This document shows positions 1-63,013 of a stretch of DNA of 63,013 nucleotides, in pieces; the stretch's first letter is position 1, and the number at the start of each line of letters is the position of its first letter. Source of the DNA: Synechococcales cyanobacterium. Lineage in GTDB: Bacteria > Cyanobacteriota > Cyanobacteriia > Leptolyngbyales > Leptolyngbyaceae. Under the pieces are notes generated by a model. It was not told the origin of the DNA, searched no databases, and saw only the letters and a list, made by a program, of their open reading frames with translations. Made by a program: the position numbers and the translations under genes. The DNA is taken from the NCBI GenBank assembly GCA_043787035.1, contig JAYVVL010000285.1:1-63013 (forward strand), in the 5' to 3' direction.

Positions 1-2
1 AG

Positions 3-2561
3 TTGCCCGATCGCCTTGTCAAACATGCGGTGAAGTATACGGACCATCGATCGGTGGTGCGGGATGACCTCACGCCCATGATGCGCCACTATGCAGATAC
101 GAAGGACCAGTATCCACACGCGCTGTTGTTTTATCGGGTGGGCGATTTTTTTGAGACGTTCTTTCAAGATGCGGTAACAATAGCGCGCGAATTAGAATTG
201 GTTCTGACGAGTAAAGAGGGCGGAAAGGCGATCGGGCGGGTGCCGCTAGCGGGGATTCCTCATCATTCGGTCGATCGCTATTGCGCGCAGTTAGTGGCAA
301 AAGGATTTGCAGTGGCGCTGTGCGATCAGGTGGAAGATCCGGCGGTGGCCGTGGGATTGGTGCGGCGAGAAGTGACGCGGGTGATTACGCCGGGGACGGT
401 GTTGGAGGAAGGAATGCTTCCGGTGCGAAAGAATAATTTTTTGGCGGCTGTGGTGATTGCGAATTCGCACTGGGGGATTGCTTATGCGGATATCTCAACC
501 GGGGAATTTTACACGGCGCAGCATGTGGGCTTGGACCAGTTAAGCCATGAGTTGCAGCGATTGCAACCAGCCGAGGTGTTGTATCCGACGAATGCGCCCG
601 ATTTGGCCCGGTTGTTGCGTCCTGGAGACAGGTCGGATCAGTTGCCGAGCTGTTTGCCAACGCAGTTTTGCTATACGTTGCGGGCGCAGAGCGGGTTTGT
701 ACAGGCAGAGGCTCGCAATCGGATTTTGAATCGGTTTGGGGTACGATCGTTGGAGGGATTTGGGTGCGCAGATTTGCCGTTGGCGGTGCGGGCGGCGGGG
801 GGGTTGTTGGAGTATTTGGAAAGTACGTCGGAGCGATCGTGGCAGGATTCGGTAGGCAAGCAAGTGCCATTGCAGATGCTTTCAACCTATACACTATCGG
901 AGTTTTTAGTGTTGGACGGATCGACGCGGCGGAATTTGGAAATTACGCAAACGCAGCGGGATGGATCGTTCCATGGATCGTTGCTCTGGGCGATCGATCG
1001 CACCATCACACCGATGGGTTCAAGGGCATTGCGTCGTTGGTTGCAGCAGCCGTTGCTCGATACGATCGCCATCTCTGCTCGTCAGCAAACCATTCGTGAA
1101 CTCGTTGATGATGGAATCTTGCGTGAGGAGATTCAGAAGTTACTCCGGCAAATCTATGACCTAGAGCGTTTGGCTGGCCGTGCAGGCTCTGGAACCGCGA
1201 GTCCACGGGATTTGGTTGCGCTTGCTGATTCCTTAGAGAAGCTTCCTGTTTTGGCGGCGTTTGTTCAGGATGCAGTGTCACCTTATTTACGAGTCTTGCA
1301 ATCCGTGCCTGTTGTGCTCACTGAAGCGGCGGCAGATGTTCGATCGGTTTTGGTTGAGAAACCGCCGCTTTCGTTGTCCGATGGGGGGCTGATTCGATCG
1401 GGAATTAATGTCACGCTCGACGATCGGCGGCGGCAGGTAGAGGACGATCAGCAATGGCTAACTAATCTAGAAATCAGCGAACGACTCCGAACGGGAATTG
1501 CAACGCTAAAGGTAGGCTACAGCAAAAACTTTGGTTATTTCTTAAGTGTCACTCGCAGCAAGGTCGCGCAAGTTCCTGATAACTACACGCGAAAACAAAC
1601 CCTCACTAACGAGGAACGCTACATCACTCCCGAACTCAAAGATTGCGAACATCGACTGCTCACGGCAAAGGAAGAATTAGGACGCATTGAGTATGAGATT
1701 TTTGCAGATCTGCGATCGCGGATTGGATTGCGTTCTGAAGAGATTCGATCGGCGGCAAAAGCCGTAGCAGCGGCAGATGTGTTGGCCGGACTAGCTGAAG
1801 TGGCTGTGTATCAGGGCTATGTCTGCCCTAAGATGACGCTGGGACGCGAGGTCGATATTCAAGACGGACGACATCCAGTGGTGGAGCAGTCGATTCCGGC
1901 AGGGTTCTTTGTCCCTAATTCATCCAAGCTCGGAGAGTCTGCCCCAGATTTAGTCATTCTAACCGGACCCAATGCCTCAGGGAAATCGTGCTATCTCAGA
2001 CAAACAGGGTTGATTCAGCTATTAGCTCAGGTGGGAAGTTTTGTCCCTGCGCGATCGGCCAAACTAGGAATCTGCGATCGAATTTTCACGCGGGTTGGTG
2101 CGGTAGATGACTTAGCAACCGGGCAATCTACCTTCATGGTGGAGATGAACGAAACGGCGAATATTCTCAATCATGCAACCGATAAATCATTAGTCTTACT
2201 CGACGAAATTGGAAGAGGAACAGCAACCTTTGATGGACTATCCATTGCTTGGGCGGTGGCGGAATACTTAGCAACGGACTTGCGATCGAGAACCATTTTT
2301 GCAACGCACTATCATGAACTGAACGAACTCGCATCGATTCTAAAAAACGTCGCAAACTATCAGGTGATGGTGAAAGAATTGCCTGATAAAATTGTGTTTT
2401 TACATCGGGTACAGCCGGGAGGAGCCGATCGATCCTATGGCATTGAAGCGGGTAGGTTAGCGGGGTTGCCAACTTCGGTGATTGTGCGTGCAAAGCAAGT
2501 AATGACTCAAATTGAGAAGCATAGTAAGATTGCGGTAGGATTGCGGAAGGGCAATCAGTAA
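3..2561 (+). CDS. mutS: DNA mismatch repair protein MutS
   Basis: 852-aa ORF. N-terminal mismatch-binding block [32 protein letters not shown]. Walker A GPNASGKS, plus [19 protein letters not shown] and THYHEL motifs. The ORF opens with TTG at the window edge, so the true start may lie upstream of position 1. Confidence 0.95.
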
Positions 2562-2853
2562 TCAGATCGTTGCCTGCCAAGTGCGATCGCGCTCACCAAA
2601 TCACCCACATCAAAGTAGCGATCGTTCCCAGTAGCGGGGTCAAACTGGTGGACTCGGTGATTATAAACATCGACCCAAAAAAGCTGTTGATGAGCAGCAT
2701 CCCATACCAGACACTCTCCCAAACGAGCGCGGGCTGTGAGTACATTTTGAACTGACGACTGATTTATGAAACTGTTACCTATGCGAATAAGTAACTCAAC
2801 TCAGATCTTGCACCAGCCTCAATAGACCTCCTGCACGAATCTGGAAACGCCCA

Positions 2854-2964
2854 CCCTGAATTAAAATTCGGGCTAATAGCTAAAGTCCTCTAAAAAGGAC
2901 TGGGAAAGCATTTCAACCCATTGAAATGGGTTTGAGCTATGAGCCAGGAACTTCAGTCCCTGGC
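2854..2964. repeat. Cluster of four short hairpins between convergent mutS and GH63 genes
   Basis: Read directly: ccctgaattaaaattcggg (2854-2872), agtcct-ctaaaa-aggact (2884-2901), aacccat-tgaa-atgggtt (2915-2932), gccagg-N10-cctggc (2943-2964). Stems are 6-8 bp with no clear U-tracts. Could be stacked terminators or a small dispersed hairpin element. Confidence 0.4.
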
Positions 2965-2995
2965 GGTTGTTGCGAGTGCAAGATCTAACTCAAAC

Positions 2996-5725
2996 CTAAT
3001 ACTTTGTCAGTTCTCCAGGCGTGACCGTATTCATCACTATTTCTGGAGTAAAGTAGCCCAAAGCTTGGATGATCCGAGCAACGCAGCCAGTCCATCCAGT
3101 TTGGTGACTGGCACCAATTCCTGCCCCGCTATCTCCGTTGAAATATTCGTAGAACAAAATCAGATCGCGCCAGTGCGGGTCGGTCTGAAACTTCTCGGCA
3201 CCTCCATAGACTGGGCGGCGACCCGATTCATCCTTGAGGAAAATGCTCACAATCCGTTCGCTGATTTGTTGGGTGACAGCAAACAGCGATAGATGTTCAC
3301 CAGACCCAGTGGGATATTCAATCGTGAAGGCATCGCCGTAGTAGCTATAGAGTTGCAGCAGCGATCGAATCAACAATAAGTTGACAGGCATCCAGATAGG
3401 GCCGCGCCAATTAGAATTGCCGCCAAACATCCCTGAAGTCGAGTCACCGGGAACATATCCGACTTTAAACTCCTGCCCTTCGTGATGGTAGTAGTAGGGG
3501 TTTTCTAAATGATGGCGAGAAAGGGAGCGAATCCCATAATCGCTGAGGAACTCGGATTCATCTAGCATTCTGGAGAGAACGCGGCGCAATTTATCTTCGT
3601 TCAAGATAGATAACATCAGCCGATTTCGCTCACCCGGTTTAATGGGTAGATGGGTGTTTTGAGTTAACTCAGGATGACGCATAATGAACAACTGTGCCCG
3701 TTCTTTGAGGCGCGGCAGCTTTTCAAAAGCTTCACGAGGGAAGACGGCAACTGCCATCAGTGACAACAAACCGACCAACGATCGCACCTTTAAGCGGGTA
3801 GAGTTGCCATTGGGCAAGCGCAGCACATCGTAGAAGAAGCCATCTTCTTCGTCCCATAGTTCGTCCTGGTGGTCACCAATCCGATCCATGGCTCCCGCAA
3901 TCCACATCGTGTGTTCAAAAAACTTAATCGCCAGGTCTTCGTAGATAGGATCGTGGAGTGCCAGCTCGATGGCAATCTGAAACATCCGCTGACTAAAGAA
4001 CGCCATCCAGGCAGTGCCGTCTGCTTGTTCCAGATGCCCCCCCGTCGGTAAAGCCGAACTGCGATCGAACACACTAATGTTATCCAATCCCAAAAATCCG
4101 CCCTGGAACAAATTGTTGCCACCTTCATCTTTGCGGTTGATCCACCAGGTGAAGTTGATCAGCAGTTTGGAGAAAGCGTATTTGAGGAATTCAGTATCTC
4201 CTACGCCGTTGTTCCGTTCGCGATCGCGGGTGTATATCTCCCAGGCAGCAAACGCATGGACGGGCGGATTCACGTCGCCAAAGTTCCATTCATAGGCAGG
4301 AATTTGACCGTTGGGATGCAGATAATCTTCCCGCAGCATCAGCAGCAGTTGATCTTTGGCAAAGTCGGGATCAATAAGACTAATCGGAATCACATGGAAC
4401 GCCAGATCCCATGCCGCATACCAAGGATATTCCCATTTATCTGGCATAGAAACGATATCGTCGTTGTACATATGAAACCAATCGCTGTTCCGCACATCCT
4501 TCCGATCGCCTGGAGATGACCAGGGAGTGACGTTGCGCTCTCGCAGCCATTGATCTACGTCATAGTAGAAGTATTGTTTCGTCCACATCATCCCGGCTAA
4601 GGCTTGCCGCATCACGTTAGCGCGATCGTGATCTGCCTGAACTGCGGGCGGAATCACCGTCGCATAAAACTCATCTGCTTCCTGAAGACGAGCCGCAAAC
4701 TGTTGGTCAAAATAAGCACCAAACGGATCACCGATCTGATCTGGAGCCTGTTTTGAAAGGCGCAATCGGATCACCTTTGTCTCTCCAGCCCCGATTGTGA
4801 TGTCGTAGTGGGGCGAAACTTTGGTGCCGACATCGCTGGGATTAACGGCATCCTGCTGTCCATGCACGATCGCGTTGTTGATGCCATCTTTGACAAAGGG
4901 ACTGGCATTCAGCGTCCCAGACAGCCGCTGATGGTTCGTTTCATTTTCTGTGAACAGCAGCGGAGCCACGCCATCGTAGTAGAAATAATAATCGCTGATG
5001 TATTGATTCAGCAAAGTGTCGTTAATGTGAGCATGGACAACACTGTTGCCAGTTCCTTCAATCTTCGTGAGTGCGGGCTTGGCTCCCCCTACCGACCAAG
5101 ACCAGGTGTTACGAAACCACAAGGTTGGCAATATATGAATCGGAGCCGCTTCGGGGCCCCGGTTGGCAATGCTGATTTGAATCAAAACATCTTCGGCATC
5201 TGCTTTGGCATATTCCACAAACACGTCGAAATAGCGATCGTCGTCAAAGATGCCTGTATCTAGCAGCTCATATTCCAGTTCATCACGATTGCGATTGCGG
5301 TTGGTTTCAACCAAATCATTATAAGGAAACTCGGCTTGGGGATATTTGTAGAGATACTTCATATACGAGTGAGTCGGCGTGCTGTCGAGGTAAAAGTAGT
5401 ACTCTTTTACATCTTCGCCGTGATTGCCTTCGCTGTTGGTCAACCCAAACAGCCGCTCTTTAATAATCGGGTCTTTGCCATTCCACAGCGCTACCGCAAA
5501 GCAGAGCAGGTTGTGGTTGTCGGTGATTCCGCCCAGTCCATCTTCGCCCCAGCGATAGGCGCGCGATCGGGCGTGATCGTGCGGGAAATAATTCCAAGCA
5601 TTCCCATCTGAGCTGTAGTCTTCGCGCACCGTTCCCCACTGGCGTTCGCTGATATACGGTCCCCATTTATACCAATCGACTTCGCCGATGCGGGTTTGTT
5701 TAAGCCGTTGCTCTTCTGCGCTCAT
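2996..5725 (-). CDS. GH63-like (MGH1-type) glycoside hydrolase / glucosidase
   Basis: 909-aa ORF. The N-terminus WYKWGPYISERQWGTVREDYSSDGNAWNYFPHDHARSRAYRWGEDGLGG and the large C-terminal (alpha/alpha)6-type region match my memory of the bacterial GH63/MGH1-like family of about 890 aa. Confidence 0.8.
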   Translation of the reverse strand: MSAEEQRLKQTRIGEVDWYKWGPYISERQWGTVREDYSSDGNAWNYFPHDHARSRAYRWGEDGLGGITDNHNLLCFAVALWNGKDPIIKERLFGLTNSEGNHGEDVKEYYFYLDSTPTHSYMKYLYKYPQAEFPYNDLVETNRNRNRDELEYELLDTGIFDDDRYFDVFVEYAKADAEDVLIQISIANRGPEAAPIHILPTLWFRNTWSWSVGGAKPALTKIEGTGNSVVHAHINDTLLNQYISDYYFYYDGVAPLLFTENETNHQRLSGTLNASPFVKDGINNAIVHGQQDAVNPSDVGTKVSPHYDITIGAGETKVIRLRLSKQAPDQIGDPFGAYFDQQFAARLQEADEFYATVIPPAVQADHDRANVMRQALAGMMWTKQYFYYDVDQWLRERNVTPWSSPGDRKDVRNSDWFHMYNDDIVSMPDKWEYPWYAAWDLAFHVIPISLIDPDFAKDQLLLMLREDYLHPNGQIPAYEWNFGDVNPPVHAFAAWEIYTRDRERNNGVGDTEFLKYAFSKLLINFTWWINRKDEGGNNLFQGGFLGLDNISVFDRSSALPTGGHLEQADGTAWMAFFSQRMFQIAIELALHDPIYEDLAIKFFEHTMWIAGAMDRIGDHQDELWDEEDGFFYDVLRLPNGNSTRLKVRSLVGLLSLMAVAVFPREAFEKLPRLKERAQLFIMRHPELTQNTHLPIKPGERNRLMLSILNEDKLRRVLSRMLDESEFLSDYGIRSLSRHHLENPYYYHHEGQEFKVGYVPGDSTSGMFGGNSNWRGPIWMPVNLLLIRSLLQLYSYYGDAFTIEYPTGSGEHLSLFAVTQQISERIVSIFLKDESGRRPVYGGAEKFQTDPHWRDLILFYEYFNGDSGAGIGASHQTGWTGCVARIIQALGYFTPEIVMNTVTPGELTKY

Positions 5726-5787
5726 AGATGTTTCCTGAATATCTGACGTTTGTTAAGGATTCAATCTGAGTAATGCTGCATTGTATC

Positions 5788-6125
5788 CTAGGCTGGCCAA
5801 GATTCTCGGAAGTCGGCGTAGAGCGTCAGTCCGCCATCAATAGACAGAGTTTGTCCAGTAATATAGGTAGCTTCATCTGATGCCAGAAAAGCAACCGCCG
5901 CCGCCATTTCATCAGAAGTTCCGGTTCGCCCCATCGGGATATGGCTTTCAACGATCGCTTTCTTTTCTAAATCGGCTGTCCAGCTTTCGTTGATCGGGGT
6001 TACGGTGGCTCCGGGCGCGATCGCGCACACAGATAAGCGCCTCGCAGATTGACAGCGATGACTTGATCAAACTGAGTAGTTGGAACGTCGTGCGAGACAC
6101 CTTCCGTTTGAATTGATCCTCGCGA
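5788..6125 (-). pseudogene. Short-chain dehydrogenase/reductase remnant (N-terminus and central part deleted)
   Basis: The C-terminal SDR block IAPGATVTPINESW...MGRTGTSDEMAAAVAFLASDEATYITGQTLSIDGGL is intact (5788-6030). Upstream, in another frame, lies the mid-SDR block [21 protein letters not shown]. The Rossmann TGxxxGxG N-terminus and the S/YxxxK catalytic segment are missing. The frame break sits on the palindrome gcgcgatcgcgc (6015-6026). Confidence 0.7.
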
Positions 6126-6349
6126 TCGACCTGCTCAACGGCAAATATGTGCGCCTTTATCAGGGCGATTATGATCAAGCAGAAGTCTTTAACGAAGATG
6201 CGGTTGCAATGGCGCAACAGTGGGTTAACCAAGGTGCAACCCGACTGCATCTTGTCGATTTAGACGGCGCTAAAGCTGGATATCCTGTGAATTTAGAGGT
6301 CATTTCAGCAAGTTTTCTTTTCAAAAAGTGCCATAATCACGCAAACTAG
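6080..6349 (+). pseudogene. hisA: hisA (ProFAR isomerase) N-terminal fragment
   Basis: [63 protein letters not shown] is a typical HisA N-terminus of about 65 aa. Similarity then stops and the ORF ends after unrelated residues ([12 protein letters not shown]). A full HisA is about 250 aa. Confidence 0.7.
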
Positions 6350-6474
6350 ACAGGCAACTGAATTCTAACAATTTATGGTGAAGGTGAAATGTGAACCAAA
6401 ACAAACGCGAACAGCAGGGTTTCACAAACCGCTGAACCAAACCCAGTTCAAAGCAGATTATCTCAACAACATTC

Positions 6475-6520
6475 CTTGCAAAACTCTATGATCAAACCTT
6501 GCAGAACTCTGTGATCAAAC
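6475..6520 (+). repeat. 23-bp tandem duplication spanning the lipoprotein start codon
   Basis: cttgcaaaactctatgatcaaac (6475-6497) is followed directly by cttgcagaactctgtgatcaaac (6498-6520), with 2 transitions. Copy 1 carries ATG, copy 2 carries GTG. Confidence 0.9.
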
Positions 6521-7026
6521 CTCTATCATTGTCTGTTCTCAGCTTTTTAGTGATTGGGCTAACTGCTTGTTCCCAATCGTTTGATGCTGGAAACCCACAG
6601 CCGAGCGCGACCGTTACGGCTTCGACGACTCCAATAAAAAGTCCGCAGTCACCAGCACCCGTTGCCGTCTCTCCTACAAGACCAACTGGCCCCAGTCTGA
6701 GTCAACTCTTTAGTCGAGTTTGGCGAGTCACGAAAGCGCCCTCTCAGCCTCCATCGGGCAGCATTTATGTCTTTCTGCCCAACGGAACGCTGCTGCAAAC
6801 TTCTTGTGTCGAAACCTATCGTGTCGCCGCTTGGACAGTTGATAAATCAGCGCCTCGCGTTTTGCGTGTTGTGGAAGATGGACAACTAGCTTACACTGCG
6901 ACAATCGCTCAATTAACCGATACCACGCTGCAACTTCAGAAAAATCTGGTTCGCAGCAACGAAAAACAAGCGGTGACGCTAACGGCAGTTCAACAAGAGT
7001 TTGTCTGCCCTGATTCACGTAAATAA
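6511..7026 (+). CDS. Hypothetical lipoprotein
   Basis: The ORF track starts it at TTG 6499. GTG 6511 gives MIKPLSLSVLSFLVIGLTAC, a textbook lipoprotein signal with lipobox LTAC. There is a Pro/Ser/Thr-rich linker. The mature domain is not recognised. Confidence 0.6.
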   Translation: MIKPLSLSVLSFLVIGLTACSQSFDAGNPQPSATVTASTTPIKSPQSPAPVAVSPTRPTGPSLSQLFSRVWRVTKAPSQPPSGSIYVFLPNGTLLQTSCVETYRVAAWTVDKSAPRVLRVVEDGQLAYTATIAQLTDTTLQLQKNLVRSNEKQAVTLTAVQQEFVCPDSRK

Positions 7027-7056
7027 CCCGCCATCAAACCTTACTAGGAAAAAACA

Positions 7057-7731
7057 ATGAAGACTAAAAATTGGGCGATCGCGCTTTGCTCTGCCACGAT
7101 CGCAGTGGCTCTGTCAATCTCCACCGCATCAGCCGAAACTGTAGAAGTCATAATTAATCAACTTAGGGTGCGCTCAGGCCCTGGTCTGGAATACAGTGTC
7201 ATCACTGCGTTCGATAAAGGCGTTCGTGTCAACAGAATCAAGCAACAAGGCAACTGGGCATATATTGCGGCTGGACGGGTCGAAGGCTGGGTCTATGCTC
7301 CCTACATTAAGATTGTTGGCTCTGTCCCTGGCCCTGGCACCGGAGGAGGTTCAGGCGGCGGCAATATCGGAACAGGACCAGCTCCTTCGCGCTATCAATC
7401 GATTGGAACCATCAGCAACGCGCGGTATAGTGGCTCTGGCAGCGCAAACGCGCAAATTGTTGCACCCAATCGAGTTGTCGTCAATGTGGTATCAGACAAT
7501 CGTGTTGACCCCTTTTCAGTCACCTACTACGCTGAGATTATAGGTCGCTCTAACGGAAAAATCACAGCGAATGTAACCGCGTTTGCGTCTACGCTGACGA
7601 AAAATCAACCCATCCCGAAGAATGGGAGATGCGAGATTGTAGTCAGCCCTGATAGCAACGTCCTGCGATCTTTAGACTGCCAAGCTAATAGTGGACTTGA
7701 TTACGGTAAAACAACCTTCAGAGGACGCTAA
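7057..7731 (+). CDS. Secreted SH3b-domain protein
   Basis: Signal peptide MKTKNWAIALCSATIAVALSISTASA. SH3b block LRVRSGPGLEYSVITAFDKGVRVNRIKQQGNWAYIAAGRVEGWVYAPYI. Gly-rich linker and an unknown C-terminal domain. Confidence 0.7.
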   Translation: MKTKNWAIALCSATIAVALSISTASAETVEVIINQLRVRSGPGLEYSVITAFDKGVRVNRIKQQGNWAYIAAGRVEGWVYAPYIKIVGSVPGPGTGGGSGGGNIGTGPAPSRYQSIGTISNARYSGSGSANAQIVAPNRVVVNVVSDNRVDPFSVTYYAEIIGRSNGKITANVTAFASTLTKNQPIPKNGRCEIVVSPDSNVLRSLDCQANSGLDYGKTTFRGR

Positions 7732-7734
7732 GCC

Positions 7735-8424
7735 ATGCAATCCGATCCTCAAACGGTGCCGACAAAATCTACTGCAACCATTCGCGCTTACGCAGCGATC
7801 GCTGGGACGATCGTGTGGTTAGTATTGATTCTACAGTTTTATTTGATGACAACGGTCGCGATCGACAAAGGTGTAGGAGTATGGGTGAGCACGGCTAGAT
7901 TCTTTAGCTACTTCACTATTCTAACAAACACTTTGGTGGCATTAGCCTACACGGTGCCTTTAATTCTGCCGAGAAGCCGCTGGGGTCAGTTCTTTTCTAG
8001 CGCAAACGTCAGAACCGCGATCGCCGTTTATATTGCGCTTGTTAACCTCATCTACTCGATTGCGCTCAGGAACGTTTGGAACCCGCAGGGTTGGCAACTG
8101 GTAGCGGATAGAGTTCTACACGACGTTAATCCAATCCTGTATATTGTGTTTTGGTTCCTGTTCGTTCCGAAGTCAACTGTGCAATGGCGAAATCTACCTG
8201 CTTGGCTGATTTATCCACTTGTGTATATAGTCGTCATACTAGTCCAAGGCGCAATCTTTAACTGGTATCCCTACCCGTTTTTAGAAGTGGGTAAATTCGG
8301 CTACCCGCAGGTGTTGTTAACTACAGTGATTCTGGCTGCCGGGGTTTGTGTGGCTAGTGCAGTTTTTATTGTCATTGCCCGTCTGACACAGCGCAATCGT
8401 CGGTCTAGAGAAACTGGGAGCTAA
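7735..8424 (+). CDS. Integral membrane protein (about 6 TM), family uncertain (possibly Pr6Pr/FAR-17a-like)
   Basis: 229-aa ORF starting 4 nt after the SH3b gene. It has six hydrophobic segments (e.g. FSYFTILTNTLVALAY). The family name is from memory only. Confidence 0.55.
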   Translation: MQSDPQTVPTKSTATIRAYAAIAGTIVWLVLILQFYLMTTVAIDKGVGVWVSTARFFSYFTILTNTLVALAYTVPLILPRSRWGQFFSSANVRTAIAVYIALVNLIYSIALRNVWNPQGWQLVADRVLHDVNPILYIVFWFLFVPKSTVQWRNLPAWLIYPLVYIVVILVQGAIFNWYPYPFLEVGKFGYPQVLLTTVILAAGVCVASAVFIVIARLTQRNRRSRETGS

Positions 8425-8849
8425 GTACACTGCGATTCTTGAGAGGTCAGATTTGAGACATTGCAAAACGTCGGGATAATTTGGGTATGGGCAATCCACT
8501 CGTGGTTGCCCTCTGTCAAGTTCAAAAAACATTGCTGCACTGCCCCAACTTCACGGGTAATTACCCCTCCCTCTACCAAAACGTATAGGTTGCGGGTGTT
8601 GAACAAGCCATCTCCAGACTGCTCAATGTTATAGGCACCCAGTAACGTAGTTTGACGGTTGTAGGCAAAAATCTGCCAGCGCTTTTGCTCTGGAATCTGC
8701 GTCGGCAACAACAGAACCGTAAAACATCCGACGTTGCTGAATCCAAATATGAACCACCAGATCAGCCCTCTCCCTAGGGAGAGGAACCAGAGGCGCGGTT
8801 TCCGACCCGCTTTGCGAGGAGGGCAAAGGCTAAAACGTAGCCCGAACAT
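8421..8849 (-). CDS. Hypothetical membrane-anchored protein
   Basis: 142-aa ORF with one TM (LIWWFIFGFSNVGCFTVLLL). It lies downstream of, and co-directional with, the lyase-like gene. No recognisable motif. Confidence 0.35.
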   Translation of the reverse strand: MFGLRFSLCPPRKAGRKPRLWFLSLGRGLIWWFIFGFSNVGCFTVLLLPTQIPEQKRWQIFAYNRQTTLLGAYNIEQSGDGLFNTRNLYVLVEGGVITREVGAVQQCFLNLTEGNHEWIAHTQIIPTFCNVSNLTSQESQCT

Positions 8850-8945
8850 TATCGGTTTTATTCAATTCGCAATTCCTAGGGCTTTCGCCCACTGCGATTA
8901 AATCCCATACTAATTACCAGACTCTATGCTCTTACGGCGTAATTG

Positions 8946-9851
8946 CTACCTAATTTTGTCCGAACTATTGTTGACTGAGAAGTTGGTGAAATCAACAGTG
9001 ACTTCTTTAGGAGTTGCCCACGATTGATCGCTGCCGCCAAAAAATGTTGAGAAGAAAATGCCCTCAATTTTTAGCTTTTCAGTTGTCCGAAACTGAAGGT
9101 TGCTTTGATCCAACACTTTCTTTCCGTCTAGCCAAACTTGAACGCGACCGTTTTTCTGATCAGGATTGTTCAGGTCAACCTGTTGTTCTAGATGGTGCCA
9201 AGTACCGGGTGTAAAGTACCAGTTGCCCCGTCCGATCGAGGTTCCATAATGAGAGCTGGTCGGTAAATAAGCATAAACCTCACCTTTACCGTCTCTCCGC
9301 CACATGAAGCGGGTAGAAAAGCCATTCGTGCCGTCGGGGTCATTTCCACCGCTGGTTTGAGTTCCGCCAAACAACCCTGGCAACTTTCCACCTTTAACAA
9401 AGTCAAAATCTTGAGAGAAGCGGACATAGTAGCTTAATAGCAGAGAGTCTTGGGGTGCTAAATTTAGATCTGCGTAAAATTGAACCCCGCCCAAAGGTGC
9501 GCCCGTCTTACGGTTAACTGCGGGACTAGCAGACCCTGCTGGATAGCGAACTCTCAACACTTGTGAGAATTTAGGGTCAGCAGTAATGGTTGCATTTTGC
9601 CAACCCCAATCACCTTGACTGCGAATGTGCCACTGAGATCGCCAGTCAGACCTGGAGAAATCTCCTGCCCACAGACGTTTTCTAGCAGAACGATCGCTTG
9701 CGTCGGATACTTTACCAGACTCAGAACGAGGGGATGGATCAAAGTTTTCAACGGCTACTGTTGAATTTGGTTGACTACAGCCGCTCATAATCACGGCGAA
9801 ACTTAGTAACACAAACAGCCACAGAGAAGCCTGAGCAATTATAGATTTCAC
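8946..9851 (-). CDS. Polysaccharide-lyase-like lipoprotein (concanavalin-fold, PL14/PF14099-like)
   Basis: Lipoprotein signal MKSIIAQASLWLFVLLSFAVIMSGC. The blocks FDFVKGGKLPGLFGG, GFSTRFMWRRDGKGEVYAYLP, NGRVQVWLDGKKV and IFFSTFFGG match my memory of the polysaccharide-lyase family that includes PL14 alginate/glucuronan lyases. Confidence 0.6.
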   Translation of the reverse strand: MKSIIAQASLWLFVLLSFAVIMSGCSQPNSTVAVENFDPSPRSESGKVSDASDRSARKRLWAGDFSRSDWRSQWHIRSQGDWGWQNATITADPKFSQVLRVRYPAGSASPAVNRKTGAPLGGVQFYADLNLAPQDSLLLSYYVRFSQDFDFVKGGKLPGLFGGTQTSGGNDPDGTNGFSTRFMWRRDGKGEVYAYLPTSSHYGTSIGRGNWYFTPGTWHHLEQQVDLNNPDQKNGRVQVWLDGKKVLDQSNLQFRTTEKLKIEGIFFSTFFGGSDQSWATPKEVTVDFTNFSVNNSSDKIR

Positions 9852-9989
9852 GGCTTATGCAAAGGGATAGATTTGCTGAAAGAGTTGGAGCAGAGTTAGC
9901 GATACGAGACCCTCGCCGTAACATCAGTTCGACAGAAGCCGCTGACAACGCAGCGAAAAAACTCGTCGAACTGACGTTAAATAGATTTA

Positions 9990-12164
9990 CTACTTAACAA
10001 TGTCTGCTCTGCTATTTAATTGAACATTGGCTGCATGATTCATGCCAATTTTGCTTTGATCGAAGTCATCTTCTGCCGTAACGTATTGCATCGTCACATC
10101 CCGCGATCGCTTAAGCATTGCAGGATAGCGAATGCCTTGTTCTAAGTGAATGTTGCTGACGGTTACTTGAGCAACATTGTCTAACACTAATCCATTGATT
10201 GTCTGGTTAGCGATGCCTGGGGTAGAGGGGCTGTAGCGCAACGTAAAGCCGCTAACTTGCACATCTTGAACGGGTTTTTGTGCAGTCTTTGGTGCCGATG
10301 CAGTCAGGACTGTCTGACCTACCCTTGACCCAGAAACCATCAGAATGGCGGTGTCAGCCGTTGGATTAAACTGAGCTTGTAGAATGGTTCTACCTACACC
10401 CTGTCCTTTAATTCGGATATGGCTGCGATCGATGCTGATCGGTTTGAATAAGTCAATCTCACCAATTGGCAGATTAATTTGAATGGCTTCACTTAGAGGC
10501 TGTCGATCAATTAACGCCTGTAGAGCCACTGAATCATCTTTGCCATCGCTGGGCACAATTCCCTGGTCGATTGCTTCGATCGAGTTCACGATCAGTTGTT
10601 GAGCCGCAGTCTGCTTCAGGTTTAATCCCTCTAAGTCCCACAGTGGGTTGAGTGTCCCGTTCAGCCACAAGAGGAACACTGCAAAACTCAAAACTTGGCT
10701 AGCCAGCAGAAAGCGAGAAATGCCAAGCTTTGCTAGTCGTCTTTTGCCAGTGCCTTCAGCAGAAATACTTTGGTTTCCCCGGTTTGCCCAGTTCTGTTTT
10801 GCCAAGTTCATCTGAGTCCAAATTTTGACCAACGATGAAGTCCACTGAGTCACTAGCAAAATCGGTAAATGAATCGGTTTTGGATCAGAGGGTCTACCCT
10901 GAAAAATTAGCAGCAGCATGAGTGAGCGGCTAAACAGAATCCACGAAGCAATGATGCTAGCAGCGATGAAACGTCCTTGAAGTAGGGAAAGGAGTAGGCA
11001 GCCTGGGCTGATTAGAGATGTCCAAATACTAATGCGTTGATCCAGCAACCCATACCAGAGATAGAAACCCGTTACTTTAGGTCCTAGGGCGAGCGCTCGG
11101 CTGTTGTTGCGGAGCATATTGCCATACCAGCGTCGCATATTGTCATAGGCGCGATCGACCACAGAACCCGATAGAGTCTCGATCGAGTAAACCAGCGCGT
11201 CTGGAATGTAGAGCATATCGTAACCACGACATAGCATCCAAAACCAGGTACTTTTGTCATCGCCAGAGAGAAACTTAAATTGCCCCCACAACCAATCATC
11301 CAGGCGATCGTGCTCTAGCTGGCTAGCAAAGGAGGGATGGAGCGCTGCCTCTGACTGGAACAGTGAAAATCGCCCTGTCAAACAGATTACCTTTCGAGAA
11401 AGGGAATCTGAACACATTTGCTGATGTCGTAGTGCAAACCGCATATGAAACCACTCAGAAAATAGGTAAGATCCCTGCACAACGGGCAGTTCATCAGTCG
11501 TTAACGCTCCCAAGCGAGGAAACAAACGAAAGAACGGTAAACACTGACGCAGTGTCCCAGGACTCAGTTCTGAATCACCATCCATCAAGGCAATAATGGT
11601 ATCCGAGGGCAGATTGTGCCGAGCCAACTCTTGTAATCCATCCGCCATTGCTTTGCGTTTACCCTCTTGTTGCACCATCTGAATGAGATGGATAGAGCGC
11701 AACTCCGGGTCTTCAGACTCTAACACTTGACGAATATAAGCATTCTCTTGTTCGCTACTGCTGCTAATTAGCAGCGTGATCGGTTGCGTCAGCGTTTTGG
11801 CTTCTTGAGCGATCGCTCGAAACACTCGCTCCGTAATCCAAGTCTTCTCGTGATAGGTTGGAACGAGTAAACAAACGGGAGGAAGTTGCTCGACAGCCAA
11901 GGCATTTGCTCGGAGCCGCCAGCGTGGAAAAGTCCAACTTAAGTAGATTCGGGAGCGAATACCTCGCAACAAAAAAAGGCTCCAGCGCCAAGTGCCCACA
12001 GCTCCTAAGCTAACTAGTGCAAATATATCCCAAATGGCGATCTGCTTTGAATTGTGAGATAAATACAGCGATACAAATCCGACAACAGTCATTGTCAGAC
12101 ACGCCAACCAATTAAGACGAGAACTTAGCATTTTTTGAGGGGGAGAAGCGGTTGCCGTAGACAT
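9990..12164 (-). CDS. Alg8-like processive family-2 glycosyltransferase fused to a C-terminal periplasmic right-handed beta-helix domain
   Basis: 724 aa. Residues 1-500 are collinear with Alg8 as I recall it: GAVGTWRW, LLVPTYHE, GKRKAMADG, MDGDSEL, LTTDE..SEWFHMRFALRHQQMCS, LTGRFSLF, FLSGDDKSTWF, RRWYGNMLRNNSRAL, LDQRISIWTSL. A basic loop (GKRRLAKLGISR) and a final TM precede a 223-aa tail. The tail carries DGKDDSVALQALID and IKGQGVGRTIL (pectate-lyase-3/beta-helix signature). Confidence 0.8.
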   Translation of the reverse strand: MSTATASPPQKMLSSRLNWLACLTMTVVGFVSLYLSHNSKQIAIWDIFALVSLGAVGTWRWSLFLLRGIRSRIYLSWTFPRWRLRANALAVEQLPPVCLLVPTYHEKTWITERVFRAIAQEAKTLTQPITLLISSSSEQENAYIRQVLESEDPELRSIHLIQMVQQEGKRKAMADGLQELARHNLPSDTIIALMDGDSELSPGTLRQCLPFFRLFPRLGALTTDELPVVQGSYLFSEWFHMRFALRHQQMCSDSLSRKVICLTGRFSLFQSEAALHPSFASQLEHDRLDDWLWGQFKFLSGDDKSTWFWMLCRGYDMLYIPDALVYSIETLSGSVVDRAYDNMRRWYGNMLRNNSRALALGPKVTGFYLWYGLLDQRISIWTSLISPGCLLLSLLQGRFIAASIIASWILFSRSLMLLLIFQGRPSDPKPIHLPILLVTQWTSSLVKIWTQMNLAKQNWANRGNQSISAEGTGKRRLAKLGISRFLLASQVLSFAVFLLWLNGTLNPLWDLEGLNLKQTAAQQLIVNSIEAIDQGIVPSDGKDDSVALQALIDRQPLSEAIQINLPIGEIDLFKPISIDRSHIRIKGQGVGRTILQAQFNPTADTAILMVSGSRVGQTVLTASAPKTAQKPVQDVQVSGFTLRYSPSTPGIANQTINGLVLDNVAQVTVSNIHLEQGIRYPAMLKRSRDVTMQYVTAEDDFDQSKIGMNHAANVQLNSRADIVK

Positions 12165-12354
12165 AGAACCTCACGTCTCGAAATTAAAAACCACAACATT
12201 ACTGGCTCAAACTCATACGATCGTTCATACCTGCACACGAAGATAGGCATCAACGAAACCCTAAGGATTCTGGATTAAATAACGGGGGACAACCGTCTCG
12301 GCTGTTTAAGTCAAGCAAGATGCCTGACCGATGAAGTTCTCGGAGTTATTTAAT

Positions 12355-13659
12355 TCACGATCCTAACAAACGGGTGCCTAAGGTCAATGTTGCAGACTGA
12401 CCTGCTCCACAAAATCGATGCGCTTGTGTCTGCTGCGCTGAAGGCGGAATTTTAACCGTGACTCGCGCCAGAGGTTGATTTAAAAGGTCAGCAGGAACCG
12501 CTGGAGTAATTGCTTGTAATTGTCGTTTGATGGTTTCAATGTTGCTAACAGCTTCAATCAGATCAACTTCTCCAACTAAGGTATTTGGGTCACCCACTAG
12601 TTGAACCCGCGCTGGTTGCTGGCGATCGATTCGGTTTGCCTGATCTACGCTAACTAGCGTCTCGACCCAAAGATTGTCGCAATCCAGCAGAGTCAACAGA
12701 TTACTTGAACGGCTGACCTGTTCACCTTGATCCTGCTCGGTGCGATAAATCACTCCAGCCACAGGAGCCTTAATGGCAATATCCTTACGGGAGGTGTAAG
12801 CTGCTTGAGCCTGAGCAAGAAGTTGCTTCTTACTAGCCAGTTGAGCTGTTAACGTTTTAACCAGTGTTGCTTGAGCTTGAATGGTTTGGGTTAAGCTGGC
12901 TCGCTGATTCAACAAACCATCTTCTGCTTTAAGTGCAGTCCCCTCTTTAAATACTTTTTGAGACGTTTTAGCAGAGTCCGAAATAGCGATCGCCTGAGCG
13001 ACCTCAGCTTCAGTTGACTTCCAAACGGCTTCTAATTGGTCAACCTTTTGTTTAGAGATAGCGCCTTCTGTCATTAATTGACGGTAACGTTGATAATCCA
13101 GATTGGCAGACTGGGCTTTAGCACTTGCTTCATCGACCGCTGCCTGGTAACGACGAATATTATTGCCCGCCATCTCAACATTGACCCCCTGAATCAATTT
13201 GTCTTGAGTCTCTAGATTTTCTAATTGCTGTTGCAATAGGGCTAGAGATTGCTGGTTAGCAGCCAACTGTGTGGCGGCAGAATTAGTCTCGCCTTGAAGC
13301 TGTAAAACGCTCTGCTCTTCTTGAAGAGTTGGAGCAATACGAGCCAGCACTTGCCCTGATTTAACAACCACTCCTGGCTGCGCGTAGAATGCTTTGATGG
13401 TGCCATCAATCGGCGACTGCAATCGCACAGTACGTCCGTTAATGATGCCATTATTAATAGTCAAATGAGTTAAGCGGTAGCTAATCGAGGTTAGCCCAAA
13501 CGCCACAGCGGTAGCTCCTAAAGACACTAGAGCGATCGTGAAAAATAAACGCTGCCATCGAGACTGTTTTGGGTCAGCATCAAGAGGCAGACCGATCACT
13601 TTGTCGGCATGAGATTGCTTTGCAGGAATTTCTAACATTCGTGATGTTCTCTGAGTCAA
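12355..13659 (-). CDS. HlyD-family membrane-fusion protein (Alg44-like periplasmic part, no PilZ)
   Basis: 434 aa with one TM (LFFTIALVSLGATAVAFGL). Lipoyl/barrel block INGRTVRLQSPIDGTIKAFYAQPGVVVKSGQVLARI, a long Q/A-rich coiled coil, and a second barrel half IKAPVAGVIY. Only about 40 cytoplasmic residues precede the TM. Confidence 0.85.
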   Translation of the reverse strand: MTQRTSRMLEIPAKQSHADKVIGLPLDADPKQSRWQRLFFTIALVSLGATAVAFGLTSISYRLTHLTINNGIINGRTVRLQSPIDGTIKAFYAQPGVVVKSGQVLARIAPTLQEEQSVLQLQGETNSAATQLAANQQSLALLQQQLENLETQDKLIQGVNVEMAGNNIRRYQAAVDEASAKAQSANLDYQRYRQLMTEGAISKQKVDQLEAVWKSTEAEVAQAIAISDSAKTSQKVFKEGTALKAEDGLLNQRASLTQTIQAQATLVKTLTAQLASKKQLLAQAQAAYTSRKDIAIKAPVAGVIYRTEQDQGEQVSRSSNLLTLLDCDNLWVETLVSVDQANRIDRQQPARVQLVGDPNTLVGEVDLIEAVSNIETIKRQLQAITPAVPADLLNQPLARVTVKIPPSAQQTQAHRFCGAGQSATLTLGTRLLGS

Positions 13660-14092
13660 TGAGTATCTTGAAATACAGACTTATATCAGAAGAAAAGCTG
13701 AAGTAATTTGAGTAAGATTGCTGTTGATTTAAATGGTTGAGACAAGTTTATGCGTAAAAATAACTTAATATGTAAAGCGTTTATCAACCTTCTATGAAGT
13801 AGGAATAAACATTTAACAATAGCCCGGACGTTTTTTTGAAAGGTTCCACAAGGTCTTCAGGGTATGCAGTTGAATTAGGATTTGACCCTCGAAATTTGAG
13901 CAAATTTTGTCTGGGGCATTGATGAAGGGCGATCGCCTTCTAATCAAGGTTGTGGGGTCTGAATAGCAGTCGATGCTGTTGGCTGAATGTGCTGCATGGA
14001 CTGTTTGTTCAAGGACTGGATTAAGCGATCGGATGTGGACTGATGTAAGCTGAATGCTTCTGATCATGGGTAGGGCGAACGCACACGTTTCT

Positions 14093-14371
14093 TTACAATT
14101 TGCGGGAGAGAGTAGGCACTTGAGACAAAATCTTAGTTAAATACTGATCATCCCAACCTGCTTTGAGTCATTTAGCGCGCGTGCCGCCTTTAGCAGACTT
14201 CTCTTGCGATAATAAATTCACGGCTAGATGACGAATGACCGCTAAGTTTTCTGCACAATAGCCCTGAGTTGCACGATATTGGTCTTCCCGGAACCCGACA
14301 TCCAAAATCCAATGCAGTTGATTCTCAATCCCCCAGTGACCCCATACCACAGCCGCAAACTGTACCGCATC
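14093..14371 (-). mobile_element. ISAs1-family transposase C-terminal relic
   Basis: HWGIENQLHWILDVGFREDQYRATQGYCAENLAVIRHLAVNLLSQEKSAKGGTRAK-TGA-LKAGWDDQYLTKIL. This is the conserved ISAs1 C-terminus with an in-frame TGA (14168-14170). The N-terminal roughly 300 aa are absent. The fragment begins at the vapC stop codon. Confidence 0.7.
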
Positions 14372-14746
14372 CTAAGATTTAGATTGAATTTGAACAGAAC
14401 TTAGTGTCAATTCTGTCATTTTCCCCAACTGAACATCATTGCTCAATAAATTTGAATCAAGAACGATTGCCATTGCACAAACGATTGCATCCGGTAATTT
14501 GAGACGATATTTCCGACGAATCTCAATAGTTAACTTTTTCACCTCATCGCCCAACCCCACGATCGTCACCTGCGATAGAAACTCACAAATTCTGGATTTC
14601 TCTTCTTAGCCGATCGCCGAGAAAGACAGCATCTCAATTTCACTAATAACAGACAAATAGAACTGTCCAACGGGCAAAGAGTTTACCAATCGTCCACTGA
14701 GAAGGTAGAGCGCAACATTGGTATCCAAGACGTAGCGATCGTTCAT
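14372..14746 (-). pseudogene. vapC: PIN-domain toxin VapC with one in-frame TAA
   Basis: My translation: MNDRYVLDTNVALYLLSGRLVNSLPVGQFYLSVISEIEMLSFSAIG*EEKSRICEFLSQVTIVGLGDEV...LPDAIVCAMAIVLDSNLLSNDVQL. The PIN acidic residues (DTN, SEIE, PDA) are present. The stop is at 14606-14608, in frame with ATG 14746. Confidence 0.75.
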
Positions 14747-15060
14747 CAGGCCCACTCATTTCGCATCTGAAGTTGCATTTCTAACGCATCACCTTCAAAT
14801 TGAATTACACCGCTAAAATCATTGATATCAACAATCTTAGCAACAAGAACGCTGGTCCCCCCATTTCGATTGATTACAGGTAAGCTTGTTTGCGTTCTGT
14901 CGATGACTGAATCATCTTTCTGACCTAAAAGGTTCATCCCAGCAAAAATTGCATCGATCGCATTCTCGAACTTGCCACTCTCAATCTAACTTTTTACCAA
15001 CGTTTCCAGCTCAGGTGGTAAAAAATTATCATTAGAAATATCTCCAATCTTTGTGGCCAT
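14746..15060 (-). pseudogene. Cognate antitoxin with one in-frame TAG
   Basis: MATKIGDISNDNFLPPELETLVKS*IESGKFENAIDAIFAGMNLL...FSGVIQFEGDALEMQLQMRNEWA. The stop is at 14986-14988 (probably CAG to TAG). The N-terminal LPPELE..V...IESGKF pattern resembles ParD/RHH antitoxins. Its TGA overlaps the vapC ATG (TGATG). Confidence 0.6.
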
Positions 15061-15149
15061 AAGATTACGCATAGCCTAACTCATAGGCAAATCGATCGAA
15101 TGTATATTATTGGCTGCTCGTCAGTGACTCTAACCTTCACGCCGATCGC

Positions 15150-18100
15150 TTACGGGAAATAATCCTGCAACGCTCGAACGGATAGAGGCTTCGTTTGGAT
15201 AGAGGCGATCGCGGCGGCAGTTGCTTTAGCTCCGGCGATCGTGGTGACGATCGGGATTTTGTATATTAGCGCGGAACGGCGGATGCTTTTGCCATCGGAT
15301 TGGGCATTTTCTTCGCTGGAGGGCGTGTTGATGATGAGCTGGATTTGGCCGTTTTTGATCGCATCCAAGACGTGGGGTCGGCCTTCGTGGAGCTTGAACA
15401 CCAGATCAACATCCAGGCCATGGTCTTGGAGGACTTTGCGGGTGCCTTGAGTGGCCATGATGGTGAACCCTAGGGCGATGAACTCGCGGATGACGGGGAC
15501 CACTAGCGTTTTGTCGCGATCGTTGGTGGAGACGAAGACCGTTCCGCTCTGGGGGAGGCGCTGGCTAGCTCCGATTTCGGCTTTGGCATAAGCCGCTCCA
15601 AAGGTGGTGTCGATGCCCATAACCTCGCCCGTCGATCGCATTTCTGGGCCGAGGATCATGTCGGTGCCGGGGAACTTGTCGAAGGGGAGGACCGCTTCTT
15701 TGACGGAGATGTGGGTGGGGATGATTTCTGTGGTGAAGTTGAGTTCGGCGAGGGATTTGCCCGACATGACGCGGGAGGCGATTTTCGCGAGGGGATAACC
15801 GATCGCTTTAGAAACAAAGGGCACCGTGCGTGAGGCTCGGGGATTGGCTTCTAGGATATAGACCTGATCGCCCTGAACGGCAAACTGGATATTCATTAAG
15901 CCCACGACTTTGAGCGCTTTGGCGAGTTCAACGGTCCAAGTGCGGATTTGGGCGAGGACAGGTTCAGTAAGTGAAATCGTGGGAATCGAGCAGGCTGAGT
16001 CGCCGGAGTGGATGCCCGCTTGTTCAATGTGTTCCATGATGCCGCCGATGACGACTTGGCCCGTGGTGTCCGCGATCGCATCCACATCCACTTCGATCGC
16101 GTTTTCTAAGAATTTGTCGATGAGAATCGGGTGTTCGGGTTCGATTTGGACCGCGTAAGTCATGTAGCGTTCGAGTTCTGCGTCGGAGTAGACGATTTCC
16201 ATAGCTCGGCCTCCCAGGACGTAACTCGGGCGAACAACAACGGGATACGTGACCCGTCGGGCAACCGATCGTGCTTCGGAGTAGTTGCGAGCGATGCCGT
16301 TGGGGGGCTGCTTGATGCCCAAATCGGTAAGGATTTTCTCGAAGCGTTCGCGGTCTTCGGCGGCGTCAATAGAGTCGGGTGAGGTGCCCCAGATTTTTGT
16401 CTGGACGGGGCAGTCGGGGCTGGAAAGATACTTTTGCAGCGGCAGTGCAAGTTTAAGCGGCGTTTGGCCCCCGAACTGGACGATGATGCCTTCAGGGTTT
16501 TCTGCTTCGAGAATGTTCAGCACATCTTCTTGAGTCAGCGGCTCGAAGTAAAGGCGATCGCTGGTGTCGTAATCGGTAGAGACGGTTTCGGGGTTGGAAT
16601 TGACCATGATGGTCTCGTAGCCGTCGGCCTGAAGCGCGAAGGAGGCATGGCAGCAGCAGTAGTCAAACTCGATGCCTTGACCGATTCGGTTGGGACCGCC
16701 GCCGAGGATGATGACTTTGGGTTTGCTGGAGGGTAGGACTTCGGTTTCGTCTTCGTAGGTGGAATAGTAGTACGGCGTCAAGGCTTCAAACTCGGCGGCG
16801 CAGGTATCGACGGTTTTGTACGCGGGAATAACGCCTAGGGACTTACGATAGGTACGGACTTGGGTTTCTTGGGTTTTCGTCGCAAACGCAATCTGCCGAT
16901 CGCTGAAGCCTTGGCGTTTGATCGCATACATCTGGTCCCGAGTCAGAGATGAAAGCGCCGTGCGTTTGAGATATTTTTCAGTGACGAGTAAGTCTTCAAG
17001 CTTGTCGAGGAACCACAGATCGATCGCCGTGAGTTCGTAAATTTCTTCCACACTCATGCCCATTACCATGGCTTGGTGAATGGTAAAAACCCGATCGGGA
17101 TTGGGCGTTCTTAAGTTCGCGCTGATCTGCGGCAAACTCGGCAACATCTCTTCTTTATCGCAGCCCCAGCCCGCACGACCAATTTCCAACGATCGCAACG
17201 CTTTTTGGAACGACTCTTGGAAGGTGCGACCGATCGCCATGGCTTCCCCGACGGACTTCATTTGCGTCGTGAGCGTCGCTTGGGAACCGGGAAATTTCTC
17301 AAAGGCAAACCGAGGAATTTTTGTGACAACATAATCTATAGTCGGTTCAAAGCTCGCGGGAGTCTTATGCGTGATGTCGTTAGGGATTTCGTCGAGGGTG
17401 TAGCCAACGGCCAGCTTGGCGGCGATTTTGGCGATCGGGTAGCCTGTGGCTTTGGACGCAAGAGCCGACGACCGGGACACCCGTGGATTCATCTCAATGA
17501 CGACCACTTCGCCCGTGTCCGGGTTGACGGAGAACTGGATGTTTGAGCCGCCTGTTTCGACGCCGATTTCGCGAATGATTTTGATCGACGCATCCCGAAG
17601 GCGTTGATATTCTTTATCCGTAAGGGTTTGCGCCGGGGCCACCGTAATGGAGTCGCCCGTGTGAATGCCCATGGGATCGAAGTTCTCAATGGTGCAAATA
17701 ATTACGACGTTATCCGCCAAGTCCCGCATGACTTCGAGTTCATACTCCTTCCAGCCGATCAGCGACTTTTCCACCAGAATCTGCGACGTGGGGCTAGCGT
17801 CGAGTCCCGTCTGGGCGATCGCTTCAAATTCTTCTTGGTTGTAGGCAATTCCGCCACCGGATCCGCCCATGGTGAAGCCGGGTCGAATAATCAGCGGGAA
17901 CGACCCGATCTCGCGGCTCACGACTCGGGCTTCGTCGATCGTATTCGCTAAGCCCGACGGACAAACGCCCACGCCGATGCGCTCCATGGCTTCTTTGAAC
18001 AATTTGCGATCTTCTGCCATTTCAATAGCAGGCAACTTCGCGCCGATCAGTTCCACGTTATAACGATCGAGCGTGCCGTTTTTCGCTAAGGCCACGGCCA

Positions 18101-18392
18101 GATTTAGCGCCGTCTGGCCGCCCATAGTAGGAAGCAATGCATCGGGGCGTTCTTGAGCGATGATTTGCTCGACGAGTTCGGGGGTAAGCGGCTCAATATA
18201 GGTCCGATCGGCGGTTTCAGGGTCCGTCATGATGGTGGCGGGGTTGGAGTTCACCAGCACCACTTCGTAGCCTTCATCGCGCAGTGCTTTACAGGCTTGC
18301 GTCCCAGAATAGTCAAACTCGCAGGCTTGTCCGATGACGATCGGACCGGAGCCAATCAGTAGGATCTTCTTAAGGTCGTTACGGCGCGGCAT
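15150..18392 (-). CDS. carB: Carbamoyl-phosphate synthase large subunit
   Basis: 1080 aa with duplicated ATP-grasp halves ([19 protein letters not shown] and [18 protein letters not shown]) and a C-terminal MGS-like domain. Confidence 0.97.
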
Positions 18393-18488
18393 GGCAGTCT
18401 TACAAGTTGAAGGGTCACAAAATCACATTTATTGTACGGGGTTTGGTCTTACCTTAAAAATAATGATCGGATTTAGACGCCTTCATCG

Positions 18489-19412
18489 CTATTTACTCGA
18501 GAACGTCGTGGTCTTCACATCTCCTGCACTTCCCATCACTTTGCCCGGTTTTTGGTTTTGGGAAACGGTAACGGCTCCGGCATTCCCCGACGTCACTTCA
18601 ATTTCTTTCTGAGCCGACCAGTTTTGGCTGCTGCCCTTTGCCATCGTGCCTTCAAACACCACTTTCCCGTCGGACTTTACTTCCACCCAACTATCGTCGC
18701 TCAGGTTCAGAATAACGTTGACCGGGCCAGTGGTGAGGTTCGCCGTTGGACTAGGCGTTACGACAGGGCTAGGTGACGGGCTAGGAGTAGCGATCGCACT
18801 CGGTTCAACACGAGGAGACTCACTCGGCACCGCGATCGCACTGGGCTTGATAGATGCCTTGGGTTTTGGGCTGGTAGACGGGCTAGGTGCCGTAGTAACG
18901 GGCTGCGGACGGTTCGTTATCAGAGCGATCGCACCTACGATAACCCCAAAGCCCACCAACCCAGCCAGCGCCGGGATCAACCAAGCGGGACGATCGAAGG
19001 GTTCTGGGGGCGTACTGCGATCGTCTGGTGGCGCGATTTTTGAAAAGATTGATTTGTGGGGGCGCTCAGCGGTGGGTTCATCAAGAGAAACGCGCTTGTT
19101 GATGGGTGGAACAAGCGCACGGGCCGCAGGTTCTTTAACAATGTTGACGGCGATCGGCGTTTGATCGAGGGGAATTTCTTTGGCGAGGGCGTCACCATCA
19201 AGTCCCACCAGCTTGGCATAGCGCTTGATGAAACCCTGGACAAAGATGGGTTCTGGGAGCTTAAAGGTCTCAGCCGCTTCGAGAGCCTTGAGGATTCGGA
19301 TAGGGATGAAGGTCTTGGTGGCCACCTCTTCAATCGGCATTCCTTGGGCCTCGCGAGCCGCAACTAACTGTCGCGCAATTTCTTTAAGCTTGTCTTCTGC
19401 TGAAGTATTCAC
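18489..19412 (-). CDS. RodZ-like HTH/DUF4115 protein
   Basis: N-terminal XRE-type HTH (IEEVATKTFIPIRILKALE), one TM, a Pro/Ser-rich linker and a C-terminal DUF4115-like block (VILNLSDDSWVEVKSDGKVVFEGTMAKGSSQNW). Confidence 0.7.
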   Translation of the reverse strand: MNTSAEDKLKEIARQLVAAREAQGMPIEEVATKTFIPIRILKALEAAETFKLPEPIFVQGFIKRYAKLVGLDGDALAKEIPLDQTPIAVNIVKEPAARALVPPINKRVSLDEPTAERPHKSIFSKIAPPDDRSTPPEPFDRPAWLIPALAGLVGFGVIVGAIALITNRPQPVTTAPSPSTSPKPKASIKPSAIAVPSESPRVEPSAIATPSPSPSPVVTPSPTANLTTGPVNVILNLSDDSWVEVKSDGKVVFEGTMAKGSSQNWSAQKEIEVTSGNAGAVTVSQNQKPGKVMGSAGDVKTTTFSSK

Positions 19413-19591
19413 CGTTTCACTCTCCTAAAGCCACGCAACACACCATGAGGTCAATCTATCCCATAGACAAGCCTAACGAGACCCTCTAGATCCAAGAGAC
19501 GCCGATCGCCCAACCCGAACCCTAGAAATCTTAAATCAAATCTTCTCCAACATGTTAATTTAGTTTTAATGCACATTTAGGTCAAATTTCG

Positions 19592-20554
19592 TCAACTCTT
19601 CAGCCATTCAGCCACCAGCTCGGGACTCCGTTTAGCTGCAAAGACTTTGATGGCGTGGTAGCCGACTTTTTCGCGGAGACGGTAAATTTGCTTGATCGGC
19701 AGGTTCATATCTAGGGCGATCGCTTCTTGAGTTTTGCCTTGAAGGTAGAGCTGGAGCCACCGAACGGCGTCGCTGCCGACTTTATCGGTGAGGTAGAGGG
19801 CGAGGTTTTCGACGACAGCGGTACGGGCTTCTTGTTGCTCTTCGTGAGCTTGGTTGGCTTCGTGATAGGCTACGGCACTGGTGTCAAGCAGGCTGACGGT
19901 GCCCTCGGACTCGTCCCCCGAACCGATTTCTTCAGAGACTAGACGAATAAAGTCAGCGGTGGGAACCTGGGTCATACCCGCACGCTGGGACCGCCGCAAA
20001 TAATTGACAAAGCGATACATCAGCAGCGGCTGGTTCCGAATCGGACGCAGGCAATACTCTTCGGTCGTCGCCAGCATTAGAGCGTTGCGCAACCGTCGAT
20101 CGCCTGTGCATTGGCCGATCCAGGCGGTTTGCTGCTGGAGATAGGAATCTTGCTGCATGAGTTCCTGGATCACCTCTTGCAGAACATCTACCACCGATCG
20201 GGCGCGATCGCGGGACAGGGCAATCCAAGTTTTGATTTTGCTACGGATTAAGAACAATCCACTGAGGCGCTGGATTAAGTTCCGGTAGGCGCGTTCGGGC
20301 GGGATATTTAAATAGCGATCGACCAGAATGCGAAAGCGATAATCCATGGCGTTTTGGGCGATCTTGAGCTGGCCTTGTTCGAGTTCATCTAGGCGATCGG
20401 CCTTGTCTCCGATCAGCCACTGCAAAATTGCACTGTGGTGCGACACCGCTTGAGGCAACGTTTCGGTAAGCCGCGATCGCCAGGTTTCCATCACCTGTTG
20501 AGAGGCTGCAAAAGAAGAGGACGCTGCGGTTTGGGAGAATGGGGCGATCGTCAT
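19592..20554 (-). CDS. HetZ-related protein with sigma-70 region-4-like HTH
   Basis: 320 aa. The C-terminal HTH is GKTQEAIALDMNLPIKQIYRLREKVGYHAIKVF. The overall sequence resembles what I recall being annotated HetZ-related protein 2 in cyanobacteria. Needs an HMM check. Confidence 0.5.
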   Translation of the reverse strand: MTIAPFSQTAASSSFAASQQVMETWRSRLTETLPQAVSHHSAILQWLIGDKADRLDELEQGQLKIAQNAMDYRFRILVDRYLNIPPERAYRNLIQRLSGLFLIRSKIKTWIALSRDRARSVVDVLQEVIQELMQQDSYLQQQTAWIGQCTGDRRLRNALMLATTEEYCLRPIRNQPLLMYRFVNYLRRSQRAGMTQVPTADFIRLVSEEIGSGDESEGTVSLLDTSAVAYHEANQAHEEQQEARTAVVENLALYLTDKVGSDAVRWLQLYLQGKTQEAIALDMNLPIKQIYRLREKVGYHAIKVFAAKRSPELVAEWLKS

Positions 20555-20883
20555 GATGCAAGTCCTGCGTGTTCCAATCGAATGACGATCGCCTCTAGCC
20601 GTTCCAGGGTCTTGGTGTGAAGCGTGGTCAGGGTTTGGACCTCTTCACTGAGGGCAAAAATCTGATAGCCCTGCTGCTGGACCTGCTGCGTTAGCTCATT
20701 GAGGCGTTCTGCTACGCAGTCTACGGTATCCGTACTGGCCAAAACCGCATCGCCAATTTGCAGGACCACCGATTCTAGAGTGGGCTTCTGAGGGGCGGGG
20801 TTATAGAGGTTTGGGGAGCTATCGGCGGGTGGAGTTGCAGAAAAAGTGGCTTTGATCATAGGACTAGCAGATGACGAGGGCAA
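20551..20883 (-). CDS. Hypothetical 110-aa protein, translationally coupled to the HetZ-related gene
   Basis: Its stop overlaps the downstream ATG (4-nt ATGA overlap at 20551-20554). Disordered N-terminus and coiled-coil-like C-terminus. Confidence 0.45.
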   Translation of the reverse strand: MPSSSASPMIKATFSATPPADSSPNLYNPAPQKPTLESVVLQIGDAVLASTDTVDCVAERLNELTQQVQQQGYQIFALSEEVQTLTTLHTKTLERLEAIVIRLEHAGLAS

Positions 20884-20904
20884 CAGGTTGAAGAAAACCT
20901 TAGC

Positions 20905-20943
20905 TCAATGAGAGATTAGGCCATTCCGGTAATCTCTCATTGA
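20905..20943. other. Perfect 14-bp inverted repeat hairpin
   Basis: tcaatgagagatta (20905-20918), loop ggccattccgg, taatctctcattga (20930-20943). It lies between the galE 3' end and the start of the 110-aa ORF. Confidence 0.6.
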
Positions 20944-21127
20944 TGTAAAACTTGCTTCAATCTTAGAGGGTTTTAGAACCGCAAGGCTTAATCTTATGCG
21001 CTTCTGTAGGTTCAGCTCAAATCATGGGTTTTAAAGCGGTTCCCTACATGGGCGCACAACTTTAGTCGCCACCCGCCCTGAATTTAGAATTGCTGCTTTT
21101 AAATTGTGCGTGCGCTGAGTCTCGGGT

Positions 21128-22129
21128 CTAAGCTTTGCCCCCGTGACGCTTTAAATGCCATGTCCAGGCATGGGTCAAGATAGCCGTGAGGTCCGCGTAC
21201 TGAGGATCCCAGCCGAGGATTTGTCTGGCCCGATCGCCGCTGCCCACCAGAGCGGGTGGATCGCCTGCGCGCCGAGGTTTTTCCTCAGCTTTAATCTCCC
21301 GTCCGGTGACGATACGTGCGGTCTCGATGACTTCTTTGACAGAGAAGCCGCTGCCGTTGCCTAAGTTGAAGCGATCGCTCTTCCCACCTTGGAGCAAATA
21401 TTCCAGCCCTAGGAGATGAGCCGCCGCCAAATCCATCACGTGAATATAATCCCGAACGCAGGTGCCATCCGGCGTGTCGTAGTCGGCTCCTAAAATTGAG
21501 ACAGACTCTTGCTGACCTAGGGCCGTGAAGAGGACCAGCGGGATTAAGTGCGTTTCAGGCTGATGGTCTTCGCCTAAGCGACCTTGGGGATCGGCTCCGG
21601 CGGCGTTGAAGTAGCGGAAGGCCACCGATCGAATCCCATAGGCCGGATCAAAGTCGGCCAAAATCCGCTCGACCATCAGCTTGGTCGCTCCGTAGGGATT
21701 GATTGGGTTTTGGGGATGGTCTTCGGGAATCGGGACGATCGTCGGGACGCCGTAAGTAGCGCAAGTGGAGGAGAAGACAAAGTTCTTTATTCCTGCGTGG
21801 TTCATGGCTTCGAGCAGCGTTAGAGTTCCAACGACGTTGTTGCGATAGTACTTGTCTGGTGCAGTTACGGATTCACCGACGTAGGCATAGGCTGCAAAGT
21901 GCATCACGGCATCGAACTGATGGATCTCGAACAACCGATCGAGGAAGGCGCGATCGTTGGTATCGCCCACAACAAGTTCGACCTTGAGGACAGATTCTAC
22001 GAGATCCGAATGGCCATAGACGAGGTTGTCGAGCACCACCACGTCGTAGCCCGCGTCTTTGAGAGCCAATACAGTGTGGGATCCGATGTAACCTGCTCCG
22101 CCTGTGACGAGAATTTTTGCTTTTTGCAT
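21128..22129 (-). CDS. galE: UDP-glucose 4-epimerase
   Basis: 333 aa with GGAGYIGSH NAD-binding motif, the YGATK catalytic Y-x3-K and an extended-SDR C-terminus. Confidence 0.9.
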   Translation of the reverse strand: MQKAKILVTGGAGYIGSHTVLALKDAGYDVVVLDNLVYGHSDLVESVLKVELVVGDTNDRAFLDRLFEIHQFDAVMHFAAYAYVGESVTAPDKYYRNNVVGTLTLLEAMNHAGIKNFVFSSTCATYGVPTIVPIPEDHPQNPINPYGATKLMVERILADFDPAYGIRSVAFRYFNAAGADPQGRLGEDHQPETHLIPLVLFTALGQQESVSILGADYDTPDGTCVRDYIHVMDLAAAHLLGLEYLLQGGKSDRFNLGNGSGFSVKEVIETARIVTGREIKAEEKPRRAGDPPALVGSGDRARQILGWDPQYADLTAILTHAWTWHLKRHGGKA

Positions 22130-22486
22130 GTGGTTTTGACTCCCATTTGCTGAATAGTCTTTGCTGGATGGTCCTTGAGTCCTTAATTCATAGCACCCCT
22201 TTTAAGAACTCCTTGGGGTAGAGAATTTCTTGTGTTCAAGTCTTCATGTTCGAGGCGCTGCGATCGAAATTAATTTGTGATAAACATTTATCAATCCTGC
22301 ACATTGACCGGGCAGGCTCGAACAGGTGCTGTGTCAGAAAACTTCTGCAAGTGTAAATTTTTTGAGTACAATCCAGTCTCCGGATTATGTCGTCACAGCT
22401 GAAACGGCTAAATCAAGGGTGTGTCTTACCGGAAAATGGCACAGGTCTAAAACGAGGTTTTCACAGCAACTGAAGGGAATGGCCGA

Positions 22487-23677
22487 ATGGTTTTATTGGT
22501 TACTGACGTTTTTTTATTATTGACTCAAGTTCTCCTCTGGGTTTTAGTGGGGCTTGCAGCTCGATTTGTGTTGTTTAAAGCTTTACCGAGAGTTTTCCTA
22601 GGTGGTCTTGTTATAGCGCTTCTAGTTGCTGTGACGGCACTGACCTTTTTTAAGGGTGCGCCAGAAACGGGCTTATTGGGCGATGTTTGGCAAATCCTAT
22701 CGGTGATTCTCAATCCTTTTGGACTGGTTATTATTTTGCTTTGCGTCGTATGGCGTGATGTGGAAAGTGGGGGCAAGTTCAACAAGGTGGTGTTGCGCAT
22801 TGGGGTGGCGTCGCTACTTATTTTCAGTTTGCCGATCGTCTCTAACTTCCTAGCCCAGCGAACGGAAATGGAAGCGGTGCAAATTATGCAAGAAGCCCCG
22901 CCGCTCAATAATGGTGCCCAGCGTGTCATTGTCTTAATGGGCCAAAATACGACGCGGTTAAAACTGCGTCCTCGAACCGAAGCTGCGCCTGCTGAAAAAA
23001 AGGTCGATCGAAATGGCATTTTGCCTCCCCCGGAGCCAATTTCGGAGAGTAAGTTCAGCATGTTGACGAATTTGCCGCTTCAATTGACGGAACAGGGCGA
23101 TCGGATTTTAGAAGCGGCTCAGCTTTTTAATTCAGAAAGGGGTAATAATCCAGTGCTGATTATTAGTGCTGGAAGACGGATCGATCGGGTGGAGAAAAAA
23201 GACGAGAAAAAGGAAAATATCTCCGAGGCGGCGGATATTAGCAGGCTGCTTCAGTCACAGTTTGGAATTCCGGGAACGGCGATTATCCAAGATGATGACA
23301 GTCGGACGGTGATCGAGGCGGCGCAAAATGTTCGTAAGATTTTGGAGACCCGTAATATTCGTTACGGCAACCAAATTATGGTGGTGACGTCGGCCATTGA
23401 AGCTAGCCGGACAGCACTGACGTTTGCGCGGGAAATTGCGCCTGATGGTCAAGGGGTGACGATTATTTCGCGCCCGACGGACTTCTACACCATTCCGCCA
23501 GCGGCGTCCCTTGCAAACCGGGCTAAGAATGCGGATTTGATCGAACGAAATTTCATGGTGTCGGATTTGATGCCGAATGTGGATTCGTTGCAGTTAAGTA
23601 CGAAGGTCATTAGTGAGGCGATGACGTCGCTATACTACTTCCTGCGTGGCTGGATTCGTCCGTTGAGAGCGGGTTAA
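22487..23677 (+). CDS. Membrane protein with YdcF/DUF218 (SanA/ElyC-like) domain
   Basis: Four N-terminal TM segments, then a DUF218-like region (VLIISAGRR..., IMVVTSAIEASRTALTF). Confidence 0.65.
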   Translation: MVLLVTDVFLLLTQVLLWVLVGLAARFVLFKALPRVFLGGLVIALLVAVTALTFFKGAPETGLLGDVWQILSVILNPFGLVIILLCVVWRDVESGGKFNKVVLRIGVASLLIFSLPIVSNFLAQRTEMEAVQIMQEAPPLNNGAQRVIVLMGQNTTRLKLRPRTEAAPAEKKVDRNGILPPPEPISESKFSMLTNLPLQLTEQGDRILEAAQLFNSERGNNPVLIISAGRRIDRVEKKDEKKENISEAADISRLLQSQFGIPGTAIIQDDDSRTVIEAAQNVRKILETRNIRYGNQIMVVTSAIEASRTALTFAREIAPDGQGVTIISRPTDFYTIPPAASLANRAKNADLIERNFMVSDLMPNVDSLQLSTKVISEAMTSLYYFLRGWIRPLRAG

Positions 23678-23699
23678 CCCGTCAGGCTATGTTCTTGTC

Positions 23700-23746
23700 A
23701 AAAGCGATCGATTGCTCTTCTATAAGGAATCGATCGCTTTTTTGTT
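23700..23746. terminator. Bidirectional intrinsic terminator between convergent genes
   Basis: aaagcgatcgatt (23701-23713), 14-nt loop, aatcgatcgcttt (23728-23740). The stem is a perfect 13 bp, preceded by an A-run and followed by a T-run (tttgttt). Confidence 0.6.
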
Positions 23747-23760
23747 TAAGCTTTAGGCCG

Positions 23761-24420
23761 TTATCCGAGCCGATTGAGAGTAATTCTGGCCGCTTCGGAG
23801 ACGTTGGAATGCGGGTCTTTGGCTAGATATCGCAGGGCCGATCGACTTTTTTCGCAGTCTAGGTTTCCTAAGGCTTCGGCTAGGCGTTGACGAACGAGCC
23901 AGTCCTCGGAGGTGATGAAGTTCAATATTTTATCAACAGCATCCATGGCTCCAATTTCACCTAGGGCGGCGATCGCGGCTTGTTGGATAACGACTTCTTT
24001 GCTGTCTAAAGCTTGAATCAGCGTATTTTTAGCCCGTGGGTCTTTTAGGTTTCCGAGCGACACGGCGGCACTAAACCGAACCAGCCAATCGGCATCGTCA
24101 TAAAATGCGCGCGTCAAGGGTTCAAGTGCTCGAATATCTTCAAGGTAGCCCAGTGCTCCAGCGGCATCGGCTCGAACCCCATAGTCGGGTTCGTTTCGGA
24201 GTAAATCCAGCAAAATATCCAGGGTTTCATCGGTCTTCTTCATGCCTAATGCAAAAATCGCCATCGATCGCACCTGCTGATTAGCATCCTGTAATCCCTT
24301 CTTGATGATAGGTAAGGCCAAATCTGCATCTACATCCCGAAGCGATGCCAGCGCCAATTTTCGGTCCTTAAGTTCGGGGCTGTCCATCTGACGCAGGAGA
24401 CTGTCTAGGTTCGATGACAT
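23761..24420 (-). CDS. PBS-lyase-type HEAT-repeat protein (CpcE/NblB family)
   Basis: 219 aa of tandem HEAT-like repeats (VRSMAIFALG, VRADAAGALG, VRFSAAVSLG, IQQAAIAALG, VRQRLAEALG). Confidence 0.8.
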   Translation of the reverse strand: MSSNLDSLLRQMDSPELKDRKLALASLRDVDADLALPIIKKGLQDANQQVRSMAIFALGMKKTDETLDILLDLLRNEPDYGVRADAAGALGYLEDIRALEPLTRAFYDDADWLVRFSAAVSLGNLKDPRAKNTLIQALDSKEVVIQQAAIAALGEIGAMDAVDKILNFITSEDWLVRQRLAEALGNLDCEKSRSALRYLAKDPHSNVSEAARITLNRLG

Positions 24421-24433
24421 AAGGTGAGGAGTC

Positions 24434-24637
24434 CTATGAGATTTCGCGTTGCACTTTGGCGAGAAATTCGGGATAGTTATCGAGATCTTCGGGTGAGTCG
24501 AGGGCGGGGCAGATGACCCAGTTGGGTTCGTGAGCGATGCGCTGGATGTAGGCGCTCATGGCGGCGGAGTCGGTTCGATGCTCTAGGAGATAGCTTTTGA
24601 GCGAAGAACGATTCATGGATTCAAATTCAGGCGTCAT
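24434..24637 (-). CDS. Small conserved cyanobacterial protein (DUF6887-like, from memory)
   Basis: MTPEFESMNRSSLKSYLLEHRTDSAAMSAYIQRI... The ATG at 24637 overlaps the upstream gene's TGA (ATGA). Confidence 0.5.
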   Translation of the reverse strand: MTPEFESMNRSSLKSYLLEHRTDSAAMSAYIQRIAHEPNWVICPALDSPEDLDNYPEFLAKVQREIS

Positions 24638-24828
24638 TTTTGAAATCTCCATTGACCATCGGGATAAATCAGTATTTCGGTTTCATCACCTGCCAAGATA
24701 AAAATCGATCGGGATTTCTCATCAAAGCAGACGATCGAGAGCGATCGATACATCAACGTTAGTCGTTGACACAGATCAAAGCAAGTTTTTAGCTGTGCGA
24801 CGGTAGGAATTTTAATACTCCCTGACAT
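24634..24828 (-). CDS. Small conserved cyanobacterial protein (DUF6888-like, from memory)
   Basis: 64 aa: PTVAQLKTCFDLCQRLTLMYRSLSIVCFDEKSRSIFILAGDETEILIYPDGQWRF. First gene of a three-gene string with the 67-aa ORF and the HEAT-repeat gene. Confidence 0.5.
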   Translation of the reverse strand: MSGSIKIPTVAQLKTCFDLCQRLTLMYRSLSIVCFDEKSRSIFILAGDETEILIYPDGQWRFQK

Positions 24829-24880
24829 TTAAGGTTGAACTCTAAACTAGTCTACCCGGTCCGGAAAAGTGTGAGACAGA

Positions 24881-24910
24881 TTTTGGGATGACGGCTTTTG
24901 GGATGACGGT
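24881..24910. repeat. 15-bp tandem direct repeat (2 copies)
   Basis: ttttgggatgacggc followed by ttttgggatgacggt, read directly. Confidence 0.9.
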
Positions 24911-25047
24911 GGCGATCGAAAAGCCTAGGAAGAAGGTCGATCGTTTTTAAGCCTTCAGATCCATATCTATTTGCAAGTCAGTCTAGTTCCTACTTTTGGC
25001 ATCTTAGGCAGACTAGCGAAATTCTTTGTCCTGGGATATGCTGATTT

Positions 25048-25167
25048 TGTCGGTATAAAATCCAAATTTAGGTACTTAGGTAGATAATCTGTCGGTCTAA
25101 GATCCTAAAAGTCAGATTTGTGCGGAAAATATTCAGTCTAAGATCCGGTCTTGGGTACTTAAGCAGA
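25048..25167. promoter_or_regulatory. Interleaved repeated boxes upstream of the O-methyltransferase gene
   Basis: Box A: tgtcggtataaaatcc (25048-25063), tgtcggtctaagatcc (25090-25105), gtctaagatcc (25136-25146). Box B: ggtacttaggtaga (25071-25084), ggtacttaagcaga (25154-25167). They lie 130-250 nt upstream of ATG 25295. A regulatory role is inferred only. Confidence 0.35.
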
Positions 25168-25294
25168 AAGTTATCCATTTATATAATTGTTAGCCTGACA
25201 AGACAAGCAGGGTTTTAAGAAATTTATTGAGTCTTTGTACATTTGTCATGGAGGATCTAAAGTACCCTTGTACACAAGTTTGAAATACAAAACT

Positions 25295-26353
25295 ATGAAA
25301 GCATCGTCTCAACTCGAAACTACTACGTCGTCACAGGTTATTGAATCGCCTCCACCCCAAATGATCATGATGCAGATGATCATGGGCTACTGGGTGTCGC
25401 AATCTATTTACGCAGCGGCCAAACTTGAAATTGCTGATCATTTAGCTAATGGCGAAAAGAGTTACCAAGAACTGGCAATGGCAACCAGCACAAATGAGCA
25501 GTCTCTCTATCGCGTGTTGCGGGCACTGGCCAGTGTAGGAATCTTTGCCGAAACGTCAGTGGGGAAATTTGCCATGACACCATTGTCAGCTTTCCTCCAG
25601 AGTGATACTCCCAGTTCATTGCAAGATTTGTCGATCATGATGGGCGATCGCGAGCACTATGGCAGTTGGGGCAACATTTTGCATACCGTCAAGACTGGCG
25701 ACAGCGGATTTGAACAACTCTTTGGCATGAATGTGTTTGAATATTATGCTCAGAATCCTGAACCCGCTGACATTTTTGATCGGGCAATGACTAGTTTTTC
25801 TAGCATTGAAAATGCAGCCGTGAGTTCGGATTATGACTTTTCATCTATTCGTACTCTGGTGGATGTGGCAGGCGGTCATGGTAGTCTGCTGACTTCTATC
25901 CTGCAAGCCAATCCCAGTATGAGTGGGATTTTGTTTGACGTTCCAGATGTGATTGAGCGGGCAAAGGCTCACATGGCAACCAGTGGAGTGAGCGATCGCT
26001 GTCAGTTGGTGAGCGGCAGCTTTTTTGAATCCGTTCCTGGTGGAGCTGACGCGTATATTCTCAAACATATTATTCATGACTGGGACGATGAACGGGCAGT
26101 AGCCATTCTAAAACAATGCCATCGGGCAATGGCAGACAACGGCAGAGTTCTGGTTGTGGAGCAAGTAATTCCTCCTGGCAACGATCCCTTTATAGGAAAG
26201 TTTCTGGATGTCAATATGTTAGTGATGTGTCCTGGTGGCAAGGAACGCACATCTGAGGAATTCCGTATTCTATTTGCTAAATCTGGATTTAACATGACCA
26301 AAATTGTACCCACCCAAGGCATTGTCAGCGTTGTCGAAGGTATACGGATGTAA
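25295..26353 (+). CDS. Class I SAM-dependent O-methyltransferase (plant-type OMT with dimerisation domain)
   Basis: N-terminal winged-helix dimerisation region (GYWVSQSIYAAAKLEIADHL), SAM motif LVDVAGGHGSLL and the C-terminal block YILKHIIHDWDDE. The start is chosen at the MKASSQ ATG inside the longer track ORF. Confidence 0.85.
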   Translation: MKASSQLETTTSSQVIESPPPQMIMMQMIMGYWVSQSIYAAAKLEIADHLANGEKSYQELAMATSTNEQSLYRVLRALASVGIFAETSVGKFAMTPLSAFLQSDTPSSLQDLSIMMGDREHYGSWGNILHTVKTGDSGFEQLFGMNVFEYYAQNPEPADIFDRAMTSFSSIENAAVSSDYDFSSIRTLVDVAGGHGSLLTSILQANPSMSGILFDVPDVIERAKAHMATSGVSDRCQLVSGSFFESVPGGADAYILKHIIHDWDDERAVAILKQCHRAMADNGRVLVVEQVIPPGNDPFIGKFLDVNMLVMCPGGKERTSEEFRILFAKSGFNMTKIVPTQGIVSVVEGIRM

Positions 26354-26484
26354 CCAGTTTCGCAGTCTAACAATGCCCATGCACGCCGACCGCTGAGAGG
26401 TTATCGATGGGAGTACAAGGTAGTCGCGGGTGATGGGCAACGTTAGCTTGCTCTAAAATAGTTCTTTTTACGCCATTGCTGGGG

Positions 26485-27513
26485 TCAAGCCATATGCCAA
26501 GTCATTTCTTGACCTGCCCGCAAGGGCACAAGTGCCGATTCCGTAAATGGAATTTCATCGGGAACACGCCAAGTCGTTTTGGTCAACGTAATGTGTTCAG
26601 TATTGCGTGGAAGTTGATAGAAATCTGGACCATAGAAGCTGGCGAAAGCTTCAAGTTTATCGAGGGCATCGACACTCTCAAACGCTTCTGCATACAGCTC
26701 CATCGCATGCAGAGCCGAATAGCAGCCTGCACAACCACAAGAACTTTCTTTGCTATCCCGAGGATGGGGGGCGCTATCAGTGCCTAGAAAAAACTTAGGA
26801 CTACCGGAGGTTGCTGCTCGCAAAAGGGCTGATCGATGCTCCTCTCGTTTCAAAATGGGCAGGCAGTAAAAATGGGGGGAAATGCCACCCTGGAACAGGC
26901 TATTGCGGTTGAATAGCAAATGCTGTGGCGTGATGGTTGCCGCAATGTTATTTGCAGATAGAACATACTGCACCGCGTCTGAGGTTGTAATGTGCTCAAG
27001 GACTACGCGCAGGTTAGGAAATCGTTGCTTGAGAGGGATCAAATGTCGCTCGATAAACACCTTCTCGCGATCGAACATATCAACATTGTGATCGGTCACT
27101 TCGCCGTGCAGAAGTAAAGGTAGGTCTACCTGCTGCATTGCTTCAAAGACGCGATCGCACTTGCGAATGTCCGTCACCCCAAGATCTGAATTGGTCGTTG
27201 CCCCGGCTGGATAGTACTTGACCGCTTTAACAAACTGAGAGGCTTTCGCCGCGATGATTTCTTCGGGGCTGGTGTTGTCGGTGAGGTAGAGCGTCATCAG
27301 TGGCTCGAATTGTTGACCCTCTGGAACTGCTGCAAGAATGCGATCGCGGTAGGCTACTGCATCAGTGACCGAACGTACTGGAGGCTTTAAATTTGGCATA
27401 ATAATCGCGCGGGCAAACTGGCGCACCGTATGCGGCAGAACCGCTTTCAATGCCGCGCCGTCGCGTAGATGGAGATGCCAGTCATCAGGTCGGGTAATCG
27501 TGAGCTTTTGCAT
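26485..27513 (-). CDS. pyrC: Dihydroorotase (class II, E. coli type)
   Basis: 342 aa. [19 protein letters not shown] metal-binding start, and collinear with E. coli PyrC. Confidence 0.93.
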
Positions 27514-28006
27514 GCTTCAATTATAAAACCACTAGTGCTTTAGAAAGACACACGCTAACAACATCCAGCATCAGGTCGTACGCGATCTGGGCGGAGCCGT
27601 GCTTGTTGATGAGCACGTTGGTCACCGTTTCACCATTGAGCATGGCTTGATTCAAGCGATGGAAGTCTGTCCACTTCCATCGTCTGACCTCGGTGCCTAG
27701 CCCTACGCGGTTGTCATAACTATTACAATTGCTAGTGATGTTGCTTTTGTTTCAACAGATGTGACTTTAGAATCTATCTTCTTTTTTAACAAGCATCGTC
27801 ACCCGATCGCCTATGGCCTGCGCTACTCCTCGACTTTGCTCTGGCTTTCGGCGGGTGAGCTTGGTCATCAGATAGACCATGAACTCAGCGATCAAATCAA
27901 GTATTCCACTTGCTGAAAATTACAGGAAGAAATTGAAGTTCATCTCTCGATCGCGTCAGGATAACCTGACGACCTCTGAAAATCCCACAGCAATCCACTC
28001 CCAACC

Positions 28007-28258
28007 ATGCAAATCAGATGGACAAAACACGCCGAGGAGCGACAACAACAATGGCAGCAAAAACTGGACATCACCCGCGAAGAAATCGAAGCCATCCTAA
28101 CCAACCCCCAACAAATCATCACCGAAGATAATGCCCTCATTGCTCAATCCATCCGAGGCAACGGTCTCCTAAGAATCGTCTTCGCCGACTTCGGCGACAC
28201 CCAAAAAATCATCACACTCTACTGGACCAACCAAATCAGCTGCTACTGGCAGGAGTAA
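28007..28258 (+). CDS. DUF4258-like small protein (putative toxin)
   Basis: 83 aa: MQIRWTKHAEERQQQW...ITREEIEAILTNP...IITLYWTN. Followed after 4 nt by a DUF2283-like gene, which is a common pairing. Confidence 0.65.
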   Translation: MQIRWTKHAEERQQQWQQKLDITREEIEAILTNPQQIITEDNALIAQSIRGNGLLRIVFADFGDTQKIITLYWTNQISCYWQE

Positions 28259-28262
28259 CGCT

Positions 28263-28463
28263 ATGAAAGTCAAATACGATGCCGAATCCGACATTCTCAT
28301 GTTCATCATGCTTGACCAGCCCCCCAGCGACGCCATTTCTGAACCCGGTGGCGTCATCGTCAGCTACAACGACAACAACGAACCCATCAGCATCGAATTT
28401 CTCAACGCCTCAAAACGGCAACTCTTTAATCCCGCAGAAATGAATCTGACAATTTCAACCTAA
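28263..28463 (+). CDS. DUF2283-like small protein (putative antitoxin)
   Basis: MKVKYDAESDILMFIMLDQPPSDAISEPGGVIVSYNDNNEPISIEFLNASKR is the typical DUF2283 pattern. Confidence 0.7.
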   Translation: MKVKYDAESDILMFIMLDQPPSDAISEPGGVIVSYNDNNEPISIEFLNASKRQLFNPAEMNLTIST

Positions 28464-28507
28464 AATTTAGAGAAATAGTTTCAGACCGATCGCCCCAAAA
28501 AACAGAT

Positions 28508-29061
28508 TTGCAAGTTTTACCGAAGCCCATCACATTTGATCAGTTCGTGGCTTGGTATCCAGACCGATCGGAATTTCGCTATGAGTTACGTCGAGGAGTC
28601 ATAATCCACTTGCCAAAACCCAAAGGGAAACATTCGGTGTTGGCAGGTGACTTGGCAGCAGATTTGAATCTGGAAATTCGGCAGCGGAGTCTTCCCTATA
28701 CGGTTCCGAAAGAATGCGTCATTAAAGTCTCGGATGACACAGGATATGAGCCGGATGTGATTGTCCTCTCCAAACTGGACGGTCGGATACTGTTATGAAT
28801 GCTATTGCGATCGTTGAAGTGTTATCGACTTCGACTCAAGATTATGACCGAGGTGGAAAGTTTGTGGCATACCGATCGATGCCTGACTTCCAAGATTATG
28901 TCCTTGTAAACCAAACCAAAACCTATGTCGAACATTACCAAAAAACAGCGTCTAATCAATGGTTGCTTACAGTTCATACTGACGAAACCGATCGCATTAG
29001 CCTTAAGAGCTGTGGAATCACAATTGTCATTGCTGATTTGTATGAAGGCATAGATCTATAA
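28508..29061 (+). pseudogene. Uma2-family (DUF820) endonuclease split by a frameshift
   Basis: The N-terminal half (KGKHSVLAGDLAADL...GYEPDVIVL) ends at 28798. The C-terminal half (IVEVLSTSTQDYDRGGKFVAYRSMPDFQDYVLVNQ) continues in another frame from 28795. Together they match the intact paralogue at 39903-40466. Confidence 0.75.
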
Positions 29062-29196
29062 CAAAACAGCAGTATGGTTTGCCGAAGTGACCGAGCCGTT
29101 TCCTCGATCGGCGTAGTTGTAACCTCAACGCCTATCCAAAGCCTCCATCGGTCATGCGATGATAACAATAATTACCCGCTGGCCCCAGGCACCGAA

Positions 29197-29946
29197 ATGA
29201 CGCATCTTCGATCGACTTGGCAAAAATATTGGACCCGCGCAATCGCTTGGACGATCGCCCTAGTTCTCTTCACTACCGCCCCCGCCTTCGCCCGCCCGCC
29301 CGAAACTGCTACTTACAAACCCTGCGCAAACCCTTCCCCCTTTGGCATTGGTACCTGCTACATGGGACGCGAAATCGCCCAAGTCATCGGTAGCTCTGGC
29401 TCCGGCTGGCTCGACAGGTCCACCCGCGAACTGGAAGAACGACCTACAAAAGCGATCGATGCTCTCAGATTCAAATCCACGGATGTAGTGGCGGATATTG
29501 GCGCTGGAACCGGATACTTCAGTCTACGCATTGCACCCAAGGTCGCTAAAGTCTACGCAGTGGATTTGCAACCTGAGATGCTGGACGTCTTACGATCGCA
29601 CCAAGCAGACCAAAAAATAACTACCATTGAGACACTTCAGGGCCAACTCGATCGGGTCAATCTGCCTGAAAATAGCCTCGACTACGCCATTATGGTCGAT
29701 GCTTATCACGAATTTTCACAGCCCAGAGAGATGATGCAGTCTATCTTTTCTGCTCTGAAACCCGGTGGAAAGGCCGTATTGGTAGAGTACAAAGGCGAAA
29801 ATCCTTTGATTCCCATTAAGCCACTCCATAAGATGACTCAGACTCAAGCTCGGGGTGAACTCTCTGCGATCGGCTTTGAATGGGTAGAGAACAAACGTGT
29901 CTTACCACAACAGCATGTGTTGGTCTTTCGCAAACCGATGACCTAA
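29197..29946 (+). CDS. Class I SAM-dependent methyltransferase with N-terminal signal/anchor
   Basis: Hydrophobic N-terminus AIAWTIALVLFTTAPAFA and SAM motif VADIGAGTGYFSLRIA. The start is taken at the MTHLRS ATG within the track ORF. Confidence 0.8.
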   Translation: MTHLRSTWQKYWTRAIAWTIALVLFTTAPAFARPPETATYKPCANPSPFGIGTCYMGREIAQVIGSSGSGWLDRSTRELEERPTKAIDALRFKSTDVVADIGAGTGYFSLRIAPKVAKVYAVDLQPEMLDVLRSHQADQKITTIETLQGQLDRVNLPENSLDYAIMVDAYHEFSQPREMMQSIFSALKPGGKAVLVEYKGENPLIPIKPLHKMTQTQARGELSAIGFEWVENKRVLPQQHVLVFRKPMT

Positions 29947-30095
29947 CCCGCCACAATTCCAAGTTTCAGCCTCATGGTCTTCTATCTTGCTAAACGATGA
30001 ACGAATCTACGGTATTTTAGTTGTCATAGTGTTTGAGTTTGGAATTGCCGGGTACGTTCTACATACTAAATTGATGGTAAGTACGGTAATTAATA

Positions 30096-30339
30096 GTGAT
30101 GGCTAGTGAAGAAAAGAATCGACGTATGGATCTTCGCCGAGAGCTTGGGAATCGCAAAGTGAAGTCGGATTCAGCATCTTCACTCTCCCCAGCCCCTCTC
30201 TATTTAACAGCTCATACGTGCTTCAATTGCCGAAAAAGCTTTAAATTGAGGGATGAAAAAAAGTCATATTTGTCCAGAATATGGTGATCTTATCTATATT
30301 AGTGGGAAGACTTTCAAAACACCCAGAAGCCTATGTTAG
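30096..30339 (+). pseudogene. Small zinc-ribbon protein, frameshifted in an A7 run
   Basis: CFNCRKSFKLRDEKKS is followed, after the run of 7 A (30256-30262), by ICPEYGDLIYISGKTFKTPRSLC in the next frame. Removing one A restores C-x2-C...CPxxG..G..FK.P. The second ribbon Cys is Tyr (TAT). Confidence 0.35.
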
Positions 30340-30396
30340 ACGAATGATTACTCGGTCTAACATGGGCCTAAAAATAGAGGCTAATCCCAATCTCGG

Positions 30397-31467
30397 CTAT
30401 TCCGGTTCACCAAACACGTCATTGAACACCTTCGAGACTTTGCTGCCAGAGTCGATCGATTCCATGGGATCTTTCCGCAAGCGATGACGCAAACACAGCG
30501 TTGCAACTCGGCGGATGTCGTCTACAGTCACTTCGGTTCGTTCTTCGTAGGCTGAAAGTGCCTTGGCCGCGCGGTTCGTTACAATGTCCCCACGTAATCC
30601 ATCCACATCAAGCTCTGAACACACCTGGGAGATTTTCACTCGCAAATCGTGGTCGATTTTGATGCCTTTGAGTCGTTCTTGCGCAGCGACAATTTTGGCT
30701 TGCAGTCCATCTTGCTCGGGTTGAAACTGGACCAAAAAAGCATGTGAATTGGCATCAAATTCAGTGCGTTGCTCCACAATTTGGACGCGCATTTCAGGAT
30801 CTTTGACCGTGCGAATTTCGGCGTGCATCCCAAAACGATCGAGCAGTTGAGGCCGCAATTCACCTTCTTCTGGGTTCCCCGATCCAACCAAGACAAACCG
30901 TGCGGGGTGCCGAATGGAAATCCCTTCGCGCTCCACGGTATTCCAACCGGACGCAGCCGAATCGAGCAACACGTCTACTAGATGATCGTCCAGCAGATTC
31001 ACTTCATCGACGTACAGAATCCCGCGATTGGCCTTAGCCAGCAACCCCGGTTCAAAGGCTTTAATCCCCTCAGAAAGCGCTTTTTCAATATCGATCGTGC
31101 CACAAACGCGATCTTCAGTTGCGCCGAGGGGAAGGTCCACCATTTGGATTTTTTTCTTGGCGATCGGCACGGATTTACCTTGCTCTAACAAAAGCCGCAC
31201 GTCGTCACCCATAATCTCAGGGTCGCTGGGATGACTGTTATAGGGATCGCCATCGACCACCTCAATTTCGGGCAGAAGATCCGCGAGGGCACGAATCGTG
31301 GTGGATTTCCCGGTTCCCCGATCGCCCATAATCATCACTCCGCCAATTTTCGGATCGATAATGTTAAGGATAAGTGCGAGCTTCATTTCTTCCTGACCTA
31401 CGATCGCGGTGAAGGGAAAAATGGCACGGCGGCGCAGTTGGGTTGGGGCTTCAGGAGTCATGACCAC
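30397..31467 (-). CDS. chlI: Magnesium chelatase ATPase subunit I
   Basis: [52 protein letters not shown] and the AAA+ sensor motifs. Confidence 0.96.
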
Positions 31468-31626
31468 AGCAGTTTTTGATTTTAGGGATGGACAGAGCGA
31501 TCGCTTTGGTCAATCGCGCTCTTTATTATCCCATACCGATCGCTTCCTACTTAAGTAAGATCTGAGCTTGCATTAGACTACCGCTGTACGAGTTATGGAC
31601 TACCCTCGTTAAGATGAGCATTTGTA

Positions 31627-31986
31627 CTATGTCAAGACAATGATTTCTTTCCCCCCTTTTTTCTCCAATAAGCGTTTTAGAGTCACTAACGCAGCCCCAT
31701 CCTGCCCTGTAAGTGCGAATTGAGCCGGATTCATCTGAATAAATGGACTCCATAATGCTGCGGGCAGCGCAATCATCATGCCTCGAAACGTTCCCTAGAC
31801 TTCTTCTACCGAGTAGTAATCGGATAGTCCTGCCTCAATTTTGTCGATGCCATGTACAACCTTTAACGCCGCTTTCAACGTCGATAAGATATTGAACGAG
31901 ACCAGCGCCATGCAAAACACGAATAATGCTGCTCTCGGATAGCCTAATGTTTTGATTTCACAATGAAAGCTGTTTCTAGGGTCTTT
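31627..31986 (-). mobile_element. IS4-family (DDE) transposase C-terminal relic
   Basis: My translation: FHCEIKTLGYPRAALFVFCMALVSFNILSTLKAALKVVHGIDKIEAGLSDYYSVEEV*GTFRGMMIALPAALWSPFIQMNPAQFALT...LKRLLEKKGGKE. In-frame TAG at 31795-31797. There is no upstream catalytic region. Confidence 0.55.
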
Positions 31987-32462
31987 CTACAATAAATGGT
32001 AGAAATCGTTGACTTCTAAACGAGGTCAATATCAGCACATATGCTCGCCTTAACATTTGACCCAGCGATTGAAACATCCATCAAGAAGAATTACAAAAAC
32101 AATCGGAGTCATGGGCAGTGACGTTTGGCTTGATCGATGAAGATCTAACAGTAGTCGATTGTTGGAAATCAACCAATGCCAACGATCGGGTTGCCCTCAT
32201 CGCAACACAACCCCTTACCGACAACAAAGCCTGAACCCAGATTAGCCGTGGCAAGCTCCTAATATTTCACTACGGAATTTTAGTTTGCAATCCTAAAATT
32301 TTGAATAATTTAGAACACCTATATTTAATCTACGGTATTCCGGTCGGGATTAAGGAGATTTATTGTTGCTTTTTTGGTCTGACCTTAGTAGGATGGTTAG
32401 CACAGTAAATGTGATATCCCGATCAACCTACCATAGATTAAAACTTGCCAGGAGTATTTCGC

Positions 32463-33578
32463 ATGAGTTTACATCAGTCCGTCAGGCGTTTGAGCGTTTT
32501 TTTACCCAGTCGATCGTTCAGTGCAAATCGGCGATCACTGGCATTGGGATTAATTAGCCTAGTCTTAACTCTCTCGATCGCTGCCTGTGGTGGAAATACA
32601 AGTAGTCCGTCCGGCGGTACTAGCAGCAGTTCTAGTAGTAAAGATATCGAACTTACCCTAGTTGGCTATGCTGTGCCCAAAGCGGCTCATGATGCGGTCA
32701 TTCCTAAGTTTGTTGAGCAGTGGAAGAAGGATCACGGAGGCCAGAAGATTACCTTCAAGCAAAGCTATGGGGGTTCCGGCACCCAAACTCGTGCCGTAAT
32801 TGATGGATTAGAGGCCGATGTCGTTCATTTGGCGGTCGGGGCCGATATGAATAAACTCGTCAAGGCGGGGTTGATTAAAGAGGATTGGACAACGCGCACC
32901 CCAAATAACGGCATTGTGGGTGAAACCGTCGCAGCAATTATTACCCGTGAAGGCAATCCCAAAGGCATCAAAACCTTTGCTGACTTAGGGCGGGATGGTA
33001 TAAAGTGGGTTACGGCAAACCCCAAAACCTCCGGGGGTGCCCGCTGGAACTACTACGCCCTGTGGAATTATGCTAAGAAAACGGGCGGTGATGACGCAAA
33101 GGCAAACGAATTTGTTACTAAGGCATTTAAAAATGTCGTAGTCCTAGCCAAAGATGGCAGAGAATCAACCGATGCCTTTGCTAAGCAAGGTCAAGGGGAT
33201 GCGCTAGTGAACTACGAAAACGAAGTGATTTTGGCCAAGCAAAAGGGGGAGAAACTTGACTTTGTAGTTCCAGAAATCAATATTTCGATCGATACGCCAG
33301 TGGCAGTGGTCGATAAGAATGTGGAGAAACACGGCAATAAGGAAGCAGCCGAAGCGTTCGTTAAGTTCTTGTTCACACCAGAAGCACAGCGTGAGTTTGC
33401 CAAAGTGGGTTTCCGTCCCCTAGGTGATGTCGCCAAAGAGCCAGAGATTGCCAAACAATTTTCCCCTGTAAAACAGCTTGCAAAAATAAGTGAGTATGGT
33501 GGCTGGAAAGATGCCCAGAAAGTCTTTGAGGAGGGTGGGTCATTTGATAAAATTGAGGCGGCGATCGGCCAAAAATAG
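32463..33578 (+). CDS. sbp: Sulfate/thiosulfate ABC transporter substrate-binding protein
   Basis: Lipobox LSIAAC, plus the blocks GGSGTQTRAVIDGLEADVV and NPKTSGGARWNYYALW. AGGAG lies 8 nt upstream of ATG 32463. Confidence 0.9.
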   Translation: MSLHQSVRRLSVFLPSRSFSANRRSLALGLISLVLTLSIAACGGNTSSPSGGTSSSSSSKDIELTLVGYAVPKAAHDAVIPKFVEQWKKDHGGQKITFKQSYGGSGTQTRAVIDGLEADVVHLAVGADMNKLVKAGLIKEDWTTRTPNNGIVGETVAAIITREGNPKGIKTFADLGRDGIKWVTANPKTSGGARWNYYALWNYAKKTGGDDAKANEFVTKAFKNVVVLAKDGRESTDAFAKQGQGDALVNYENEVILAKQKGEKLDFVVPEINISIDTPVAVVDKNVEKHGNKEAAEAFVKFLFTPEAQREFAKVGFRPLGDVAKEPEIAKQFSPVKQLAKISEYGGWKDAQKVFEEGGSFDKIEAAIGQK

Positions 33579-33595
33579 TTTTTTCTAGCTTGAGT

Positions 33596-33631
33596 TGCCT
33601 ACTTGATAATATTCAATGTAGGCAGCTTTTT
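33596..33631 (+). terminator. Candidate intrinsic terminator/attenuator after sbp
   Basis: tgcctac (33596-33602), 15-nt loop, gtaggca (33618-33624), then gc and ttttt (33627-33631). The stem is only 7 bp. Confidence 0.4.
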
Positions 33632-33682
33632 GCTCAAATAGACTTTTCACGGATTGTTCACCTGACGTACTAGTAAATTCCC

Positions 33683-34537
33683 ATGACTCCTTCTTCGGCT
33701 CCACGGACAGTTCCCATTTGGCAACAATTCTGGCAATGGATTAGCGGTCTTTCTTGGCCTTGGCGAATTACGATCGGCTATCTTAGCTTTATGCTAATTT
33801 TGCCCGTATCTGCAATGTTTCTCAAAGCAGCGAAGGAAAACCCAGCAGACTTTTGGCGGATTGCCACGAGTCCGATCGCCCTATCAGCATACGATGTTAC
33901 GTTTACAACTGCCTTAATAGCGGCACTCTTGAATGGTCTATTTGGTACATTAATTGCTTGGACATTAGTGCGGTATGACTTTCCCCTCAAGCGCATCGTC
34001 GAAGCCTCCGTAGACTTACCCTTTGCTTTGCCTACCTCGGTCGCTGGCTTAACCCTAGCAACCGTATACAGCGACAATGGCTGGATCGGATCGCTGTTCG
34101 CGCCATTTGGAATCAAATTGGCGTTTACTCGATTTGGCGTAGGAATTGCAATGGTTTTTATTTCCTTGCCCTTTGTTGTGCGTACGGTACAGCCCGTTTT
34201 GCAGGAGTTGGAAACCGAAATTGAAGAAGCCGCTTGGTGTTTGGGTGCATCACCATGGCAAACCTTCTGGCATGTGATTTTACCGCCGTTGCTTCCGTCG
34301 ATTTTGACGGGCGTCGCTCTTGGATTTTCCCGTGCCGTTGGGGAATATGGTTCAACGGTGGTCATCGCTTCTAATACGCCCTTTAAAGATTTAATTGCCC
34401 CCGTGTTGATTTTCCAACGATTAGAACAATATGACTATTCGGGCGCAACGGTCATTGGCGTTGTTTTGTTGCTAATTTCGCTCACCATTTTGCTGGCAAT
34501 TAATCTTTTACAAGCTTGGGGGCGACGTTACAGCTAG
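33683..34537 (+). CDS. cysT: Sulfate ABC transporter permease CysT
   Basis: 284 aa, 6 TM, EAA-loop region [22 protein letters not shown]. Confidence 0.9.
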
Positions 34538-34591
34538 TTTTAGTAAGGAATTGGGCCAATTATCTGGAAGCACTAGGAAATTAAACATCAC

Positions 34592-35461
34592 ATGGAAACT
34601 AATCTTAAACGTCCACTCACAACAGAACGCCCCTCAGGTCTAAAACGATCGGCGCGAAAGAGTTGGGTCCCTACTTTATTCATCGGCATCACAGTTGTTT
34701 ACATTAGCCTGGTTTTGTATATCCCGACGGTAAATGTATTTAGTCAAGCCTTCAGCAAAGGGGTTGGGCCATTTTTTGCAAACTTAACCACTCCCGCATT
34801 TTTGAATGCAGCTAAGCTCACTATTCTGCTTGCACTAATTGCTGTGCCTTTGAATACCGTGTTTGGTTTGTGTGCGGCTTGGGCGATCGCCCGCAACAAG
34901 TTTCCGGGGCGAGCATTTTTGCTAAGTATACTTGACTTGCCTTTTTCGATTTCACCTGTTGTGGCGGGGTTGATGTTAGTCCTGCTCTATGGGCGAAATG
35001 GCTGGTTCGGGGGATTACTTGAATGGGCCAATATCAAAATCATTTTTGCTTTTCCCGGTATGGTGCTGGCGACAATTTTTGTGAGTATGCCCTTTATTGC
35101 CCGTGAAGTGATTCCTGTACTGGAAGAAGCAGGAGCCGATCAGGAAGAAGCGGCAAAAACGCTGGGAGCAAATGATTGGCAAATCTTTTGGAGAGTCACT
35201 TTACCGAATATTCGTTGGGGCTTGCTCTACGGCTTAATTTTGACGAATGCTCGTGCCATGGGTGAGTTTGGGGCAGTATCTGTCGTTTCCGGTAATATTA
35301 GTGAGCAGACTCAAAGCCTACCCTTATTTGTGGAAGATGCTTACAAGCAGTATGCAACCGAGTCAGCTTATTCTGCGGCTGTGCTGCTAGCACTTCTAGC
35401 TGTTGTAACATTAGTGTTAAAAGAAATTCTCGAACGCAAAACCAAAATCAAGGATATCTAA
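34592..35461 (+). CDS. cysW: Sulfate ABC transporter permease CysW
   Basis: 289 aa, 6 TM, QEEAAKTLGANDWQIFWRVTLPNIRW. Confidence 0.9.
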   Translation: METNLKRPLTTERPSGLKRSARKSWVPTLFIGITVVYISLVLYIPTVNVFSQAFSKGVGPFFANLTTPAFLNAAKLTILLALIAVPLNTVFGLCAAWAIARNKFPGRAFLLSILDLPFSISPVVAGLMLVLLYGRNGWFGGLLEWANIKIIFAFPGMVLATIFVSMPFIAREVIPVLEEAGADQEEAAKTLGANDWQIFWRVTLPNIRWGLLYGLILTNARAMGEFGAVSVVSGNISEQTQSLPLFVEDAYKQYATESAYSAAVLLALLAVVTLVLKEILERKTKIKDI

Positions 35462-36051
35462 TCACAGATTCCGCGAGTTGAGGGAGTTTCCCGACGGTGT
35501 AAGAACCGTAGCAGAAGACGATCGATTACAATACATTTAAAACTAACCCGCACGGAGTAACACCCTATGTCGGTCCTAGAGTATCCCCTCACCTTCAACT
35601 TAGACGATCGCCCCTGTCAATTGTCGTTCAGGTCCCGGTACTAGTAATAGTATTGTGTATTCCTTTACTTCAAACGGAGGTGAACAACTAAATGCGAGAT
35701 CTCTAATGAGTACAGGAATGGGCAATGGAATTGTTTTAGATGGAAATGGTAAACCTTGGTTGAAAGTACAGAACACCAATAGCCCAACCACTCAATGCTA
35801 CGTCCGTGCAAGTACAAACTTTATTCAACCCGTCCGGCTTGGATTTTAGCCCCGATCGAAACAGATCTATGAAAGCTAGACCATCATTTCAGTGAGTTTC
35901 AAGGTCTTTGGAGTGATTCAGAGGTTTTTAGGTGAATCAAAATTAGGAACCCTCGCGATCGATCGTTGAAATCCTTGCTATGATTTGGGTGTGGCTTCTA
36001 GGTCGCGTACTTCTTCGGAAGTGAAACTCATAGAAATTTATTGCGATCGGT

Positions 36052-37095
36052 ATGCTTTATACACCACCTTGGCATCTTACTAATGGGTTACTAATGACCC
36101 TCCATACCGCTTTGCGGGTGAGTCGAAAATGGGAGAATTTCACCGTTGAGCCTGAACCCATTTATCAAGAGCATATTTTTACAGGTGCGAATGGTGTGCC
36201 TATTTTTGGTAAATATGCAATTCCCAAAAATGCCACAGGAACCATTGTCGGAACCTACGGAATTACAGGGGATTTAGATAATCAATGGTTTCTCAAAATT
36301 CTAGGACGTAAGGCGATCGCAAAAGGATACGCCATCGTTTTATTTGATTGGCGGGCACATGGTAAAACGGCTGAACTTTCACCCGCGCTGACCTCCGATG
36401 GACTGTACGAAGGCGAAGATTTTATTCGGATCGCCAACACTGCTAAACAATTGGGATGTCCAGCACCTTTTTGGTTAATGGGCTATTCCCTCGGTGGGCA
36501 ATTAGCTTTGTGGGGAATAAAAGCAGGAGAATCGATCGCGGATTGGGGAAGCGATTTAGAAATTACATCTGCTGATATTGCAGGTGGGGCAGTCATTTGT
36601 CCTAGTGTTGACTCCAATCGATCGCTTACTTATTTAGTCAAAGATGACCTAGGTAAATTTCTCGAGAAGGCGATCGCTCGTGAATTAAAGAAGCTAGGAC
36701 GCGACCTAGCAAAGATGCATCCTGAAGCGATCGATCGCGATGCTGTGGGACGAGCTAACAGCATTTGGGGATTTGATCACGAATTAACAATTGAAAAATT
36801 AGGCTTTAGCTCTGTACACGAGTATTACGAAGCAAGTTGTCCGCTCTATTTCATGCCGCGTTTGCAAAAGCCAACGTTTGTTCTTTATGCGGCGGACGAT
36901 CCGATGTTTGATCCAGCTATTATTCCAGACCTAGAAAAAATTGCTCAAGACAATCCTGCAATAAAACTAATGGTGACCCAATATGGTGGTCATGTTGGTT
37001 ATATCAGTAGTAAAACGTGCCAGCACTACTATGGCGATCGCGATCGATGGTGGGCATGGAATCGCATTTTTGAATGGATAGAATCCCTAGCCTAA
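36052..37095 (+). CDS. Alpha/beta-fold hydrolase (YheT/ABHD-like)
   Basis: Nucleophile elbow GYSLGG, with C-terminal D and H regions (AADDPMFD, GGHVGY). Confidence 0.8.
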   Translation: MLYTPPWHLTNGLLMTLHTALRVSRKWENFTVEPEPIYQEHIFTGANGVPIFGKYAIPKNATGTIVGTYGITGDLDNQWFLKILGRKAIAKGYAIVLFDWRAHGKTAELSPALTSDGLYEGEDFIRIANTAKQLGCPAPFWLMGYSLGGQLALWGIKAGESIADWGSDLEITSADIAGGAVICPSVDSNRSLTYLVKDDLGKFLEKAIARELKKLGRDLAKMHPEAIDRDAVGRANSIWGFDHELTIEKLGFSSVHEYYEASCPLYFMPRLQKPTFVLYAADDPMFDPAIIPDLEKIAQDNPAIKLMVTQYGGHVGYISSKTCQHYYGDRDRWWAWNRIFEWIESLA

Positions 37096-37153
37096 AACCA
37101 AAGCCAGCTATCCCCACTCTGACGAGGTGACAAGTTGGGAAGAAATAGAACGC

Positions 37154-37957
37154 TCAAAATTGATTCTTACGCGATCGAATTTCGCTGTACGTCTCCACAT
37201 CAGTAGAGGTTCCTAATCGCGATCGAATAGCTGCAATATCCCATCGTAAAAACGGATTTGTTAAGGTCTCAAAACCGATCGTACTCGGGATCGTGGACTG
37301 ATCCTGCGATCGCAGCGCCGTCACCTCCTGGATTCGGGTATGCAGCGCTAGATTCTCCGGTTCGATCGTCAGCGCAAACTTGAGATTTTCAAGCGTGTAC
37401 TCGTGGGCGCACCAAATCTTCGTATCCGGCGGGAGCCGTCGAAGTTTCGCGAGGGACTGCTGCATCATCGCAGGGGTGCCATCCTTAATTCGGCCCGATC
37501 CCGCCGAAAACAACACATCCCCACAAAACAAATCCGCCGTCTCCGGAAAGTAGTACGCCAGATGTCCAAGCCGATGACCGGGCACCGACAGAACCTCCCC
37601 GACCGCCGACCCCACCATTACCCGATCGCCCTCCTGAAGAAACACCGTCTGCCCTGGAATCTTCCCGCGATCGATTTCGCTGCCATACACCGGAATTCCT
37701 GGAAATTCCCGCAACAAATCCCGATTCGCCCCAACATGATCTCCATCGAAGTGCGTATTTAAAATCATCGATAGCTTCAGATCATACGATCGGAGAAACT
37801 CCAGCACCGGAAACGGCTCTCCCGCATCCACCACCGCCACCGATCGGGCAATCCAGTCTACCAAAACAAAAATATAATTATCTGAAAGTGCGGGCAGACA
37901 GTAGACTTGCAGTACATTTCGGACAGAGTTTAGAGAGGAATGGGTCATAATTTTCAT
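37154..37957 (-). CDS. gloB: Hydroxyacylglutathione hydrolase (glyoxalase II)
   Basis: Metallo-beta-lactamase fold plus a HAGH_C-like tail (CAHEYTLENLKFALTIEPEN...NPFLR). The metal motif reads THFDGDH rather than the canonical THxHxDH. Confidence 0.85.
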   Translation of the reverse strand: MKIMTHSSLNSVRNVLQVYCLPALSDNYIFVLVDWIARSVAVVDAGEPFPVLEFLRSYDLKLSMILNTHFDGDHVGANRDLLREFPGIPVYGSEIDRGKIPGQTVFLQEGDRVMVGSAVGEVLSVPGHRLGHLAYYFPETADLFCGDVLFSAGSGRIKDGTPAMMQQSLAKLRRLPPDTKIWCAHEYTLENLKFALTIEPENLALHTRIQEVTALRSQDQSTIPSTIGFETLTNPFLRWDIAAIRSRLGTSTDVETYSEIRSRKNQF

Positions 37958-37997
37958 CCTAACAACTATTTTTTATTATTACTGGGCATTTTAGGCT

Positions 37998-38204
37998 ATG
38001 GGACGTTTTCAAGACCGAAATCGACTATCGATTTCCCAACAATTAGAACGCATTCAGCGATCGCGAATCATCCCTCGCGATACCTATGTGCAAATCACCA
38101 GCGCTATTCTTTCTGGGCAGACCCTCAGCGTTGAAGAACGTCAACGCATTATCAAAGTGCTGGACGACATCAAACTCGATCGGATCCGCATCGAAGCCCC
38201 TTAA
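37998..38204 (+). CDS. Hypothetical 68-aa protein
   Basis: ATG-initiated ORF ending 17 nt before the GT4 gene. No motif recognised. Confidence 0.35.
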   Translation: MGRFQDRNRLSISQQLERIQRSRIIPRDTYVQITSAILSGQTLSVEERQRIIKVLDDIKLDRIRIEAP

Positions 38205-38221
38205 AGCCCCTGTTAAACCCC

Positions 38222-39430
38222 GTGCCTAACGCCCTTAAAATCTCTCTCCTCGTCAGCGACCTCTCCAGCGGCGGCACCGTCCGGGCCTACCTCCTCGGGC
38301 TAGTCCTGAAGCAAATGGGACACGACATTGAGGTGGTGGGATTTCAATTTAGGACGGCGCTGTACGCAGAGCCACCGGGCGGCATTGTAGTGCGATCGCT
38401 TCCCGGACGTCGGCTTCCGGGATTGCTCTGGGATGTGCCTAAACTCATGGCCTTGATCACAGGCGATATTATCTACGCCGTCAAACCCAAACCGACCAGC
38501 TTCGGCATCGGACTGTTGCGCCGCTGGCAAACGCGCAAACCGCTGTTGCTCGACATGGATGATTGGGAGATGAGCTGGTGCGGCGGCGACGATTGGCAAT
38601 ATGCCCCGGTGAGCCTCAAGCAGCGATACCGGGACCTCTTCAAGTCTGACGGACAGTTGCGCGACATCGATCATCCGCTATATGTGAAATGGTTAGAACG
38701 ATGGGTTTCATCGGTGAATGCGCTTACGGTGGACACGAATTTTTTACAGAAACGATTTGGTGGCGTGTACGTGCCCAATGGAAAAGAAACAACGCTATTT
38801 GATCCCAGTTTCTATAATCCCGACGACATCCGATCGCGCCTTGGGCTATCGCAATATCGCATCCTCATGTTTCCCGGCGCACCCCGTCCGCACAAAGGCG
38901 TCGAAGATGTATTGGATGCCTTAGAACTTTTGAATCAAGACGACTTACGGCTTGTGATCATTGGCGGAAGTCCGTACGATGACTACGACGATCGCCTTAA
39001 GCAACGCTACGGGAAATGGCTCATCCAACTCCCCCGGTCACCCGTGGAGAAAATGCCAGAACTCGTCTCCGCCGCGCACATCATCGTCGTTCCGCAGCGA
39101 AATTCACTCACGGCGATCGCCCAGTTTCCCCTGAAACTCAGCGACGGCATGGCCATGGCCAAACCCATTTTGTCCACCACCGTCGGCGACATTCCAGAGA
39201 TTCTCGGCGGCACAGGCTACCTCGTCGAACCGCAGCAGCCGCAGCAGATAGCCGACATGATCGAAAAGATTTTCAGCCATTGGGAATTAGCCCAGCAAAA
39301 AGGTCAACAAGCCCGCGATCGGTGTCTAGAACATTATGGAACTGCCGCGATGTCAAAAATTTTGTATGGTGTATTAGCCCAAATCCCCCAAAAACCATGC
39401 TCCCCCAAACCCGATCGATCGCCCTTCTGA
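38222..39430 (+). CDS. Family-4 (GT-B) glycosyltransferase
   Basis: 402 aa with a GT-B layout and the C-terminal E-x7-E region (PQRNSLTAIAQFPLKLSDGMAMAKPILST). Confidence 0.8.
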   Translation: MPNALKISLLVSDLSSGGTVRAYLLGLVLKQMGHDIEVVGFQFRTALYAEPPGGIVVRSLPGRRLPGLLWDVPKLMALITGDIIYAVKPKPTSFGIGLLRRWQTRKPLLLDMDDWEMSWCGGDDWQYAPVSLKQRYRDLFKSDGQLRDIDHPLYVKWLERWVSSVNALTVDTNFLQKRFGGVYVPNGKETTLFDPSFYNPDDIRSRLGLSQYRILMFPGAPRPHKGVEDVLDALELLNQDDLRLVIIGGSPYDDYDDRLKQRYGKWLIQLPRSPVEKMPELVSAAHIIVVPQRNSLTAIAQFPLKLSDGMAMAKPILSTTVGDIPEILGGTGYLVEPQQPQQIADMIEKIFSHWELAQQKGQQARDRCLEHYGTAAMSKILYGVLAQIPQKPCSPKPDRSPF

Positions 39431-39843
39431 GCAATCCCCCAGTGAACATCTTCGGCGTAAACTACACTGGAGACGGCTTCCAAATCGGCGATCAAATGAT
39501 CCCCACCCCAATCGCCCTTCGCCGCGCCATCAAAGACCAACTCCAATCCGGAATGCGCTTCGAGTTTGGCATCCCAGCGACCGCCATCCGCATCGAAACT
39601 GCCCTGCCCCACGTCCGAGGTACCGTCACCCACATCGAAGCATCACCCGACGGCACAACCCTACAAGTCAACGTTCCAGCCACAGGTGGAACCGTCGCAC
39701 TAACCATCACGATCGCAACATTGGACCCTGTTCTCCCGATCGATTCAATTGTGCCATTAGCCTTTGATTTGAAACAGATGCTGTTATTTGACGGCAGCGG
39801 CGATCGCATTTACCCCCCGATCGCGCTGACGGAAATAGCTTAA
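39397..39843 (+). CDS. Stand-alone MalK/UgpC-type C-terminal (TOBE-like) domain protein
   Basis: 148 aa from ATG 39397, which is in frame in the 39016-39843 track ORF and overlaps the GT4 3' end by 34 nt. LLSNPPVNIFG, FGIPATAIRIE, RGTVTHIEASPDGTTLQV and LAFDLKQMLLFDGSGDRI are collinear with the regulatory domain of sugar ABC ATPases. There is no ATPase domain upstream. Confidence 0.5.
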   Translation: MLPQTRSIALLSNPPVNIFGVNYTGDGFQIGDQMIPTPIALRRAIKDQLQSGMRFEFGIPATAIRIETALPHVRGTVTHIEASPDGTTLQVNVPATGGTVALTITIATLDPVLPIDSIVPLAFDLKQMLLFDGSGDRIYPPIALTEIA

Positions 39844-39902
39844 GAATAAGCACGATATACTAGCAACAGGTGATCCAGTCCTAACTTTATGGTCTAAATC
39901 TT

Positions 39903-40466
39903 ATGGTCCAAACCCCGCTCAAACCGTTAACCCTTGATGCATTTCTGGCCATGCCTGAGACCAAACCTGCCAGCGAATTCGTTGACAATCAAATCACCCA
40001 GAAACCCATGCCCCAAGGAAAACACAGTACGGTTCAAGGGGATTTAGGTTCAGCGGTAAATGCGGTTTTCAAACTCAAACGGATTGCCCGAGCTTATCCA
40101 GAATTGCGCTGTACGTTTGGTGAGCGTTCCATCGTACCCGATTTGGCAATATTCAAATGGGAACGCATTCCACGGGATCCGGATGGGAGTGTTGCAAACG
40201 CCTTTAAGCTAGCACCGGACTGGACTGTTGAAATCCTATCGCCGGACCAAAGCCAAACAAAAGTGGTTCGTAATATTTTGCATTGTCTTGAAAACGGGAC
40301 TGAAATGGGCTGGTTGATTGATCCTGAAGAGCGATCGGTGTTTGTTTATTTTGCCGATCGCCCTGTTGCTATTTTTGAACAGCCGTTTGCGCAGATTCCA
40401 GTGCCAAAATTTGCTGAGGCATTTGAGTTGACGGTGGGGGAATTGTTTGGCTGGTTAGATGGTTAG
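39903..40466 (+). CDS. Uma2-family endonuclease
   Basis: 187 aa: GKHSTVQGDLGSAV, VPDLAIF, EILSPDQSQTKV (PD-(D/E)xK-like), GWLIDPEERSVFVY. Confidence 0.85.
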   Translation: MVQTPLKPLTLDAFLAMPETKPASEFVDNQITQKPMPQGKHSTVQGDLGSAVNAVFKLKRIARAYPELRCTFGERSIVPDLAIFKWERIPRDPDGSVANAFKLAPDWTVEILSPDQSQTKVVRNILHCLENGTEMGWLIDPEERSVFVYFADRPVAIFEQPFAQIPVPKFAEAFELTVGELFGWLDG

Positions 40467-40553
40467 TGACGGTTCTCACATCATATTTTCAAGATGTCCC
40501 CATTGTTCGCTAGGCTAAGGGCTACTCTTTTTTGCGCGTTCGCATTTCTCGTC

Positions 40554-41408
40554 ATGGCAAAACAACGTCTCGATGTTCTCCTAGTCGATCGCGCCCTTTG
40601 TGAATCTCGTCCCCAAGCCTTGCGCTTGATTCAGGCTGGAGAAGTGCGCGTCAATCGACAAATGGTAGACAAGGCGGGTACGCAAGTTGATGTGACCGCA
40701 GACATTGAAGTGAAGTCTAAGGCGCGGTTTGTCTCACGGGGCGGGGAAAAATTGTGGAAGGCATTAGAACACTTCGGGATTGACGTCAGCGATCGCATTT
40801 GTCTCGACGGCGGGATTTCCACCGGGGGCTTTACGGATTGCCTATTGCAGTCAGGCGCAACGCGAGTCTACGGCGTCGATGTTGGCTACGGCCAAGTCGC
40901 CTGGAAACTTCAAAGCGACGATCGAGTCATCATTCGCGAACGGACGAATATCCGACATCTGACCCCCGAAGAACTCTACCCAGAAGGAGCCGTGCTGCCA
41001 GATTTAGGCGTAGTGGACGTATCGTTTATTTCGCTAGTGAAGGTGTTGGAGGCGATTTCCAAACTGGTGATTGGACCGAGAGAGATGGTTTTACTGGTGA
41101 AGCCGCAGTTTGAAGTGGGGCGCGATCGCATTGGCAAAAAAGGCGTGGTGCGCAATACCGACGACCAAGCCGAAACCATTGATGATGTGATTAACTGTGC
41201 CATTAAGCTGGGCTGGAGTTATCAAGGACTCACCTGGTCACCGATTACAGGTCCAGCCGGAAATATTGAGTTCTTACTGTGGCTCCGAGACGGCGAAGGT
41301 CAGGTGCCTCCGACCCGTGAAGAGCTGCGGGAGTTCACCCAGGAAGCGCGAGGGGCTGTCGTTGGAAAGGCTTCTAGTGCGACGATCGATGAAGCTACCC
41401 AAGGTTGA
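40554..41408 (+). CDS. tlyA: TlyA-family rRNA 2'-O-methyltransferase
   Basis: S4 domain (QRLDVLLVDRALCESRPQALRLIQAGEVRVN) followed by an FtsJ-like MTase (CLDGGISTGGFTDCLLQSGA, DVSFISL). The start is taken at MAKQRLD. Confidence 0.88.
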   Translation: MAKQRLDVLLVDRALCESRPQALRLIQAGEVRVNRQMVDKAGTQVDVTADIEVKSKARFVSRGGEKLWKALEHFGIDVSDRICLDGGISTGGFTDCLLQSGATRVYGVDVGYGQVAWKLQSDDRVIIRERTNIRHLTPEELYPEGAVLPDLGVVDVSFISLVKVLEAISKLVIGPREMVLLVKPQFEVGRDRIGKKGVVRNTDDQAETIDDVINCAIKLGWSYQGLTWSPITGPAGNIEFLLWLRDGEGQVPPTREELREFTQEARGAVVGKASSATIDEATQG

Positions 41409-41432
41409 CGCTAACACTTTAGATTCACTGAA

Positions 41433-41946
41433 ATGGCAAAAAAGAAAAACGATCGTGCAGACCAAGACTCGCCGTGGAAGCGAATTTTACGGCTTTATTT
41501 TCGAGAGGCAGTAGAGTTTCTGTTCTCTCATATTTCTGACCAAATTGATTAGACTCGCCCCGTTGAATTTTTAGACAAAGAGTTCCAGCAGTTGACCCCT
41601 GATTCAGAACTTGGAAAACGGTTTGCGGATCAATTAGTTAGAGCTTACAAAAAGGGGGCGGATCAGTGATTTTATTGATTCACTTGGAAGTTCAAGCAGA
41701 GCCCGAAACTATCTTTCCGGAACGGATGTTTACCTATGTAATTCGGATTTTCGACTATTTCCATCAAGCTCCGATTAGTTTAGCAATTCTTTGCGATTCC
41801 GATCCCAATTGGCGACCCAATCAATTTAGTTTTGAGACTGCGGGAAGTTCGCTGGAGTTTAACTTCATAGCGGTCAAGTTATTAGATTATGAATCGCGCT
41901 GGGATGAACTCGAAGCGATTGATAATATCTTCGCTACAAGGTCAAA
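41433..41946 (+). pseudogene. Rpn/YhgA-like recombination-promoting nuclease (putative transposase), dead
   Basis: MAKKKNDRADQDSPWKRILRLYFREAVEFLFSHISDQID*TRPVEFLDKEFQQL...AYKKG then LLIHLEVQAEPETIFPERMFTYVIRIFDYF. Lesions: TAG at 41550-41552 (probably TGG), a frameshift in the G5 run 41654-41658, and 3' truncation near 41940. Confidence 0.65.
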
Positions 41947-41954
41947 TAAAATAA

Positions 41955-42128
41955 GGGTCTATCGACTAGAGTATGCCTCATGAAATTTTGAGCACTTCAG
42001 AATCCTTTACTGAAGCACTTCTTAGGAAGGTAAACTTATTTTTTGATAGTAAAATCGACAAAATTCCCACACAGACAGGCTTTCAGGTAAATTCTTTCAA
42101 AAGCTAGCATACTCTAATCGATAGACCC
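41955..42128. mobile_element. 174-bp MITE with 22-bp terminal inverted repeats and 8-bp target-site duplication
   Basis: Left TIR gggtctatcgactagagtatgc (41955-41976). Right TIR gcatactctaatcgatagaccc (42107-42128), 21/22 complementary. Identical taaaataa flanks at 41947-41954 and 42129-42136. No ORF inside. Confidence 0.7.
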
Positions 42129-42153
42129 TAAAATAAGACGTTAATGTTCAACC

Positions 42154-42441
42154 ATGAGTTCATATTTAAACCAGTTGAAGGCTCAGTACAATGCTCTCTT
42201 GCCGCCTTCGATCGAGGCAAGATACGCATTTGAGGCTTGGGTAAACGTTGAATAGACCTACGAGTCTAATGCGATCGAAGGAAATACCTTGATGCGCGGT
42301 CAAACAGGTATTTTGCTTGACAAAGGGTTTGCTAGTGGGAATAAGCCCTACTCACATCGTTCTGAAGCACTGGATCATCAAGATGCGGTGGATTTGGTTC
42401 TATTGATGTCCCGATTTCTTACCGATCGAAGACCGCTTTAA
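42154..42441 (+). pseudogene. Fic-family protein N-terminal fragment
   Basis: MSSYLNQLKAQYNALLPPSIEARYAFEAWVNVE*TYESNAIEGNTLMRGQTGILLDKG... TAG at 42253-42255. It ends long before an HPFxxGNGR motif would occur. Confidence 0.6.
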
Positions 42442-42838
42442 TTTGTAGATGGAGCTGGGCAACGGTGCTATTGCGTTCGATTGCAGCGTAGTATTTTTGG
42501 GCGGTGGGCGTACCTATTGGGCTGGGCTGAAGGGTCTCGCGGGAGATCTGGAGGAGAGCGTTAGCTTTCTCTAAGGTGATTGGATCGCGGCGGGAGGCGA
42601 TCGATTCGTCAATTTCGACAATCAGTTTTGAAAACGTGCGCAACCAGTCAAATTCTTCATCTTCTAAGGCAAGCTGCAAAAACTCGTTGGGCGTCGCGAT
42701 TCGGCCATGACGCGCTTCGTAGAGATCCCGTTCGCCGTCAAGCAGTCGTTTGTGCAACGCCAACAGCACCGTCCGAATGGCTTTGAGCTGCTGGACTTTG
42801 GGGCTGAGCATGTTGTTTTTCAGATGTTCGGGTTGCAT
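42419..42838 (-). CDS. Hypothetical 139-aa protein
   Basis: ATG-initiated and predicted helical, with no recognised motif. Lies upstream of cpcT on the same strand. Confidence 0.45.
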   Translation of the reverse strand: MQPEHLKNNMLSPKVQQLKAIRTVLLALHKRLLDGERDLYEARHGRIATPNEFLQLALEDEEFDWLRTFSKLIVEIDESIASRRDPITLEKANALLQISRETLQPSPIGTPTAQKYYAAIERNSTVAQLHLQIKAVFDR

Positions 42839-42885
42839 GGAGAAAGTTGAATACAGAGTGCAGAATATAGAAGGCCGAAAGTGAA

Positions 42886-43482
42886 TTAGAACTGGAGTTC
42901 GGCGGCGAAACTTTGGATGCGTTTAAACTCAAAGGGACCTGCTATGGCTCCCCAAAGGCGTTCGTTGGTTTCAGGATCGCGCCCTCGATCGAGACTGACT
43001 AGCCTCGCACCGTCGTCCAAAATTTCAAATTCGTTATCGAGATAGCTGGTTTTGCCATTGCGATCGATCAGGCATTTCTTGCCTGGTTCGACAACGCCTT
43101 TGAACCCCGCACCTGTCCAGATCACGTCCATGCCGCAGCCACACATTTGGTTGAGTTGGTCGGGTCTAAGTTTTTTCAGCTTCGTCAAGTCTCGGGCTGC
43201 GCCTCGAAAGGGTTCTTCCGTGTGAATTCGGTAGTGAGGAATTTCGATTTTGTCGTCTTTGACCACAAACTTCAGCACCCGAATTCGGTAGGGCTGGTCT
43301 AGGGCATAATCATAGGCTTGCTCTAGGTACAGTGACGGAACCCCAAAAAACGACAGCGGCAACGGACGCATACAGACGCGAATGTGAGCAAAAAAAGGCG
43401 GGTTTTCAATCGCCTGTTCTGAGTTGCCAAATTCTCCGGCCATCCAAGTGACCAAGGTTTTGAGATCCGTTGCGTGAGTCAT
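42886..43482 (-). CDS. cpcT: CpcT/CpeT-family phycobilin lyase
   Basis: 198 aa: LVTWMAGEFGNSEQAIENPPFFAHIRVCMRPLP...LYLEQAYDYALDQPYRIRVLKF. Confidence 0.85.
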   Translation of the reverse strand: MTHATDLKTLVTWMAGEFGNSEQAIENPPFFAHIRVCMRPLPLSFFGVPSLYLEQAYDYALDQPYRIRVLKFVVKDDKIEIPHYRIHTEEPFRGAARDLTKLKKLRPDQLNQMCGCGMDVIWTGAGFKGVVEPGKKCLIDRNGKTSYLDNEFEILDDGARLVSLDRGRDPETNERLWGAIAGPFEFKRIQSFAAELQF

Positions 43483-43509
43483 GGGCGTGGGGAGTAGTTG
43501 TATTAAAGA

Positions 43510-44724
43510 TCACTTCAAGCCTTTGATTCGGAAAACTAGAAGCTGGGTTTTTTGGAGAGCGTTAAAATTATCGTCGCTAATCATAATCAGGCTTTGAGTG
43601 CCATCTGGCAAGCGAGGACCCAAGGTCATCCCCTCTAGATTATCAAGGGTTAGGTCTAGGATTTGCAAGTCGAGGAGCAATTCTTTCTGGGCGGATTTTA
43701 CGGCTTTAGGAAGATTTTTGACGATCGGGAGTGCGCTGGTGTCCTGAGCGCCTGCAAGGACCATTTGAAAGAGCTTGATTTTAAATCCAGTTAGGCCAAA
43801 GCTTCGCTCCAACGCCAAAAATCGCCCTGAACCGTCTAGAGAAAGCAACTCCACTAGCCCATAGTTATCGCTGCCCATAGGACGCGGTTCGAGCGGATAG
43901 AGGTATTCGCCGATTAAATCAATGCGGCTTTTCTCAACGTAATAGTGCATCAACCGAGGACTCGGGCCTTGGGTGGGTTCTAGATCCTCAGCAAGTTTGT
44001 CCTGTTCGAGGTCGGATTCCGTCGCAGTGAAGAGGCGGTAGGGTTCCAGCGGAGACAAGCGGGCGGCGTTGGCACTCAGAGTCAGGGACTCAAAGCCTTG
44101 GTTATCCTGAATGCCCTGACGCAAGGCACCTTTACCTACTTTACGATCGCTCTTAGCTGGGGTCACATCTTGGGTCACGTCTTGCGGAACATAATGATTC
44201 GGATAGTAGATATTACGCAACGGTTTCCCGGTCCTCAGGTCAAATTCCCGCACAAAGGGATGAATATCACGTTTAGCGTTGCCTTCACTGCTGACCCAAA
44301 CGGTCCCTTGCGGCGTAATGGCAATCCCTTCAGCATCTATTGTCCCTGGCGCAAACGGTTCACCTTGGTCATTTTTCAGCGTGACCATCTTGAGAAACTG
44401 AATTCCGGTAGGTTTGGCGGCGCGGTCTAGGGCTAGTTTGAACTGGTAAAACCGGGCGGGCGCTTTGTCACTGCGATCGTCCGATACCGTATAAAACGTA
44501 TCGTCAGTCGGGCTGTAGGTAAGGCCGGAGAGTCCTGCGATTAACGTATCTTTAAAAACAGTGCCCTGAGGAATAATCTGTTCACCCAGCAATTCAAGCT
44601 GGATATTTTGAAACAATCGATCTTCAGCCTTGACTTGCGGCAGAGAACAGGCGCTAAGAAGGAAGGTCAGACTGGCGAGGAGAAGGGCGATCGTGACAGA
44701 CAGCACAGAGCGAGTAGGGTTCAT
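43510..44724 (-). CDS. Lipoprotein with esterase-like-activity-of-phytase domain
   Basis: The start chosen at MNPTRSVLSVTIALLLASLTFLLSAC (lipobox) removes the overlap with the HAD gene. It has beta-propeller-like repeats and the typical ending LMISDDNFNALQKTQLLVF. Confidence 0.65.
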   Translation of the reverse strand: MNPTRSVLSVTIALLLASLTFLLSACSLPQVKAEDRLFQNIQLELLGEQIIPQGTVFKDTLIAGLSGLTYSPTDDTFYTVSDDRSDKAPARFYQFKLALDRAAKPTGIQFLKMVTLKNDQGEPFAPGTIDAEGIAITPQGTVWVSSEGNAKRDIHPFVREFDLRTGKPLRNIYYPNHYVPQDVTQDVTPAKSDRKVGKGALRQGIQDNQGFESLTLSANAARLSPLEPYRLFTATESDLEQDKLAEDLEPTQGPSPRLMHYYVEKSRIDLIGEYLYPLEPRPMGSDNYGLVELLSLDGSGRFLALERSFGLTGFKIKLFQMVLAGAQDTSALPIVKNLPKAVKSAQKELLLDLQILDLTLDNLEGMTLGPRLPDGTQSLIMISDDNFNALQKTQLLVFRIKGLK

Positions 44725-44794
44725 GATTGAGTTGGGTTTAAGTTGGATTAAAGATGGTTTTTGAACAGTCACTGAGCGTAAGGCATGAGACCCT

Positions 44795-45541
44795 TCATCC
44801 CAAAAGATGCGCCACCAACTCACAAAACCCCTCCCCCTCAGACGCCTCCGTCACATAGCTGGGCAACTGCGTTAACTGGTCCACATAATGCTTCACATTC
44901 GCCACTCCCACCGAATGGGTAAACGTAAACAAACTCTCATCATTAGGACTATCACCCACCGTCACTACCGAGTCTAAGGCCACCTGCGGAAACGCAATTT
45001 CTAACACCTGTTTCAAGCCCAACGCCTTATTTTGTTTGCGGTGCATAATATGGCACTGCACCGTGCTGTACGTAAAGCCCCAACCTGCCACCTCACACAT
45101 CTGAGCCATCAGCAACAACTCTTCAGTCCCCAATCCCGCCACCTCAAACGTCCAATCCGTTTGTCGAAACGCATTGTCACTCGACTCCCGAATCTGCGGA
45201 AACCGATCGCGCAATGTCCAGAACATCTCAGCCAACGCCCGCCGATGCTCCACCAACGCCCCGATTTCTACCAAATATTCAGGCCGCCCCTCCTGAAAAA
45301 ACACGCCCCCATTTTCCGCGATCGCCCCCGTCACCGGAAGATAATGCGCCAACCCACTCACCCAGCCTGCCGATCGCCCCGTCACAATCACCACCGGAAT
45401 TCCCGCACTCTGCAACAATGTCAATGCCCGAAGCAATCCCACATCAAAACGGCCCTCATGCGTCAAGGTGCCATCCATATCTGTAGCAATCAGTGAAAGG
45501 GGAGTGAGCGAGAGATTGTGGAGCGGCTTCATGGACTTCAT
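44795..45541 (-). CDS. HAD-IIB family hydrolase (Cof/SPP-like phosphatase)
   Basis: DMDGTLT nucleophile motif, VTGRS, and GDSPNDESLF. Confidence 0.8.
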   Translation of the reverse strand: MKSMKPLHNLSLTPLSLIATDMDGTLTHEGRFDVGLLRALTLLQSAGIPVVIVTGRSAGWVSGLAHYLPVTGAIAENGGVFFQEGRPEYLVEIGALVEHRRALAEMFWTLRDRFPQIRESSDNAFRQTDWTFEVAGLGTEELLLMAQMCEVAGWGFTYSTVQCHIMHRKQNKALGLKQVLEIAFPQVALDSVVTVGDSPNDESLFTFTHSVGVANVKHYVDQLTQLPSYVTEASEGEGFCELVAHLLG

Positions 45542-45794
45542 AGACTTTAATGGGTTGGGAGAAAGAATGATTTAGCAGTTTTTGGTTTTTTGGGAACACT
45601 AGAAATGGCGATCGTTCGATATCACGTAATGAGATAATGTTGCTATTAGAGTGCTAAATATTGAACATCATAGAGAATATTGGCTCGCTTAATACGTTAG
45701 ATATGGCACGTTGACCTTCAGATTCAACTAATGAACTAAAACTAGCGCTCAAAAGTCTAGTCTCTCCCACTCGTTGCATCTTACTCCCTCTCCC

Positions 45795-45820
45795 TTCTAT
45801 AGATTCTATACATTCTATAG
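45795..45820. repeat. Three 9-bp tandem repeats (ttctata core)
   Basis: ttctatag attctatac attctatag, ending 27 nt upstream of ATG 45847. Confidence 0.85.
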
Positions 45821-45846
45821 GTTCATTCTCCGAGGCAATCACGCTT

Positions 45847-46659
45847 ATGTTACCTCTGTCCTCCTTAAGTTTAATGAATCGTCTCCTCGCTCAAGCGCCG
45901 AACCAACCCACGGCTGCAAAGAACAAAGCGACCACCACTCAACCTGTGACAGCGACCCAAACATCCCCCGAATCCCCCTTTTGGATGTACACCTCCATAG
46001 GTTTGGCCGTCACACTGGTGGTGCTTGGCGTCACTAGCGCACTTCAATACAATAAGCTGAATAAACGCCTCCGGTTTGAAATAATCAAGAACCGCGAAAC
46101 GGGTAAACGGGCCGAGCTTGCCGTAGAAACCATCTCCAAAATGGAGCGAAATCCGGATCTGATCCATTCTCGTGACTTTAACCTAGACTATCTCCGGATG
46201 CGAATGGCCGAGGAAAAATTCCGCTTTTCAATAGTGAACCAAAGCAAGATTAAGATCAAGCAGCAAATCTCCATGGCCCTGCGCCCCACCCAAGCCCTCA
46301 ATGGCGATCTCGGCATCGCCAGCACCGGACGCCAAATCGACCAAATATTCGACGTGGAATATGAACCTGCCGAAATGCCCAAGGGGAGCAAACGCGTCCT
46401 GTTCCGCATTGAAATCAAAATGGTCAAACTTCCAACCCAGCCCACCTCTCAAACCATCTCTCAAATCATCGACTGCATCGAAAGCTTCCTCAGTCCCGGC
46501 CAAGAAAACGACTCCTGGCAACCCACCATCCAAGGCCGTCTCGCCAACATGCGCTGGGACCAAAAAGCCAAGCCCACCCCTCGTCTCGTTCTAGAACAGT
46601 CTCAAGAAGGCTCCAACGTGACCTTCCGCACCAGCCGCATGACCAAAGCCTCAGAGTAG
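45847..46659 (+). CDS. Hypothetical single-pass membrane protein
   Basis: 270 aa with a TM at FWMYTSIGLAVTLVVLGVTSAL. The C-terminal roughly 200 aa are unrecognised. Confidence 0.5.
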   Translation: MLPLSSLSLMNRLLAQAPNQPTAAKNKATTTQPVTATQTSPESPFWMYTSIGLAVTLVVLGVTSALQYNKLNKRLRFEIIKNRETGKRAELAVETISKMERNPDLIHSRDFNLDYLRMRMAEEKFRFSIVNQSKIKIKQQISMALRPTQALNGDLGIASTGRQIDQIFDVEYEPAEMPKGSKRVLFRIEIKMVKLPTQPTSQTISQIIDCIESFLSPGQENDSWQPTIQGRLANMRWDQKAKPTPRLVLEQSQEGSNVTFRTSRMTKASE

Positions 46660-46691
46660 AGAGCGCCGAGACTTTGCCATAAATTTTCTAT

Positions 46692-46729
46692 AAAAAAACC
46701 GCCGACTCACTAGGCATGGGTCGGCGGTT
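46692..46729 (-). terminator. Strong intrinsic terminator oriented for minus-strand transcripts
   Basis: The minus strand reads aaccgccgac-ccatgcctagtga-gtcggcggtt-ttttta. The stem is 10 bp (8 G/C-rich) and is followed by a U-run. On the plus strand the T-run is missing. Confidence 0.6.
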
Positions 46730-46963
46730 GAAATCAGGGTGCATCTACCAGTCCACTCTTCCTGATAAAATGGGGAAGTCAGGAGAAAAAGTGTGTTGTG
46801 ATGATGAAGACTGTCCTAATCTTTGCAAAGTTTTCTTGAACTCGATCGATCGATTTAAGCTAGATCGAAGTGAGTCACGCCTAACCTTTATGGATACAAC
46901 TACGATAGGCTATGACTATTGGGCATCCAGCTTGGACATCAGCTCGGCAGCGAAAGAGGAATC

Positions 46964-49411
46964 GTGACTCAAGAATTTATACTCTCCGTAACCCCTGTTC
47001 AGGATGACAAGTACCTGATTCAGACTGTTCACGATCGGATGTCGTCCGGCGTCCCGGTCGCGGAGGAAATCGTGACGTGGCGGGTCGATGCCTGGATTCG
47101 CCAAGCAGCGGCGCTAATGAACGATCCATTGGTGGGATTGCTGCGAAGTTCTAGCGCCCCCGACGTCTTCAACGATGGGCCGATACCCGATGCCGTCAGC
47201 CTAAGTGCGCTCGGTCAACAGCTTTACAATGCGTTGTTTCAAGGGAGCATTCGAGATAGCTGGATCGCCGCCCAAGGCATTGCCCAAAACCAGCAAGATA
47301 TTCTCCGTCTGCGTCTTGGCCTCAAGGACGATCGCACCATTCGACTGCCCTGGGAAGTGCTGAATGCAGGCTCTAGGCCGCTCTCGACCGGGACCGATGT
47401 TGTCTTTTCTCGGTTTCATGCGGGACAAATGACGCCTTGCTTTTCCAGTGGAACAATAGGACAACCCCTGCGAATTTTGATGGTGCTGTCTGCGCCGACG
47501 GATCAAGATCGTCTACAACTTCATGAGGAAGCTCAACATCTTCAGCATGAGCTAGGTCATGACCTAGCGTCCCCCAACGCCCCAGAAATCGAACTCACGC
47601 TTCTCGAACAACCGGGCCGCGAACAGCTCACCCAATCCCTCGAACAGGGAAATTACGATATTTTGCACTATGCAGGCCATAGCGGCTGGGGCGCAGCGGG
47701 AGGAGACCTCTATCTTGTCAATCGCCGAACGGGACTTACAGAGCCGCTGAGTGGGGAAGACCTAGCGGGGCTGCTGGTCAATAATGGCGTCCGGATGGCT
47801 GTATTTAACTCCTGCCGGGGCGTGCGCGCTGCGACTATTGAGTCTACGGGGGCACTGGACAATTTGGCGGATGCACTGCTACGGCGGGGAGTTCCAGCGA
47901 TTTTGGCGATGGCTGAGCGGATTCCGGATGATGTGGCGTTGATTTTGAGTCGGTTGTTTTATCGCAATTTGAAGCAAGGCTATTCTATAGATCTTAGTCT
48001 CAACCGAGCGCGGCAGGGGTTGCTGTCGTCCTATGGCTCGAACCAGTTGTACTGGGCGTTGCCGATTTTGTATTTGCATCCTGATTTTGATGGCTATCTT
48101 CATGTCGCAGCGGGGCAGACGGCGACGGGGCAAAATGTGATTGATCCGATCGCAATGCTCGATCCGGATGCGCTTAATCCTATTTTGATGGATTTAGACC
48201 AATTGCCGATGGACGACTTTGAGGGATTACTCGATCCGTCGGTCGATCCGGATTATGACGACGATCGGGCGGCGATTTCGGACCTGATGAAGACGCTTGA
48301 TCCGACGAGTTTTGCGCCGTCTGAACCCCGTACAGCGCCCGTGTCTCCAGTGGACGATCTGCTAAAACTAGGGCAAAGGCTTCAGTCTAGCGGCGACCTC
48401 ACGGGGGCTATTGATGCCTACGGTCAGGCGCTAAAACTGGATGGCAACAGCGCTATTGTTTATGACGCTCTCGGAACCGCCTTTCAGCAGTATGGAAATC
48501 TTCCCGAGGCGCTCTCGTCCTACCGCATGGCTTCTCAACTGGACCCAAGCCTCCAAAGCGCTGACGACCATGTGCGATCGATGCTTCAGGGCAACACCCA
48601 CGGCGAAGCGACCTCAACCCCCTCGAATGCGGCAAACTTTGGGGCAAATCCATACCGAAAGCGTGCGCCCTGGAAAAAACCAGCGTCGATCGCTGTGGTC
48701 GCCTTGGCTGCTGTGGCTCTAGGCGTTGCTGCCGCCAGCCTTCTGGGAAAATCAATGAATCCGGGTCAGCAGTCTTTAGAAAGTCAGACGTCTAGTCAGG
48801 GCAAATCGGGGACCGGAGTCTTGATGACCATCGCGACCCAAGGCTTTGCTAAAGGCAACGTGCGCAAAAGTCAGGAGGCGATCGAATCTCTGATGGACAA
48901 TGGCAACTTAGTGGAAGCCCAAACGGCCCTCGAAAGCGCCACTGTGGCCCAAAAGGAAATTGCACCAATAGCCTATCTCCAAGGTCGTCTCTCATGGCAA
49001 TTTGCCCAAAAAGATGAAGCGACCCACAGCTTCCAAGATGCCCGTCGATTCTTCGCGATCGCCACCCAAAAAAATCCCAACTCACCCGCATTTCAAAATG
49101 CCCTCGGGTTTGCGTACTACACCGAAAACGACATCCCCCGCGCCACCGACGCCTGGACCCAGGCCCAAACCCTCACCCAAAAAGAGCCGACTCTAGAGAC
49201 CGCCACTGCCGACGCCGGACTCGCGCTCAACTACTGGCAAGCAGCTCGCAAAGGCGGCAAAGACTCACCCCGACTCAAGGCAGAAGCGGTCAAACTTCGC
49301 GATCGCGCCCTCAAAACCCGACCGTCTGATTTTACTGACGCCGCCCTCAGCAAAAATTGGCTCTGGACCCTCAAAATGATCGCGGACTGGAAACAAGTGC
49401 GATCGCTTTAG
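46964..49411 (+). CDS. Membrane-anchored CHAT-domain (caspase-like) protein with TPR repeats
   Basis: GTG 46964 is preceded by aagagga. CHAT dyad context ILHYAGHSGW and MAVFNSCRG. Cytoplasmic TPR (GDLTGAIDAYGQALKLDGN...), a TM ASIAVVALAAVALGVAAASLL and a C-terminal TPR-like ectodomain. Confidence 0.85.
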   Translation: MTQEFILSVTPVQDDKYLIQTVHDRMSSGVPVAEEIVTWRVDAWIRQAAALMNDPLVGLLRSSSAPDVFNDGPIPDAVSLSALGQQLYNALFQGSIRDSWIAAQGIAQNQQDILRLRLGLKDDRTIRLPWEVLNAGSRPLSTGTDVVFSRFHAGQMTPCFSSGTIGQPLRILMVLSAPTDQDRLQLHEEAQHLQHELGHDLASPNAPEIELTLLEQPGREQLTQSLEQGNYDILHYAGHSGWGAAGGDLYLVNRRTGLTEPLSGEDLAGLLVNNGVRMAVFNSCRGVRAATIESTGALDNLADALLRRGVPAILAMAERIPDDVALILSRLFYRNLKQGYSIDLSLNRARQGLLSSYGSNQLYWALPILYLHPDFDGYLHVAAGQTATGQNVIDPIAMLDPDALNPILMDLDQLPMDDFEGLLDPSVDPDYDDDRAAISDLMKTLDPTSFAPSEPRTAPVSPVDDLLKLGQRLQSSGDLTGAIDAYGQALKLDGNSAIVYDALGTAFQQYGNLPEALSSYRMASQLDPSLQSADDHVRSMLQGNTHGEATSTPSNAANFGANPYRKRAPWKKPASIAVVALAAVALGVAAASLLGKSMNPGQQSLESQTSSQGKSGTGVLMTIATQGFAKGNVRKSQEAIESLMDNGNLVEAQTALESATVAQKEIAPIAYLQGRLSWQFAQKDEATHSFQDARRFFAIATQKNPNSPAFQNALGFAYYTENDIPRATDAWTQAQTLTQKEPTLETATADAGLALNYWQAARKGGKDSPRLKAEAVKLRDRALKTRPSDFTDAALSKNWLWTLKMIADWKQVRSL

Positions 49412-49420
49412 TCAGTTCAG

Positions 49421-49969
49421 TTATTCTTTCGACGGATTTAGTTGAACGGCGATCGGGGCTTCTTCTCTAGGATGGGACGATCGCTTCAGAGCCGGAGTCA
49501 TCACGAGGGACACGCCCACGCCCCCCATTACAAGCGCTCCAAGAAGTTCGATTAGAGCTTTTTGTTCAGTTTGAATAATTGACTGCTTAGACTTTCTCGG
49601 TGCGCCCAGGCTCATAATTTCTTTGCCGGCTCCCCAGATGATGACGAGCATGATAACCCAGGTCAGGAGCAGTAAAAAAATGGCCCGAAACCCAACAGGC
49701 TGCCTAAGTCTAGTGAGTACAGCGTGCCAGAAAAAACGCTTTTTCGACGATCGAGCCGTTGATCCGGCGACAGGATCAACAGACGATTCGAGGACAGCAT
49801 CGACGCAAGATTTCTTCCGACGAGACTCTACCACCCGGTCGAGTAACGAGATTCGCGAACGATTTTTTTTGTAGAGACGCGATCGCATAAGAAACACCCC
49901 TGAACCCGGTCGAATTCTCTTTATTTCATCTCTTAATCTTAATGAAAGATTCGGAAGATGAAAGAGCAA
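49421..49969 (-). CDS. Hypothetical membrane protein
   Basis: Two TM segments (FRAIFLLLLTWVIMLVIIWG, LIELLGALVMGGVGVSLVM). Lies directly downstream of the histidine kinase. The start is uncertain. Confidence 0.4.
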   Translation of the reverse strand: MLFHLPNLSLRLRDEIKRIRPGSGVFLMRSRLYKKNRSRISLLDRVVESRRKKSCVDAVLESSVDPVAGSTARSSKKRFFWHAVLTRLRQPVGFRAIFLLLLTWVIMLVIIWGAGKEIMSLGAPRKSKQSIIQTEQKALIELLGALVMGGVGVSLVMTPALKRSSHPREEAPIAVQLNPSKE

Positions 49970-50019
49970 AAGGGTAGATTTCTAAGATTTTTAACAAAAA
50001 ACTACGTCTAAACGATCGG

Positions 50020-51384
50020 TTATTCCAAATACCCGCCCAGGAATGAATTCCGAGGTGGACGAGCAACGGAGCAGACTGGAATCCGGACTTCAATGGTACA
50101 TCCTGCATTTAGCGATGTCTCGATCGTCAATATTCCACCGTTTGCGATCGCGCGTTCTTGCATTCCCTGCAATCCAAAACCAGACTTCGTTTGCGATCGA
50201 ACAAACCCAATCCCATTGTCACAAACCCGGAGCTGAATCCAATCCTGATTAGACTGCATTATCGTTCGCACTACAATGTCTACTTCAGTGGCTTGAGCGT
50301 ACTTTGTAATGTTTGTCAGCGTTTCTTGCAAGATGCGATAGAGCGTTAGTTTTAACGATTCAGGTAGCGTTAACAAAATCTGGATATCAGTGGTCGGTTT
50401 TATTTGCGTCGATCGTTGCCAATCTTGTAGCAGCGTTTCAATCAGTTCCGATAACAACTTGTTGCTCAGCGGCGACGATCGAAGATTAGAGACCGAATGG
50501 CGAACCGATTGCAAGGCCATGGAACCCTGGGTTTTGGCTTCACCGATGAGATCTTTAGCTTCAACCGGATCGCTGTCCCAGAGCCGCAGTCCCGCTTCTA
50601 AATACAGATTAAACACCGTCAACGAATGGCCCAGCGAATCATGAATTTCGCGCGAAATCCGATCGCGTTCTTGCACAATGGCCAAGTCCTCCACTCGCAG
50701 CGCATAGATTCGCAAGGTTTGGTTCGCCGCCGTCAGAGCCTCTCGACTTTGCCGTTCTGCGACCAACGCACTGATCAGCACCTGCACAAACAACAGCACC
50801 AACCCTAACAAAATCACACTACTCAACGACATCATCCACAAACGCGAAGCCAAAAAATCCTGGATATCAGGCGCACCTTCCACTCGAAAGGGCGATCGAA
50901 CCGTTCCGCGTTCCGCCCGTCGCATCGCAATCTGCTCCCACTGGGTGTACTGCACCGTCAGCGCATGGTAAAGCTGCGCCGATCCCGTACTCACAAACGT
51001 CAGCCCCGTCAGCCACCGATGCACCCCCGTCCCAAACATCAACCCCGTCCGCATCACAAACACAACGCACAACAGCGGGAAAAGCTGCATTCCAGTGCCT
51101 AGAATCGCGATCGCAATCAAACTCGCCAGCATTCCGGTGTAGAGCCATTTTTGACGCCGATGTTCGGTGGGCAGCCTCAGACCTAGCAAGCCGATCGTCA
51201 CAATGATGGCAATATTGAGTCCCGGTTCACGGGGAATGCCGATCGTCAACAGTCGCAACGGCGGTAGACGCATCAGTTCACCTAAGGCCGTCAGCACAAG
51301 CAATCCCCACTCAAACTGAAGCAAAAACCGGAACGGATGGTGGTTCGGCGTAATCATAGGGCGCTCTCCAAAACAAGTCTCCAA
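50020..51384 (-). CDS. Membrane sensor histidine kinase (HisKA_3 / NarL-partner type)
   Basis: Five to six N-terminal TMs, H-box ISREIHDSLGHSLT, and an HATPase_c region (VCDNGIGF, GFGLQGMQERA). No response regulator is adjacent. Confidence 0.85.
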   Translation of the reverse strand: METCFGERPMITPNHHPFRFLLQFEWGLLVLTALGELMRLPPLRLLTIGIPREPGLNIAIIVTIGLLGLRLPTEHRRQKWLYTGMLASLIAIAILGTGMQLFPLLCVVFVMRTGLMFGTGVHRWLTGLTFVSTGSAQLYHALTVQYTQWEQIAMRRAERGTVRSPFRVEGAPDIQDFLASRLWMMSLSSVILLGLVLLFVQVLISALVAERQSREALTAANQTLRIYALRVEDLAIVQERDRISREIHDSLGHSLTVFNLYLEAGLRLWDSDPVEAKDLIGEAKTQGSMALQSVRHSVSNLRSSPLSNKLLSELIETLLQDWQRSTQIKPTTDIQILLTLPESLKLTLYRILQETLTNITKYAQATEVDIVVRTIMQSNQDWIQLRVCDNGIGFVRSQTKSGFGLQGMQERAIANGGILTIETSLNAGCTIEVRIPVCSVARPPRNSFLGGYLE

Positions 51385-51465
51385 AACTTAGGACGATAGT
51401 CCCAAGCCAAATGGGCGATCGTCTTTATAAGATAGGCGTATTCAAATCAAATCACGAGAAAATTC

Positions 51466-51963
51466 ATGTCTTTCAATCGTAAAGCTTTTGCAATCGTTAC
51501 GGGTTGTGCCTTGTTGTTATCTCCTCTATTCAGCACCCTTGCAAACGCTCGTCCTAATGCGGTAGCCAATAGTAATTCAACCACCATCGCCCGTAAGATG
51601 GGCGAGGCAACGCCGGAGAAAATGGAGCAACGCCTCCAAAAAATGGCGAAGGAACTTAACTTAACGCCTGCCCAAGTCGATCAAATCCGCACCCTGCGAT
51701 CGACAACCCGTACTAACATTGACGGCGTCCTCTCCGCTGATCAGAAAGCGATCATCAAAGCTGCCCTCGCTGAGAAAAAAGGCCACAAAGCCGCCATGCA
51801 GGCCGCAAACGTCACCGACGCTCAACGCGCCCAAAGAAAACAGATCTGGAAAGACTCCAAAACCGCCATGGAAAAAATTCTGACGCCTGAACAGCGCGCA
51901 AAATGGACAGCAAAGATGCAAGAGCATAAAGGAAACACCCAACGTACCAACGTCCCTCGCTAA
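51466..51963 (+). CDS. Spy/CpxP-family periplasmic protein
   Basis: Signal peptide and repeated LTxxQ motifs (LTPAQVDQIRTL, LSADQKAIIKA, LTPEQRAKW). Highly basic and helical. Confidence 0.75.
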   Translation: MSFNRKAFAIVTGCALLLSPLFSTLANARPNAVANSNSTTIARKMGEATPEKMEQRLQKMAKELNLTPAQVDQIRTLRSTTRTNIDGVLSADQKAIIKAALAEKKGHKAAMQAANVTDAQRAQRKQIWKDSKTAMEKILTPEQRAKWTAKMQEHKGNTQRTNVPR

Positions 51964-51973
51964 GGATCCCTAA

Positions 51974-53806
51974 CTAAGAATCCGGCTTACTTAGAGGAAC
52001 TTGCTCAACGCCAGCTACCAGTTCGATTACCTCTCGAACGATCGGAGCAGCGGTGGTTCCTCCGTAGGCTTGACCTTGGGGTTCATCAAGGACAGACAAA
52101 ACGACGTAGCGAGGATTATCCACCGGGAAAATCCCGACAAAGCTCGTAATAAATTTGGACGTAGAGTAGCCACCGGATTCGGTGGCTTTTTGTGCGGTCC
52201 CAGTTTTCCCCGCCACCCGATAGCCTGCCACCTGCGCCTGTTTCCCGGTCCCGTTGTTGACCACCGCCTCCATCATCCGCAGAATGGCTTTCGTGTTTTT
52301 AGGCGAAAAAATCTGTTTGGGCATGGCTTGTTGAGGTTGCCAGTGGGGGCGTCCTTGGCTGTCGTAGAGACCTTTGACAACATGGGGCGTGACCATTTTG
52401 CCGCCATTCGCCAGCATGGCATTGAGCTTCACGAGCTGCATCGGCGTTATGGCAAACCCCTGACCAAACGCTGTCGTAGCGATTTCAATGGGAGAACTCA
52501 TGTAGGTTTTTCGTTCTTTGATGTAGCCCTGCGCTTCAAAGGGCAAGTCGATGCCTGTATACTGCCCCATGCCAATGCGTTCGAGCCAACTGTAGTAGAC
52601 CGATGGCTTCATGGTTTGGACAATGCGAACCATTCCGACGTTGCTAGAATACCGAATGATGTCCGTAAGACCGATCGTTCCACGCGCCGCGCCATCGGAG
52701 TTACTAATCGGCTCGCCTTCAATGGAAAGGGTTCCAGAATCGTAAAACGTATCGTCAAGCTTAACTGTCCCCGCTTCAAGGGCGATCGCGACATTAATAG
52801 GTTTGAAGGTCGATCCCGGCTCATAGAGGTCGGTGAGTCCCCAGTTCTTAAATGCCGATAGATCTTTCACTTTCCAATATTCATTCGGGTCAAAGGTCGG
52901 GTTAGATACCATGGCCAAAATTGCGCCATCTTGGGCATCCATCACGATGACCAGTCCACGTTTTGCACCGAAGGATTGAACCTGGCGCGTGACGATTTTT
53001 TGGATTGCGCGTTGGAGTCGATTGTCAATAGTAAGCTGAAGCCGGAGATCGTCTTGGTGAATGAAGCCGTTGGGCACATTGTCCGGTAGGACGTTGCCCT
53101 GTCCTGTTTTGTTGAGCCGAACCGCTTTTTCCGATCGTTCGAGCAGATGCTTGTAGCTATATTCCACGCCTCCTTGACCCTGTTGAGCATTATCGACGTA
53201 GCCAATAATGCTGCCGAGGAGATCCTGTTGTGGATAGACGCGCTGTTCCTGAGCGATGAAATCTAACCCGTCGATGTATAGCTCTCTGATTCGGTTGGCG
53301 CTGTCTTCTTTGATGTGATCCACCAGCCGAATTCCCGTTTTAGCGCTGTCGAGCTTCTTCTGAAGGTCCGCTTCGGGCTGATTTAAAATGGGCGCGAGGG
53401 CTTTCGCCACCTCCGCCGTACTTTTTTTGTCAAAATATCGAGGATGCGCAAAAATTGTGTAGACCTGCTCATCAATGGCAATCGCATTTCCGGTGCGATC
53501 TATTACGGGCCGACGAGGCGTGAAGGGCCGCAAATAGGTCGTTTGCTGCTGCTTGGCATAAGTAAGCAACTCCGACGCCTTAAACACCTGTAGCCGGACT
53601 AAATTTCCGCCCAACAGTATGCACCCCGTCAACAAAATCATCCACACTAACCGAAGGCGCTGAGGGGACGGAATCGCCGGAAGATCCATCAGACTCTTAA
53701 CATAGGGAGATTTCGATCGCCGCCTCGATCGGGTTTCAAACCGGGCAGGATTCGATCGCGCTGAGTTCGATCGGGATTTGTCAAGCCGGGATAGGGGGCG
53801 GACCAT
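51974..53806 (-). CDS. ftsI: Penicillin-binding protein 2/3-class D,D-transpeptidase (FtsI-like)
   Basis: 610 aa with an N-terminal anchor, a PBP dimerisation domain, and the motifs STFKP, SSN and KTGTA. Confidence 0.9.
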   Translation of the reverse strand: MVRPLSRLDKSRSNSARSNPARFETRSRRRSKSPYVKSLMDLPAIPSPQRLRLVWMILLTGCILLGGNLVRLQVFKASELLTYAKQQQTTYLRPFTPRRPVIDRTGNAIAIDEQVYTIFAHPRYFDKKSTAEVAKALAPILNQPEADLQKKLDSAKTGIRLVDHIKEDSANRIRELYIDGLDFIAQEQRVYPQQDLLGSIIGYVDNAQQGQGGVEYSYKHLLERSEKAVRLNKTGQGNVLPDNVPNGFIHQDDLRLQLTIDNRLQRAIQKIVTRQVQSFGAKRGLVIVMDAQDGAILAMVSNPTFDPNEYWKVKDLSAFKNWGLTDLYEPGSTFKPINVAIALEAGTVKLDDTFYDSGTLSIEGEPISNSDGAARGTIGLTDIIRYSSNVGMVRIVQTMKPSVYYSWLERIGMGQYTGIDLPFEAQGYIKERKTYMSSPIEIATTAFGQGFAITPMQLVKLNAMLANGGKMVTPHVVKGLYDSQGRPHWQPQQAMPKQIFSPKNTKAILRMMEAVVNNGTGKQAQVAGYRVAGKTGTAQKATESGGYSTSKFITSFVGIFPVDNPRYVVLSVLDEPQGQAYGGTTAAPIVREVIELVAGVEQVPLSKPDS

Positions 53807-53811
53807 AGATG

Positions 53812-54414
53812 CTAGTACCCGATGGGCAGGATGGGTTTGGTATTGGAATCGGGTCCAGTGGGACGCATGGGAAGAGGCGGACGAGGAGGAGCCGGAGGCA
53901 TGACAACAATGTTAGCCGCACTGCGCGGCACAAGACCATACTGCTTGGGATCGGTAGTGCGGGCGATATTATTTTTCATCATTTCGCCGTTCGTGGTGAG
54001 CTGACGCTCGTTGCGACGGAGCTTCTCTAACTGACGATATTCTTGACCCCACTGCTGCTGAGAGTACATAGCCCAGCCATAGGTGACGATCGCCCCACTC
54101 GCCAAAACTGCAGCCACTAGTAAGGACCAACGTTCAGCCTGCTTCATCAGTTGCAGCCATTGGGGAACCGAAGCGCGGTCAGGCAGTGGCTGCAATCGGG
54201 CATCGCGCGATCGGGACTTCGGCGGTAACGGAGCCTTAACGGCAGCGTTCGATCGGCTACGAGAGGAAGGGCGATCGTTTGATCGAGATCCCAGCCTAAA
54301 GCCAAGACGTGAGCGGTCGATCGGGGAGCTAGGGTTCAGCCGAGGCGAGGGTCTTGCATTCGATTTAGCTGGCGTTTTAAATGACGTTAGTCTCGGAGTT
54401 ACAAGCATAGACAA
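53812..54414 (-). CDS. FtsL-like bitopic protein
   Basis: Ser/Arg/Pro-rich N-terminus, one TM (WSLLVAAVLASGAIVTYGWAMY), then a short coiled coil (QEYRQLEKLRRNERQL). It ends 5 nt upstream of ftsI. Confidence 0.5.
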   Translation of the reverse strand: MSMLVTPRLTSFKTPAKSNARPSPRLNPSSPIDRSRLGFRLGSRSNDRPSSRSRSNAAVKAPLPPKSRSRDARLQPLPDRASVPQWLQLMKQAERWSLLVAAVLASGAIVTYGWAMYSQQQWGQEYRQLEKLRRNERQLTTNGEMMKNNIARTTDPKQYGLVPRSAANIVVMPPAPPRPPLPMRPTGPDSNTKPILPIGY

Positions 54415-54535
54415 CCCGTTGGGCGGTGGTTGACAGAAGCATTCTAACCCGAGGACTGTTGTAAAACGATTGATCTCTAATATTTTCTCTGAAGTTGTCC
54501 CTCACATTTAGAGGTGGTGAGACCGATCGCTGAAG

Positions 54536-63013: not shown

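Follow-up and report, generated by a model that had tools for sequence, protein, structure and literature searches.

The window, that is, the whole 63,013-nucleotide stretch of DNA from a filamentous cyanobacterium analyzed here, carries on its minus strand three open reading frames encoding, in this order, a putative HlyD/EmrA-type adaptor without a PilZ domain (12355..13659, 434 aa), a candidate GT2 synthase (9990-12164, 724 aa) and a predicted lipoprotein of the PL14 polyuronate lyase family (8946..9851, 301 aa). A previous sequence-only reading had described an adaptor, a GT2 and a lipoprotein in the same order and at the same positions, and all three ORFs were recovered. The adaptor and GT2 genes are separated by 190 bp (12165..12354, minus strand) and the GT2 and PL14 genes by 138 bp (9852..9989, minus strand); in the latter spacer, the coding strand shows no terminator-like site. 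One promoter-like match (12387-12360) overlaps the 3′ end of the adaptor gene, and the number of promoter and terminator matches in the scanned region is not above that obtained with shuffled sequence. As no Rfam match at E ≤ 1 was present between positions 8000 and 15400, no c-di-GMP riboswitch is expected upstream of these genes. The neighboring orf142 (8421-8849) was rejected as a fourth component, since it matches no family and all related loci lack a counterpart.

Regarding the rest of the window, the claim that it includes neither a sugar-nucleotide dehydrogenase nor an outer membrane porin or acetylation genes agrees with our scan of the ORFs in the 63 kb, in which none was found. The scanned ORFs likewise include no TolC-type gene and no GDP-mannose pyrophosphorylase, and AlgK, AlgE, AlgG, AlgX and AlgI/J/F were found neither among them nor in the flanks of the loci of the clade sharing the trio (the trio clade). 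The sole sugar-nucleotide enzyme among the window ORFs scanned is GalE, located at 21128-22129.

The GT2 matches the Pfam family Glyco_tranf_2_3 (E 6e-31). An Alg8-like sequence was used as bait only; all comparisons were performed with retrieved real proteins. Neither the names of cluster representatives nor the genomic context of two representatives led to a genuine Alg8. The reference used was the P. aeruginosa protein P0438, whose own contig shows the order algD-alg8-alg44-algK-algE-algG-algX-algL-algI. BLASTP aligns GT2 residues 53-462 colinearly with residues 45-455 of this Alg8 (410 residues, 35% identity, 55% positives, 7 gaps, E 5e-82). Every Alg8 motif block listed in the sequence-only reading can be seen in this alignment: GAVG.WR, GKR, DGD, LTT[ND]E and SEW..RFA.RH..MCS, followed by TGR.S.F, GDDKS.WF, RWYGN.LR.N.RAL and DQR.S.WTSL. 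In the GT2, motifs DGD, TTDE, GDDKS and RRW occupy residues 195-197, 222-225, 301-305 and 344-346, respectively, with D195/D197, D302-D303-K304 and R345-W346 aligning with D188/D190, D295-D296-K297 and RW of Alg8. D195, D197, D302-K304 and W346 do not vary across 87 GT2 homologues, and R345 is almost as strictly kept (90% or more). The DxD, DDK and RW residues are reportedly essential in Alg8, the mannuronan synthase that we take to correspond to KEGG K19290. When predicted catalytic residues of Alg8 were mutated, synthesis was abolished (PMC3815931).

The core of the GT2 (residues 1-505; 10650..12164, minus strand) comprises two N-terminal transmembrane helices and a cytoplasmic GT-A domain, followed by interface and transmembrane helices. 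Its AF2 model (pLDDT 82.9) is closest in Foldseek to synthases of hyaluronan, cellulose and chitin (12-15% identity), and the modeled core is consistent with the fold of processive synthases. A phmmer search of the GT2 against the PDB gave no match to BcsA, HAS or chitin synthase, and its best matches to the PgaC and NodC models reach 22-26 bits only. The proposed assignment of the GT2 to the Alg8 family, and not to those of these five enzymes, holds: judged from its sequence, this protein is genuinely related to the alginate polymerase. Neither PilZ nor any other recognized c-di-GMP module was found in the GT2 with Pfam and NCBIfam profiles.

The last ~220 residues of the GT2 (506-724; 9993..10649, minus strand) form a separate domain, consisting of a linker helix and a short right-handed parallel beta-helix, on which the sequence-only reading was silent. 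Sequence matches are weak (PF12708 and TIGR03805). The AF2 model of the domain (pLDDT 87.6) matches in Foldseek the carbohydrate-active beta-helices 4mxn, AlgE4, RbmB and tailspikes, as well as the alginate epimerase/lyase 8ja4 (TMq 0.61). Identification of the domain as an AlgG/AlgE-type epimerase was considered and rejected: neither a conserved His nor a DPH(D/E) motif occurs in residues 505-724 across the 87 homologues, and BLASTP against AlgG revealed no similarity (E 2.6). In a metagenomic relative, P0123, a PL14 domain replaces the beta-helix, the GT2 and the PL14 domain being fused in one ORF. Taking into account both the positive-inside charge pattern around the last transmembrane segment of the GT2 (485-503) and this fusion to a domain found elsewhere as a lipoprotein, the C-terminal domain is predicted to be periplasmic. 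It may act as a polymer-binding guide or as a processing module.

The protein encoded upstream of the GT2 matches the Pfam families HlyD_3 (E 3.7e-17, 63.4 bits, cut-off 22.2) and HlyD_D23 (E 8e-13, 48.5 bits, cut-off 30). A single N-terminal transmembrane segment (residues 38-56) precedes a long, proline-poor helical region (~106-300) and then lipoyl/beta-barrel domains. NCBIfam matches to the EmrA/EmrK and DevB subfamilies lie below cut-off, and EmrA (4tko) is matched in the PDB with E 1e-7. The designation Alg44-like used in the sequence-only reading could not be maintained. No PilZ match was obtained in the adaptor at E ≤ 0.1, and only about 37 residues precede the transmembrane segment; the ALG44 families PF25964, PF25891 and PF25965 match real Alg44 and not this protein, and BLASTP against Alg44 shows no similarity (E 0.11). 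These profile matches identify it as an adaptor of the HlyD/EmrA type and not as Alg44, with which it shares a single transmembrane segment, a periplasmic part of membrane-fusion type and a gene located beside that of the synthase. An RLS motif was found by regular expression at residue 191 (R191-x3-L195-x6-S202, 'RYRQLMTEGAIS'; 13054..13089, minus strand), and an alignment of 65 members of the adaptor family shows the pattern Y(E/Q)R(Y/F)xxLxxxGA(V/I)S to be conserved; the motif is placed in the predicted helical hairpin region. In MacA, AcrA and HlyD, the RLS motif binds the tip of the TolC alpha-barrel (PMC3391258). As the motif is conserved and tripartite GT2/HlyD/TolC systems have been proposed before, docking of the adaptor on TolC can be predicted.

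The 301-aa protein matches Pfam Polysacc_lyase_14 (PF21294) with E 1e-68 (231.8 bits, cut-off 27) and carries an N-terminal signal peptide with the lipobox IMSGC. Its best relative by sequence in the PDB is the alginate lyase AkAly30 (5gmt, E 1e-32); the vAL-1 glucuronan lyase (3a0n) is matched with E 6e-6. The PL14 family also includes beta-1,4-glucuronan lyases. The roles of the catalytic residues of AkAly30 have reportedly been established, and we take its set K99, S126, R128, Y140 and Y142 to be the counterparts of K156, S179, R181, Y193 and Y195, all five of which are retained in the window protein. The numbering offset of AkAly30 was checked against the positions of C115 and C124 (PMC8618178). 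The catalytic motifs are present in 55 of 55 cyanobacterial neighbors. Placement of the lipoprotein in a PL14-like lyase family, as had been suggested, is therefore borne out by both the family match and the intact catalytic residues, and by these features the protein is classed as a PL14 lyase. As all five catalytic residues are kept, the polymer made is probably a uronate. The Cys115-Cys124 disulfide loop of AkAly30 has been tied to polyM specificity (PMC8618178); this loop with its cysteines is absent from the window PL14, where the aligned segment is TSGGNDPDGTNGF.

The trio is conserved across many cyanobacterial genera, and its synteny, which the sequence-only reading had left to be checked in other genomes, is extensive. 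The adaptor gene lies upstream of the GT2 gene on the same strand in all 67 assessable cyanobacterial loci, and this adjacency extends to Verrucomicrobia. PL14 occurs in 51 of 66 loci and adjoins the 3′ end of the GT2 gene in 40 of the 66, staying beside it even where its strand is flipped. Since PL14 is absent from 15/66 loci and is often convergent with the GT2 (28 of the 40 adjacent loci), both genes are not always co-transcribed. The trio loci conserve no partner gene of the ABC, MFS or RND type, the only conserved neighbors of the adaptor being GT2 and PL14; an ABC-type family was found in 7/79 loci vs. 76/79 for the adaptor. In L080, an Alg8-family relative, the partner gene at the equivalent position encodes PilZ plus HlyD_3, the architecture of Alg44.

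Basal cyanobacterial relatives show a longer locus, with the order adaptor, AlgD-like GDP-mannose dehydrogenase, GT2, AlgE-type mannuronan C5-epimerase and PL14. The AlgD-like gene product is 43-46% identical to AlgD vs. 25-29% to E. coli Ugd, and the epimerase matches the AlgE4 A-module (E 4e-40) and includes the YGxDPHE motif. Relatives from verrucomicrobia and roseobacters are also linked to AlgD-like genes, and wherever a relative has a linked dehydrogenase, this is of AlgD type and never of Ugd type. In a neighbor-joining tree, built without support values, the trio clade branches within the AlgD-linked grade, and PL14 identity between the trio and basal clades (56-59%) falls within the range of the trio clade itself. 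Linkage to algD and algE-type genes has been lost in the trio clade. These sequence relationships are best read as reduction: the so-called minimal trio would derive from a longer cyanobacterial locus that included AlgD-like and AlgE-like genes. At no trio-clade locus was a gene for GDP-mannose dehydrogenase, GDP-mannose pyrophosphorylase or TolC found up to 10 kb from the GT2, and the donor sugar is for this reason extrapolated from relatives that are only 46-53% identical. A cyanobacterial AlgD-like query returned no trio-clade organism among the best 120 of about 8000 matches.

When compared with the alginate system of Pseudomonas and Azotobacter (algD-alg8-alg44-algK-algE-algG-algX-algL-algIJF-algA), the trio shares a polymerase that is a colinear Alg8 homologue (35%) with the same motifs, an inner-membrane adaptor gene next to the polymerase gene, a periplasmic polyuronate lyase accompanying the synthase and, in the basal cyanobacterial relatives, an AlgD-like dehydrogenase. 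It differs in that the adaptor has neither PilZ nor similarity to Alg44, the scanned ORFs of the window include no AlgK/AlgE, AlgX/I/J/F or AlgG, which related loci do not conserve either, a PL14 (beta-jelly roll) takes the place of the PL5 lyase AlgL, the synthase has an additional periplasmic beta-helix domain and the precursor genes are unlinked in the window. Homologues of the extracellular AlgE-type mannuronan C5-epimerases of Azotobacter, with the YGxDPHE motif, are encoded directly downstream of the basal-clade GT2; in contrast, the window and the trio clade contain no such epimerase, and the GT2 beta-helix lacks the motif. Export via TolC has been proposed for BgsA/BgsB/TolC of Sinorhizobium meliloti, producing mixed-linkage beta-glucan, and for XcsA/XcsB/XcsC, the Thermosynechococcus cellulose system (PMC13438883). 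As in these systems, a HlyD-type membrane-fusion protein accompanies a processive GT2, and the order adaptor to synthase is that of bgsBA. The Bgs and Xcs synthases are, however, BcsA/CrdS-like, make neutral glucans and have c-di-GMP-binding domains, whereas the trio synthase belongs by similarity to the Alg8 family, lacks PilZ and is accompanied by a polyuronate lyase and a beta-helix domain. The window PL14 shares its Pfam family and an identical Lys/Ser/Arg/Tyr/Tyr set with AkAly30 (Aplysia), HdAly (abalone) and vAL-1 (Chlorella virus). The characterized PL14 enzymes are digestive or viral cell-wall-degrading, whereas that of the window is a bacterial lipoprotein lacking the AkAly30 disulfide loop; as it is encoded beside a synthase, a housekeeping role in biosynthesis is suggested.

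We favor, with modest confidence, the interpretation that the trio makes and secretes a polyuronate in a synthase-dependent manner, the likeliest product being beta-1,4-polymannuronate that is neither epimerized nor acetylated. The Alg8-family GT2 would polymerize the chain from a nucleotide-uronic acid at the cytoplasmic face. By analogy with the basal relatives and their linked AlgD-like and AlgE-like genes, the sugar would be mannuronate and the donor GDP-mannuronate, with the dehydrogenase encoded elsewhere. The GT2 would thread the chain through its own membrane channel, and the chain would emerge beside the tethered periplasmic beta-helix domain. The PilZ-less adaptor would surround the exit and dock by the RLS hairpin tip on a TolC-type channel encoded elsewhere. 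Export would then follow a tripartite route like that put forward for BgsA/BgsB/TolC and for the cellulose system of Thermosynechococcus, and not one through AlgK/AlgE. The periplasmic PL14 lipoprotein, in an AlgL-like housekeeping role, would clear or trim polymer escaping the conduit. Control by c-di-GMP would be absent, the trio lacking the PilZ domain that confers it in alginate and cellulose systems.

The same machinery could instead use UDP-glucuronate, or another nucleotide-uronate, to make a beta-1,4-glucuronan or a mixed polyuronate, PL14 then being a glucuronan lyase like vAL-1 of the Chlorella virus. The occurrence of glucuronan lyases in PL14 and the match to vAL-1, the missing polyM-specificity loop, the unlinked algD and algE-type genes of the trio clade and the annotation of Ugd in a related Stenomitos genome would all fit such a product. 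We nevertheless consider it unlikely, as the linked dehydrogenases of relatives are without exception AlgD-type, in the basal clade these GT2 and PL14 families are linked to mannuronan epimerases of AlgE type and, among proteins of known structure, a polyM lyase is closest in sequence to the PL14.

Azotobacter secretes AlgE enzymes by type I secretion, and the adaptor might belong to a comparable secretion system or to an efflux system, for instance one exporting the lyase or an epimerase, and be a mere neighbor of the GT2. The invariable adjacency of both genes, reaching Verrucomicrobia, the scarcity of ABC-type genes and the lack of any conserved ABC, MFS or RND gene, the lipoprotein signal peptide that PL14 itself carries and the Alg44 architecture of the L080 partner make this very improbable, even if the adaptor is closest to EmrA/DevB-type proteins and its RLS motif is typical of efflux and T1SS adaptors. 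Least probable of all appears to be a nutritional or defensive PL14 directed against foreign alginate or glucuronan, next to a GT2 making an unrelated neutral polymer. Its frequent convergent orientation and its absence from some loci are compatible with that role; against it stand the natural GT2-PL14 fusion in a single ORF, the adjacency kept whatever the strand, the relationship of the GT2 to Alg8 and not to BcsA, HAS, Chs, PgaC or NodC, and its co-occurrence with AlgD-like and AlgE-like genes in basal clades.

Returning to the polymannuronate interpretation, a wider version of it is plausible, although we would place it somewhat short of probable: a mannuronan/alginate pathway extending phylum-wide in filamentous cyanobacteria, in which an Alg8-type synthase, a PilZ-less adaptor and a shared TolC would operate, the adaptor and TolC replacing Alg44/AlgK/AlgE. 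The ancestral form would have included AlgD-type and AlgE-type proteins, and the window trio would be a reduced derivative making pure polymannuronate without a recognizable c-di-GMP-binding domain.

Accessible surveys of cyanobacterial exopolysaccharides list Alg8/Alg44-like matches and describe "no clear synthase-dependent pathways"; the statement that such homologues have been noted in surveys of cyanobacteria is in line with this literature. The trio represents a concrete candidate for a synthase-dependent pathway in a phylum where these surveys identify no clear one, and as it predicts a product class, an export route and a built-in lyase, each prediction is testable. If confirmed, the trio would demonstrate that an Alg8-type synthase can operate without the Alg44 PilZ domain, AlgK or AlgE, and the fusion of GT2 to PL14, together with the tethered beta-helix, would suggest, as a general principle, the attachment of polymer-processing modules to the periplasmic C-terminus of the synthase. 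The three genes would also provide a cassette for engineering mannuronan production, and alginate-type polymers would extend to a major phototroph group forming biocrusts, mats and sheaths.

Three consecutive ORFs on the minus strand were found where the sequence-only reading had placed an Alg44-like/Alg8-like/lyase module: an adaptor of 434 aa (12355-13659; Pfam HlyD_3 and HlyD_D23), a GT2 synthase of 724 aa (9990-12164; Glyco_tranf_2_3, E 6e-31) and a lyase of 301 aa (8946-9851; Polysacc_lyase_14). The spacers measure 190 bp (adaptor-GT2) and 138 bp (GT2-lyase), and in neither did a scan reveal a terminator-like site on the coding strand. The surroundings are those of an ordinary cyanobacterial chromosome, with MutS, a GH63-like hydrolase, CarB, RodZ, GalE and phycobilisome-lyase HEAT repeats. 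The hydrolase, a 909-aa MGH1-like/GH63-type protein (mannosylglycerate-hydrolase-like; 2996-5725, minus strand), lies 3 kb downstream of the PL14 gene and outside the families conserved in related loci. GalE (UDP-glucose 4-epimerase; 21128-22129, minus strand; TIGR01179, 448 bits, cut-off 262) is the sole sugar-nucleotide enzyme found in the window, where it stands apart from the module; nor do other loci keep a copy close to theirs. Between carB and the adaptor gene, a gap of 1.5 kb contains gene debris (14168-14937, minus strand): a PIN-domain (VapC-like) gene broken into ORFs 14606-14755 and 14372-14569 (Pfam PIN, E 4e-5, C-terminal piece), and a 60-aa fragment (14168-14350) that looks by eye like a transposase C-terminus and has no Pfam match. 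Immediately downstream of the PL14 gene, a 142-aa ORF (8421-8849, minus strand) has neither a family match nor a counterpart in 79 related loci, and is therefore unlikely to belong to the module. An 830-aa CHAT-TPR protein (46919-49411) and a Uma2-family putative restriction endonuclease (39903-40466) are of types common in cyanobacteria and unrelated to the module.

Genuine Alg8 was obtained with an Alg8-like sequence used as bait only; the Pseudomonas proteins retrieved are named mannuronan synthase or Alg8. As reference we used P. aeruginosa Alg8 (P0438), whose own contig has the canonical algD-alg8-alg44-algK-algE-algG-algX-algL-algI order. By BLASTP, GT2 residues 53-462 align with P0438 residues 45-455 at 35% identity (55% positives, 7 gaps, E 5e-82). 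The Alg8-type synthase of the sequence-only reading was thus correctly identified, and all the Alg8 motif blocks it listed are present in this alignment. Residues D195/D197 and D302-D303-K304, which align with D188/D190 and D295-D296-K297 of Alg8, are invariant in 87 cyanobacterial homologues. PgaC and NodC models reached 22-26 bits in profile searches, and phmmer against the PDB gave no match to cellulose, hyaluronan or chitin synthases; the AlphaFold model of the GT2 (pLDDT 82.9) superposes on these three at 12-15% identity. Taken together, the P0438 alignment, the conserved motifs, the weak or missing sequence matches to other synthases and the superposition of the model show that the GT2 is a processive membrane synthase, specifically of the Alg8 family. 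This family is tight: of 1.84 billion cluster representatives searched exhaustively, only 481 reached E <= 0.001. The closest relatives of the GT2 occur in Leptolyngbya, Stenomitos and Phormidium-like genomes.

The initial description of the GT2, sound for its core, was incomplete, having overlooked a separate C-terminal domain. In residues 506-724, a linker helix leads into a short right-handed beta-helix (pLDDT 87.6). The structural neighbours of this domain are carbohydrate-active beta-helix proteins, among them an alginate epimerase/lyase, AlgE4, the RbmB lyase and phage tailspikes. The domain shows no similarity to AlgG, and neither a conserved histidine nor a DPH(D/E) motif was found in it across the 87 homologues, which makes an AlgG/AlgE-type epimerase improbable. 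A Lys/Arg-rich loop leads into the last transmembrane segment and an acidic stretch comes after it, an arrangement which would place the beta-helix in the periplasm. A large set of 880-960-aa Alg8-family proteins (P0125, P0130, P0126 and others) carries a much longer C-terminal extension, the start of which matches PF12708 weakly; from extensions of this type, tethered periplasmic domains on Alg8-type synthases seem to be widespread outside Pseudomonas.

The 301-aa protein begins with a signal peptide and a lipobox (IMSGC), and its early assignment as a PL14 lyase holds, with a family match at E 1e-68 and the catalytic residues in place. The PL14 catalytic Lys, Ser, Arg, Tyr and Tyr correspond to K156, S179, R181, Y193 and Y195, an assignment based on the roles of the catalytic residues of AkAly30. 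The catalytic motifs were present in all 55 cyanobacterial neighbours examined (55/55). Uronic acids are the sites at which PL14-type lyases cut, so an intact enzyme of this family tied to the synthase implies a product containing uronate.

When one genome per species was scanned, 568 had a relative, and the best 79 loci were analyzed. Clustering of all ORFs in these 79 left only three conserved families, the GT2 in 79, the adaptor in 76 and PL14 in 53, the next family occurring in 14. The trio is therefore syntenic in other genomes: in 67/67 cyanobacterial loci with enough flank, the adaptor gene lies upstream of the GT2 and shares its strand, and PL14 is within the locus in 51/66. In 40 of these 66 it abuts the GT2 3' end, co-oriented as in the window in 12 and convergent in 28; since the two genes stay side by side even when one is inverted, a functional link is favoured over operon hitch-hiking. 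A metagenomic protein, P0123, is a single 777-aa ORF (L084:259-2592, on a 2.7-kb contig) in which a GT2 core 58% identical to that of the window is followed by a PL14 domain in the position of the beta-helix. Seen once and possibly an assembly chimera, this fusion would tie synthase to lyase and agrees with a periplasmic GT2 C-terminus.

The label "Alg44-like" proved wrong for the adaptor. Real Alg44 matches PilZ and three Alg44-specific Pfam families, whereas Pfam detected none of these in the window adaptor, and BLASTP against Alg44 gave E 0.11. In this protein, about 37 cytoplasmic residues precede a single transmembrane segment, a long helical region poor in proline follows, and EmrA is the best structural relative by sequence. 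It occupies the same gene position as Alg44 and probably has the bridging role of Alg44 too, but it is a member of a different family and has no c-di-GMP receptor. Further out in the Alg8 family, some partner proteins combine PilZ with HlyD_3 (as in locus L080) and others, in Verrucomicrobia, lack PilZ like the window adaptor. No PilZ domain was found in the GT2 either, nor a riboswitch upstream of the trio, so that c-di-GMP control, if any, would not be of a known kind.

The scanned ORFs of the window yielded no AlgK/AlgE-type, BcsC-type or TolC gene, and the related loci conserve none either. The adaptor contains an RLS motif (R191-x3-L195-x6-S202), in a column conserved across its family; MacA, AcrA and HlyD use such a motif to bind the tip of TolC (PMC3391258). 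As precedents, a TolC route has been proposed for BgsA/BgsB/TolC and for the Thermosynechococcus tripartite cellulose system (PMC13438883). From motif and precedents we infer that export may be TolC-dependent.

No precursor genes for the polymer were found among the window ORFs scanned; the relatives were more informative. In a basal group of cyanobacteria (Floridaenema, Elainella, a Phormidium and pleurocapsalean genomes; GT2 46-60% identical to that of the window), the order is adaptor, nucleotide-sugar dehydrogenase, GT2 with beta-helix domain, large beta-helix protein and PL14. These dehydrogenases are AlgD-like GDP-mannose dehydrogenases by sequence, sharing 43-46% identity with AlgD of P. 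aeruginosa as against 25-29% with Ugd of E. coli. The large proteins resemble the A-modules of the mannuronan C5-epimerases AlgE4 and AlgE6 (E 4e-40) and carry the YGxDPHE motif; each extended locus (L055:5849-16623, L068, L057, L051, L047 and L058) has one or two such AlgE-type epimerases. Judged by gene content, these loci are apparently an undescribed cyanobacterial alginate gene cluster. Verrucomicrobial clusters (L075:2610-14152, L076 and L078) combine a GT2, a PilZ-less HlyD adaptor, an AlgD-like dehydrogenase, a beta-helix protein of NosD type and, at 1250-1700 aa, a BACON-domain protein of the PL6 (chondroitinase B) family; L077 and L078 also have a LuxR-type response regulator inside or beside the cluster. 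A roseobacter plasmid encodes a dehydrogenase 47% identical to AlgD, a GT2, a nucleotidyltransferase and a NosD protein.

In a neighbour-joining tree without support values, the AlgD/AlgE-linked loci form a basal cyanobacterial grade within which the trio clade, window included, is nested; PL14 identity between basal and trio groups (56-59%) falls inside the trio clade's own range. Given this nesting and the AlgD/AlgE-like genes of the relatives, the trio is most economically read as a reduced derivative of an alginate-type locus that would still make a mannuronate polymer, without a linked epimerase. Glucuronan is a real alternative as the product. Against PDB sequences, the window lyase gave E 1e-32 with AkAly30 (5gmt), a polyM lyase, and E 6e-6 with vAL-1, a glucuronan lyase. 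In the alignment with AkAly30 it lacks the Cys115-Cys124 loop, which shifts the specificity of AkAly30 towards polyM (PMC8618178), so that its own specificity may differ. The compact polyuronate system first proposed, with an Alg8-type synthase and PL14, stands; what that proposal overlooked is the evolutionary context from which the reduced alginate-type derivative is read.

Phylum-wide and single-genome surveys have recorded Alg8/BcsA-like and HlyD-only "Alg44-like" matches in cyanobacteria, concluding that a clear synthase-dependent pathway was not identifiable. Within the openly searchable, non-subscription literature, we found no description of the adaptor-Alg8-PL14 module, the GT2 beta-helix domain, the AlgD/AlgE-linked cyanobacterial version or the GT2-PL14 fusion. 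The module in the window is a variant of the synthase-dependent alginate-type system, kept across cyanobacteria, and its predictions are directly open to experiment.
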